A DNA stretch of 64,000 nucleotides from Squalus acanthias (lineage: Eukaryota), in the NCBI GenBank assembly GCA_030390025.1, contig CM059448.1:25854001-25918000 (forward strand). Direction: 5' to 3'. Below the pieces are notes generated by a model, which saw nothing but the letters and a program-made list of their open reading frames with translations, had not been told where the DNA came from and made no database searches. Positions 1 to 64,000 of the stretch are shown here, piece after piece (position 1 is the stretch's first letter; every line of letters begins with the position of its first letter). Position numbers and translations under genes: made by a program.

Positions 1-94
1 CAAATATGGACAACACATCCCACATCCTCAGCAACCCCTGCTGTAAAGAAAATGGGGGATGTAGCTAAGGTCTGAAGCTACATCCATAAGCTAG

Positions 95-292
95 GACCAT
101 AGAGCTGCAGAGTGCCCAGGAGAAAGATGGCGTACTCTTTGTGAAGCTTGCATTGAGCTGGCTTCGAAGCATGCAGGAGGCCAAAGATGGAGAGGTTGGA
201 ATGGGAATGGGAGGGGTAGTGAAAGGCTGAGCCACAGGTACAGAACAGTGTTCAGCAAAGTGATCATCCAATCTACATTTAGTCTCCCCATG
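95..292 (-). mobile_element. Penelope-like retroelement remnant, GIY-YIG endonuclease region
   Basis: Minus strand reads GETKCRLDDHFAEH...PVA...LGTLQL across frameshifts, resembling the PLE GIY-YIG motif YIGETKRRLxDRFAEH...LGTLQP. Confidence 0.65.
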
Positions 293-1580
293 AGCAGCAA
301 GAGCTTTTTAAAAAAAAAACTTATTGTGCTGTGCAAGATCAGCAGTCATGAAGGTGTGATCACTGATTAAATCATCACTGCACTGACTGTTTATACACAA
401 GGCCTTGTGTAACACTTTACCTTTCTGACCCTGCTCCAGTAACTGATGTGGCTGCTTTGAAGCTCAGGTTCACTGTGAATATTCAGGAATCCAGTTTGCC
501 CACCTATTCCGAGGCTGATTTATTTGGTACTTGCCTTTCAAAATGACACATTGGCTGTGATAGAATGTTTTTCCTGGAGCCTTGGCTAAAGTACTTTCCA
601 CAAAACACCAGAGGTGGAGTCAAAATTAATCAACGTTGGAGAAATTGTCGCTCATTGATTTATCACAGTTTAGTTGTAACTTAAAATCCCACACTGTTTC
701 CAACATTTATCACATCTCTATTTCATTCTGATTGTAGCTGGCAGCACCCTAAGCGTCAGTAGCCAGAGAAAACAAAATCCTAGCAGCAAACGCAGTTTCA
801 GCTCTCTAGGGATTATCTTAATGAATGTTCTTATGTATGAGGTTAGTTGTAGAGTGCATTGATTTACTACACTCCTCAGAAGCTCAAGTCTTTGTATCCT
901 GAAAGCAAACACTTGGGGCGACCTTTTTGTTAAAAAAAAAAGTTTCCCTACACTTGTCTCTTTATACCCCCTGACATGAGTCATTCCGCATTACAGTGCT
1001 TCCTTCAGTTGGGGGGGATGGTTCATGTGGGCGGTGAATTACGCCATGTCTGTACCAATGCCACCACATGATTGGCTAACAGTGGGTACACTTGCAGTGG
1101 ATTAGATAAGTCAGTGTTACCCTCGCCCTCCCACACCGACAGAGAACTTGCTCCCAGAAGGATGGGAAACGCTCTGTGGTGACTATGACTCAAACCGGCA
1201 ACCATTTTTTATTAAGGCGCCAAGGGCTTGGTGAAAGGGACAAGATTACATTGTGCAAAATACCATCAAGGCACTCTACTGCTTTTGCAATCAGTTTGCC
1301 ATCTCCTTTCTCGTTTAATTTTTTAAAAGACTCCACTTGGTTCACTTTTCCATTGCAGAATTATGAAAGTATTCCACCTAGTGCAACAAATATCCCTTGT
1401 TACTGCTGGGACCTTTGCTACTAGAAATTGATGGAAAAAAATGAAGTCCCTCTTCTCTTTCCTTCTCTTCCTCACTCCCCCAAACTCATTTGAGGGAAGA
1501 CACCCAGCCTCAGGTAACACAACAGACAATAGTTGTCATGAATGACTTGTGGAAATAAGTGGTGGGCAGTATAGAATCAT

Positions 1581-1936
1581 AGAATGTATACTTGAATTAT
1601 AATTTGGGCTAGGAATGGAGTTTAGTGTAACAGTCGGTTCGCCAGGAGAAATCTTTTGATTAAATTACAACAGTGACTACACTTCAAAATTGTCTGTGAA
1701 ACGCTTTGGGGCGTCCTGAGATCGTGAAAGGCGCTATATAAATGCAAGTTCGTTCTTCTTCTATTAAAAAGAAATAAAATCCAGTCAGCACTTTTAATCA
1801 CAACTATTCTTTTCCTGTTGACTTGGCTTCCCCTCCCCTGGAAATTTCTGATACTTTCACGGCTTTTCTGTACCCACATGAAAGACTAAATGCATCATAG
1901 TATGGGAAGAAAGAAATGGTTTGTTTTTTGATAAAT
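1581..1936 (+). repeat. Dispersed duplicate (copy 1) of 46791-47126, containing a DeuSINE/L2 3' tail fragment
   Basis: Collinear match from AGAATGTATACTTGAATTAT to GTATGGGAAGAAAGAAATGG...TAAAT. The SINE tail sits at the same internal position in both copies. Confidence 0.93.
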
Positions 1937-2822
1937 AGAATCATTGAATAGTACAGCACAGAAGGAGGCCATGCAGCCCAACGAGTCCGTGCCGGCTCTT
2001 TCAAAGAGCAATGCAGTTAGACCCACTCCCCCGTTATTTCCCCATATCCCTGCAATTTTTTCTCCTTCAAGTTTTGACCAATTCCCTTTTGGAGGCTACA
2101 ATTGAATCTGTATCCACCACCCTATCAGGCAGTGAATTCCAAATCCTAACCACTCGCTGCGTAAAAAGGTTTTTCCTCATGTCACTTCTCGTTCTTTTGT
2201 CAATCACCTTAAATCTGTACCCTCTCTTTATCGAACCTTCAGCCATTGGAAACAGTTTCTCTTTATTTACTCTATCGAATCCTTCATGATTTAAAACACC
2301 TCTATCTAATCTCCTCTTCGCCTTCTCTGCTCTAAGGAGAACAACCCCAGCTCCTCCAGTCTATCCACACAACTGTAATCCCTCATCCCTGGAACCATTC
2401 TAGTGAATCTCTTCTGTACCCTCTCCAAAGCCTTCACGTCCTTCCTAAAGTGTGGTGCCCAGAATTGGACACAATACTCCAGCTGGGGCCGAACTAGTGT
2501 TTTATGTAGGTTTAGCATAACTTCCTGGCTTTTGTACTTTATGCCTCTATATGCTTTATTAACCTTCCCTGTCACCTTCAAGAGAGACCCCAGGTCTCTC
2601 TGTTCTTACACCCCCTTTAAAATTGTACCATTTAGTTTGTATTGTCGCTCCTCATTCTTCCTATCAAAATGTATCACCTCCCACTTTTCGGCGTTGAATT
2701 TCATCTGCCATGTGACTGCCCATTCCACCAGCCCGTCTATGTCCTCTTGAAGTCTATTAGTATTTTCCTCACTGTTTACTACACTTTCAAGTTTTGTGTC
2801 ATCTGCAAATTTAGAAATTGTA
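1935..2822 (-). mobile_element. CR1 LINE, 5'-truncated 3' fragment
   Basis: ORF 2306..2581 gives LVRPQLEYCVQFWAPHFRKDVKALERVQKRFTRM (CR1 ORF2 C-terminus). The 3' UTR and ATAGAATC-type terminal repeat lie at 1935-1950. Confidence 0.92.
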
Positions 2823-2828
2823 CTACAG

Positions 2829-3235
2829 AAAAATAAAGAACTTGCATTTAAATAGCATGTTTTACATTCTCAGGACATCCCATCCTTCAGAGCCAATGAA
2901 TTACTTTTGAAGTGTTTTCGCTGTGGTTTTAGCAAACACAGCAGCCAGTTGGCACACTGCAAGGTCCGACAAATAGCGATAAGACGAATGACCCATTAAT
3001 CTATTTGGGTGCATTTGGTTGGGGGAAGAATGCTGGCCAGGACATCAGGAGAAGTCCCTACTCTTCTTTTGAAAAAGTGCCATCAGATCTTTTATGTTCT
3101 CCTGCACATACCAAATGGAACCTCAGTTTAACATCTCCTCCGAAAGATGGCACTTTCAACAATACAGCACTCCTTCAGTACTGCATTGCAATGCCAGCCT
3201 AGATTTAAGTGCTCAGGCTTTGAGTGGGACTTAAT
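2829..3235 (-). mobile_element. DeuSINE (SacSINE1-like), diverged
   Basis: Reverse complement of the element at 47684: tail CTTGCATTTAAATAGC and Deu domain GGCCAGGACATCAGGAGAA...GATCTTTTATGT. Confidence 0.8.
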
Positions 3236-6200
3236 GGAACCAGAGTGGCCACGGTAGTGATGGGTCCAAGCACCCAGCACATTACTCCTGTTTTACACAG
3301 GAATAGCACTGGAAATCCTCCAGTGGATATGTAAAAGTACTGACCCATGAAATTCTGGAGGATTCAGCTTAGCAGACCACCGGGGCTTGCAACTTCAGGC
3401 TCATTGGCGCAAATAAGCATGGAATTTCAGGGCCTTCGTTTTTTCAGGTATGAAAAAGGAGCAAAATCAGGCGAAGACCTCAATGAGATTAAGGCCGGAT
3501 GGGCCATTATTATGCTGATCACCCAGTTTGTTTCCTCTCTATTTATGTTCTGTCCAATTTAAAGACTTACTCATGTGCTATGCAGCATTCAACATATTAA
3601 TAATCATCATCAAGTGCCAACCAGGCGGTGCCTAAGAATGGCCTTAATTATTCCTCACTCCCACCATTTGAGATGGGAAGATTCAAGAACTTGTCAAGAA
3701 GAGGCTGATGGGCATAAATCCACATCCTCTTAGTCTGTGACATGGTGTGCACAAGTAGCAAAGTAGTACACCACCATGCTTCTCAAATTTGCAGTCATAA
3801 TATTTCAGTATATATCTGTGTATATTTTAAAATAAATGTTTATAGAGATTTCAATATTGCTTGTACAATGCTCCCTTCAGTAAGCAAGAATCCTAAACCT
3901 CATAAAACCATTAACTGTTGGAAAGCAATAGTGAGGTAATTCTGGTATGAAATTGTTAGTGTAAACCTGCCTAATACAGATACTGGCATGAATACTTCAC
4001 TTCTAGCTCCTGTTTATAGCAGTATTCTGTAGTTCCAAATAGTATGTACGGTGGTGTGATTTGGAAACAGCCTGTCATCAGCTTTTTGAGTTGCTTTTTA
4101 GCTGTTCTAAAATGGGCAACATGAAGCCATAGCCAATTTGCATCATGTTGTATTCCGACAGCCTGGCACAGAAATTCTAATTTGGGCCACTTATATGTCG
4201 CTTAATCAGTGAAGAGATCCATCCTGCAGTGAAGTACAACTTGGTTATGTGACCCCAGTACCTGATTGTGGAGAAAGTGATATCACAACTACTATGTAAT
4301 ACAAGCAGCACTTTATATTCACGCAAATAAGGCATTTTTTTTTGACTAACAATCGGTAATGATGCCTCCAGAGGATATGGTGGGGAACAAACCTGCACTT
4401 GTGTGTAGACCTTTTAAAACAAAGATACGTGTGACTGTAGTAAGGGTGAGTATTGGCGCTGAAATGAGAAGTTACAGAACGCTGTCTGCTGTAGAGTGCT
4501 AATATTTGCAGAAATCAAAGTTGAGACGTTGCCAACAACCCACTGAAGTACTTATTTGATACGGAGCCTGGTTTGCAGCCGCATCCTGCAGGGCAGTATT
4601 TAAACACCGGAGGTATTTCACACCACAGCGGAACAGACTTTTCATTCCTTAGATTCTTGTTATGAAATGGAACACCCCGTTGGTGCGGTCAATTGAAGAT
4701 TTAATGTCAGATCCTTGTATTTGATCTAAAGCCGGGCCAGGAATCTAAACATTTTTCCACCATTGTTTACCCAGCATTGAAAAAGTAGCAGTCTGACCAG
4801 TTTATTTTTCTTCCTGCAGTTAAACGCCACAAAATTTTTCATTCCATCTCAATGTAATGTACACATCGTGCTGCTTCCAACTAGAAAAACAAAAGGAGCT
4901 TTAACGTGCTTTTAATCATCTGCTGATCCCAGTTTCGCTTTGTAAGCTGTGCAGTGTAGAGCAAGCTTGCTCGCTACTGCTTGAGAAGTTTCAGAGCTAT
5001 TTTGATGTGATTTTCACAATGTCTTCTCCCCTCTTCTGCTGCCTCCTTAACAAGGAAGGAAATGTTCATGTGGGGGGGCGGTGGCGGGGTGAGGTTACTT
5101 TCCCTACAGAATGGTCTACATCTGTATTATTCAGATAGTTTGAAGATATCACCCAACTCTTGAGAGATCAGTGTATTTCGCCTGTCGCAGCGACCCACCA
5201 ATTCAAGTCTCCACCAGCTTCCAGAGCGACTGCACTGATGCTACGCTGAGTGTAACTCGTCCAGTCTTGGGTGGCTTCATTGATCTTGCACGGGAGCCGT
5301 TACTTTGGACAAGACTGGAGACTGATCTGGAAGCAGGAGCAGCTGGTGCCTGCTGCAGGTATGGGCTTTACCCAGCTTGCACAAGTCCAGGCCACTCTTC
5401 AGCCAGGTTAAAAAGTCAACTCCCATACCAATTAACGGAGTTGCACTTTTCCTATGAGGTATGACCCAGATCGGCACCCCTCCAGCACTGCAGCCAATAA
5501 GAACCTTGTCATTTCCAGCACTAATCGTCCTTATGGTCTCTGAGTGAGTTTGTCAATTTGTGGTCAGTTGTAGGCAGTCTTGTAATGTGGACCACATGAC
5601 CACTAGGAAACTGGGTTGAGACTATCCAAACTAACTTCACACAGGACTCTTGTGCCTTTAATGTGAGGAGACTTTCAGCCCATCAATAGGGACTGGCTAT
5701 GAATACTATGTACCAGTCTCCTATGTTATTTTGGGCATGGAACTATAGTAAAACATTCTTCCAAAATAGCAATGTTAATATAATAATGTCGTACTGAAGC
5801 TGGGTATCCTAGAATCACTAACGTTGGCCCATCACTGGGAGTATACATGCTCTTCTTCGGTCATAGAAAGTGAGACGTGCGACCAAGTCTATTGACTATG
5901 TAGATTAGTGTTTGTTTTTGGAGTTGACCATGCTAGATTACTGGGTGAAGAGTGACAGTTTAGTGGGAACAAAATCCTTTCCTGTTGATTTCCCTTCCCC
6001 GCCAAGAAATGGCCTTGGCATTCTGCAAATATGGTTTTCCGAGCTGAGTTGTTTTGGCTATGGCACATCAACAAAGCATATGGAAAATCTCTCATTCGGA
6101 CAGTGGCCAAGTTTATCTCTGCTCTGACTGCAGTCACATTAGTTGGCTGGCGAGACACATTTAACCAGTTTGATAGAACTGGGCATGGGAAGACTGGGTG

Positions 6201-6789
6201 CATGAGAATTTGGAGCTGGAACAGAATTCTAGTCTTGCTTGTTTTAACATAGCAATTGGTAAAAGTGAATTATTAATCTAGTCATCAATGTAGGGCTTTC
6301 ATTGGGCAGCAAGATGGGACAGACTTGCTAGTTTTTGTTGGCCGAAGCTGAGATCTGACCTTTGTGGCCTGAAATATGTGAGGTATTTGCACTTTTATTA
6401 CTGAAGAGCCTGTGAAGGAAAGTATGTTAATCATTTTTTATGTTGACAGACTGGCTCTCAAATACTTGTGGTATGATCATGAAAATCACGCACATTGATT
6501 GAGCTAGCACCCTGAATGTGTTAGCATATCAGTTTGACTGAGTACTGAATTGAGGAGCGCCATGTAGGATATTTTGGAGGTTTTTTTTCTTTCATTAATT
6601 TTTCTCTGCCAATCTCATCCCTTCTCCTCCTCCCGCAAGGTTGTTAACTCCTTGCTGAAGTATAGTTCCCTGAGTGGCATCATCCTCTGGTACTTCAACC
6701 AAATCGGCATTATTCACATACGAGTCTGAACGACAATTTTAAATTGATGACCCCCTCGTTGCTAAATCGCCAACCAGAAGAAATAGGCT

Positions 6790-7385
6790 TTCACTCGTCA
6801 CCCTGTCAAAGCACTTCATAATTTAAAAACCTCTATTAAATCTCCTCTGAGCCTTCTTAAGTATATCTTAATAACTACAGTTTCCTATCCCTGGCATAAT
6901 CCTGGTGAATCAACACTGTGAGATCTTCATGGCTTTAATGTCCTTTTTTATAATCGATTGCACCGGAACTACACAGTACTATAACTGCAACATTTCCCAA
7001 GTTTTGTACAAATTTATCATGACGTCTTTTCTCTCTGTGCCCTTATTTTTTTTTAAATTGCTATTGGCTTTCTTTTCATCTCTTTTGCTACTTTTAGAGT
7101 ATCATGTAATTGAATCCCTTAGTCTTGTTGCTTATCCGCGTCTTTCTATTGAGTGTATGCTCGCATTCCTCTTTTTACTCCCAAAATGTATTACCATACA
7201 CATATCCACATTAAATTGCATCTGGCATTTATCTATCCATTCCACTAAACTGCCTAAGTCTTTCCCAAGTCTTTTATAGTTTCCGCTGGTTGTCAGCCCC
7301 CCTTACTTTTGTCTTGAAATCACCAAATTTCGAGATTGTGCTCGCTCTGCCGAAGTCCAAATCATCTATATGTCCCAAGAACAAA
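6790..7385 (-). mobile_element. CR1 LINE fragment, heavily diverged
   Basis: Similar to 2270-2820 (ACCCTGTCAAA..CTTCATAATTTAAAAACCTCTATTAAATCTCCTCT; CCAAAATGTATTACC..ACATTAAATTGCATCTG). Confidence 0.7.
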
Positions 7386-8641
7386 AGTGACCAGCCTAAC
7401 TCTCCTCAGATCTTTTTCATTAGTAAACTGCTCATATTAGCCAATTCATTACTCAAATATAAAATAACAAGCACAATTGTGAGAGGCTGATATCGCTGCA
7501 TATATCGACATGGCAGGTATCTTGCAAGGTGACCGAGTCCCTTACAGAAAGAGTTATCTTATCTAAATTGGGTTCATCAGTCAAAAATATTTTTCACATG
7601 AAAAATCTCAAAGCTGCTTCACACAATGAATTATTTTTTTTTGGAAGAGCAGAGACCTATTTCGAAATATATCATTCAAGCAGTTGACGTATCACACCAC
7701 TGATTCCCTCATTTTTTTTTATTGAGGGATTGGAGATGATGTAAATCCATATTCTCTCGTCCCACATTCCCCTGCTAAATGGTGGGCCAGTAGGAGGGAT
7801 TACTCCTTCCTGCTGGAGTGGAAGTAGCACATCATTTACAAAGTAAAAATGGATGATACTAATGCTTCTAATCTGCCACATTATCTGTTCCATATTGTTG
7901 CTTTCCCTGTAGCCCAAGCTGTTTAGGCAGCTGCAAACTGTGATTTGCACTGCTGCGTGATATGCCATGAACCAACCAAAGGGGCACTTTATTGAGAGCG
8001 AACGTAAAGGCCTTTGTAACATAAGGGTAATTTGCATATTTTGTCTTCAGAGTCAGAAAGCTGACAAATTGATTCTATGGGGATATTAAATGTGCATTAT
8101 ATGTATTCAGATGAACTCTTTTGGGATACTAAATACGCATTACATGTCGTTTTGAAACCCTTGAGGCCTAATTAAAGGGAGCATGCAGTGCATTACTTCA
8201 TAATTGTAGAATAACTGGTTTTAAAAATTTGTCACTCTAGCTTGCGGGTGGCATAAATGGCAAATAAGATAGCTTTAGTATTGTATTTAACAGGTCTGTC
8301 ACTATCAATTGCCTTCCGACTTGTCTTTCATCAGTTGAGAACATTTATTTGGGGGCAAGGACTTAACAAGTGTAATTGGAACATTACCAGACAGTGCCAA
8401 GTGCAAAGCTGGCACTACTTAGTACTGACACTGCTCATAAATGGCACAGGCTCAGGGAAAATCAGCTGTCAACAATCTTATACAGTTGAAGAACATACTG
8501 ATTCTATTTTTTTCTGGAGAATGCACTCTGCAATCCTGGAGCAATTAGGATCCTCCCTAATGTCCAGCTTTGGGCTGGCAGTCTACATTTTTGAACAAAG
8601 AATTCATGCACAAACTTCTAAGAGTGTGAACTTAACACCAT

Positions 8642-9302
8642 GGGCTAAAAATTGAGTAGCGCCCCATTTGGGGTGCTAACTTCGTCGGGGCACTACTTTT
8701 AGCGGCCCAGAAAAATTAGCGCCCCCGCGACGGAAATTGAGTGGTTGCGCCCCAAGAGGGAAGCGCCCCGCATCCATCTTGGGGCGCTGCGAGGGAATAT
8801 CGCGGCGCTACGTGCTGCAGCGCCACGGTATTGCAGGCCTTCCTCCCCATCTTAAAGGGGAGGGGCCTTGCGCAGTGCGACCCGGGGCCCAGCTGGGCCC
8901 CCGGGGATCGGGAGTGCTGGCAAAAGAGCCCTGGCACTCAAGAGAAGTGCTGGGCTCTTGGAGCGCAACCGGCACTCTGCAGGTTCAGGAGGCCGGGGAC
9001 GGGAGCGCAGGCAGGTGCTGGCAGGTGGCCAGCAACAAAAATGGCCAACTCACACCTCGCCTTTAAATAGCGCCTCCCCAGCCGCAGGTAGGGTCATAGC
9101 GTCCGGCGGTAAGTCAGGGGGTGCTCCCGAAGATCGCAGCCGGGGCGCTGCGCACAGCGATGATGTCATCGCCGCGGGGCGCTACCGGTTAGCACCGCCG
9201 CTAACCTCCCGCTGAATTTTGCGGGAGGCTTGGGTGGTGCCGCGTCCGGGCACTAATTGCTTTGCGCCCCGGAAGGCGCAAAGCAACCCAGTTTGTCCCC
9301 CC
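8642..9302. mobile_element. GC-rich non-autonomous DNA transposon (MITE), possibly PIF/Harbinger-type
   Basis: CpG-rich block with imperfect terminal inverted repeats (GGGCTAAAAATTGAGT ... ACCCAGTTTGTCCCCC). Shares internal motifs with 58252-58947 (CCTTCC..CTTAAAGGG.AGGG, GCGCA...ATGA.GTCA). Confidence 0.65.
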
Positions 9303-9879
9303 AAACATTTAAAACAGAAGCTCATTTTTCTGAATGCAGTGATTTCAGAATTAATTGTTAAAGTTAGAAAGATCTTCTTTAGAATCTGGAGACCAAACAT
9401 CAGAACTCAAGCTCTGATTGTCCAGCTCTTGGAGGTTTGGTCAACTGAGGTTTTGTTTTGTGCAGTTGAGGAATATTTAGGGCTAATAAGAAATATGTAA
9501 TTTTTTTTGTTGGAAAAAGTGAGCACCTGAGAGAATCTTACTGAGATCTGTAATCATTCCACATGGTAACTACTGTATATGACCATGTCGTCTGTTAATA
9601 AGTTCCATTAATCGGATGCAGAGCTGAGACCAGCTCACGAGATTTCCTAGAATTTGAGGGTGTGTAAAGTAAATACATTACTCCTGTGGAAGGTTTGCAT
9701 GTGTCAGACCCCACTGACATCTTTAAAGGTCTCAGAAAATGGCAAAGATCTGCCATTTTCTCACTTGTATCTTCTGAATGACAATCTTCAGAAAGTGGTG
9801 AAATATGTTTACAAATATAGCAAGCCCTGATGAATGTTTCCTATCTTTCGGTGTCTGTAGGCACAGTTTTATTACTTCT

Positions 9880-10075
9880 TGCTTTTGTTTCCCCTCTGTT
9901 TATATTTTCCCTCCTTTTTCCACTTCTTTTATCCCCTCTCTCCTCTGCTAAAGGCATTAGCCCCTTGCTGGATATGATTCCACAGATCGCAAGTACAGAC
10001 TGGGCAGGAATCAAACCTGGTCTGTACAGCTTAACTACTCACTGCTTAAACCCATTGAGCCATTAGAGGGAGTCC
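9880..10075 (-). mobile_element. LF-SINE-like tRNA-derived SINE fragment, diverged
   Basis: Reverse-strand head (ACAGACTGGG..ATCAAACCTGG; CTTAAACCCATTGAGCCA) similar to the + copies at 22995 and 23835. Confidence 0.45.
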
Positions 10076-10585
10076 CATTTAATATTTTTCAAGCCTTCTC
10101 CTAAAATAATGAACATTTGTTTCAAAAACCACAAAGCAGGTTGCATTAATATTTTAAATCTCGCATATACCTCAGATTTACAAATCAGATGGCAGAGGGG
10201 AAACTTACCTGATACGCATTGTTGGTTTGCAAACTAGAAATTCCTTACATAAAGCTTTCTGTTATCATGATGTTAATACTGTTCATCATTATATTAATAT
10301 TCCTGGTATCAGAAGTTAATTCATGTGAAAATAGGACTTTCCTGAGATCCCTAGAACGCGTGATTGTATTAATGTTACTTGAGCAGTGTTTGGCTTTGGA
10401 ACAGACGCATGTAGGTTCCTTTATTTTTTAATTATTATTTCTGATTTATTACACCACTGGAGATCTGTGGGAACAAAGAAATCTAGATAAAAGGAAATAT
10501 CTTAATATCAGTAAGGAGAAAAAACCTTCCTTGATATAACTATAAGCAATTTATATGTTTCAGACTTTTTTTTAGCCAAAGAACA

Positions 10586-10772
10586 GGCACACACACACTC
10601 GGGGACACGCACGCACAGACACACGCACATACACACTCGGGGACACACGCACACGCACACACACACGCACATACACACATATACACACTCAGGGACACAC
10701 ACACATACACACGCTCAGACACACACACACTCGGGGACACGCACGCACAGACACACTCAGACACACACACAG
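10586..10772. repeat. Compound (CA)n microsatellite with recurring CTCGGGGAC / CTCAGAC units
   Basis: Directly visible repeat. Confidence 0.95.
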
Positions 10773-10932
10773 ACAGTCATCAGTTTGTTTATTGAGATGA
10801 GTAATAGCAGGTAGATGAACATTAAAAATACTGTACAGCAGAATTACTTATCAGTATTTCGCAGTGAGATATCTTCTGGAAACACTGAGAAGTGAGGGTT
10901 CTTGGATTGTCCTGATTAAAAGGATCTCCTAT

Positions 10933-11250
10933 AATAAAAACAGAAAATGCTGGAAATACTCAGCAGGTCAGGCAGCATCTGTAGAGAGAGAAACAGAGTT
11001 AACGTTTCAGGTCGATGACCCTTCGTCAGAACTGGAAAAAGTTGGAGATGTAACAGGTTTTTAAGCAAGTGCAGAGGCAGAGAAAGGGGGGAGGGGAGGA
11101 AAGAACAAAAGGGAAGGTCTGTGATAGGGTGGAAGGCAGGAGAGATTAAGAGACAAAAGGGATGATGGTGCAAGGCAAAAGGAGATGGTAATGGGACAAG
11201 TTAAGAAACAAAAGATGAGTCTAGATGAAGTGTAAATGGCACTGGCAGAA
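10933..11250 (-). mobile_element. Penelope-like element terminal (pLTR) region
   Basis: AAAACAGAAAATGCTGGAAATACTCAGCAGGTCAGGCAGCATCTG... resembles an abundant elasmobranch repeat end. It carries a minimal hammerhead motif typical of PLEs, and a degenerate second copy lies at 26673. Confidence 0.7.
10997..11033 (-). ncRNA. Minimal type I hammerhead ribozyme motif (Penelope-associated)
   Basis: Minus-strand RNA AGUU-CUGACGA-AGGGUC-AUC-GACCU-GAAA-CGUU-AACU. It has both core boxes, stem II, a 4-bp stem I (AGUU/AACU) and a loopless palindromic stem III (ACGU). Confidence 0.7.
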
Positions 11251-11965
11251 AAGGATCTCCTAGTTGGTTCAAACATTAGCAGAGGCATTGAAGCAAGTTA
11301 TCCGTCTGATCTCTCAATCGGGGAAAGGATGACCTACAGAGGAAGTAGGGAGAAAAAATGTGAAATAATGTACAAGTAAAATAAATGTTAAAAAAATATT
11401 CTTTGTTGCTGTTATGTTTCTGGGCTTTTATGCTAGAAAGTGTCTTGGGGGCCCGAGTCACTGGCCACTCCTGAGGCAGACTCCAAGTCTCCTATGAGCC
11501 AGATTATACCTTTGTCTACTGAATATCAAAACAAATGAGGTGAGAATGTTGAGTTGAACAGAGAACCCTTGTTGCTGTACTCCAGATGACCAGAATATAT
11601 CCTTGTGACCTCCTTGTCTGGGGTCTGTATCTATTGCAGCCTGCAGAAACAGTGATCAGTAACTCTGGGTATGCTGTGACCAGTGAGAAATAATCAGACA
11701 AAAATGACTCATTTTCATCACAGTTGCCCTGACAGCGAAATGGCTCCTTTGTAGATTCACCCAATCCATTAGTTAGCTTTTTAGTTTGTATTATTTTAGT
11801 GAATATCTGACTGTCAAACGATGTAAGCTGAAGAGTAGGGTGCAAACCCCAATAGGTTAGGTTGTTGCAGAGTATATACACTTTTATTAATCAGACTGTA
11901 CTGTAATGACCTTATATGTAATTGAAAAGATGCATCTTAATTTGTTCTTTCTGTTTTCTCTATAG

Positions 11966-12563
11966 TTACTGACTTTAGTGTCAGCGCACTAACAACAAAT
12001 GACACCCGAGAAGCAAGAGGACCAAATGTCCCCAAAATATCAGGGTTAGAACGAAGTCAGGAGAAAAGTCAGGAGGGTTCCAAAGACCAGCTGCTTGTGC
12101 TTGCTGTGGCTAAGGAGCCTGTTCCTCAGGCTCAGACCCCACCCCAGCCCCAACCACAACCCCAACCCCAGTCCCAGTCCCAGGCCAAACTCTGCTCTCC
12201 ACTTCCTGTGCAGCCCCAGCTTACACAGCTACTCCCACAGCCAAAGGCTCTACCACAATCCCAGGGTCAAGCCCAACCCCAATCCCAACCCGTACTTCCA
12301 TCCCAACCCGTACTTCCATCCCAACCCCAACCTGTACCTCTACCCCAACCTCAGCCTCAACCCATATCTCAGCCTCAAGCTCAATCCCAGGCTCAAACTC
12401 CTCAGCACCAACCTCACCCTCACCCTCACCCTCAACCTCAGCCTCAGCCACCTTCTCCTGCACAGCCAGTTCTGCAAAGTCAGCTTCCATCTCGGCCAAC
12501 ATCTCGGAGCCTCCCGCAATCTCTGTCTGTGTACAGCAGCAGCCTAAGTCTAAACAGCATAAG
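11966..12563 (+). CDS. AUTS2: AUTS2 exon 7-equivalent (598 nt, phase 1-2), Pro/Gln-rich
   Basis: Acceptor ctgttttctctatag, donor AG|gtgagt. Translates TDFSVSALTTNDTREARGPNVPKISGLERSQEKSQE...SLSVYSSSLSLNSI. Confidence 0.93.
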
Positions 12564-13397
12564 GTGAGTAATTGAAATTGTTTATAATTCTTCATATGTG
12601 CTTGGAAGATACTAAATTACCTGTGAGCAGTGAGAACTTTTACTTAAGCAAACATATGTACCACCACTTTCTAACTTTAACTCACTTTATACGCGGGTTA
12701 ATTGTAATTGAATGCATGAATTACAACAGTAGGGGCAGTCTGAATTGACTTGCAGTCCATTACACCCAGAGATGATGGTATCTGATATGAATGTATACAA
12801 CACGAATGTGAGGAAAAATGAATGTAATTTCAAATTGAAATAAAGTTTAGATGATAACTTGATAGAAACAAATTTAGTTATAGATGACGCTTTGTTATCC
12901 AAAGTCAAAAATTCAAATTTGGGCCTTCCAGTTTAATGAAACTGTAAGCTTGATAGGTGACACATCAAATGATATGTGAGCAACTTTACTCCCCCAATTT
13001 TGCCTGCTCTTCTCCTGCCTAATGGGGTATGGCTTCAAGAGGCCAGTCTACATATGTTGCTTATAGGCTGCCTGCTGACAGTCATCAGTGGAAGACATTA
13101 CAACCGAGCCTGATCCGAACATCCACACACTTTCCAGAGGTATCACTGGATAGCAATCAGAAGTGGGGAATCTGGCTGAGATGGCTAAATTGACAGACGC
13201 TGTTAATTTGAACTTCAGATCCTCCTAAATCTCCAATTGGTTATCATGCCTTTCAGTCTATGTAGACATGGAAACATGACTTACAAGACACTTCAATCGT
13301 GGCAACAACTCCCCTTGAAATGCAACATTGTACCTGTGATTTAATTACTGATTCAAAGATGTTGCACAATTTTTAAGTACATGATTCACAGTTAAAT

Positions 13398-13503
13398 TAC
13401 ATTACAGCAGTGACTATACTTCAAAAGTACTTCATTGGCTGTACAGCGCTTTAGGACGTCCTGAGGTCGTGAAAGGCACTATATAAATGCAAGTTTTTCT
13501 TTC
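13398..13503 (+). mobile_element. DeuSINE/L2 3' tail fragment
   Basis: ACATTACAGCAGTGACTATACTTCAAAAGTACTTCATTGGCTGT...GCACTATATAAATGCAAG matches the tail of 47684-48157. Confidence 0.85.
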
Positions 13504-13714
13504 ACAGTGTTTGGGAGGGGAGAGAGAAGAATCATCCCTCCCCTATTATCTCTATGAGTCACAGATTAATAAAAGTGCAGGATCAATAAATCGTAAATGA
13601 GATTGCGAGTGTTGGCAATGCTGTACGTGCCAGTATGAAGTGAAAATTGTTCACGAAGTTTGTTTATGAATCTCATTGTGCTTTTTGTCTCTCTCTCTCT
13701 CTCTCTTTTCTCAG

Positions 13715-13968
13715 CAGCAGCAGAAGCAGCACTCCAGTCAAACCTCAAGTTCCTCCAGCACAAATTTCCCATCATCCTTCCACTCCAAGCTTTTCTTTGG
13801 CCCTCGCAGCCCACAATACTTCGCATACTTTTACACCTAGTCTACAGCCTGCAAATCATTCGCATCATCCCACTATGTTTGCCCCCCATTCAGCTCTACC
13901 ACCACCTCCTCCACTGACGTCAAGTGCACTTCAGGTTCCAGGACACCCCGCTGGGGCCGGGTATTCAG
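13715..13968 (+). CDS. AUTS2: AUTS2 exon 8-equivalent (254 nt, phase 2-1)
   Basis: (CT)n tract then tcag|, donor G|gtgagt. Translates [22 protein letters not shown]...[31 protein letters not shown]. Confidence 0.95.
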
Positions 13969-14499
13969 GTGAGTCACATACTTCCCAGCAAACCCATTTC
14001 AACTCTGTTAATATATTAAAAACAGGAATGCTATTCCGTATTTCTCTTTTTCCAATCCATACCATTCCTGGCATTACCATCCATGAACTTCCAAACAAAG
14101 GAACAAAGAAGTAGAAATCCACTGGGTTATCAACCCTTTAAATCCCATGGAGTAGTCCAGGAGTAGATACAGTGCAGTCATATCCTTACTATACAATTTT
14201 GCCATATCTTCGAGAGTATAAGTTGTGTTGTGTGTCTACCTGATCCAATGATGACTTTTATGAACCTCATTACTTTTCCATGACTGGTTGTTCTATTTTG
14301 TTCTGCAGTTAGTCCAAGTAAATTGGATGTTAGGTTGTATTGATCAGTCAGAAAGCTTGCACATAATTGAAAGTGTAAGAATGTATCTTTGAAATGTTTC
14401 CAAAACATAATACTTGTGAAAGTTATAACAGATGTAGATGTCCATCACCCTTTTAGACTATCTTAAATGGGCTCAGTGTTTACAGTGTCTCCTAAAGGA

Positions 14500-16860
14500 A
14501 AAGCTATACTCAGTTGGTACATAATCCTAAATTTTATGAAGATTGATGATATCTGCACACCAACCTTGCTTATAGTTGTCCCAGTTACTATGTTGTATGT
14601 TTTAAAGCTAGTGGATAAAGGCAGCCCAGTAGCATGTTTTTTGTTGCTGCCAAGATTAAGCAGCCTGGAGACACTCCTTGATTGTTTGCTTGAATCTTTC
14701 CTTCTGTTTGCAGCGGGGATTCGATCCTGGCAAAATCCACGGTGTTCTGTAAACTGCTTGAAATGTGAATGCTGAAATGGGGATCCATTGTCTGACTTTA
14801 ACACCTCTGGAATTCTGTGTAAAAACACAACAAAAATCTTGTTTAGTTGCAGAATAGTGGCTCTAGGCGATGTGGATTTGGTTATTTCAGCTTGTAGAAA
14901 TTGGGAGAAATTCTTGACCTCTAATAAGAGAGAGTCTTATTTTGTAAAGGGTCCACATCTACATGGACATCTACATCGGCCATAACTTTCAAAAATACTA
15001 TATTTGGGCAAGGAGAAGGGGCGAACCAGCTGAGCAGATGGTCTCTATGCTAGTGAGTAAGAAGTCAGTGAGCCCCATGCATATGTTGTTGGAGGTGAGG
15101 GTGAAAGGAGTTTAAGGAGACAGTTAGTAGTGGTGAAGAGAAGCCAGGGATTATCTTTGCTCTCCAAGATGATCCTGGAGTAGTGGACTGTTTTGATAGG
15201 GGAAGGTGACGTCCGATAGCACTTGATGTGATCCAGCCAAATCTGGTGATGGTAGTCTAAACTAGTTCTGTATCACATATGCACCAGTCTGCACCCAAGT
15301 CAATAATTAATGATCATACAATAAGTCTAGACTTTCAGCTGATACTAGAAGAAGGTTTAGACTGTGCCTTGGAGAATACAGGAAACAAAGGCTTGTGATC
15401 TTTTAACGCCTTAAATTGTTAGCTGTAATTGTGTAAGTGGATTCTGTCAATAACTTGTCAGGTGGTATGTCAAAATATATTTCCTGTTGAAGATATGATG
15501 AAAGTTAACCTTTTGTATCACTTCAGTGTGATGCATATGTAATATAATGCCTCTTTTTGTCGCGCTCCAGTTGGCGATATCCAGATTTCAGGTCTAGCTT
15601 TGAGGAAACACATGATCTGTTTACCTCTGCAACAGCTTCATCCAGAATTGAAGCATCATGTCATTTATGCATAATAGCATTGTGTGCTCCTTGTATATCA
15701 ACACGACGTTTTGGGATTCTTTAGCTTGGTGATAATTACTGGAGGTAAAATCCAAGCTGTAGGACCATCTGCATTTTCAGTTATTCCATTATCCTCCAAC
15801 TCTTTCAGCTTTATTTTCTTCCATAGAGGAAATGGTATCTTGTGCTGATGCTGAGCAACAGACTTGGCCATCTGCAGTTTGAACTGCATGTCTTTCACTG
15901 TACCTAAACTGAGAAATATCGGAGAGAATGCACAGCAAATAAAATGCTCTGATGTTAATATATATGCTACATACTGCTGAAGGTCGGCTAGTGAGTTGTA
16001 CTGCCCTAATGTAGATAACTAGACTCTTCTTTCGCAACAAATGTACCAGGTGAGACTGCTTGCATGCCAGACTCGATGTGAGTGAAGAATTTACCAAGCA
16101 CTAGAAGAGGTGTCTTTGTATCAGTTGGAATGAACTGCATCTGCGTGTGGTGGAGCTTCACTCAAAGCTCAGAACCAACAGCAGTAGATTGGTAACATGA
16201 TTTATCCATAATATTCCTTGGACAACCGGAATCCACAATGACTTGAGTTAACATACTGTCACTGTCTACTCTTTGCTTATTATGGGATTGTTGATGTTCT
16301 GTTCTGATATGGCGATTAATGTGCATCATGTTCAGAGCTGGTTAGACGAGGGCCTGCAGCACATCTTGCTGTTTTAACTGGCTGCAATTTAGTGATTATA
16401 TTACTGGGCCACCATGTTGCATCAGATGTTTTTGTAGAGATCAACATTAGGATGACTGACAGCACTTGGAGAATGATTTTATTTCCTACATGGACAATTT
16501 CCTGCTCTACAATCACCAGTATGGGGGTAATTCTCACTGCAGCGATAACACACACCGTTTCAGTTGACCTGGCTATACTTGTTTTGTCATGTTGTGGTGC
16601 AGTTTGTACTTGACGTTTATTGGATTGAAAGAGACTTGTTGCTTAGTTTGCACAACAGTTAGCTAGATCACGTGCTCTATCTAGTTCTAAAGGTCCATCT
16701 GCAGACTGCTCCTTTTCCAGGGCTCAACACTGCTGGATGATCTTTGTTTTGATTTCCCAGTCTCGTCCATGAAATTATATTTTGCTGCTTGCTGACATAA
16801 GTGTGTGGAAAAAAAATCAACACATTCATTCTTGTGCTGCTGAACCCATTAAAATGTAAA
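14500..16860 (-). mobile_element. Decayed Gypsy LTR retrotransposon internal region (gag-RT-integrase relics)
   Basis: In gag-RT-IN order on the minus strand: zinc knuckle CYRCSENYPHTGDC (~16550-16510); RT start IPFPLWKKIKLKELEDNGITENADGPTAWILPPVI (~15840-15730); integrase PEVLKSDNGSPFQHSHFKQF (~14810-14750). Many stops; boundaries approximate; no LTRs recognised. Confidence 0.8.
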
Positions 16861-17681
16861 TTCATTCATAAGTTACATTTTTCTGAGGAGGGAAATGATC
16901 AGTTAGATCTTTCTGAGCCTTATCATAGTCTGCGTAATTTCTAGGCAACATGTCGAATATATCTTGCAAATGTCGACCCCATAATGCAGGTGTGAAGCTG
17001 TCTTTCGTGTGTTATGGATATGGTTTAATGGGGCAGGATCCTTTGTTCTAGCTTTGCTGTAGAGGGGCAACCTAAGGCTTGGCAGATCCAGGTGGTACAA
17101 TGTAGGATTTGGCTCACTGGTAGATTCCTGGTGTCTGTCAGCAGGGGAGGGGGAGAGAACGGACCTGATAGCACTTTGGGGAGGAGTGGGGAGGGCCAGC
17201 ATTAGTCTTTAATTTTCTCTGAAAACATGTGTTTTGTGATCTGGTTCCTGGAAGTGTATCTTTAGCCCCAATTTTAAGCTAACCCGGCCAGCGAGAACAG
17301 GGTGGGATCAGTCGGACACCCGTTGTTCACCCCGCCCGCTGTACACCTGACCCACTTTTATGCTCCAACTGTGATGGCAAAATGTTTGCATAGGATTTTC
17401 CCATTCTAAAATGTTTACATACAGCATCCTGTTATAAATGTTTACATTGGAAGTTCCATTAGAAATGTTGTCACAAAAAGTATTGCAGGAAGTAATGTTC
17501 GTAGACAGGAAGTGCAAGCCATATGCAAGATTTGTAATAGACATCTTTGCTTTCTGATATCTGATGATGTATGCAATATGTATGTACAATTTTGAGTTAT
17601 ATTTATACCATCTTTGTGACAGTTCCGATGTTTCCTGTACGAACGTATTGCTAAATCTCATTACTGCATGACCTTCACTGA

Positions 17682-18197
<516 letters not shown>

Positions 18198-19584
18198 TGA
18201 ACCATAAATACTTTGTGCTAATTAGAGGAATTTATAACAGTTTCATTCCCAGCATTCTTCAAATATTTGTGCTGTTGTGAATTTAAGACCACAGGAGCAA
18301 TTGTCTGACTGTGCGCCTCGCAGGGAGCCTCAGCTATTCTGAGTGCACATTGGAAAGTTGGGCGTGCATTGCACACAATTTTCCGAGCATTGGTTTTAAA
18401 TGTTAGGAAAATCAGGTACCCAAATTTCCAGTCTGTGCTTCTGGCAGGTGGGAACTCCCAGCAGAAACGGGAAGTCAGAAAATTACCCGTCAGATGTCCT
18501 CACAAATTTCTGGGTTGCAAACAAGAAACAATTTATGCGCACAAACAAGGCACCCGATTGGATGATAGACGTCCAATCATATTTTGTGCAATAACGCAAC
18601 CTCAGTATCGTAAAAGATCTTTTGTGCATTGAGGTGGCATCGTTGCCATAGTAGCAGCTCTTTGCTGCCATAAATTGTTACCACTGTTTGCATCTTGAGT
18701 TTCTCTGCAAGACAGCACAGAGCTTTTGTATGTAAAATGCCATAAATTCTCTGCATTGGAAGAATTGCAAAGTATTTTGGCTCTGGACTTGAAGAGATGA
18801 GAGTGGCTGAGGAGTGGGATGGCTGCAGCTCGGGCTTCTCAAGGAGCCAGTTATGGGTTTGATTTTGCATATCATGACACTCAGGTTTGCCTTCTGTGGT
18901 GGATGTGAATTCTGTCAGTTCATGTCTGCCTCCTGTGATGGGCGGGGGGGGAAGTCCCACAAGGCTGACATGGCTGTCTCACAAAGACAGCGTTGGCAGT
19001 GATCGTGAAGAGATTTGTGCTGTTGGTGGTCTTACCCTCCTAACTGAATGGGATTGAAAAGTTAGAGGCACTTACAGAAGAAAGGGTGGGGGGGGGGCGG
19101 CGGGTTGAGTAAATTCAAAATGAAGGATGTTGACAATCTGATACTTGGGTTATATTTCACCACTGAAATCAGTGTGTAGTTATTGGTAGAGCTCCAAAGT
19201 GTCATTCAGAGAAGCTGTGATTTGAATCCCAGCTTTAACTTCTGTTTGCATTCTGCTCTTCTCTGTGACTGAGTAAGGCCATTTCTCAGCTAGGCCAGAC
19301 TGCTTGGTGGAGTGACTCAGCTCGGGAGGTGAGGAAAATCATGAGGGTTACCAGAAAGCTCACCTCCAGGCAGCTGATATGGGAATGTAGAGATGGAAAC
19401 CATAGGTGTCCAGACCACTTTTGAGGTGGAAAGGCATGGAAGAGGGATAAAATGGGGCTAAAATAATTATAGGGCAATGGTAGGTCTCCCTGCCCCATTT
19501 CTCTTCCTATTTCGCCTCTATGCCACCTAAACTCAGGATATACAGTGGAGGAAAGATCAGCCCATAATTTCTTCATTGGACACT

Positions 19585-20000
19585 GTCAGCTTGGCTCACT
19601 TGATAGCACTTTCACCCCGGAGTCAGAAAGTTGTAGTTTTAAGCCGCACTCCAGGATTGAGCACATAACTTAGGCTGCAGTATGGAGGGAATGCTGCATT
19701 GTTGGGGGTGCCATCTTTCGAATCGTGAATTAACCTGAGCCTTCATCTGCTGATTCAGGTAGATGTAAAAGATCCTGTGGAAGAGAGTTCTCCTGGTGTC
19801 CTGGCCAGCATTCTGCTGTCAGCCAACACCATCTAAAACAGATTAACTGGTCACTTACCTCATTGCTGTTTGCCAGACCTTGCTTTGTTCCAAAAAAAAC
19901 TGCAGTGACTGCACATCAGTAGTAATTAATTGGGTATGAAGCGCTTTGAGACATCCTGCAGATGTGATAAGATGCTATATAAATGCAAATGCGTTCGTTC
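19585..20000 (+). mobile_element. DeuSINE (SacSINE1-like), near full-length, diverged
   Basis: tRNA-like head GTCAGCTTGGCTCA, Deu domain GTAAAAGATCC...GAGTTCTCCTGGTGTCCTGGCCA, tail GCTATATAAATGCAA. Confidence 0.85.
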
Positions 20001-21535
20001 CTAAAATAAAAATGAGATCCATGCAACATTTCAGTCATGTATTTGGTTCAGGGACGTCACTGTAAATAGGGTCATGTCCAATTAATTAAAACATTTTATT
20101 TAGCCTGTTTTTAATTATGCTTATAGCTGCTAGTTATTGGTGGTTTTACAAATACAAGAATAGCAATATGGGTGCCTCTTGCAGAGACTTTGTCCAAATA
20201 GTTTACTTGCCATTATATACTTTATTCATCTTTTCCTCCATGGTTTGGAACATTTGTATTTAATTACAGTTTTAAAGACCCTTTCTATTAGTCTAAAAGG
20301 GCAAAAGCTGAGAGTCTGAAACTTGACCTATTTATTGTGAGGCTGAAGAAATGTAAACGGATAATCCACTAAAATGTGCAGGTTATATTGGACACTAGTT
20401 ATTTGTAGCACTGCAACAAATTGTGCATCACTGTTTAAACCCATTTTTTTTAAACAACCTACACAGAACTCATTGAAAAGATAAGTAACAGTTAAATTGA
20501 GACGGAGGAAGAAAAGGAATGCAGTCTCTTTTTAAGAAAACAGTTTCAGTTTTGAAATGCTATACATTTATGTGGAAGTCAAATTCCTGTCTGGTCTGAC
20601 ATCTTTAGGTCGCATTACCGTGTTAACCCCTTGGATTGCAGGATATTCCCCTTGGCTTTGAAGGAGCCAGGCTGCTCTTCCTCATGATGCTTTGAAGATG
20701 AAAATAAGTTGGTCTGAATGTTGTTACTGAATTTTTACACCGTCATTTTATAATCTACAAATTCATGGGGGGGGGGCGGGGGTTCTGAGCATCGTTCAAC
20801 TCCTGAATGTATTTCTGTCACATATAAGAGCGATATCTGTTAAAAACAAACTGTGCATGGAATGGTGAAGCTTCATACTGCCCATGGAGTAGGACCTGGG
20901 TTTGCACCCCATGATTTTCCCTGCAGTGAGCTGTTGCTTCTTCTCTGGCTTGCTGTTGAGGAGGAGAGAGGCGGTGACAGGAGGCCAGGCACCGTCCTTA
21001 AGGGAGAGAAAATGACGCGGGCACGTCATCTTAAAGAAAAAAAACCTCTAGAAGCCAGACCAGGAGTGGGACTGGTGGAGGCGTGAAGAAGTTTACCTAC
21101 TTGGCCAGATTGTGATGAGGAGGCCGTGAAGTGGAGACGGGAAGAAGGAAAAAAGCCTCCCTTTCTCTCCAAAAATAAATTCTATGGCCTTGGGTTTCTA
21201 CTTTTGCACTGGGCAGCCTGCGATTTTCTGCCCATTAAAGTGAATAGACAAAAAGTTGTACTCTGGCAAGCACAGAAGCAGAGAACCCCGGCCTACATAT
21301 CCGTGATCCCCGTGTATGTATTTTGTCTTTTATATTTTTAACAGAATGTCGATCTAAGAGCTCATGAAATACAAAACATTTGCACAGCGCAGACAATGGA
21401 TCTGTGTTAAAATATATAAGACAAGACTGCATGTTGTCTAGGAGCTGGATTTATTTTATCACGCGTGGATTGTAATATTTGACACTTGTGGCTCCAGTTC
21501 GGTGTGACAGATTGTTTTTGAACAGCAGAACTTGA

Positions 21536-21549
21536 GTTGCCATGGCAAC
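21536..21549. promoter_or_regulatory. Perfect palindromic RFX X-box motif
   Basis: GTTGCCATGGCAAC is a 14-bp perfect palindrome matching the RFX consensus, about 60 bp upstream of exon 10. Confidence 0.65.
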
Positions 21550-21608
21550 AAGAATGAATCTGTGTGAACAGACCATAACCTGTTTTACGTGCTTTGATTC
21601 CTTTGCAG

Positions 21609-21653
21609 TTTGACAAATACCCAACAAAAGTTGATCCCTTCTACCGACACAGT
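21609..21653 (+). CDS. AUTS2: AUTS2 exon 10-equivalent (45 nt, phase 0-0)
   Basis: ctttgcag| FDKYPTKVDPFYRHS |gtgagt. Confidence 0.97.
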
Positions 21654-22178
21654 GTGAGTGAACTCACCATTACAGCAAACTTCATAGCTCCAGCCATAGA
21701 CAACCCTTGAAGCACTGTGTTAGTTCAAGCTTTAGTGTGATGACTCGAGCTTCATGGTTCGTGCCTCAACACCCCAAAATATAAAAGAAAATCGGGTTGT
21801 TAGCGGGCCGTTGTTTTGTATTGACGGCCCTCGTGCATGTATTCTGCTTGTAATACTTCCAGTGTAGCGCAAATGTGGCAAAGTTAGATTGAAGTTGGCA
21901 TAAACGCACTATTCCCATTTAAGCTGCAGAATGAAGTCATGCCAGCCACGGGCACTGAGACTAGCCTGGTTAACAAAACACTTCTTTCTGGTGAGGCAAA
22001 ATACTTGTTATACTGTTCTTGTCCCTAAAGTCTTTTTGGCCTTTTAGCATTTATTGCATTTGGAGTTGAATTGACAGGTTGTTAAGGGAAAAACTTGATA
22101 CAGAACATTCAGTTTCAGTCTGCTGTGCAGAAATTACTCTTTTTTGTCGATTATTTTGTCTTTTCTCCCTCCTCTCAG

Positions 22179-22238
22179 GCCACCTAATGTCACACGGCAT
22201 AGCCTGTCTGAGACCGTGGCGAGGAGACTTGCTCCCAG
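22179..22238 (+). other. Candidate stop-containing (poison) cassette exon in AUTS2 intron 10
   Basis: Long pyrimidine tract ttttgtcttttctccctcctctcag|, in-frame GCC ACC TAA, donor CAG|gtacct (alternative GAG|gtgtga at 22279). No transcript evidence. Confidence 0.5.
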
Positions 22239-22994
22239 GTACCTGACAGTGTCTCTCTCTGTACTAGGCCAAGAGGAGGTGTGAGAGAGAGCTTGTGGGG
22301 CGGGGGAGGCGTGGATGAGAGGGGATTGTTGTCTGGTTAAATTTAGCTTTGCTTTTTCCCCTCCCTCTTTATAGAAAAGCGTCTCACTCAGATCTGACCG
22401 AGCTGAGACCCAGAACTCATTGTGTGCAGAATGTAGGACGCCTTTCAATCCTGTTTTTAAACCATTTCTATTTATAGCTACTTTTCAAGTTTCTTTCGCC
22501 AATAAAGCCATCAGACTTGTGTTAATCAAGGCTTTCAGAGATGCAACCCCTTGCAGAAACTGGCGATCACTTTCCCCTCTGATTTCCAGTGTTGTCACTG
22601 AATGGTGAATCATTATATTGTGTAAAGCCACAGACTCCGCTGTCTGGCTTTTATTTCCTCTGTCACCAAAGTTTCCTTTTATGTCTTTCTCGGGTCTCAA
22701 GTGACTCAGACAAATTTAGCTTGCCAGAAGTCAAATAAACACTTGAGGTAGACTCCAGGATTCTTTATATACTATTTATGTTTAACCCTTGGAATACCAG
22801 CTAATCCAGGGATTCTGTGCTCCTCAGATCAACCAGTTCAAGAATTCAGCATATGCACAGTGAAACAAACCCATATACTGCAGCAATGCTATTTGATATC
22901 ACCGATATTAGTCTTCTTTCACTAATATAAACGCTTAAAAGATTTTCAGTAAAGAAATGTTTAGAAACTCTGCTTCTATTTTGCCTCTCAGCTG

Positions 22995-23200
22995 CACAGA
23001 GCAGGAAGGCCCCAGGTTTGATCCCCAGTCTGTGCTGAGTTTGCTAATCTCAGCAGAGTGGCTGTAGAAGCACTGTAGTTGGCCTCAGTAGTCCTGGATT
23101 AGGGAAGGTTCCTGCTCCGATCTCCAGCCAACAGCCTCTGCTGGAAATTCACATGCCTTGACGTCGGTTGATTACAGCATCAGGCTCAGCTTCCTCAAAA
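22995..23200 (+). mobile_element. LF-SINE-like element fragment
   Basis: CCAGGTTTGATCCCCAGTCTGTGCTGAGTTTGCTAATCTCAGC...TTGGCCTCAG: B-box-like head plus body shared with 23835 and 42700. Confidence 0.6.
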
Positions 23201-23834
23201 CGGACCACCATTCTCTCCAGCAGCTCCTGCAACGCTGCATCCTTGATGGTTGCAGTCTGTCACCTTGGGCTTGCTTTCCGCCCTTGAGTATCATGACAGC
23301 TTTAAGGCACCAGCAACCCTTTAAAAGCTGCTGGCGACCGAAGATGTGCACCAAAGCAGCTGACCTCGTCTAGAGCTACAGGCGTCTGCAGCATCCAAAC
23401 AGCAACGCTTCTGCTCCTTCAGTGCCAGGGCAATGTTATCAGCCCCAGACACTGCCTGAACTTAATTAATAGTGAAATGAGAAAAGCAGAGTCGAGCTGG
23501 AGCCGTTTTAGGTCAGGGCCAACAGAAAGTATCTTTTCTAATGGAGCACTGGATACAGACTGGAAGGGAAAAATATATGGTTTGCCCAAAATGTTTGCAA
23601 TTCATTTTTGAAGATCAGTAAGTGACCAAAAAATTGAAAGGGAAAGAAAACCAACAAAACACTATTGGAAGCCACTTAATGGCCCAATTAAAAGTTGCCA
23701 CATTTGAATTCTGTAGTCTTTCAGGATGACAGTGATTGGACCGGCAAATAAGGCCAACATTTTCTATGCACATTGATCTCAATAAGTGCATGTTTGATTT
23801 GGAGGAAACCAAACTTTCATACTACCAAAAGGCT

Positions 23835-24225
23835 GAGGTTCCCTTGTGGCTTAGCGGATAAATGCACCACCTGATGTGGTGCTGAGCCACACAGGCCAGG
23901 AAGATCCCAGGTTTCATCCCCAGTCCCTGGTGAATTGGCAGTTGGATCTCTAAGATCTAGCCATTGGGCTATCAGGTAAGCTTCTTGCTGCTGGTTGCTG
24001 TTCAATGGATTCTGCTGGAAATAATGTGTATGTGGCTGTTAGGCGAGAAAAAGATTGGGCTCCACTGCATTGACTTCCAGGGTTGAATTACCTGCCAAGA
24101 CTCACTCAAGGCTCATACAGGAAGAATAGCCAGTTGAATGAAAGACTGGAGGGCTGATAACACCTGTGGAACTGGGCCTTGGCATCTGGCAATGGCTTCA
24201 GGAGAGGCAGAGAGGACATTGGGGA
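23835..24225 (+). mobile_element. LF-SINE-like element, diverged
   Basis: A-box-like TGGCTTAGCGG, CCCAGGTTTCATCCCCAGTC, and body ACTCACTCAAGGCTCATAC shared with 42700-43070. Confidence 0.55.
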
Positions 24226-24240
24226 AGAAAAGCACACATG

Positions 24241-25393
24241 ATAAGAACATAAGAAACAGGAGCAGGAGTCGGCCAATCGGCCCCTCGAGCCTGCTCCGCC
24301 ATTCAATAAGATCATGGCTGATCCAATCTTGTCCTCAACACCACTTTCCCGCTCTCTCCCCATACCCCTCGACTCCCTTGTACAGTAGTTTAAATGTCTG
24401 TCAATCTCCACCTTGAATATATTCAATGACTTCGCCTCCACAGCTCTCCGGGGTAGAGAATTCCAAAGATTCACGACCCTCTGAGAGAAGAAATTCCTTC
24501 TCATCTCCATCTTAAATGGGCGACCCCTTATTCTGAAACTATGCCCCCTAGTTCTAGATACCCCCACTAGGGAAAACATCCTCTCAGCATCCACCATGTC
24601 AATCCCCCTCAGAATCTTACATGTTTCAATAGGATCACCTCTCATTCTTCTAAACTCCAATGAGTATTGGCCCAACCTGCTCAACCTTTCATCATACATC
24701 AACCCCTTCATCCCAGGAATCAACCTAGTGAACCTTCTCTGCACTGCCTCCAATGCAAGTACATCCTTCCTTAAATATGGAGACCACAACTGTACGCAGT
24801 ACTCCAGGTGCGGTCTCACCAGCGCCCTGTAAAGTTGCATCAAAACTTCCCTACTTTTATACTCCATACCCCTTGCAATAAAGGCCAACATTCCATTAGC
24901 CTTCCTAATTACTTGCTGTACCTGCATGCTAAGTTTTTGTGTTTAATGTACTAGGACCCCCAGATCCCTTTGTACCGCAGCATTTTGTAGTCTCACTCCA
25001 TTTAAATAATAATTTGCTTTTTCATCTTTCCAAAGTGGATAACCTCACATTTTCCCACATTGTACTCCATCTGCCAAATTTTTGCCCATTCACTTAACCT
25101 ATCCATATCCCTTTGCAGACTCTTTGTGTCCTCCCCACAACTTGCTAACCCACCTATCTTTGTATCATCAGCAAATTTGGATACATTACACTCGGTCCCT
25201 TCATCCAAGTCATTAATATAGATTGTAAATAGTTGAGGCCCCAGCACTGATCCCTGTGGCACCCCACTAGTTACTGGTTGCCAACCGGAAAATGACCCAT
25301 TTATCCCGACTCTCTGTTTTCTGTTAGTTAGCCAATCCCCTATCTATGCCAAAATATTACCATCAACCCTGTATGCTCTTATCTTGTGCAGTA
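24241..25393 (-). mobile_element. CR1 LINE, 5'-truncated (RT C-terminal half plus 3' UTR)
   Basis: ORFs 25002..25262 ([19 protein letters not shown]...KFADDTK) and 24106..24927. Terminal repeat ATAAGAACATAAGAA. Confidence 0.95.
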
Positions 25394-26672
25394 TGATCTG
25401 ACACGTATGCACGTATATTATTAAATAGGTATTTCTGATGATTGGATTTTGGCCAGAGCTGCTAAAGCCTGTTAATCTGGCTGGCTTGTTATCCTTAAAA
25501 GCCCTCAAAGGATATTGACCATCATTCCTGAAAGTGAACAAACATGATGAACTGGGCAAAAAGGATCAAGAGACCAGAAGGTGTGATCCAAAATAGATGC
25601 CAGGCGCGTCCTTCATCCTGCACAGGTTAAAGGTCAATAGTTAACATTTAAAATGTCTTTTTGCCAAGACCATTCTCATTTGTCAGGCACTATTTTGCTG
25701 TCCTGAGTGAAGTCGCAAAGAATGCTTAAATCATTGCAAATAAAATGGATCTGGAATAAATAAGTTCTCAAGTAGGTGAGGTTCATGTCTTGCCTCCCTT
25801 TCCCTTATTATAAGTGCAGCAAAAAGTATAAACCACGGCTTGTGATTATCTGCTAACAGCACGGACTTCGCCACAAGGAATGCATACTTTCAGGAATAAA
25901 CATAATGGGACATCATGATAATTAATATATCAAGATAATTACTCTCCTGTCAAAAAGAAATGGTGAATTCATTGGCAGCTAAAGGACGGAACATGGAACA
26001 ATAAAACCAGCTTGACTTTGGATTGTCCATTTGCATCAGAGCCAATTCAAGTTGAGAGCAGGCACAGGAGGAGATGGTTTCCAATTCGACTTCAGTGCAC
26101 CACCTGCTGCTCATCACTGAGAGCATTGTGCATTTTAATTCACACCAGAGTCTTGCCTTAAGAAACCGTATCCTTTCTGATGATTTAAACAGCCTGGATA
26201 TCAAAGGCGCACGGAAATTCCCTTGAACTAATCACAACAGTCAGAAATGTAAAGGCTACAATCTATTAAATATAGTTTCAGGGACTGAATCCAATCAAAC
26301 TACCATTTTTACTTGCATTCCTACACAGCTTCTGGCACCCAGTATGAATTTTTAAAAGAAACACAATTAAACTTTGTGATCGTTGAAGTATTTTAAATGA
26401 TTTGTTGAGCACAACTGATGTCTGATAGCTTTGAATGAGGCCTGTGGAGCTTCTGTAAAGCAACAGGTATCCCTTATTAACACACTTGGATTTGATGCTA
26501 TATTTAATTTGAATGCTGAAGTGCAGGATTTTGGAGGCCCACATAAAGTTTCGACAGAACCAGTGCTCTTTATTCTGCTGCTTGTAGCAAGACTGGGCGT
26601 TTTCTTTTTGGATTGAGAAGCTGAGGTAAACCACAGTTCAAGGAGTAGACGAAAAGATGCAAATAGTGAAAT

Positions 26673-26768
26673 AAGAACAGAAATTGCTGTCAATACATAG
26701 TAGGTCAGTGGCTATCTGTAAAGAGGAAAAGCAGGTTAATGTTTTGGGCGTGTATGTGTCATCAGAAT
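26673..26768 (-). mobile_element. Degenerate Penelope-like terminal fragment
   Basis: AAGAACAGAAATTGCTG...AGGTCAG...ATCTGTA...GTTAATGTTT...TCATCAGAA parallels 10933-11033. CUGAUGA is retained but the GAAA box is lost. Confidence 0.55.
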
Positions 26769-29700
26769 TTAATTTTGGATGCAAACAGTGGTTAGGGGAC
26801 ATCAAGGTTGGGTTTTAAAAGTTGATGTCTATCCAAGAGAATGGGATTGAATAGGTCAGGGTAGGAGGATCGTGTGGTGAGGCTCGATTTGAACATAGTG
26901 AGCATGCAGGGAGGATTATGTCCATAAGTTGTTGATAATGACATGACAGCTGTTGAACAAAAAAGGAAGTGGCACTTTGAATTGTAGCCTACCTCAGCTA
27001 TCAAAAGGGGTATGGGGGAGTATGGTCTCCTTCATTCAGTATAGACCTGATTGGATCCCCATTTGTGTAAATAGGTTTGCTGTAAGCCTGAGATCACACT
27101 TAACCGACAGTGCTTCAAGGGTTTTTAATCATCGCTGTGAGCTGCTCTTTGACTGTGCTGCGATCATTGATATTCACACAGCAGAGCTGCTTTCCCACTT
27201 CATTTTCAAATCTCTTGCATCTAAAGCTTTGCTTGGTCATTGGTGTGCTTCCATGCAACGCACACACTCCGATAAGTTGCTGTCTGCTGCAGAGCTTAAA
27301 AGTAGTAACAAAATAAAGCATGTTATCAGTGCGTGAGGATGAATGGCTGTGCAGAAAGTTTACAAGCCAGTGCTTTCAAACGGAGACCCCTCTTCCACTT
27401 CTGTCAGTGACTGTTCCACTCATAGAATAAAATAGATAGCAACATTTGACAGAATCTAGAACCTTTCTGCCTTTGTGCATTCAACCACTTAAAATATTTT
27501 TCACTGTACAGGTGACTCCCCTAACCTTAGGTATCTTAACTCTGTGGAATGCACGCATTTTTAACTCCTAAAATGGAACTCGGGAGAGGTGAGATGTCCT
27601 TCCCCCACAGGCATGCACATTTCCCAGTCTCCAGATGAGCAGAGATCACCTTGCTGGAATTTTCTGTACAGGCCTATTATCCATTGGAAATTCTCCAAAT
27701 ACATGAATATTTATGATTTATTTTTATATCTAGTAGTTTTTCCTTAACAAAATTCCAATTTTTTAAGTGCTAAACACCTATGTCTACTGGGACAGTCAAA
27801 AATATCAAATCAATAGTTACAGAAGTTTACCTTTTGCCTGTAGTCAAATGAATCCTTGAAGTATTCCTTCTTAAGATGGGAAGATTCACAGTGTAGAATG
27901 TGACATTCAACTGCAAGCACTGACCAATACTTAGCAGTCGCAGATCAGTATGGATTCCTTAGCATGGACTGAGGCATTTTTTTAAAAAACGGTAGTGGCC
28001 TTAATTGATTTTTAGTTTTCTGAAAGTGACTTTGACAAAAGAAATGAAATTCATTGAAGGAGTAAAAACAAACTGTCGCGATCACAAAATGCCATAGGTG
28101 ATTTGTGAGGTCATAGCATGGTGCTTTAATCAGCTGAAGGCTTGCATTTTGCATTCAGAAATAGGATCAAAAGGGAAAACTGTATCTGGTCAGAACAAAA
28201 CCATTCAGCGGGAAAACAATATTGAGTTGGGTTTTATTGAACCCCATCTTCCTGAAATGACACCTGTTAAAAGTTAAGAGAATATCCAGGATCAGTTTTA
28301 CTGAGGGTTATTTTCAGTAAAGCCAATTCAAAAGTTACTTATCCAATATATAGTGCTCAGTTAGTGTCATTTAGTATAACTTTAGATGTTGGTCAAAAGA
28401 AGCTATTATTCCATACTTTAAGTGGCTGTATCCCTTAGCAAACTCTATGTAAGGTAGTGTAAGATTCCCTCACTGGCTGTAGTTAAGAAGTTTCTTTATT
28501 TTAGTGCAGTCAAAATATTTGACTTAATTCAGTTACTACTTCTAAGCTTAATGCTCCATGCCAATATTCAGTAACAGCCATACGTTTTCTTTGCTGCTAT
28601 TGCTGCTTTCCATTGCGCTGGATTTATCTGCAGCATACATAACCTCCACAAACTGGGCCTTGTTCTGGAAGGCGGTTGGGCCTGGGATTAATGATTTAAA
28701 ACCAATGGTGTTCATTGAACCTGAGTAAATGCCTCCAAGCTGAAAGCATACCTGACATGATCAGGGTTCAAAATTCCTAGTCGTCTTGCACTGCGATATT
28801 TGTTGGGCCCCTAAATTAAATATAAAGTCCAGCTGGTGAAGTGCGTCGATTATCTGAGGGAAGATTCCAAATGGTCGAAATGTACAGTTTGCCATGTGAA
28901 CCTCGCCACTGGACTAAGATCTATCGCCAAAGTGCTGGCAGAACTTGCTTCTGTTTATGTGGCTCAGATTCATTGCTAAACTATCGGACCTGATTGGTAG
29001 GTAGCCTCACTGACAATGAAAAAGAAAAATTGGATTTCTGCCCTAAACATCCAAGAGGATATGGAGGTTTTTGAACAGTGTATATATGAGAAAGTGATCC
29101 ATTTTGAACAGTAAGTGACATGATGGTTCTGGACGAATCCTGTGTATTTTATCTGTGATCGTACTTCTTATACCCAGGACATGTTTTCCAAGTGGCTGAA
29201 CTCCATCGTCCTTCTGTGGGAAAGCACTGCATGGAGGCTAGTGTTTCCCCAAAGAGGAAGAAAGTAAATCTAAGGGGGAGGCTGTCATCCATCTACTTTT
29301 GTATTCCTCTCGGTGTCCAGCACAAAAGTGGTATTAGAGTTCTTGGAGCAGTTCCTCTCACTGCCCTCTCGTATACACTCCACATGTAGTTAATTAAGTC
29401 TGAAACTCAGTCACTATTATACAGTCCCAACTCTCAGCCATAATGTCCATGCCCCTAATGTGTATAAGTGGTTTGTTAGGTGTGGTCTGCATTGTAAAAT
29501 CAAGGCACCATAAATCGCAGGTTCTCTCACTCCTCATTACAGCTATTGGTTTCCGATAATGCTTGCACATTGCGTTTTTGCTTCCAGCAGGAAGTGATTT
29601 CACCAGTATTCTGTAAACTACACACACCAGGCTACATATCCCTTAAGCCTGTTTTACCATATCTTTACCATGAGAACCCAAAACCAACTCTGAAGAGCAA

Positions 29701-30266
29701 ACTTAATGGGAAGGCTTGATAATCTTTGGACATCATAATATATTGGGAGCTGTAAAGAAGTTTTAATGGCTGTGTTATTTGATCCACCATAGTTGGTGAA
29801 GCAAGACAGTGTGTGGGTAGGCTACCTCCTTTCTCTCCTCAATTAGTACAAGAGAGGTACCTGATCTACAATGATATTTGTTTTTTATAGCTTATAATTG
29901 ATTATTGGTAAAATATTAGCACTGTGGTAAGTGAAAGATTTCCTCTTTTACGGATATTATAAACTTATGGGAAACGAACTTGAAATCACAACAGATGAGC
30001 AAGGGATTAATGTTCACTCAATTTTGCAATGCATCTTCCTCGAAAAGGATTAGAGTGCGTTCACAGTAGTGTGACTCCACAATATGGCTGCAGACCACAG
30101 ACTTGCCCCATTAGCTTGTGCAGGCACAGGCCTGAGAAAGTTAGCGTTGCCGTAGCTTAGTTTTGATGATCCTGGAGAAGTTTATGGCCAAAGTGATGAT
30201 GCTCTTCCAGCTGAAAGATAATATAGGGCATTGAATACAGATGAACTCCATCCCAAAATTGAAGCT

Positions 30267-32760
30267 CATAGATACATAGAAGAGTACAGCACAGTACAGG
30301 CCCTTCGGCCCTCGATGTTGTGCCGAGCATTGTCCGAGACCAAGATCAAGCTATCACACTCCCTATCACTCTGGTGTGCTCCATGTGCTTATCCAATAAC
30401 CGCTTGAAAGTTCCTAAAGTGTCCGACTCCACTATCACAGCAGGCAGTCCATTCCACACCCCAACCACTCTCTGAGTAAAGAATCTACCTCGGACATCCC
30501 TTCTATATCTCCCCCCATGCACCTTATAGTTATGCCCCCTTGTAACCCCGAGGAAATAGTCTCTGAACATCCACTCTATCTATCCCCCTCATCATCTTAT
30601 AAACCTCTATTAAGTCGCCTCTCATCCTTCTCCGCTCTAAAGAGAAAAGCCCCAACTCCCTCAATCTTTCCTCATAAGACCTCCCCCCCAAACCAGGCAG
30701 CATCCTGGTAAATCTCCTTTGCACTCTTTCCAATGCTTCCACGTCCTTCCTATAGTGAGGTGACCAGAACTGCACACAATATTCCAAATGTGGTCTCACC
30801 AAGGTCCTGTACAGTTGCAGCATAACCTCACGGTTCTTAAACTCAAACCCTCTGTTAATAAACGCCAACACACCATAGGCCTTCTTTACTGCTCTATCCA
30901 CTTGAGTGGCAACCTTCAGAGATCTGTGGATATGAACCCCCAGATCCCTCTGCTCCTCCACGTTCCTCAGAACCCTGCCGTTGACCCTGTAATCCTTATT
31001 CAAATTTGCCCTACCAAAATGAATCACCTCGCACTTATCAGGGTTAAATTCCATCTGCCATTTTTCGGCCCAGCTCTGCATCCTATCAATGTCTCTTTGC
31101 AGCCTACAACTGCCCTCCACCTCATCCACTACTCCACCAATCTTGGTGTCATCAGCAAATTTACTAATCCACCCTTCAGTCCCCTCCTCCAAGTCATTGA
31201 TAAAAATCACAAACAGCAGAGGACCCAGCACCGACCCCTGTGGCACACCGCTGGTAACTGGTCTCCAGTCCGAAAATGTTCCATCCACCACCACCCTCTG
31301 CCTTCTATGAGATAGCCAGTTACTTATCCAATCGGCCAAATTTCCCTCTATCCCACAACTCCTTACTTTCTTCATGAGACGACCATGGGGAACCTTATCA
31401 AACGCCTTACTAAAATCCATGTATACGACATCAACTGCTCTACCTTCATCTACACACTTAGTTACCTCCTCAAAGAATTCAATCAAATTTGTTAGGCAAG
31501 ACTTACCCTTCACGAATCCGTGTTGACTATCCCTGATTAAGTTGCCCCTTTCCAAATGGTCATAAATCCTATCCCTCAGGACCTTTTCCATTATCTTACC
31601 AACCACCGAAGTAAGACTAACCGGCCTATAATTACCAGGGTCATTCCTATTTCCTTTCTTGAAGAGAGGAACAACATTCGCCACTCTCCAGTCCTCTGGC
31701 ACCATCCCCGTGGACAGTGAGGACCCAAAGATCAAAGCCAGAGGCTCTGCAATCTCCTCCCTTGCCTCCCAAAGAATCCTAGGATATATCCCATCTGGCC
31801 CAGGGGACTTATCGACCCTCAGGTTCTTCAAAATTGCTAAAACATCTTCCCTCAGAACATCTACCACCTCCAGCCTATCCACCTTTATCACACTCTCATC
31901 CTCAAGAACATGGCCCCTCTCCTCGGTGAACACTGACGAAAAGTATTCATTCATCACCTCTCCTATCTCTGCTGACTCCATGCACAAGTTCCCACTACTG
32001 TCCTTGACCGGCCCTACCCTCACCCTGGTCATTCTTTTATTTCTCACATAAGAGTAAAAAGCCTTGGGGTTTTTCTTGATCCGACCCGCCAAGGACTTCT
32101 CATGCCCCCTCCTAGCTCTCCTAAGCTCTTTTTTTAGCTCATTCCTTGCTACCTTGTACCCCTCAATCGACCCAACTGAACCTTGTTTTCTCATCCTTAC
32201 ATACGCTTCCTTTTTCCTCTTGACTAGACATTTAACCTTTTTTGTGAACCATGGTTCTCTCACTCGGCCATTTCCTCCCTGCCTGACAGGGACATACCTA
32301 TCAAGGACACGCAGTAATTGCTCCATGAAAAAGCTCCACTTTTCGTTTGTGCCTTTCCCTGATAGTTTCTGTTCCCATCTTATACTCCCTAATTCTTGGC
32401 TAATCGCATCATAATTACCCCTCCCCCAATTATAAACCCTGCCCTGCCGTATGGCCCTATCCCTCTCCATTGCAATAGTGAAAGTTACCGAATTGTGGTC
32501 ACTATCTCCAAAGTGCTCTCCCACATACAAATCAAACACTTGGCCCGGTTCATTACCCAGTACCAAATCCAACGTGGCCCCACCTCTTGTCGGCCTATCC
32601 ACATATTGTGTCAGGAAACCCTCCTGCACACACTGTGCAAAAACTATCCCATCCGAACTGTTTGACCTATAAAGGTTCCAATCAATATTTGGAAAGTTGA
32701 AGTCACCCATGACAACTATTCTGTGACCTCCACACCTATTCATAATCTGCTTTGCAATTT
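30267..32760 (-). mobile_element. Young 5'-truncated CR1 LINE with long open ORF2 (C-terminal endonuclease plus full RT)
   Basis: 775-aa ORF 30530..32857 with APE motifs VMGDFNFPNIDW, LDLVL, GDSDHN and RT motifs [33 protein letters not shown]. The first ~33 aa come from flanking DNA. One frameshift near 30555; tail CATAGATACATAGA. Confidence 0.97.
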
Positions 32761-33388
32761 CATTCAAATTAGAGGGAGGATCCAGTTGGACAGAGCCCTT
32801 TGAGTTTTTGAAGATTGCATTTAGATTTGGCTTAAGTGTGTATGCATGGAACATCATTCAAATGGAACTGTGTTCCCATAAAAATATATTAATTCCCACA
32901 AAAAGAAAATGTGCCAAGGTTTCCATGTGAATAGCTTCATTGGCAGGGTGTGTGGCGAGCTTGGACAGATACAGAGCCTTTTTCAAGATTGCGATATTTT
33001 CTTGTGTTTGCTCATGTCAGCACACACTGCCATTAGCAACAAGAGGGAAATGTGGTGAAAGACCATCAAGTGTTCGCCCATGTTATAGTAGCATGCAGAT
33101 AAATAGGCCAGTTTGGAGCAGACTTGCTTGAAAGAAATTGGCTTTCTCTCAGTGATCTTTGGAGGTGTTGAATTAGAACCTGAGCCTTCAGGGTGGGTGG
33201 GCGCCCTTTTCTTGTTTCAACATTCTTATGAGCAAAGAATTAAATCTGTTTGGTTTTAAGATGCTGGTGAAACCAAATCCTGTTCCAAAGCTACCGTTCT
33301 AACCTAATTTTAAATAAAGTACGCAGTATATAACAGAAGAGGTGCAAAATGCTTTGCTTGTTTTTATTGTGCACTTTATCATTTGTAA

Positions 33389-33577
<189 letters not shown>

Positions 33578-35063
33578 TAATGATCGAAGGTCTGTGTTAG
33601 CAACTTTTGTCAGTTAGATTCTGAATTGAGGTCACCTTGACACCCTAAACATTAACTAAGGGAAGGAGATCTCATCACCTGTTTGAGCTGACTGTGAATC
33701 AGATCCATGCTCCAAAGTAATTCTTCAAATCATCAAACAGGAAAAGATGTTGGTCAACTCTCCTATTGGTTTGGGGAAAAGAGAAACGGTGTGTGCTATT
33801 TCTGTCACGTTGATGTCACTGTGATGGACATAGAGCTCCTCATACCTCAAACAATTAGGTTTATATAGTATATCATTTTTGATATTAGCTTTGATGCAAT
33901 AATGTGAGTTTAAAATTAACTTAAATTAGCTGTGGTTGAGAAAGAGTTCTTTGATCTTGGCACTGGGATGGAAAAACCAATCGGCAAACCTATTTAGAGA
34001 TGTAGATAATTCCCAGTCAGGTCCCCTTAATGACATTGCTGCTCTTACTCGCACGTTAATTGTATCAAAACTTACCTCGTGTTTTTGAAGTATTGATATG
34101 TGTGCGTTTGCCTCAAAGACATAAAAATGGAAGCTGTTGCTATCTCAAGTTTAACACTTGTAGCAGTTATGATTGTATGGCCATTGTGAGGAATCCATTT
34201 GATCATCAGGAGAAATCTGCCATTGGAATCCTAAAAAAAAAAATTCTATAAGGAGTTGGGGGGCATATCCCTGATTCATAGAATCATAGAATAGTACAAC
34301 ACAGAAGCAGGCCATTCGGCCCATTGAGTCTGCGCCAGCTCTTTCCCTGTTTTGACTGCTTGTTTCCACGATAAAGCAGGGAAAGGGTGTTACACGCATT
34401 TCATCAGAGACTAAGTTCAAAATTTATTGGAATGGACTTCTAAAGATTTAAAACCCTTTATTGTTTTGAAACGGTTTAAGTAATGAATCAAGTATTATAC
34501 TGCTATCTTCTTGCTCGGTGTATCTGCTTTTACGTAATTAAACTGCTTGCAAATAAATGTGACTGTTAGTTTTAGTCAGACGCTGGTCTTTTCCATCTAT
34601 TGAAGCAGACAGGGATGCGGTGGATAGCCCATGTAATTTCCAATGCATCATACCATGGTGAAAGAGTAATTGTTAGTCCTGTGTCATGTTCCATTCACAT
34701 CATGAAAAAGGTTACAGATCTCACTTGGTAGGAGACACAGGCCTGCTTAGGGAAGTGACCTTTTTGCTGAGTGAAGTGTGTTGTGGAAAAGCCCAAATTG
34801 TAACAGTCACATCCAGTTAACATGATGATTTGTTTCAATGTGACCTATCTACAAAAAAACAGAAGGCAATTTTTATTTTCGCTGCGCATCTTATAGACCT
34901 CATTTATACAAAGAATGTGTGATGAAACTGCTTTATTTTATCCGCACCTTGGAATTCCACAATGTTTCGCCAGGTCAGTTGGGGTGCACGTTGAAGTATC
35001 CTTTGTTGATAAAATGCCTCAGCTCAGAATGAGAAACATTAGGCCAATATAGTCTTATATCGA

Positions 35064-35365
35064 GAACTCAGGGGCATAGTTTCGGAATAAAGGGTCGCCC
35101 TTTTAGAACTGAGATGAGGAGGAATTTCTTCTCTCAGAGGGTTGTAAGTCTGTGGAATTCTCTGCCCCAGAGAGCCGTGGAGGCTGGGTCATTAAATACA
35201 TTTAAGGTGGAGATAGACAGATTTTTACAAGATAAGGGAGTGAAGAGTTATGGGGAGCGGGCAGGGAAATGGCTTTGAGCCCAAGATCAGCCATGATCTT
35301 ATTGAATGGCGGAGCAGGCTCGAGGGACCAAGTGGCCTATTCCTGCTCCTATTTCTTATGTTCTA
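35064..35365 (+). mobile_element. CR1 LINE 3' end fragment
   Basis: AGAACTCAGGGGCATAG...GAGATGAGGAGGAATTTCTTCTCTCAGAGG...CCTGCTCCTATTTCTTATGTTCT. Confidence 0.9.
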
Positions 35366-37237
35366 ATATTGCCCCACAAAAATGCATCTGCTGATGGCTG
35401 ATCATGGAACAGTGCTGCCAGTAACCATGGAGAGGCGGGCAACCCAAACTGTTCAACTGTCCTAGCTAAATGAGGAAAGATGGTGCTGACTTGGGATAGC
35501 AGGGAAACTAAGACAGAAATATCTATCTATGATATAATATATTAAAACTCTTACCTGTACACACTTCCTACAAGTGTAACACTTCTGTGGCTGTTTTCAG
35601 TCACCCTTCCGAGTACTTTTTAATCATAATCAGATTTATTATAATTATTCCCAAATTTATTCTAATCTGCCTTTTTAAAAAACTTATCTCTGATTGGTTG
35701 ATTCTAATATGAGATTGACACCTGATTGCTAGCCCTGGCTTCAACTTTTCCAAGAGCTACTGCAAACCGGGTTAAAGCAAACCGAGAACAATTGAACAGC
35801 CCCGAGCAGTATTGGACTACGTAGCTACGTTTTCGTGAAACTGAGAAGAGGCTGGTCAGTTGAGCAGCTCGTTAATTGTTCCCATCCGGTACTGCCTAAT
35901 GCTATGAAAACATTACCAAGACCTCCGAAATGAAATTGGTAAACAGTATTAGAAGCAATTCTACTTTAGAACCGTCCAGTTAAAATAGTCCACTGGATTT
36001 TCCTTCAAGTCCGTTAATCTCTTCCAAAGTTGCTTTATTGAAGGGGATTTTAAGGTGTTGCACAGACCAGCAAACTAGTCACAGCCGATCAGCTTCTTGC
36101 AAGTAGCTTTAGCTCGACAGTAATTGAATTCTAGCAATTTATGACAGCGATTATGTTCTAACTTTAAACTCAGTGAGGTCAGATATGTTACATGAACAGT
36201 GCTGAAAGCCACAAAGTAGGATTCCTCGTCTACCCTTTTAAAGCCACCACATTGAATTCCCCACGTATGCTGTCACTTGGATTCTCTTGTGGCCTCATTA
36301 TAATAGGCTGTGGGAAGTGTCATAGAGGCAACTGAATGGAGTGTGGAATGGACGAGGTTTGTCAGTGGGTTACCACACAGACTTTCTGATGATGGGAGCT
36401 GGGTTTAAATATAGCACAGATGGTTTGTTAAGGTCTTATGTGAAATGAGTTTGGGCAGTTCCAACCCAGTTCCTATTGGCTGTGAGCCCATAGCAAGGGT
36501 AGTGCTAGTTTTACTGGTGCAGGAAGATTTGAAGCCAAAGAAAGAGTTGCTTCACATTTTGCCTAAGCATGAAAGAAAGTGAAGTCAGTATGACATTTGA
36601 AAGAACTGCTCAGAATCTGAAATGTATCCATGTCAGGATAAAGTAAAAGAAGAACGTTAATTGTATCCATATAATTTGGCACTAATGAGACAATCTCAGC
36701 CAGGGAGACCACAGGGTAGCTGGTGTCGGAACTGGAAAATGTTAGAGGAATGCAGGCAGTTGGAGAAGCTCTTCTGAGATTGGGATCAAGACACACTGTT
36801 GGGGCTGTGCAGACGGAGCTTTATTCTGCACCTAGGTGTGCGGTGGATGACTTTATTGAAATGGGAAATGTTACTTTTCCTAGTGTTAATATCGCTCTCC
36901 TTCAATTTTTTTCCTCCCAAAGCTTGCCGAAGCAACAATCTACTTGCTAGCCTAACAACAGTTTGAAGATGTATGTTTGGTGTAATATGGTACACATCAA
37001 CCAAAATAGGAGTAGAATGCTGTTGTTTCTCAGAACAGTTGCTGGGTTATAAACAGCGAACAAAAGAAGGGGCTTGAAATGTGTAAGAAAAATCACCAGC
37101 TGCTGTTTCCTACTCCGAAGATAGCTGCTTTGTTCTCCTACAGTTACTGGCCTAAATTAAACATTTCACCTGCTCAACAGAACTGTCAGAAATGGTTTAT
37201 CTTTCCACATTAACTGGCTTTCTATCTTCCTCCACAG

Positions 37238-37309
37238 ACCTCCAATCCCATTGATGTGGCAGGGAGGCCTGGAGCTGTCCCCCATACCCTGCTGCAGAAA
37301 GACCCCAGG
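37238..37309 (+). CDS. AUTS2: AUTS2 exon 12-equivalent (72 nt, phase 0-0)
   Basis: cctccacag| [24 protein letters not shown] |gtaaat. Confidence 0.97.
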
Positions 37310-37679
37310 GTAAATGTTGGCTGATTTCTATAAAAGCTGTCTCTTTGTAATCCATTTTTTATTAGTGCAATAATCTTGGGTAATCTGCTAGTTGTTTAAT
37401 ATCTGCCATATTGTCATACTGCTTGTTTAAATAGGTTTTAAATGAACAATTAAACCAGCAAACTATCAGCGCCGGGGATGGAAATATTTACGCTAAGTGT
37501 TAATTGTTGTTTTCTAACCTGGTGGCGAGACATGCCAGTAGCTACCACCCAACGTCTGCCCACATGATAGATGGGTACTGATTTTAGAACTGGGGCAAAT
37601 ATTAGGGAATTTAAGGTCCCTGGCAAAGACGCCAACATTATTCTAAAGGAAGCTGGACAATTAAATAAGAATGTATTTA

Positions 37680-38010
37680 TTATGACCTGGAATGCACTGT
37701 CTGACAGGGTGGTGGAAGCATATTCAGCAGTAACTTTCAAAAAGGAATTGGATAAATACTTGAGGGGCAGATAATTGCAGGGCTTTGGGGAAAGAGCAGG
37801 GGAGTGGGACTAATTGGATAGCTGTCAAAGAGCCGGCACGGGCACAATGGGCTGAATGGCCTCCTTCTGTGCTGTAAATTGGAAAGGCAAGAATGTAAAT
37901 GGGTTTGAGCAAAGGGCTCAGAAATGGGATTAGAATAGTCAGCTCCCGTTGAAGAGCTAGCACTGGCATAGAGACGATGGGCCAAATGGCTTTCTTCTGT
38001 GCTGTAACTT
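37680..38010 (+). mobile_element. CR1 3' end fragments (two adjacent)
   Basis: TWNALSDRVVEAYSAVTFKKELDKYL followed by the 3' UTR AATGGCCTCCTTCTGTGCTGTAA, with a second UTR end at ~38005. Confidence 0.8.
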
Positions 38011-39109
38011 CTCTTTTTATAGAGACTAAGAAATGGTACAAATATGCATGACGTGGGGAGGTCTACTAGTAGCATCACCATCCTTACGTGCCAGGTTGCG
38101 GTCAGATGTCCGCAATCCACAACAGAACCCCCATTTTGCTGAATGGGGGTGCACACATCATCATAGATCGCTTTATAACAGTCTCCAGAATGCAATCAAT
38201 ATTACATCTTGGGCACTGACTTCATTATTATTCTGCATACACATAACTCTTGTTCCATTTGAGACTTGCTAGGGACAGGGTCAAAGGGGCAGTTTAGAGT
38301 TTGGGGGTTGATTTATGAAACAAGTGTTGGATTTATCTGACCCGACATAGGAATCGGATGTCCTTTTCGGCAACTAAATAAGGTACTGGTTCTTTTCCCA
38401 GTTGACAGCAGTTCACTGCACTGTTTAATATCCTGCCCTAATTAGGACTAATTATAGAATCTTGCACAAAAAGTGCAGAAGGACACACGCCGTGGGATTT
38501 GACAGTGCCACACTGTTAGAGGAGAAGTTGCTCCTCTGAGACTTGAATAACACTATTGGTGGGGAGCGGGCCACTCGAAAATAACTGAGACATGTTACAG
38601 CTGACAAAGCAGTGCTTGATGCTGGCAAAGGATAAAAGATTTTTTGCAGTTGTTTCATTTCATATTGTGTGAATACGAGGTTGTGAAATGTCATGATTGT
38701 GAATGTATTTCAATCTCTTTACACTTCAGTAGCTGCGGTGCCACTACCTGCCCACTGGTGCCAACGCTGTGTTTTTTGGAAGTCGCTATTCAATGTTGGC
38801 ATTGTGACAAAGTGGATTTATGCCTGTGAAGTTGGTCATTTGTATTCCTGTACTCTGAATCAGCACGTTAAGGGTTAAACCAGTATCACCCCAGGTAGTT
38901 CAGCTCCAAACATACTGGCTGCAGCATTCTTCATATACACAAACTGCTCAAAATGAGGACAGTAGCTGGCTCCAGGTGATAATTAAGTTGCATTCAATGA
39001 TGAGCAGCATTGAAAGGCCATTAATAGAGTTTGCCTTCATTCAGTATTGACGAATGACTATTTCATTTAAGTAAATCACGAGCGGTGTATCATATTCTGC
39101 CTTTATTCC

Positions 39110-39612
39110 AATGCGCTCTCATCTTCCATAAACTTGACCTTATCCAAAATTCTGCTGCCCGTATCCTAACTTGCACCGTTCGCCCATCACCCCTGTGCTC
39201 GTTGAGCTACATTGGCTCCCTGTCCAGCAATGCCTCAATTTAAAAATTCTCATCCTTGTTTTCAAATCCCTCGCCCCTCCCTATCTCTTAAAGCTCCTCC
39301 AGCCCTACCACCCTCCGAGACCTTTGCATTCCTCCAATTCTGGCATCCTGCGCACCCCCGATTTTAATCGCTGCACCATTGGCGGCCGTGCCTTCAGCTG
39401 CTGAGGTCCTAAGCTCTGGAATTCCCTCCCTAAACCTCTGCACCCCTCTACCCCTCTTTTAAGATGCTCCTTAAAACCTACCACTTTGACCATCTGTCCT
39501 AATATCTCCTGATGTGGCTCGGTGTCAAATTTTGTTTGATAACGCTCCTGTGAAACACCTTGAGACATTTTACTACGTTAAAGGCGCTATATAAATCCAA
39601 GTTGTTGTTGTT
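39110..39612 (+). mobile_element. L2-clade LINE 3' fragment with (GTT)n tail
   Basis: SPITPVLVELHWLPVQQCLNLKILILVFKSL..GGRAFS is an L2-type ORF2 C-terminus. Ends AAGGCGCTATATAAATCCAAGTTGTTGTTGTT. Confidence 0.9.
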
Positions 39613-40097
39613 TGCAAACTCCCTGGTTACAGATCATATGATAGACCACTAAGCTGATGATAATAGATTTGTGTTCTTTGGAAAGAGCATTGATTGGTTG
39701 AAGCCCGCTAAGATTGACAGATCAGTAGGCAGAGATTATCTCGTAGATTTATATTCCTAGCTTCTAATTCTGCAGAGAGAGCAGTCGGAGTGTGTGTAAA
39801 TTTTGCAGGCAACAATCTGTGTTTTGAAGCCTGAGCCAGCATAGCCTAAAGCACGTTGCGCTTGTTGTTTTATATGTCGAGGCGAGTTGGGAAGAATATC
39901 GCCCACGGTGTCAAACTGAGTGCTGTTCATTCATCTTGCTGATTTAATAAATAAATAAATAAAACAACTTAGAGGTTCAAGCCAATGTTTCAATTTGTTA
40001 AGCGTGTTTATCCAGTCCACGATCCATAAAGGAGGTTAATTTTTACCAAATATCCTAGTTGTTCAGTTCTTTTTTATAAAGTTAATTTAATTTAATT

Positions 40098-40322
40098 GAA
40101 CCTGTGGAATTCTCTACTACAGAAGGCTGTGGAGGCCAAGTCACTGAATATATTTAAGAAGGAGATCGATAGATTTCTAGACACAAAAGGCATCAAGGGG
40201 TATGGAGAGAGAGCGGGAATATGGTATTGAGATAGAGGATCAGCCATGATCCTATTGAAATGGCAGAGCAGGCTCGAAGGGCCAAATGGCCTACTCCAGC
40301 TCCTATTTTTCTATGTTTCTAT
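40098..40322 (+). mobile_element. CR1 LINE 3' end fragment
   Basis: GAACCTGTGGAATTCTCTAC...GGCTCGAAGGGCCAAATGGCCTACTCC...TTCTATGTTTCTAT. Confidence 0.9.
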
Positions 40323-40489
40323 TAATGATAGATTATTAGGTCAATAGGTCTGCATAGAATATGAAAACTTTCCGACAATTTGATTTTATTGCAATATTTT
40401 GAATAGGAACACAGAAACAATAAATGCATCAGACAGCAGCCATGGTTAAAGTGCAAGATTGAACATTTCCCCATTAGCCCAGAAACATT

Positions 40490-41012
40490 GGCCCTGATAT
40501 TTACGGGACGACAGGGTGGGGGGCTGTAATGGCCAGCAAACCCAAAAATGAGGACCTCATTTTAAATGGTTTTTCTCCATTTCCCGGACGGCAGCCAGCC
40601 AGATTGAGAGGTTGGCAGCTGCCGTGTGGGAAGGCCTGCGCTGGTAGGCTGCAGCCGGGGAGCGGAGAGGAGGGAAGGAGAGAGAGGGAGAGATTGGAAA
40701 GCTCAGGGGGGAGATCCTAAACCACAAGCAGTGCTGGAAAGGCACTTATCTGCGGGATCGGGCTGTTCTCGCCTCCCTTCAGCTGCCAGGTTTCCCAAGC
40801 CCTGGGAAACCCAGCCCGCAGCCTGATTAAAATATTTAAATTACAGAGCCACCTCTAAAGAGCAGGTTAGTCGCCCGCCCTCCCCAACCCACCTCCGTTA
40901 AAACTGGAAGTAGGCGCGTTGGAGGGCGATTGGGGTCTGGTTTCTAATTTTTTTAATTCTAACCTCCTCCCTGCCCCTCTCCCACACGTCCTGGGGGGTT
41001 AATATCCGCCCC
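40490..41012. mobile_element. GC-rich MITE-like element
   Basis: Imperfect inverted termini GGCCCTGATATT / AATATCCGCCCC enclosing a CpG-rich block. Confidence 0.5.
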
Positions 41013-41450
41013 CCCCCCCCACCCCATTAGCTTTGTGAAGAAATGACGCTGGTTTGAAATTTTGATAGTTTTTTTGGACATGTTCAGTCTGGAGAAAGGC
41101 AACTTTAGACTGATGTCACAAAGTTGTTCTTCAGAAATTTGATCAATGCTTGAAATGGACTTCCTGAAAGGGGAACGGTGGCGAGAACTGCTGGAATCAT
41201 ATAAAAAAACAATTGCATGCTGCGACAGGGCCATCTTGTTGTATGAGCTAGGGTAGGCCGAACTGCCTTCCTCATCATGTGATCTAGCAAATTGGCATCA
41301 GCAATCTTGGTGTGGTGGGGGGGGGGTGGGGGGCGGTCATGAGGAAGACAAACAACGACCGTTAAAGTCAGTTTTTATCGCTAATTTAAAAATCATGAGT
41401 TAGTGAAAATGAATTTTTAATTTGAACAGGTTTTATATCCCCAATGAGTG

Positions 41451-41533
41451 CAAGCAGTGCTGGAAAGGCACTTATCCGTGAGATCTGGCCGTTCTCGCCT
41501 CCCTTCAGCTGCCAGATTTCCCAAGCCCTGGGA
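41451..41533 (+). repeat. 83-bp direct copy of 40725-40807
   Basis: CAAGCAGTGCTGGAAAGGCACTTAT...TTTCCCAAGCCCTGGGA; 6 substitutions and no indels by manual comparison. Confidence 0.92.
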
Positions 41534-41689
41534 GGAATGAGGGGCTAAAACTGGGAGAGGAAAAGATTTTGCATGTACTTGCTGGTGCAAAATAGTGAAA
41601 GCGTAAGACTTTAAAAAAAAAAAAAAAAAAAATTGGTCTTAAAACTTAAAAATTATTGCAGCCTTTTGTTTCCAAAACCCTATTTGGAC

Positions 41690-41930
41690 GTCTATCCCAC
41701 TCTGTGTGTAGAAGAGTTTCCTGATATCAGTTCTGAAGTTGACTTTTGTTTGAACCTTTGCATCTCTTTTCTTACTGTTCCTACTTACTGTGCAATAATG
41801 TTCCGGATTTACCCCATCCATTCTGTTCACTGTTCTGCACACCTCGGTGGGAACCCCCTTCTAGTGACGAGTCGCCCAGGTTTCACCAGCCTTTCCTCAT
41901 AACTTAGGCTCTGATGCTGGGCCTCAGCCT
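41690..41930 (-). mobile_element. Old CR1 fragment
   Basis: Minus strand KVNFRTDIRKLFYTQ resembles the CR1 ORF2 C-terminal FRTxxRxxFFxQRV motif. Confidence 0.55.
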
Positions 41931-42458
41931 GCACTCGACTAATCTCTCAAATTTGATATTTATCAAGGCGGAAACTTAAATGTATGTTGATCAGCTAGAA
42001 AGGCGATAAAATACTGGATCTGTGCGCATGCAGTTATCATTTTAAAACACCACATCATCTGTCGGCGGCGTGCTTACCAGAAGGTGGCATTGCTCCTAAC
42101 TGTACCGGGGTAAAACAGAATGAGTTAAAGGAGCTCAGTTGTCCTGTTCAATCAGATCCTAATGCGCAAAGGAATTAGTAGAAAAGGGGTCACACTTTTA
42201 GAATTGTTTTCTGCATTGAAAAGAAAGCTGCTTCTCTGGTAGTGCGCCTGAAGCGTTCTCTGTTCCTCAGATTATTAACAAAGAACAGAAGGTCAGGCAA
42301 TTGTATAAAAGCTTGCTGATTATTTTTTCTAATAATGTTTCATCTGAAAGTAAAATGTTAACATTTTAAATTAACGACTAACGAGGCAATAAAAATTGCA
42401 ATTATTGTAATGCTTTGACTGACAGGCGCGTAACCGAGCTGTCACTCTTTATTTGCAG

Positions 42459-42488
42459 TTGACAGATCCATTCAGGCCGATGCTGAGG
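42459..42488 (+). CDS. AUTS2: AUTS2 exon 13-equivalent (30-nt micro-exon, phase 0-0)
   Basis: atttgcag| LTDPFRPMLR |gtaaga. Confidence 0.96.
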
Positions 42489-42699
42489 GTAAGAATTCTT
42501 CCTCTTGAATTATAATCTGTCTGTCTGCTCCCTCTGGCATGGAAAGATAAGTGAATGATTAAGAAATTATATCTTATTAAAGCATCAAAGTCCTCTCAAG
42601 CAAGACCATTTTCAAACATTCAGACGGGCTGCGTAACTTTGTTCTGTGTCTTTGTTGTGAAGCGCCTGCGGATTTTGGGGGAAAAGGAACTAGCCGGCT

Positions 42700-43070
42700 C
42701 TGCTAACAGCTCAGCCGATTAAACGCAACACCCAACGTGGAACTGAGCTCCACTGGGTTAGCTGGTCTCAGCCAGGGTGGCATCTGGGGCACTGCATTTG
42801 GTCTCCTAAGGAAGGCTAATATGAGCCAGCGACCCTGCTACTGAGCTCGTGCTGGAGAACGCACATGTGGCAATCCGACAAATACAGAGTGCCGCTTGGC
42901 TGTGATTCCAACCGCCCCCCGCCCCTTGCAAGAATACCCCATAGACACTGTTAAGTAGCCTGTGGCACTCACTGTCAAGGCTCACACATGGGGTAGTAGC
43001 ACTTGGATGAAGTGGCGGCGAGTAAATGACATGCAAGCAGCGTCGGAAGAATTAGGTGGAAATTGGAGAG
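42700..43070 (+). mobile_element. LF-SINE-like element, diverged
   Basis: GGTTAGCTGGTCTCAGCCAGGG...TTGGTCTC...CACTCACTGTCAAGGCTCACACATG is shared with 22995 and 23835. Confidence 0.55.
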
Positions 43071-43869
43071 GGCGAAAGAATTAGTTTTGAAAGTTATACT
43101 TGAACAGGGCACAATATTTTTAGATCCTGACAGAGTCTCACTGTCATGGCCTTTTATAAAAAAAAAAATTGATCCGTTAAACTATTCGAGTTAACGATTT
43201 TTATGTTTCTATTAGTATTTTGTGTTTGAATATTTTATGAAAATGGTGGTGACTCAATGCAAGAGAGTTTAATTAAAGGGACACCATCTCCCTAAAAATA
43301 ATGATCGCCATTCTTTGTTTGGGAGGGACAAGCTCAGTACCACGGCCTCATCGCAGAGTAATAATACATCTTATTGTGGTGACTTAAGTTAAAACAAATC
43401 TGAAAAAGGATTTGTCAAATACTTTCAAAAGATGACGGTGCAGCTTTCAGTGCTTTTGGAGGGGGGAGGAAAAGGAACTGAAACCTGGGTCACCACAACC
43501 CGCACTTGTGAGCAAATTGGGGGAGTCTGAGGAACGGGTCTGTCAGCAGGTTACAAACGGGAGGTAAAGTGGAGATGGAGAGTTAGAATGTGGGCGGTCT
43601 GGTTTTTGATGAATTCAGATCAGTTGTCCGCTCTGCAATTAAATAGTTCATGGGCCGCAAAGCTGCAGAATTTTGTAACCCATGCTGGAAAATATGTTTA
43701 CACACAAATGTTCAGTGGGTGGAGTGTTTTGGGTAACAGCAGAAGAGGTGCCAGTGTGCCTTTAAAATGGGATTTTGAACAACGGGATGACTTAGAGAGG
43801 ATTACCGAAGGTGTCTTGTCGTGCAGGCCTCACTATGGAGGCCCGAGCCAAAATTTGCACTGGTTATGA

Positions 43870-44028
<159 letters not shown>

Positions 44029-46264
44029 TGAATGTTGTATTCGCACTCCCGAATGAGTGCTGCATTAAATGTTCATCTGTTCACCACAATTGCTGTTGGG
44101 GAGAGAGTTATAAGGGCCAACCTGATCAAGAGGTGATGGCATAAACCATGCAAGTGGTGCATTGGCGAGGGCGTTACAAAGACCAACCTAATCGAGAGGT
44201 TTAGATGATATAAACCATGCAAGTCAAGCAACTTACAAAACCAACTGAACTCTAATTGAGTTTCTTACAGTTGTTTCACTGCCTGGTACCTTGGTTTATG
44301 TCATTTCTAATCTGTATTAAATGTCCTTGTTATAATGTTCAGCAGTTCTTTGCGGGGTTTACCACTTTCCCTAGAGTGTTTCAAAGCCTCATTCCAGTGA
44401 TGAGTGGCATTCAGTGGGGACAGTATTCCAGGTTATAATTTGTAGCACGTTATAGGGAGGTTCCAAACACGCTGTGTGAGACTTGACACATGATCGGCTT
44501 TTGATTTAAGTTTTTCACGCAGCTCCCTGAACATTTTGTCGCTCACTCAAATTATTCCATCAAATTCTTCATCATTTCACTTCCACATTCTGCAACGGAA
44601 CATCTCGGGGATCAAATCCAGCCCAGACTGATGGCTTGAGAGTCTCTTTTTGCCTGCTGACTGCAGGGGACCAGAGTGTTTGGGCAATCTCGATCCAGTC
44701 CGTAGTGGCCACGAGCTTACAGCAGGAACTGCCCCATATTGGCACGAAACTGATTTCTCACTCGAGAGAGGTTCGAGAATTATTAATGTGGGAATTCACA
44801 CTGTTGGAGTAAGGTGTCTTCCTAGGTTCAGGCACATCGTAGGATAGAGTAGAGGGAGCTTTATTCTGCATTTTACCATGCTTTGGCGTGTTTGATAGTG
44901 CCTAACATGGGAAAAGTTCTCTTCCACACCACTGATGCTGATACACAGGGACATAGAGATTGCTAGATGAAAGAAGCCAACATGCCACCTAGTCCACCTT
45001 CTACCATCCTGGTAGTCACATGATACAACGATAATGGAGTTGTTGACTAATCATAGCAATCAATCTCTATCAATTAGTCTACAAGAGACCCAGACATGAT
45101 ACGAGAAAAACCCCAGTGGTGGAGAGCTTTGGGAACCATAGGTCCTAACAAAAGAATTTTTTTTCTTAAAAAGTGCAAGTTCTAGAAATCTCAGTCCACT
45201 TGTAATCTTGATGTGGAATTTTTCTTTGTAACTGGTTTGTCAGGACTTTGCTGCAATGAGAAACTAATAATGAATTTCCAGAGGCCTCAACAGTTGCAGT
45301 GGAGTTTGGGCTGGGACCGAGGACCTTGTCTGCTGTAACTGGAACGTTGCGGCTGTAACAGGGTCTGACTGCAGACATCCAACGGTTCATAAACACCCAG
45401 GGCTGGTTCTCCTCAGCACTCATCTGTCTTCAGTTAGTTCTAATGGGATGCAGCAATTTAAGAGGGCCAAGTACCAACTGGGATTGTGCCCCTGGATGTT
45501 ACACAAGGTTTCCCAGTTGACTATCATTAGAACACGCACCAGGCTAAGTCCTTAGGCTGAAGGGCCTGGTTTACTGGTTACTGGTCTGTCGGGAAAGATT
45601 TTGTTGGAGACGGTCCAGTTGCGTGCACGATATTATCAGCACTGAAGGTGCCAAAGGTTGGAAAATGATTCAGACTCTCAGCAAATTGCAGAGGTTTGAA
45701 GTACAGGGGGTCTCCAGCCTGCCCATTGTAACTTTGGCAGACGAGCTGCGGAAACAGTGGAGAAACGGTATGAATACAGTTTGCGCCATTTTTCTAATGT
45801 TTTCGTATCACTTCCACCAATTTTAGAGTGGAGGAGTGGGAGACCCCCCCCCCCGCAGAGAGAGAGACCCCCTCAGAAACAGACCCCCTGCAGTCTGCCT
45901 CTGACAATTCAAAGTGTTCTGTGTATAAAAAGAATTATTAAATAAGTTGAATTAAGCAATGTAAGTAGCAGAGTAAAGTGGGCATTTATTGCTTAAAAAT
46001 TGAATTACTGGATAGTAGGAATTAAGCCACTTTGAATTAAGAGTAGACTGAAAGCATGAGTCAGCACTCATTTGAATTGTGTATATTTGTTTGTCAAATA
46101 AGTCGGCATTCTTTCAATTGTGCGTGTCGATATATAAACCAGGATTCATTCAAATTGCACCTGCCACTCTTCCCAGCGACGATGACTGTGAAGATGGGGA
46201 AGGCTTTTAAAAGGGAAACTGAATGAGATGGAGTGAAACATGTTTTTGTTTTTGCCTCTTGCAG

Positions 46265-46406
46265 CAACAGATGCAGTCCGATCCACACAAGCTTGACTTT
46301 GGCCTGAAACCAGAGTTCCTGAGCAGGCCACCAGGCCCCAGCATGTTTGGAGCTATCCACCACCCCCATGAGCTGGCTCGCCCAGCAACCCTCTTCTCCA
46401 CCGCTG
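46265..46406 (+). CDS. AUTS2: AUTS2 exon 15-equivalent (142 nt, phase 0-1)
   Basis: cctcttgcag| [48 protein letters not shown]|gtaagg. Confidence 0.97.
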
Positions 46407-46552
46407 GTAAGGAATAGCATTTAATGGTGAGGTTTCCCCCTCGGGAGTCATAGAATGCCAGCAATCTACTCCATCTCTGTGCCCAGCCAGTCAAACACAT
46501 GAAGTTTCCCCGGGACGCCAACATTTTCTGTTGTGAGCTGTACAAATAGCAG

Positions 46553-46571
46553 TGTCCACTAGATGGCAGTG
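46553..46571 (+). promoter_or_regulatory. CTCF core motif
   Basis: TGTCCACTAGATGGCAGTG fits the CCACYAGRKGGCR consensus, in non-repeat DNA ~150 bp after exon 15. Confidence 0.6.
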
Positions 46572-46790
46572 TTCACATTCAGCATTGAATACATTGCCTT
46601 GTGTTCCCAACAACATTCACCTGTAACACAATCTGCTTCTGTGCAGAGAAAAGCAACAAGCCAGATTTAGTCAGTTCTTGCAGGTAAGAAGAGACCATGC
46701 TTACAAGCATGCCATATTTTTTTTTAATAAATTGTTATGTTTAAAGCTATTCACTTCCAGCATCGTCCATGTTGATAGACTTGAATGGCC

Positions 46791-47126
46791 AGAATGTATA
46801 CTTGAATTATAAATTGGGCTAGGAATGGAGTTCAGTATAACAGTCGATTCGTCAGGAGAAATCTTTATTACGTTACAACGGTGACTACACTTCAAAAGTA
46901 CTTCATTAGTTGTAAAGCACGTTGGGACGTCCTGAGGTCGTGAAAGGCGCTATATAAATGCAAATTCTTTCTTCTATTGAAAAGGAATAGAATCCAGTCC
47001 GCACTTTTAATCCTGACTTTTCTCCCCTGGAATTTTCTGGTACCTTCACGGCTTTTCTGTGCACACATGAAAGACAAAATGCACCACAGTATGGGAAGAA
47101 AGAAATGGGTTAATCTTTTGGTAAAT
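46791..47126 (+). repeat. Dispersed duplicate (copy 2) of 1581-1936, containing a DeuSINE/L2 tail
   Basis: Collinear with 1581-1936; the SINE tail here (46872-46975) is more complete. Confidence 0.93.
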
Positions 47127-47683
47127 CATGCAGGAAAGGAATCCAATAGTCCCTGGGTTTTGTTGGAGCGAAATCATGCAGCTCAAGCAAAATGATTTTA
47201 CTGTCATGCTTTGTACGCACGTCCTCCTGGACAGCGTCACTCACGGGACAAGTGCATCCGTGACCGTACAGAACCAAAAGCAATCCCAGTCCTTGTGTGT
47301 GGCTACGGTTCCCTTCCAATACATCTGCTTTGTTTATTAAATATCTTGCGTCTTCGCACGCTGCCATTATAATTTTTCCATTATTAATTTCTAAGTCTGC
47401 CTTTATAATGGAAACTTGTCACACTGTAATTTCACCCTCCGCACAGCGGAAACTCTGCGGCCCCACCATTGGTGGGAGGATGTAACTTCGGTAAGATGTG
47501 TTTATCCAGGCAGTGTCATTATAGGCAGTGTTTATTATAACTGTAGACAGAGGAATTTCTAATAGAAACACAGGTAATAATAAGGACAGAATGCATGACC
47601 AAAATGGGGACATTATCACATACTGCGTGCCCTGATTTAATTATACCCCACTCTCTACTACTGTACTTCCTCACTCCAGTGAG

Positions 47684-48157
47684 GTGTCAGCTGTGGCTCA
47701 GTGGGCAGCACCCTCGCCTCTGAGCCAGAAGGTTGTGGGTTCAAGTCCCATTCCAGAGACTTGAGCACAAAAATCCAGGCTGACACGCCAGTGCAGTGCT
47801 GAGGGAGCGCTGCACTGTCGGAGGTGCCATCTTTTGGATGAGACGTTAAACCGAGGCCCCGTCTGCCTCCTCAGGTGGACGTAAAAGATCCTGCGGCACT
47901 ATTTCGAAGAAGAGCAGGGGAGTTCTCCCCGGTGTCCTGGCCAATATTTATCCCTCAACCAACATCACTAAAAACCAGATTATCTGGTCATTATCACATT
48001 GCTGTTTGTGGGAGTTTGCTGTGTGCAAATTGGCTGCCGCGTTTCCCACATTACAACAGTGACTACACTTCAAAACAAAAAGTACTTCTTCGGCTGTAAA
48101 GCGCTTTGAGACGTCCGGTGGTCGTGAAAGGCGCTATATAAATGCAAGTCTTTCTTT
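47684..48157 (+). mobile_element. Full-length DeuSINE (SacSINE1-like): tRNA-derived head, Deu domain, L2-type tail
   Basis: A box TGGCTCAGTGGG, B box GGTTCAAGTCC (47738), Deu core GATGAGACGTTAAACCGAGG...GGACGTAAAAGATCC...GAAGAGCAGGGGAGTTCTCCCCGGTGTCCTGGCCAA, tail GGCGCTATATAAATGCAAGTCTTTCTTT. Confidence 0.9.
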
Positions 48158-48769
48158 GTTTCTCCCTCTGCACAACACCACAGGAGATATACATTACATA
48201 TAGTCAGTGTATGTATAGAACTATATATATGTATACATGTATATAAAAAAAGGCCACGACATTCTCATGGTAATATATCTGTGAGTGGCACTGTGAGGGT
48301 CACATTATGTGATTCGTTAAAGGACACGAAGCTCAGCTAACATTACTGTGACGACTCCACTATACTTACCCTGTATTCTCCCTTCCTTGAACTTAGGAAA
48401 ATAAGTTCACGTGCTTGCCACTGTGACGAAAATGCCAATCTCCGCAGTTCTCCAATAAAGTTCCCAAGCTCTTTAATGCAGCATGAATTCCCACTGGCAA
48501 TGGGGAGCATTTGGATTGCACCACATTCATCCTTCAGGATGACTCGGGATCCGAATGTAGACTAAATACAGAAACATCCCTGATGACAAACTGGACAAAT
48601 AACTGCTCAAGTCCTCCACTGAATCCAGCCCATGGAAACGATACGCCCCCATTGTGCTAACATTGCATGTCGCCCCCCACCACCCCATTGAGCTCCCTTT
48701 CTCAATGGGATCCCACAGACTAGCATTTCCAATTTCCCGCCCTGGTAACATTTAGGCCCATGTCTCGTT

Positions 48770-48932
48770 GTCCCTCCCTCCTCTCTTTCTCCCCTTCCCT
48801 CATTTCTCAACACCTCATCCCATCGTCCCCTCGTATTTCCCACCCCATCCCCCCGTATCCCCCACCCCATCCCCCCGTATGCTCCCCTCCCCCTCCCCCT
48901 CCCCCTCCCCCTCCCCCTCCCCTCCCCCTCCT
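48770..48932. repeat. C-rich low-complexity tract ending in (CCCCCT)n
   Basis: Directly visible; the minus strand is (AGGGGG)n. Confidence 0.9.
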
Positions 48933-49119
48933 CTGCCAAGTCCAATCATCCCCTCATCCTCTCACCCTGCTTGACCTGAATACTGCACTTGGTCTTGATT
49001 TCCAATGTGCATTGCCACAGGAGATTGTATGTATAAAACTCTCGGTGCTGCAAGAGCATCTCTAGCAATGGCTTCTCTACCTACCCCAGCATTATCACCT
49101 CAGAAGTCCCCCAAGGATT

Positions 49120-49400
49120 AATCTTGAACTTGTACAAGACCTTAATGAGGCCACAGTTGGAATATTGTGCACAGGTTTGGGGACTCCATTATACGAAGAA
49201 TAGAAAAACATAATGGAAAAGATGGAGCTAGGATGTTACCAGGGATGAGAATTACAGTTATGAAAAGAGACTTGAGAAGTTGGGGATTTTGTTTTTTACA
49301 ACAGAGGGTTAAGGAGTGACATGATAGAGGAATTTACGATTATGATAGGTTATGATAGAGTAAATAGTGACTAGATTATTTCAACAATTCAATACAAGAG
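49120..49400 (+). mobile_element. Old CR1 fragment
   Basis: TTGTACAAGACCTTAATGAGGCCACAGTTGGAATATTGTGCACAG translates LYKTLMRPQLEYCAQ. Confidence 0.75.
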
Positions 49401-49409
49401 GACAGAATA

Positions 49410-49850
49410 AGTCTTCCCTATTTCACTGTGTCTTTCTTCACTCTTCCTCTACTTCTGTCTCCCTTTATTTCTCCTTCTCTGTCTCTTTGTGTTTCTCTTC
49501 CCTTTCTTTATCTGTCCTTTTTCTGATTGTCTCTCTTCCTGTTTATCCAAATCCCTCCCTCCATTTCTGTTAGTTTCTCTTTCTCCTAGTTTCTGTCTGC
49601 CTCTCCTTCACCTATTTTTCTATCTGTCTCTTTCTACCTCTTTCTCTGTCTCACTTTCTTCTCTGTTTATCTCTCCCCTTTTTTTACTTTATTTCTTTGT
49701 CTCTGTCTGTCTCCTCTCCCTCTTTCTCTTTTGGTGTCTCTGTTTCTCCCTCTACTTCTGTCTCTCTCTCTCTCTCTTTCTATTTATCTTGTCTTTTTTG
49801 CGCCCTCCATTTTATTTGTGTTTCCCGCCCTCTATTTCTCTGTCTGCCTC
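49410..49850. repeat. CT-rich low-complexity (polypyrimidine) tract
   Basis: About 440 bp of strongly pyrimidine-biased + strand. Confidence 0.9.
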
Positions 49851-50203
49851 TTATATAGCCAGTTTGCCGCACTCTTGAGTGAGCAAAGGCTTTTTTTAAG
49901 TTAAATTATTTTTAATAGATCAGACACACAGCCAGATGATTTCTGGAAATATTTCCTTACGGAAGGTAGCATTCTCCACTAACCTGCATCGATCATTGGA
50001 ATCAAAAGCCAACCTGCAGTTAACTGCGCTAGATTGTGCTAAGTCCCCATGACACCTTCAAGAGGTAACTAATTAAAAAGTGCTTTACCTCACAAAGCCG
50101 TTTTGCCAACCAAATGCAGAATTATGCAGATCAGTTTGAAAGATTTAGTGCGAATGTTTCCCTCGTAACTTCAAGGAAAATTAACTTCACTGTTTGTTTT
50201 TAG

Positions 50204-50281
50204 GCACCACGCATCCAACTGGAAATCCCTTCGGACCTCCGCCTCATCACAACAGCTTCCTGGGTCCAGCTGCTCATTTAG
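50204..50281 (+). CDS. AUTS2: AUTS2 exon 16-equivalent (78 nt, phase 1-1)
   Basis: tgtttttag| (G)[26 protein letters not shown]|gtaatc. Confidence 0.95.
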
Positions 50282-51935
50282 GTAATCACGGTCTGGCCAG
50301 TCTGCGGGGAACAGTTGGGTAACCAATTCACTGACTGAAGCAATTGCCAGCAAGTTAGCAAATGAAGCACAGTCTACTCCACCTAAGTGTACACATGAAA
50401 ACAAAGGTCCAAATTTGGTGCAGTTGGTTATATGGGACCTCTTGACTGTATAATAATAATTTAGCATTTAATGGCACAGTTCAGTGTAAATCTTTGCTCT
50501 CATTTAAATGCGTTAATCCTTGAATTGCTCATCAGTGGACACATCAACCACTGAGCTAGTTAAGCTGCGTTACACTGTGATGCCGTTACAAATATAAAAT
50601 GGCATTTTAAAAATCATTTTTTTCGTGTTGCAGTGTACATCAGAGCTCGTTTACAAGTTCACACGCCTGATCGATGTATAAATGATTGTATAAAATTGGT
50701 TATACTGTCACAGAATGCAGGATGCCAGTGATTCCATCAATTTGGTGTGCCCATATTTTCATTGGAAAGTGTGCAGGGGAAATCGTGGCGTGGGGAGGTG
50801 AAATAAATGGGATTAAGAATTTTGTGATTCGGATTGTAGGCTGCAGTGCCGTGAAGTGTCAGATGGTGGCACTGTTGAGCTCGTTAGGTTGTACAAACTC
50901 AGCAGTGTCACCAGCTGGTGGTCGTTGGTGCCTCAACTGTTCAGACAAACATTTCAAAACAACATTTAAAAGGGAAGGAAACGTCCGGGGGAGTGCCTTT
51001 TGGCTCAAAGTATTCCCTCTTTTTATATTAGAAAATAATGGCTGACGTTTTTAGCAAAATGATTGCTGGAATGGAAAGCCTAGAGTAGGTTCTCACTCCC
51101 GGCTGGGCCCGCTCCAGTGACATTCATTACAGGGAGCGTCCCCTGCAACCCAGAGTGGGGCCATTGCAACTGGCATAGGGTGCGACTTCAAGCAAGTCAA
51201 GTGCTCTGAAACCGAGGTCAGAAAACACATCAGAGTAGGGTTCCCAACTCTTACTGGCTGTAATCCTGGAGGTTTCATCACATGACCTCCTCCCGCCAAT
51301 TGCTCCTCCAATCACAGCGCAACACCAAGCCGTGCCAATTGGAAAGCGAACAGACTCTTGGTCACCCGAATGGATGATTCTTGACTGTCATTCATTACAA
51401 CCTCTTCTTTCCCTGGGTTGCTCCCAGCAGTGTCCTGGAGATTAATCTTCAATTCCTGGAGACTCCAAGACAGTCCTGGAGGGTTAGAAACCCTACACCA
51501 GAGCTGAGAAATGTGCAGGGTTAAAAGTCTCTGCGAGACTCTCAGGCCAGTTTGAAGTCACATCTCCCACAGTTTGCAGTGGAGCTGTTCCGGCCTAGGA
51601 GGAGGGGACACTGCACTTGAGCATCTCCATGGCAGCAAGAAAATTAATATTTTCAAAAATTTAAGGTGAGTTAATCCTTTTCCTCTTTTAAAAAAGATAG
51701 TGAGAGTACCTTGAATGAGTCATTCTCTTTAACTGCAATACCACTGAGGTGCCTGCTGGTGGCACTACTGAGCTTGCAGAACTCATTCCTCAGCAGCGCC
51801 ACCGCCAGGTATCTTTGTGGTTCTGTAGCTGTTTTTCAAATTGCCTTTCAAAATGCATTTAAGGAATTTCATAGGCCTAAATATAATAAAATATAATAAA
51901 ACAGGGGCCTGCTAAATCCTGTAAACTGATTTATC

Positions 51936-52345
51936 GGCCTAGAAATTCGAGGCGTAAAATGGGCACCAAAGCGTCCAATATGGTGGGCAGCGTGCGCCCG
52001 TGTTCTGAGCCTGAAGTCTGCCTCCCGCCAGATTAATAGAGACATCAAATGAGGCGTCTAGGGGCCCGCACCTGAAGCAGGTGTTCGCCCCTTTGCATAT
52101 GCAAATAAGGGGCCGAACGCCTGTTTTATGCCTCCTGCAGTAAATTGGTTTGCCCTGAGCGCCGGCTGCATTGAGGACAACCAGGTCGACATGTGGCCTC
52201 TCCAGCGCTGCTTAAAGGCTCTTTCGAGAGCCTCCCGGTTTAATGCGATTCCTCAGTAACATACCTTTTTCTCGCCTCACTGCACGGGCACTGTACCTGT
52301 GCAGACCACTTGCTCGTTGAATCAGAGGCGGGAAGTTTGGCAAAT
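51936..52345. mobile_element. GC-rich MITE-like repeat; right end uncertain
   Basis: Starts GGCCTAGAAATT, like the termini of 8642 and 58947, with a CpG-rich interior. Confidence 0.4.
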
Positions 52346-53276
52346 CTAGGCTAGACATTTTTCTTTTCGGGTTTCTGTAATTTGCGTTATTTAAATAGTG
52401 CTTTGGTGAGAAGGGCACAGAAACATTGGTGAGCTGTTAGTTGACGTCGCAAACAATACTCGTCTGTAAATCTAATTTTTATTTGAAAATGGTTTGAACT
52501 GTGTTGAAGGTGGGACTTTAAGAAGCGACAAATTAAGATGGGCCAAGTGGCCTTCCTTATCAGTAATTATCTTGTGTTCCTGTGTCGTTGTTTCAAGGTT
52601 ACAGGGCGTGGAACAGTAGAATGCCCAATTTATTCCAATAGATGTGCTAGTACCCTGTGGACTGGCACCAAATCTGTGTTAGCAGAAAAGAGTGAATGAG
52701 TTGAGTACTAATGAGATTAATAATTGAGTAAGATTGCTGGATAATCTAATCTGTTGGAAATCTAATTGTTTCAGAAGACTGGAGATATGCAGGAAAACCT
52801 AGTGCAACAGCCCAATATAGCGAGCTACCAACACACTGCACTTTACAGTGGTAGAGCATGGATTTGTACCTACATTTCCTTATCAGATAAGCTTTTGATT
52901 TTGGCCAAATGGACAAGCGAGATCCCCAAGCAGAAGCTTGGCGTTTCCTGCACAGAGGGAAGTGGAATGGGGATAGTCACCTCTGACAGCTCATGTGCTC
53001 CTTCTTGAGCTTGGCTCAGCAGTGGCATTCTGGGGCCCGAGATACCCGGTACATCCTCTTAGCTGGGGAAGATGTATGACATGGCTGAACCCTAAAGACA
53101 GGGAACAAAGAGAGAGCTTTAAATGAGGGGGGTAGGGAACATGCAGAAAGGAATTGAAGCAGCTGGACTTAAATGGGAAGCAGAAAGGAAACATCAGCAC
53201 AGCATAATAGTACTATGGCGGTTGGTGAATTGACAATTAGCATCTTCAACTTTAGCCCCGAAGAATAAATCGATCT

Positions 53277-53760
53277 CAACAACAACAGGTTAAATTTATA
53301 TAGTGCCTTAAACATAATAAAACGTGCCAAGGTGCTTCACAGGAGTGTTGTCAAAAAACACAAAAATTGACACCGAGCCACATAAGGAGATGTTAGGGCA
53401 GATGACCAAAAGCTTGGTCGAAGAGGTAGGTTTTAAGGAGCGCCTTAAAGGAGGAAAGAGAAGTAGATAGGCGGAGAGGTTTAGGGAGGGAATTCCAGAG
53501 CTTAGGACCTAGGCAACTGAAGGCACGGCCGCCAATGGTGGAGCATTTAAAATCGGGGATGTTCAAAAGTCCAGAATAGATGGAACGCAGAGGTCCAGGG
53601 GGATTATAGGCCTGGAGGAGATTACAGAGATAAGGAGGGGCGAGGCCATGGAGGGATTTGAAAACAAGGATTTAAAATCGAGGCGTTGCTTAACTGGGAG
53701 CCAATGTAGGTCAGTCAGCAAGCACAGGGGAGATGGGTGAACGATACTTGGTGCGAGTTT
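53277..53760 (-). mobile_element. L2-clade LINE 3' fragment with (GTT)n tail
   Basis: Reverse complement of the 39110-39612 family; LTDLHWLPVKQRLDFK. Confidence 0.9.
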
Positions 53761-54054
53761 ACACGGGTGATCTTCTACCTCAACTCCACTTTCCTGCACT
53801 ATCCCCATATCCCTTGATTCCTTAATATCCAAAAATCTATCATCTCTGTCTTGAATATACTCAATTGCTGCGCCTCTACAGCCCTCTGGGGTAGAGAATT
53901 CCAAAGTTTCACCACCCTCTGAGTGAAGAAATTTTTCCTCATCTCAGTCCTAAATGCCAACCCCTTATTCTGAGACTGTGACCCCCAGTTCCAGCCTCTC
54001 CAGTCAGGGGAATCATACTCCCAGCATCTACCCTGTCAGCATCTACCCTGTCTA

Positions 54055-55320
54055 TTGGAATTTTTTGAGGGAGTAACTGGTAAAATAGATGGGGGAGAGC
54101 CAGTAGATGTGGTGTACCTGGACTTCCAAAAGGCCTTCGATAAGGTCCCACATAAAAGATTAGCAGGGAAAATTGAAGCTCATGGGATAAAGGGGAAAGT
54201 ATTGACGTGGATAGAGAACTGGCTGTCAGATAGAAAGCAGAGAGTTGGAATAAACGGCTCATTTTCTGAATGGCAGGCAGTAACAAGTGGGGTACCGCAG
54301 GGATCTGTCCTGGGTCCCCAGCTGTTCACAATTTACATTAATGACCTGGATCAGGGAGTCGGATGCAGCATTTCCAAATTTGCAGACGACACTAAACTAG
54401 GAGGGGGGGGTGGGCTCAGAGGAGGAGACCAGGAAGCTCCAGAGCGATTTGGACAGACTGGGTGATTGGGCGGATAAATGGCAGATGCACTATAATGTGG
54501 ACAAGTGCGAAGTTATCCACCTTGGGTGTAGGAACGGGAGGGCAAATTATTATTTAAATGGCAATAAATTGGGAGAGGGGGAAGTACAGAGAGACCTGGG
54601 TGTTCTTGTACACCAGTCACTGAAGGCGAGCATGCAGGTGCAACAGGCGGTCAAGAAGGCAAACGGTATGCTGGCCTTCATAGCAAAAGGGTTGGAATAC
54701 AGGAACAGGGATACCTTGCTGCAGCTGTACAGGGCACTGGTGAGACCACACCTCGAGTACTGTGTACAGTTTTGGTCGCCTCATCTGAGGAAAGATGTTC
54801 TTGCCATGGAGGGGGTGCAGCGGCGATTCACCAGGCTGATACCAGGAATGGCGGGATTGACCTATGAGGAGAGACTATGTAGTTTAGGGATGTACACACT
54901 GGAGTTTAGAAGATTGAGAGGGGACCTCATAGAAGTGTATAAAATTCTGACAGGTCTAGACAGACTAGATGCAGAAGGAATGTTTCCCTTGGCGGGTGAG
55001 AACAGAACTAGAGGACATAATTTAAGGATAAGGGCTAAACCATTTAGGACAGAAATGAGGGGGAATTTCTTCACTCAGAGGGTGGTGAACCTGTGGAACT
55101 CATTGCCACAGAGGGCAGTGTACGCCAGCTCATTAAATATATTTAAGAGGGAATTAGATATATTTCTACAGGCAAAAGGGGTTAAGGGTTACGGAGAGAA
55201 GGCGGGGACGGGATACTGAATTGGAGGATCAGCCATGATCTCATTAAATGGCGGAGCAGGCTCGAAGGGCCGGATGGCCTACTCCTGCTCCTATCTTCTA
55301 TGTATCTATGTATCTATGTA
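54055..55320 (+). mobile_element. Young 5'-truncated CR1 LINE nested in an older CR1
   Basis: ORFs 54055..54465 and 54410..55219 form the RT and C-terminus, broken only at a G-run (~54403-54410). Tail TCTATGTATCTATGTATCTATGTA. Confidence 0.96.
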
Positions 55321-55462
55321 AGCCCTGCAAGAATTTCATATGTTTGAATGAGATCATCTTTCATTCTTCTAAATTCTAAGGAATATAGGCCTAGTCTCCT
55401 CAATCTGTCCTCATAGGAAAATCCCCCCCCCATCCCAGGAATCAGTCTGGTGAACCTTCGTT

Positions 55463-55600
55463 AAGAGCATAAGAAATAGGAGCAGGAGTAGGCCATACGG
55501 CCCTTCGAGCCTGCTCTGCCATTCAATAAGACCATGATCTTTGACCTCAACTCCACTTTTTGCCTGAACCCCATATCCCTTGATTCCCCCAGAGTCAAAA
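55463..55600 (-). mobile_element. Short CR1 3' UTR insertion nested in an older CR1
   Basis: AAGAGCATAAGAAATAGGAGCAGGAGTAGGCCAT..., flanked by TT on both sides. Confidence 0.85.
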
Positions 55601-55938
55601 TTGCACTCCCTCTGAGGCAAGTATATCCTTCCTTGGGTAAGGAGACCAAGAATGTACACAGTACTCCAGGTGTAGTCTCACCAAGGTCCTATATAATTGC
55701 AGTAAGACTTCTTCACACTCATTCGCTTCTTTACTCTTAACAACAGCAACTGCACTTTAAATGTAATCTATTAGTTGTAAACAGAGCAAAGGATGGCAAC
55801 GGATGGCCAAGGAGCTCCCTAGGGAGCTGCCAGCACAGGAGCCATCTTGTACTCAATCACATCCCGTCACAGGCCCAGGATAACGGCCGCCATCTTGATT
55901 CAGTTGTGAAGTGGTTTGGGACGTCCTCAGGAAATAAG

Positions 55939-56518
55939 GGGGGCGATTTTAAAGTAGCGCTCGAAACAAGTTTGAAGTCCGCTTGCCCTGCCTGGTCGTG
56001 CTGACGTGAGAGCCGGGCCTCGTTGGCATCCTGCCGGCGAGCCGCGGGCACCAAGTGGGCACAACGCTGCTGCTTGCCTTTTCTGAGAGGACGAGAAATC
56101 GAACATCTCCCATGCTGAGCCTTCCGGCAGACCAGGTCTGGGGGAGGGATGGTGGGGCGGTGCGGTCTTCCTAGGATAGGCCAGCAGCAGGCTGGAGGTT
56201 TCTTTCGTGGGATTGGGGGTGGGGGAAGTGGTTGAAAGGTGGAGCAAGAGTGCTCCTCCTTGGCTCACCAAAAGAGATTGCAAGTTTCCTGGGCCGTTTT
56301 GTGAGCGGCCTCCAGGATTCACTTTAAAGATAAGCATATCTATCGGTTTCCTGTCTGTTTGTGGCGGGCGGCCTGATCTCCCATTTACAGGCTCGCCTGA
56401 ATATTGCATCAGGAGGACCTTGGGCGCTGAGGGGGCGACCGAGAGGCTCGCCTGCTCCCCCCCGGATTTTCAATTACTGGCTGATCCTTTTTCAAGTGAG
56501 AAATTGAAAATCACTCCC
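55939..56518. mobile_element. GC-rich MITE-like element
   Basis: Inverted termini GGGGGCGATTTT / AAAATCACTCCC. Confidence 0.6.
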
Positions 56519-56959
56519 AAAAACATGCTGTATAATTCAAGTCTTTCTTGCGTGTAGTTTTAGGGTCACATGTTAACCTGTTTGATATAAGAAATAAAGT
56601 GATTTTGAAATCACGTGAGCCACATTTTAAAGATTTAATCAAAATGAGTCCATTCACAACCGTGGCTGTATGATCCAGCCCAGCTCCAACCCCGCTGAGC
56701 CCAGTTCACATGTTAGGAAGTCCCAGATTCGGCACTGTTGTGTATATGATATTGCACATATCCAACTGCACTCTTGGGGAGGAAAGAAATTCAGTGTTTT
56801 ACAGTTCCAGAGTGGTTTGCCTGTATAAATCGCCAGTCTTGTGAAGTTAGGTGGGAAGAGGTTCGTGTGGAGCATAAACACTGGCACAGACCTGTTGGGC
56901 AGAATGGCCTGTTTCTGTGCTGTTAATTCTATGTCATTCTATGGAAGCAGCAGCTCGCT

Positions 56960-57165
56960 GCAGTTATTCCAGATGGTGGGATTCTCCAGAACCCAGGGGA
57001 TAATTGACGACACCCATTTGGCTCTGCAGGATCCGACCCACAATTCCGCCATCTTCATGAGCCACAAGGGGGTGCCTGAACATGCAGCTTGCCTGTGAGC
57101 ATCATGCATGGAATAACGCAGGTCAGTGCACGCTCCCTCGGCAGCAGCCTCAATGATTTACCGTG
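56960..57165 (+). pseudogene. PIF/Harbinger (HARBI1-like) DDE transposase relic
   Basis: GFSRTQGIIDDTHLALQDP..SAIFMSHKG, then after frameshifts LNMQLACEH..ITQVSARSLGS. This resembles GFPxxxGAIDCTHxxI...NRKGxHSLNVQLVCD...ARxPGSxHD. Confidence 0.7.
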
Positions 57166-58251
57166 GAAAATATCCACAGCGCCTCCTTCGTTTGATTCTG
57201 GCTGAAGAATGTAAGATTGGCCGCTGTGCTTTGAAGCCATGGTTCACGGCTGCTCTCGGACAATCATGAACACCAGTGGAGTGCAGGTTACCGGGATTAA
57301 AACAGAAATCACCGTCGGCATCCTAGTAAAGGTCAGTGTTTGTCCTCCGATACTGTCAAGCAAATGTCTTCCATTGCTGCGCAGCTTTGCCATTTGAGAA
57401 GACAGCAGCATGAAGCAGATGAAGAAGGAGGACAACCAGCCAGTGGGTGCGCAGGAAGAGCCAGATAATAATGCCTGTATAAGCACCTTTGTGGACTGCT
57501 AGAGCCATATACAAGGCTCTCGTTGTTGAAGTCTTCATCCAGTACATCAGCAGCCAGCTCTACATCTTCGCCAGGCTGTGTCCAGTCTACCCTCACCTAT
57601 ATGACCAATTGCTGCAAATAAACTCTCATGGATTCTATTGCTTCCTTCTATTCAGCATCATGCCAAGAACACTCTCAAAACCAGCACTGCCGAAAACGCA
57701 AACATTGCGATCAATCTCTGGAAATCTCAGTTGAACCAAATCAGGTGACTTTGGGCTGTGTTGCACCTAATTTCTGGAGCAACAAACGACACCAGAGCAT
57801 TATTCACATAAATTCACAAAACTCGCATGAGGCAGTCTTTTGCATGGGGGGACCGGGCTATGTAAATGAGTGGCAGAGGGTTTTGGCAGATGTATCTTGG
57901 AAGCGACGCAAATGATCGCGGAAATTTGCACGTAGCGATGTTTCAGTGTAAATTTGGCGTAAATCAGTTGTGAGCAAATTTCCTTGGAGAAAAAGGTGCA
58001 ACTCTACTCTTAAGGCAAAACTTTCCAGGAAATTCCGTTTCACAGTATCTAGAAGTCTAGCTCGCTCCATCCTATACACAGTGTCTAGGAGCCTGTATCT
58101 GGAAGTCTACCAATCTCTGCCCTGCAGCAATCCATATCACATCCTGTGCCAGTTCAGTTCTGGGTGGTTCATATGCCTTCCACATAAGACCTTCTGACTA
58201 TTTTATCATATACTAGGAAGTTCGAGCAGTTTCTGAAGGTCAAGAGTCAAA

Positions 58252-58947
58252 GGGGGAGAAATTGAGTATCGCCCTGTTTGGGGCGCAAACTTTTGAAAGC
58301 TGGAAAAATTAGCGCCAGCCTCTAATGATTCTCAGCTTTCTCTAAATTCAGTGTTAGCGCTTCAGGAAGGAAGTGGAGCGCTAAATCAAGTCCTCCACTT
58401 CCTTCCTGGAGCGCTGAAGGACGCAGGCGGGGCGGTCGTGGTGCAGCGCTGCCGAGATCCGAGGCTCCTTCCCTCCCTTAAAGGGAAGGGCTATCTCTGC
58501 AGGCTCTGCAGTTAGCTGGGCCCCGATCCAGCCCGATCAGCCCAGCAGAGTACCGGGCTGATCGATCGCAGCTGAAGCAAAATGGAAAAAATTGAAATAA
58601 TGCATTGCAACAATTTTTATACTTACTGCGCCAACATCCCCTTTAACTTGCGCCCCCGAAGCGCCCGGCCTCCCGAACAGCGCCTCCTGCAGCTGTCGGT
58701 GTTGTCACCCGGCGATGCTGCAGGGGGCGGAACCGAAGTTCGGGTCCGGGCCGATGCGCAGGACAATGACGTCACGTTCTCCAGGCGCAGGAGATCATGG
58801 CGTAATGTGATACCACCAGCGCAAACCTCTAGGCCAATTTAGCGGGAGTCATTCATTTCACCGCGCCCGGTCGCTAAGTTGTTAGCGCCCTGTTATCGCC
58901 CCCTGGAGGCACTAACGGGAGGTGCTAAGGAGGCCAATTTCTAGCCC
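58252..58947. mobile_element. GC-rich MITE, probable PIF/Harbinger-type
   Basis: TIRs GGGGGAGAAATTG / CAATTTCTAGCCC with AAA on both flanks (possible 3-bp TSD). Related to 8642-9302. Confidence 0.7.
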
Positions 58948-59638
58948 AAAGTGTTTGTCTCCTTCATCGCTCAGTTACAAGAATTGATCTCCTTTAACAT
59001 CCTTTTGTTCCAATCAGTTCCTGCTGACTTGTTCAGTATTTTTGTTGAAACTGTAAATATTGATGACATCATTGGGAGGAGCTCTTGAGCTTGACTGAGG
59101 GGGGAGGGTTCCTCTCTGATCTATGGAAATTAGAATCAGGCTGGTGATTTTGTAACACAGTGCACAGAGGAAATCTTTCCACAGTGTGAGGGAGCCCTTT
59201 CAAATGAAGGGATCGCTGCATGTGTTTGGACTCATGGTTGGAGTTCCACATTGCACCAAGTTCCTCCCAGCTGTTCATCCAATGCCATGATTAATATCCA
59301 CCATTTAAAATGTTATTTCTTAATGGAGAGGAGAAAGGAAATTGATATTAAATTAGTCCAAATTCTATGAAGTGTTTCATGTTTTTGGGGTGTGCCAATG
59401 GTGAAATTTCCCCTTTAAAAGCAGCTTGAACAAAATCTGGTCTCTATCTCAACCTGACTTCATTAGCACTGATTTACTTCTGACCCTGAGTGGCCATTCT
59501 AACTTCCTGTTATATGAATTTAGTTAAGTCTAGGGATTATTTTTAATTACAATTACAACCACTTAAAGATTTTTTTTTTAATTAAATGATTTTGATCGAA
59601 GGTGTAACTGGTGGACACATATTGGTTTGTTTTTTTAG

Positions 59639-59722
59639 AGCCATTTAATAGACCAAGTGGTTTGACTGGTCTGAGATCCTTAAGTAACAGCGCCTTTGGT
59701 GGACTGGGGAACCCTTCAATCA
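59639..59722 (+). CDS. AUTS2: AUTS2 exon 17-equivalent (84 nt, phase 1-1)
   Basis: tttttttag| (E)[28 protein letters not shown]|gtgagt. Confidence 0.95.
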
Positions 59723-59929
59723 GTGAGTATTTCTGTCCTTTGGGTTCTTTGTATGACTCTCTCATGTTTTACTTTGAGAAGTGATACTTTGGCTGATACT
59801 CGGACAGGACTGAGCCGTTACTGTGAGTTGTAGCATAGCCAGGACTGTTTAGCCATGAAACTAAAGCCAAATCCATGCTGGTGAACTAAAATTGAATAAA
59901 ACGATGCTCTCGAGTTTAAGTCATTAGAT

Positions 59930-60650
59930 TAGATTACATCTGTGTGTGTTACACTTATCTGAATTACATCTGTGTGGATCACACCTGTGTATATTACAAT
60001 CTAGCTGTGTCACGTCTCTGTGTAATACCATTCTGTATGATCCTTGTCCATTACACCTGTCTGTGTGTGTCACACCTGTGTATATTACCCCATCTGTGTC
60101 ACACCTGTGTATATTACCCCATCTGTGTCACACCTGTGTATATTACCCCATCTGTGTCACACCTGTGTATATTACCCCATCTGTGTCACACCTGTGTATA
60201 TTACCCCATCTCTGTCACACCTGTGTATATCTTACCTCTGTATCATACCTGTGTATAGGATACCTATCTGTTTTGCACCTGTGCATATTACACATATCTG
60301 TTGCACTTATGTTTATTACTCCTATGTGTATTACACCTGTGTATATTACACCTCTCTCTGGCATACCTGTGTGTATTTGTATTACGCTTGTGTGTATCAC
60401 ACCTGTGTACATTACACCTCTATTATGCTTGTAACATACTTGCGTATACTGGTGTCAAACCTGTGTGCATCATACCTGTGTTTATTACACCTATCTTTAT
60501 CAACCGGTTTACTGTATCAGGGTATCGCACCTATCTGTATTACAGTATCCCTTCTATATGTTTCATAGTATCACAGCTACATGTAGCAGAACTGTTTTAC
60601 ACCAATCTGTATGGTAGTATTACACTTAGTTGTATCGCACCTGTGTGTAT
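59930..60650. repeat. 29-bp minisatellite with degenerate flanks
   Basis: Unit GTCACACCTGTGTATATTACCCCATCTGT; five near-perfect copies at 60069, 60098, 60127, 60156 and 60185. Confidence 0.95.
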
Positions 60651-61466
60651 AATCTCATAACCTTATTGTTTTATGACTCAAGCTGGGTCTCCATGCGTGC
60701 AGACTACACTGTCGTACCTTGCCCAAGTTGCCATTCATCACGTGCGAGCCAAGGCATTGAATGTCAGCAGGCTATTGGACCCATTGGTCTGTGGTTCAGT
60801 TCCACAATAGGGTGTGCATTTTCCACATAAAGCATTAGAGGAGCTCCAACGTATGACATCTCTGACTGACTTCACAACAGAAACTCTGATTTAAGTAGAT
60901 GAATGCCCCCGAGGTTCCGAGCTGTCATAGGGTGTTCAGTCAACCCGTGCTCTTCATCCATGCCCATGATCTTGTGCCTGTAGCGTGTATGACGTCACTT
61001 GCCCCACAGCAGCACTAGTGTACATTGGCAGTTCTTCATTTATTGGATCTCATTTCTATGACAATTTAAAAAAAAATTCCACTGTTTATTATGTTTTAGA
61101 GACGCACGCTGTTATGGATTTCTTGCAACTATCAACTTTTGCTTTCCTTTGCTGCTTTATATAATCTTATTCTTTTTGATAGGTTGTCATTACGTATTGC
61201 CATTTTGGTAATGTCTGCGAGGACTGAGTTGTCTACATCCATGTGCCCTCGAGTCTGTAGAAGGTTCAAATTGACTATTAATAAAGAGGAACCTTAGGGG
61301 ATTGCACTGACTCACTGTGTAGTTCCAGGAGTGGTAGAGTTTGAGTTTAGATTCATTTCAGTGACTCGTCGCACACTGATGTCCTGATCTAAACTATCCC
61401 ATGTTACAACGCTCCCAACACTTGAGTCCTGTGATTTGCAAAAGTTCTTTTTTTTCTTGTAATTTA

Positions 61467-61895
61467 CATAAGAACATAAGAATTAGGAGCAGGAGTGGGC
61501 CATACGGCCCCTCGAGCCTGCTCCGCCATTCAATAAGATCATGGCTGATCTTCGACCTCAACTCCACTTTCCCGCCCACTCCCCATAATTCCTTGATTCC
61601 CTTAAAGTCCAAAAATCTATCGATCTCATCCTTGAATATACTCATTGACTGAGCATCCACAGCCCTCTGGGGTAGAGAATTCCAAAGATTCACAACCATC
61701 TGAATGAAGACATTTCTCCTCATCTCAGTCTTAAATGGCCGACCCCTTATCCTGAGACTATGCCCCCCTAGTTCTGGACTCTCCAGCCGGGGAAACAGCC
61801 TCTCGGCATCTACCCTGTCAAGCCCTCTCAGAATCTTATATGTTTCAATGAGATCACCTTCATTCTTCTAAACTCCAGAGAGTATAGTCTCATTC
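61467..61895 (-). mobile_element. CR1 LINE 3' fragment
   Basis: Tail CATAAGAACATAAGAA; MRRNVFIQMVVNLWNSLPQRAV. Confidence 0.92.
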
Positions 61896-62319
61896 TACCC
61901 ATGGAAAATGTAAACGTACAGTTAGATTTCCTGACTGAGCCGTGAATATTAAAAGAACGCCAGCAAAACGTGCGCTTATGAATGAATTGTTGTGTCGATA
62001 ACACTGGAGTTGTCTCGTAAGAAATCAGTGAATCAGTAATTTGGTGCCGCTATCTGCATCTCTTAGCAACTGGATTTAGAGCCACAATGCTCGGGACCTG
62101 ACATCTGGTCTCCAGCCTGTCCTCTGCACTGTCAATTTCTGGTGGAAAATGATACATTACAGTAGAGAAAGAAAAGAAAATCCAAATTTAAAAAAAAATG
62201 GAGTTTAAAGCCTCATTAAACACTCTCCATGCTAGTGGCAGAGACCTGGTTCACTGCAGTTGTAGCGTCAATATAATGGTGGTAATGAGTGTTTAGTGGT
62301 GACGGTGAGATTATTGCTA

Positions 62320-62612
62320 GAGCAGAGAAAAGAAGAAAAACAGTTCAGAAAATCACCGGGAGAGTAAGCTGAAAAAGATAGGGAAACAGCAAGACAGATA
62401 AAGAGAAAAGATTGTATGGAGGACAATGTCGAGAAGCAATAATAAAGGTAAATAACAGTCCTGGAAACAGGGATAGAAGGACAGTAAAAGCAAATGAGGA
62501 ACAGCGCTGGATACAGAAAAAGAGACAAATGTTAAAGTGAAAGCTCCTGAAAGATACAGAAAAAAAGAGACGGGGGATCAAAATGAAGAAGGAAAGAGAT
62601 CAAGAAAAAGAT
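62320..62612. repeat. AG-rich low-complexity tract
   Basis: Strong purine bias on the + strand. Confidence 0.75.
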
Positions 62613-63824
62613 AAACATTTCCAATGTCAAGAAAATGTTCATGTTAGTGAGAGTGAATGGGATCTGTACGACTAGCTAATAATCCAGTTTGCTTGGACAG
62701 AAAATCCTTTGACAACATTGCATTAACTTCTGTTCTCCATTGACATTCAGTGATGTTAGTGAAGTATTGCAGCAGCATTGTATTGCACAGGATGGTGCTG
62801 TTGGTCTATATTTCACTTGTTATGTCTGAAAGAATAGCTCATTCACCATTAAAATACTTTAGGTCAGTTTTTAAAAAAAAAGAGAAAATGCTGTAACGTT
62901 ACTGAATAACTGTAATACTTTCAGTCTGGATCAACACTACTTCTACTGGAGGCATGTTCAAATTATGGCCCATGAGCGGTAAATAGCACCCCCCTCCCTG
63001 CTCCTCATCTGCGCCAACCCCCCCCCCCCCCCCAACCCAGCAAACCCTCCTTCTGCGCCCTGCCAACCTGGCACTTGAAGCTCAGGCACTTCCTTCCTGT
63101 TGGTGTTTCAGTTTTTTTTCCTTTTTTTTTAGAATCTTGGATGTTACAGCACAGCAACAGATCATCTGGTCTGTGTTGGTGTTTTTCACCACCCCTAATC
63201 TAATCATGCTCCCCTGCTCACTCTCCATGCCCTGTAATATTTCTCTTTTTCAAGTAACTATCTAATTTTTGAAAAGACTAACCACCCTCCGTAAAGATTA
63301 TTTTTTCTAACCTCCCCCTTAATTGTTTTTGTGATCATCTTAAATTTGTGTCCTCTCATTACTGTCTTGCCCACCAGTGGAAACAATCTATAACCACTTA
63401 CCCTATCCTCACTCTTCATGATTCTGGCGACCTTTATCCTGCACAGTCAACGTTAACTTTTCCGCAGCATCAGAATTTGCAAAGCGGTTTGTAGGTTACT
63501 GAGGGTATGACCGACATGGCTGTATATTTCTGCATAACGTGGACAAACATTGCTGTGCAGCCCGCACTTGTGGGTAAAAGGCAGTGAGCTGAGATAGAAA
63601 ATACAACTGGGCATTGGAACATTTGGTGGTGATGTGGCAGTGGTGCCTTCTACTCCTGTACTTTGCTGACACTCAGAACCAGATAAAGATCAGGAGCTCA
63701 ACATAATGAATTGCTTTGAAACTCATTTATGTGTAGGCAATTTTATTGAAGAAGCAATGAAGGTGACCGCTGAGACTGGTGGTTCCTTTTTCCTGTTATT
63801 TGTTCCCGTGTTGTATGCGACACT

Positions 63825-64000
63825 GGCAAGGCCACATTTATTGTCCATTCCTCGTTGACCTGTGAAGGTAGTGGTGGGTCTTCTTGAACCGCTACAGTCT
63901 TTGTGGCGATTGTCCTCCCACAATGGTGTTTGATGGGGAATTGGGAATTCCAGGATATTCACCTTGTGACGATGAAGGAATAATGATATATGTCCAAGTC
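63825..64000 (-). mobile_element. Probable LINE (CR1-like clade) 3' region running off the window
   Basis: ATTTATTGTCCATTCC...CTTCTTGAACCGCT...GAATTCCAGGA..GACGATGAAGGAA resembles a common elasmobranch LINE end; recognised from memory only. Confidence 0.45.

Follow-up and report, generated by a model that had tools for sequence, protein, structure and literature searches.

A duplicated AUTS2 intron segment between CR1 tail repeats in Squalus acanthias: a candidate case of local DNA copying during an aberrant CR1 integration

Introduction

The closest described counterparts of the structure reported here are L1 templated insertions, 22 cases of which, typically shorter than 250 bp and templated within 15 bp of the insertion site, are set out in one recent report (bioRxiv 10.1101/2024.08.27.596794), with three further cases near the site in another (PMC11702581). 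The L1 protein ORF2p is described as copying DNA and RNA about equally, extending primers of 5 nt and jumping between templates in vitro (PMC10830420), and early template switching has been proposed for tailed non-coding RNA retrocopies (PMC2912911). In zebrafish, inserts of the L2 clade elements ZfL2-1 and ZfL2-2 are reported to carry extra nucleotides at their 5' ends that are templated from flanking DNA (PMC4760211, PMC4245944).

CR1-group elements have the standing of LINEs that copy strictly from their own tail. Should CR1 also capture host DNA at its 3' end from tens of kb away, this would add to local duplication in vertebrates where L1 is not dominant, and structures resembling 3' transductions would require a second explanation. 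Here we describe a segment of an AUTS2 intron present twice in a 64,000-nucleotide stretch of the Squalus acanthias genome (GenBank assembly GCA_030390025.1, contig CM059448.1, positions 25,854,001 to 25,918,000, forward strand; hereafter the window). Both the CR1 body and the SINE piece embedded in the segment are ordinary high-copy shark repeats, and it is their arrangement around a duplicated host segment that is unusual.

Results

Two diverged copies of one AUTS2 intron segment

AUTS2 runs on the + strand across the window, with a Pfam Auts2 match (E 2e-18) at 46223-46414 and exon-like segments at ~11970, 13713, 17790, 21609, 33430-33525, 37238, 42460, 43933, 46265-46406 and 59640. We take the exon at 46265-46406 to be exon 15 in the human AUTS2 numbering, which would place the downstream copy of the segment in intron 15 and the upstream copy in intron 6 or earlier. 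The order of exons found is consistent with the label "intron 15" given to the downstream site in a preliminary description of this locus, the numbering itself being that of human AUTS2. The window also contains a 60-bp palindrome at 58356-58415 and a 29-bp tandem array at 59940-60500. The features concerned in the duplication are as follows.

1581-1936, + strand: recipient copy of the AUTS2 intron segment, read as the derived one, upstream of the AUTS2 exon at ~11970
1660-1762, + strand: 3' fragment of a tRNA-type SINE within the upstream copy, with an 8-bp deletion relative to other SINE copies
46265-46406, + strand: AUTS2 exon just upstream of the donor (Pfam Auts2, E 2e-18)
46791-47126, + strand: probable donor, or native, copy in the intron, with no tail array, no CR1 and no target-site duplication
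46867-46972, + strand: the same SINE 3' fragment within the donor copy, with no derived change in common with the upstream copy

Self-BLAST of the window and global alignment show that 1581-1936 and 46791-47126 are same-strand matches (E 9.2e-90) with identical letters at 291 of 327 aligned positions, bearing out the collinearity originally claimed for them. The two copies measure 356 and 336 bp, respectively, and lie 45,210 bases apart. A window search with the flanks outside the donor (46421-46790 and 47125-47680) found nothing similar next to the upstream copy, which gives the copied unit sharp limits. On the same observation, that the outer flanks share nothing, we rejected an old and larger duplication into which two CR1 elements had later inserted. 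The non-SINE parts of the segment match just these two places within the window, the next best hit having an E-value of 0.11 (nhmmer --max), in agreement with the unique look previously attributed to the sequence around the SINE.

The copies differ at 36 of 327 aligned columns (11.0%, 95% CI 7.8-14.9%), distributed over the 5' flank (5/77), the SINE piece (14/100) and the 3' flank (17/150). These substitutions comprise 27 transitions and 9 transversions, and several indels also separate the copies. Divergence, transition excess and indels together indicate neutral decay rather than an assembly duplicate, and an assembly artefact was rejected on the divergence and the indels. Three further candidates were set aside: an excised circle, as there is no circular permutation and the donor ends share only 3 nt in the sequence; independent SINE insertions at two sites, as the flanks of both copies align; and a non-coding RNA retrocopy, as the segment matches no Rfam family. 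Rfam searches of the window returned no match at the gathering score and two chance hits (E 3.1 and 4.1).

As a proxy for copy number, a reading frame across the donor left flank, the 5' unique part and the SINE was compared with 1.84 billion proteins, yielding one unrelated match (27% identity) and no SINE-derived match, so that the positive control was empty too. Exact-match scans of bacterial and archaeal genomes (GTDB) for shark contamination likewise returned 0 matches, both with the unique motif and with the SINE as positive control. A second, shorter same-strand duplicate is present at 40725-40807 and 41451-41533 (83 bp, 93% identity, 726 bases apart); it has sharp ends and no adjoining CR1 tail, and may belong to an unrecognised repeat. 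The right flank of the donor contains an imperfect inverted repeat at 47355-47594.

CR1 tail repeats on both sides of the upstream copy

Read along the CR1 element, the upstream site consists of a CR1 body, a tail, the host segment and a second tail, and only the upstream copy lies between tails.

1571-1585, - strand: outer CR1 tail repeat, a perfect 15-mer of about two 8-bp units, without a CR1 body
1935-1949, - strand: inner CR1 tail repeat with one mismatch, the true CR1 3' end
1935-2822, - strand: 5'-truncated dead CR1 LINE of ~890 bp, comprising a 3' UTR with a hairpin and the C-terminal part of ORF2
2835-3235, - strand: older SINE copy (E 7.6e-52), a bystander at the target site, its tail ~10 bases from the CR1 5' junction

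Tail arrays were identified by scoring the CR1 8-bp repeat over 15 bases, with 30 Markov simulations as the null model. Arrays with at most 0, 1 and 2 mismatches numbered 2, 3 and 6 in the window, versus 0.0, 0.07 and 0.9 expected. A CR1 3' end follows directly on five of these six, leaving 1571-1585 as the sole orphan. Each of the two tails around the segment has about two units, intact tails elsewhere in the window having two to three, and tails cover ~0.24% of the window (lengths read by eye). The last five bases of the outer tail are common to the donor start and the first two bases of the inner tail to the donor end, so that the segment boundaries fall within 0-2 bases of tail repeats on both sides of the upstream copy.

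Judged by reverse transcriptase (RT) similarity and tail type, the element at 1935-2822 is a CR1 clade LINE. It carries the end of the RT open reading frame (tblastn, 56% over 194 aa against the 775-aa CR1 ORF2 elsewhere in the window), with an RVT_1 match (E 0.0016) below the gathering score. Its ORF2 is broken by stops, a frameshift and three in-frame deletions. The 3' hairpin (z -2.33, 4 of 200 shuffles) is followed by the 8-bp tandem repeat tail. Protein searches matched 306 of 862 candidates at E<=1e-20, the named ones being bird, turtle and shark RT proteins, and the best match was a Heptranchias perlo protein with 91% identity over 65 aa. We take the shark CR1 to be HER1-like. The name HER1 is listed in PMC3747384.

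Relative to named shark CR1 proteins, the three in-frame deletions (~4, 4 and 7 residues) fall within ~30 codons, at 2540-2600; they could have arisen later, or by slippage while the same jump-prone reverse transcription was under way. The protein matches also included CR1-type RTs under Klebsiella, Carnobacterium and Proteus names, on contigs of 1.6-3 kb, which are probably vertebrate DNA contamination of those assemblies. Elsewhere in the window, a minus-strand CR1 at 30268-32857 carries a 775-residue open ORF2 stretch that covers the RT (Pfam E 4e-37) and part of the endonuclease (Pfam E 1e-8); since its ORF2 is still open, this is taken to be a young copy of another subfamily. Two tandem CR1 3' ends, both without a clear 8-bp tail, are found at 38016-37901 and 37877-37680. 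A dense LINE nest at 53278-55711 includes an L2-like 3' end and CR1 pieces in both orientations, and within it the CR1 3' end at 55462-55588 is inserted into an older CR1 fragment.

Junctions and donor ends

Two short motifs mark the ends of the donor.

46791-46795, + strand: AGAAT, left-junction microhomology with the tail
47123-47129, + strand: AAATCAT, a motif resembling the tail where the donor ends on the right

Taking blunt joining as the null, the 5-nt left overlap has a probability of 0.005, and the right junction, where tail and donor share AT alone (2 nt), a probability of 0.17. The first four bases of AAATCAT are present in the upstream copy and the CAT is absent there. A tail 6-mer so near a random junction would be expected with a probability of about 0.013, and the right overlap may once have measured 6 nt and have lost 3 bp later. 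The microhomology previously proposed for both donor ends thus holds on the left and was overstated on the right.

No target-site duplication of at least 4 nt was found at the junctions of either site. A 3-nt match between 1569-1571 and 2820-2822, noticed by eye, is not significant, and the other CR1 copies are likewise without demonstrated duplications. A perfect 10-bp direct repeat (1571-1580 and 1935-1944) surrounds the segment, which is simply the period of the tail.

The tail-like bases at both ends of the downstream copy would be accounted for if a master CR1 elsewhere had gained a 3' extension and founded a dispersed composite family, both window copies being daughters, of which the downstream one was cut short at the inner tail. 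Also in favor of such a family, CR1-group elements amount to 22-34% of elasmobranch genomes (PMC13343379). Two copies per 64 kb would, however, require thousands genome-wide, and no third copy of either flank occurs in the window. The downstream copy has five tail bases versus 12-24 at the other CR1 ends of the window and no target-site duplication, and it would need to have been truncated exactly at the inner tail. We regard a composite family as rather unlikely.

The downstream copy adjoins no CR1, as had been noted before: neither the CR1 piece nor a profile of ten CR1 3' ends matched anything at E<5 in 46401-48600, and the 3'-end profile was silent near 47126. This absence of a source element or remnant weighs against one of the two readings initially offered for the locus, a true 3' transduction, in which an active CR1 once stood at ~47126 on a since-lost allele and its read-through RNA was reinserted. 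After priming at the internal tail, the RNA would have slipped by 340 nt in the 3' direction, where AGAAT matches, and been copied back through flank, tail and body. The source allele must then have been lost and the daughter fixed 45 kb away, and random landing within 45 kb would have a chance of ~2-5e-5 in a genome that we take to be 2-5 Gb. In favor of a 3' transduction, the right junction would come free, since it looks like any CR1 3' junction formed where the target resembles the tail; the orientation suits read-through from a minus-strand element; and unique DNA separates the tail of the element from another tail, in the orientation of the element. Slippage on 3' repeats has moreover been reported for the eel LINE UnaL2 (PMC3747384). 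On the other side, CR1-clade LINEs count among the stringent ones, which recognise the 3' tail of their own RNA (PMC4176376), and the idea that the captured 3' end carries a decoy CR1 hairpin was rejected, the stem-loop z scores there being +0.65 and -0.32 versus -2.33 at the CR1 end. A true 3' transduction appears quite improbable.

Relative ages of the SINE piece, the duplication and the CR1

The SINE fragment in both copies is presumably SacSINE1-like. The label follows the description of SacSINE1 in PMC5499810 rather than a consensus comparison. Over 91 columns aligned with four other SINE copies of the window, five changes are derived in the upstream piece, seven in the downstream piece, one is ambiguous and none is shared. 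The absence of shared derived changes indicates that the duplication came soon after the SINE piece had inserted. Two of the other SINE copies, of similar age, differ from the majority at 6/97 and 9/97 columns, and two older ones at 23/95 (the bystander at 2835-3235) and 26/99. Another SINE copy, at 13396-13502, breaks off close to the point in the SINE where the duplicated piece does.

The divergence of the duplicates corresponds to 5.5% per lineage. Along the stretch covered by the Heptranchias perlo protein, which spans one of the three pieces of the CR1 open reading frame, 6 of 65 residues differ, two of the changes belonging to the S. acanthias element, two to its relative and two being ambiguous. 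The probability of at most four changes in the CR1 is 0.14 at a nucleotide divergence of 5.5%, 0.04 at 7% and 0.002 at 10%, and the point estimate for the age of the CR1 (~2-3%) lies below the 5.5% of the duplication. As a rough date from one relative and 65 residues, these values suggest that the CR1 is not much older than the duplication, and maybe slightly younger. Two further protein searches found no closer CR1 relative, their best matches showing 74% identity (162 matches) and 54% identity (2 matches). The other CR1 copies of the window differ from 1935-2822 by 15-21% in the 3' UTR and, as they may be of other subfamilies, were left out of the dating.

Since substitutions are symmetric (five versus seven) and neither copy interrupts a recognisable repeat, divergence gives no direction to the duplication. 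Both observations would also suit a native 1581-1936 lying between two independent CR1 ends, with 46791-47126 as an orphan retrocopy or patch. This reversal would require an independent bodyless tail exactly at one boundary, and none of the five other arrays is an orphan; it would further require a promoterless CR1 to be transcribed, truncated exactly at the inner tail and reinserted locally, and the downstream copy shows no target-site duplication. We consider it highly improbable.

A candidate aberrant CR1 integration

Of the two readings originally put forward, the template switch stands as the best one. In the form that we favor, with a rough probability of one half, the tail received a copy of local genomic DNA in the course of a single aberrant CR1 integration, either through a microhomology-guided template jump by the CR1 RT or by a repair polymerase. 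The structure, the junctions, a donor without CR1 and the roughly equal ages are the established part of this account. The CR1 ribonucleoprotein would have introduced a nick at 1570/1571 and begun with ~15 nt of tail cDNA, which would be + strand. The new 3' end, AGAAT, would then have paired with the minus strand at 46791, 45 kb away in the same gene, and been extended by ~336 nt on the local template, the enzyme being either the CR1 RT or a repair polymerase of the host. Synthesis would have returned to the CR1 RNA tail where the copied DNA resembles it (47125-47129), and ~890 nt of CR1 would have followed before 5' truncation and joining at ~2822. By an equivalent route, the donor site itself would have been nicked and primed, and the two intermediates resolved together.

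The first cDNA of a minus-strand CR1 is + strand from 1571 rightwards, so copying the donor needs a minus-strand template. With AUTS2 on the + strand, its pre-mRNA would thereby be excluded for a first-strand jump, a constraint of orientation that the preliminary description had missed, and the template would be genomic DNA or antisense RNA. AUTS2 pre-mRNA would be allowed only if priming took place from the right end, in second-strand synthesis or repair.

Several observations favor this aberrant integration. Both segment boundaries lie within 0-2 bases of tails that occupy a minute share of the window, and, with a CR1 that appears not to be older than the duplication, this upholds the CR1 involvement claimed at the outset. 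There are two tails of ordinary length, as if the tail had been copied twice, and the outer one is bodyless, the only such case among the six arrays. The left microhomology (P 0.005) and the tail-like 6-mer at the donor right end (P about 0.013) point in the same direction, and the changes in the CR1 would fit a divergence of 5.5% (P 0.14) and not one of 10% (P 0.002). A nearby donor would also be natural for a template reached through chromatin contact, and not for an RNA that had left the nucleus. Against the account, it concerns a single locus and requires two switches, from RNA to DNA and back; the right junction offers 2 nt (P 0.17), the 6-nt version requiring a later 3-bp deletion; the dating uses 65 residues and one relative; and there is no convincing target-site duplication. 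The size (336-356 bp), the distance (45 kb) and the 3' position also depart from the published short, near-site L1 cases and 5'-junction L2 cases.

By sequence alone, the same outcome would be expected from a repair patch made soon after insertion, a second point that the preliminary description had missed, since a host patch in the tail gives the same structure without a reverse transcriptase. Here the CR1 would have inserted with a tail of three to four units, and a later break in the tail would have been filled by host repair from the intron 45 kb away, by a microhomology-mediated route, by synthesis-dependent annealing or with an RNA-derived patch. Host enzymes alone would explain the locality, the microhomology, the donor without CR1 and the lack of a second target-site duplication; the 10-bp direct repeat (1571-1580 and 1935-1944) could reflect a small duplication formed where the break occurred; right-end priming would permit AUTS2 pre-mRNA as a template; and class 2 templated sequence insertions (PMC5110952) have the same features. 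A break independent of CR1 would, however, land in the tail ~0.24% of the time, and the tail before the break would have needed at least as many units as the longest one in the window (three). Because the CR1 appears not to be older than the duplication, the patch must also have come soon after insertion. We judge a repair patch unlikely.

A narrower form of the favored integration assigns all of the copying to the element itself: a CR1 RT of the stringent type would abandon its RNA tail once some two repeats had been copied, take a few hundred bases off a site in chromatin contact tens of kb away and return to its RNA. Structures of tail, unique DNA, tail and CR1 with nearby donors would then be a recurrent class in CR1-rich genomes. 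We regard this as a doubtful proposition.

Discussion

The locus preserves one old intronic fossil event, and no exon, known RNA or function was found in the copied segment. The product is probably neutral, a dead intronic insertion. If the RT-jump reading is true, CR1 would reshuffle intronic DNA within loci, and insertions of this kind would form a fossil record of germline chromatin contacts. The succession of tail, unique DNA, tail and CR1 is easily searched for genome-wide, so the question is cheaply testable. No report of 3' transduction by CR1 was found in the literature searched, which covered few subscription journals and makes for weak evidence, and the string "transduc" is absent from PMC13343379.

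Like an L1 partnered 3' transduction, the structure presents a body, a tail, unique DNA and a second tail; unlike one, it has no source element at the donor, no poly(A) and a donor within 45 kb, and the LINE involved is of the stringent type and shows microhomology where its outer tail is joined. It resembles class 2 templated sequence insertion polymorphisms (PMC5110952) and the templated insertions of cancer genomes (PMC7025897) in being a copy of a distant, intact donor with microhomology, no poly(A) and no clear target-site duplication. Those insertions have no described link to a retrotransposon tail, whereas here both junctions lie in CR1 tail repeats.

With the zebrafish ZfL2-1 and ZfL2-2 inserts, the locus has in common a CR1-group LINE and bases templated from host DNA through annealing, but those tracts are short, lie at the 5' junction and derive from the immediate flank, whereas the present one is long, lies at the 3' end and derives from a distant site. 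The likeness to L1 templated insertions is that a genomic segment foreign to the element was copied into a LINE insert and host DNA thereby duplicated, with a donor that is on the same chromosome, intact and without an adjoining element; a strand-transfer model would apply to both. Unlike those somatic or cultured human cell events, typically under 250 bp and at most 15 bp away, the CR1 case is fixed in the germline, lies inside the 3' tail, measures 336-356 bp and has its donor 45,210 bp away. Taken at the level of sequence, the structure would thus work like an L1 templated insertion while looking like a 3' transduction, for which the source element is missing. This single case is best described as a variant of the known LINE-linked templated duplications, differing from the published ones in position, size and distance.
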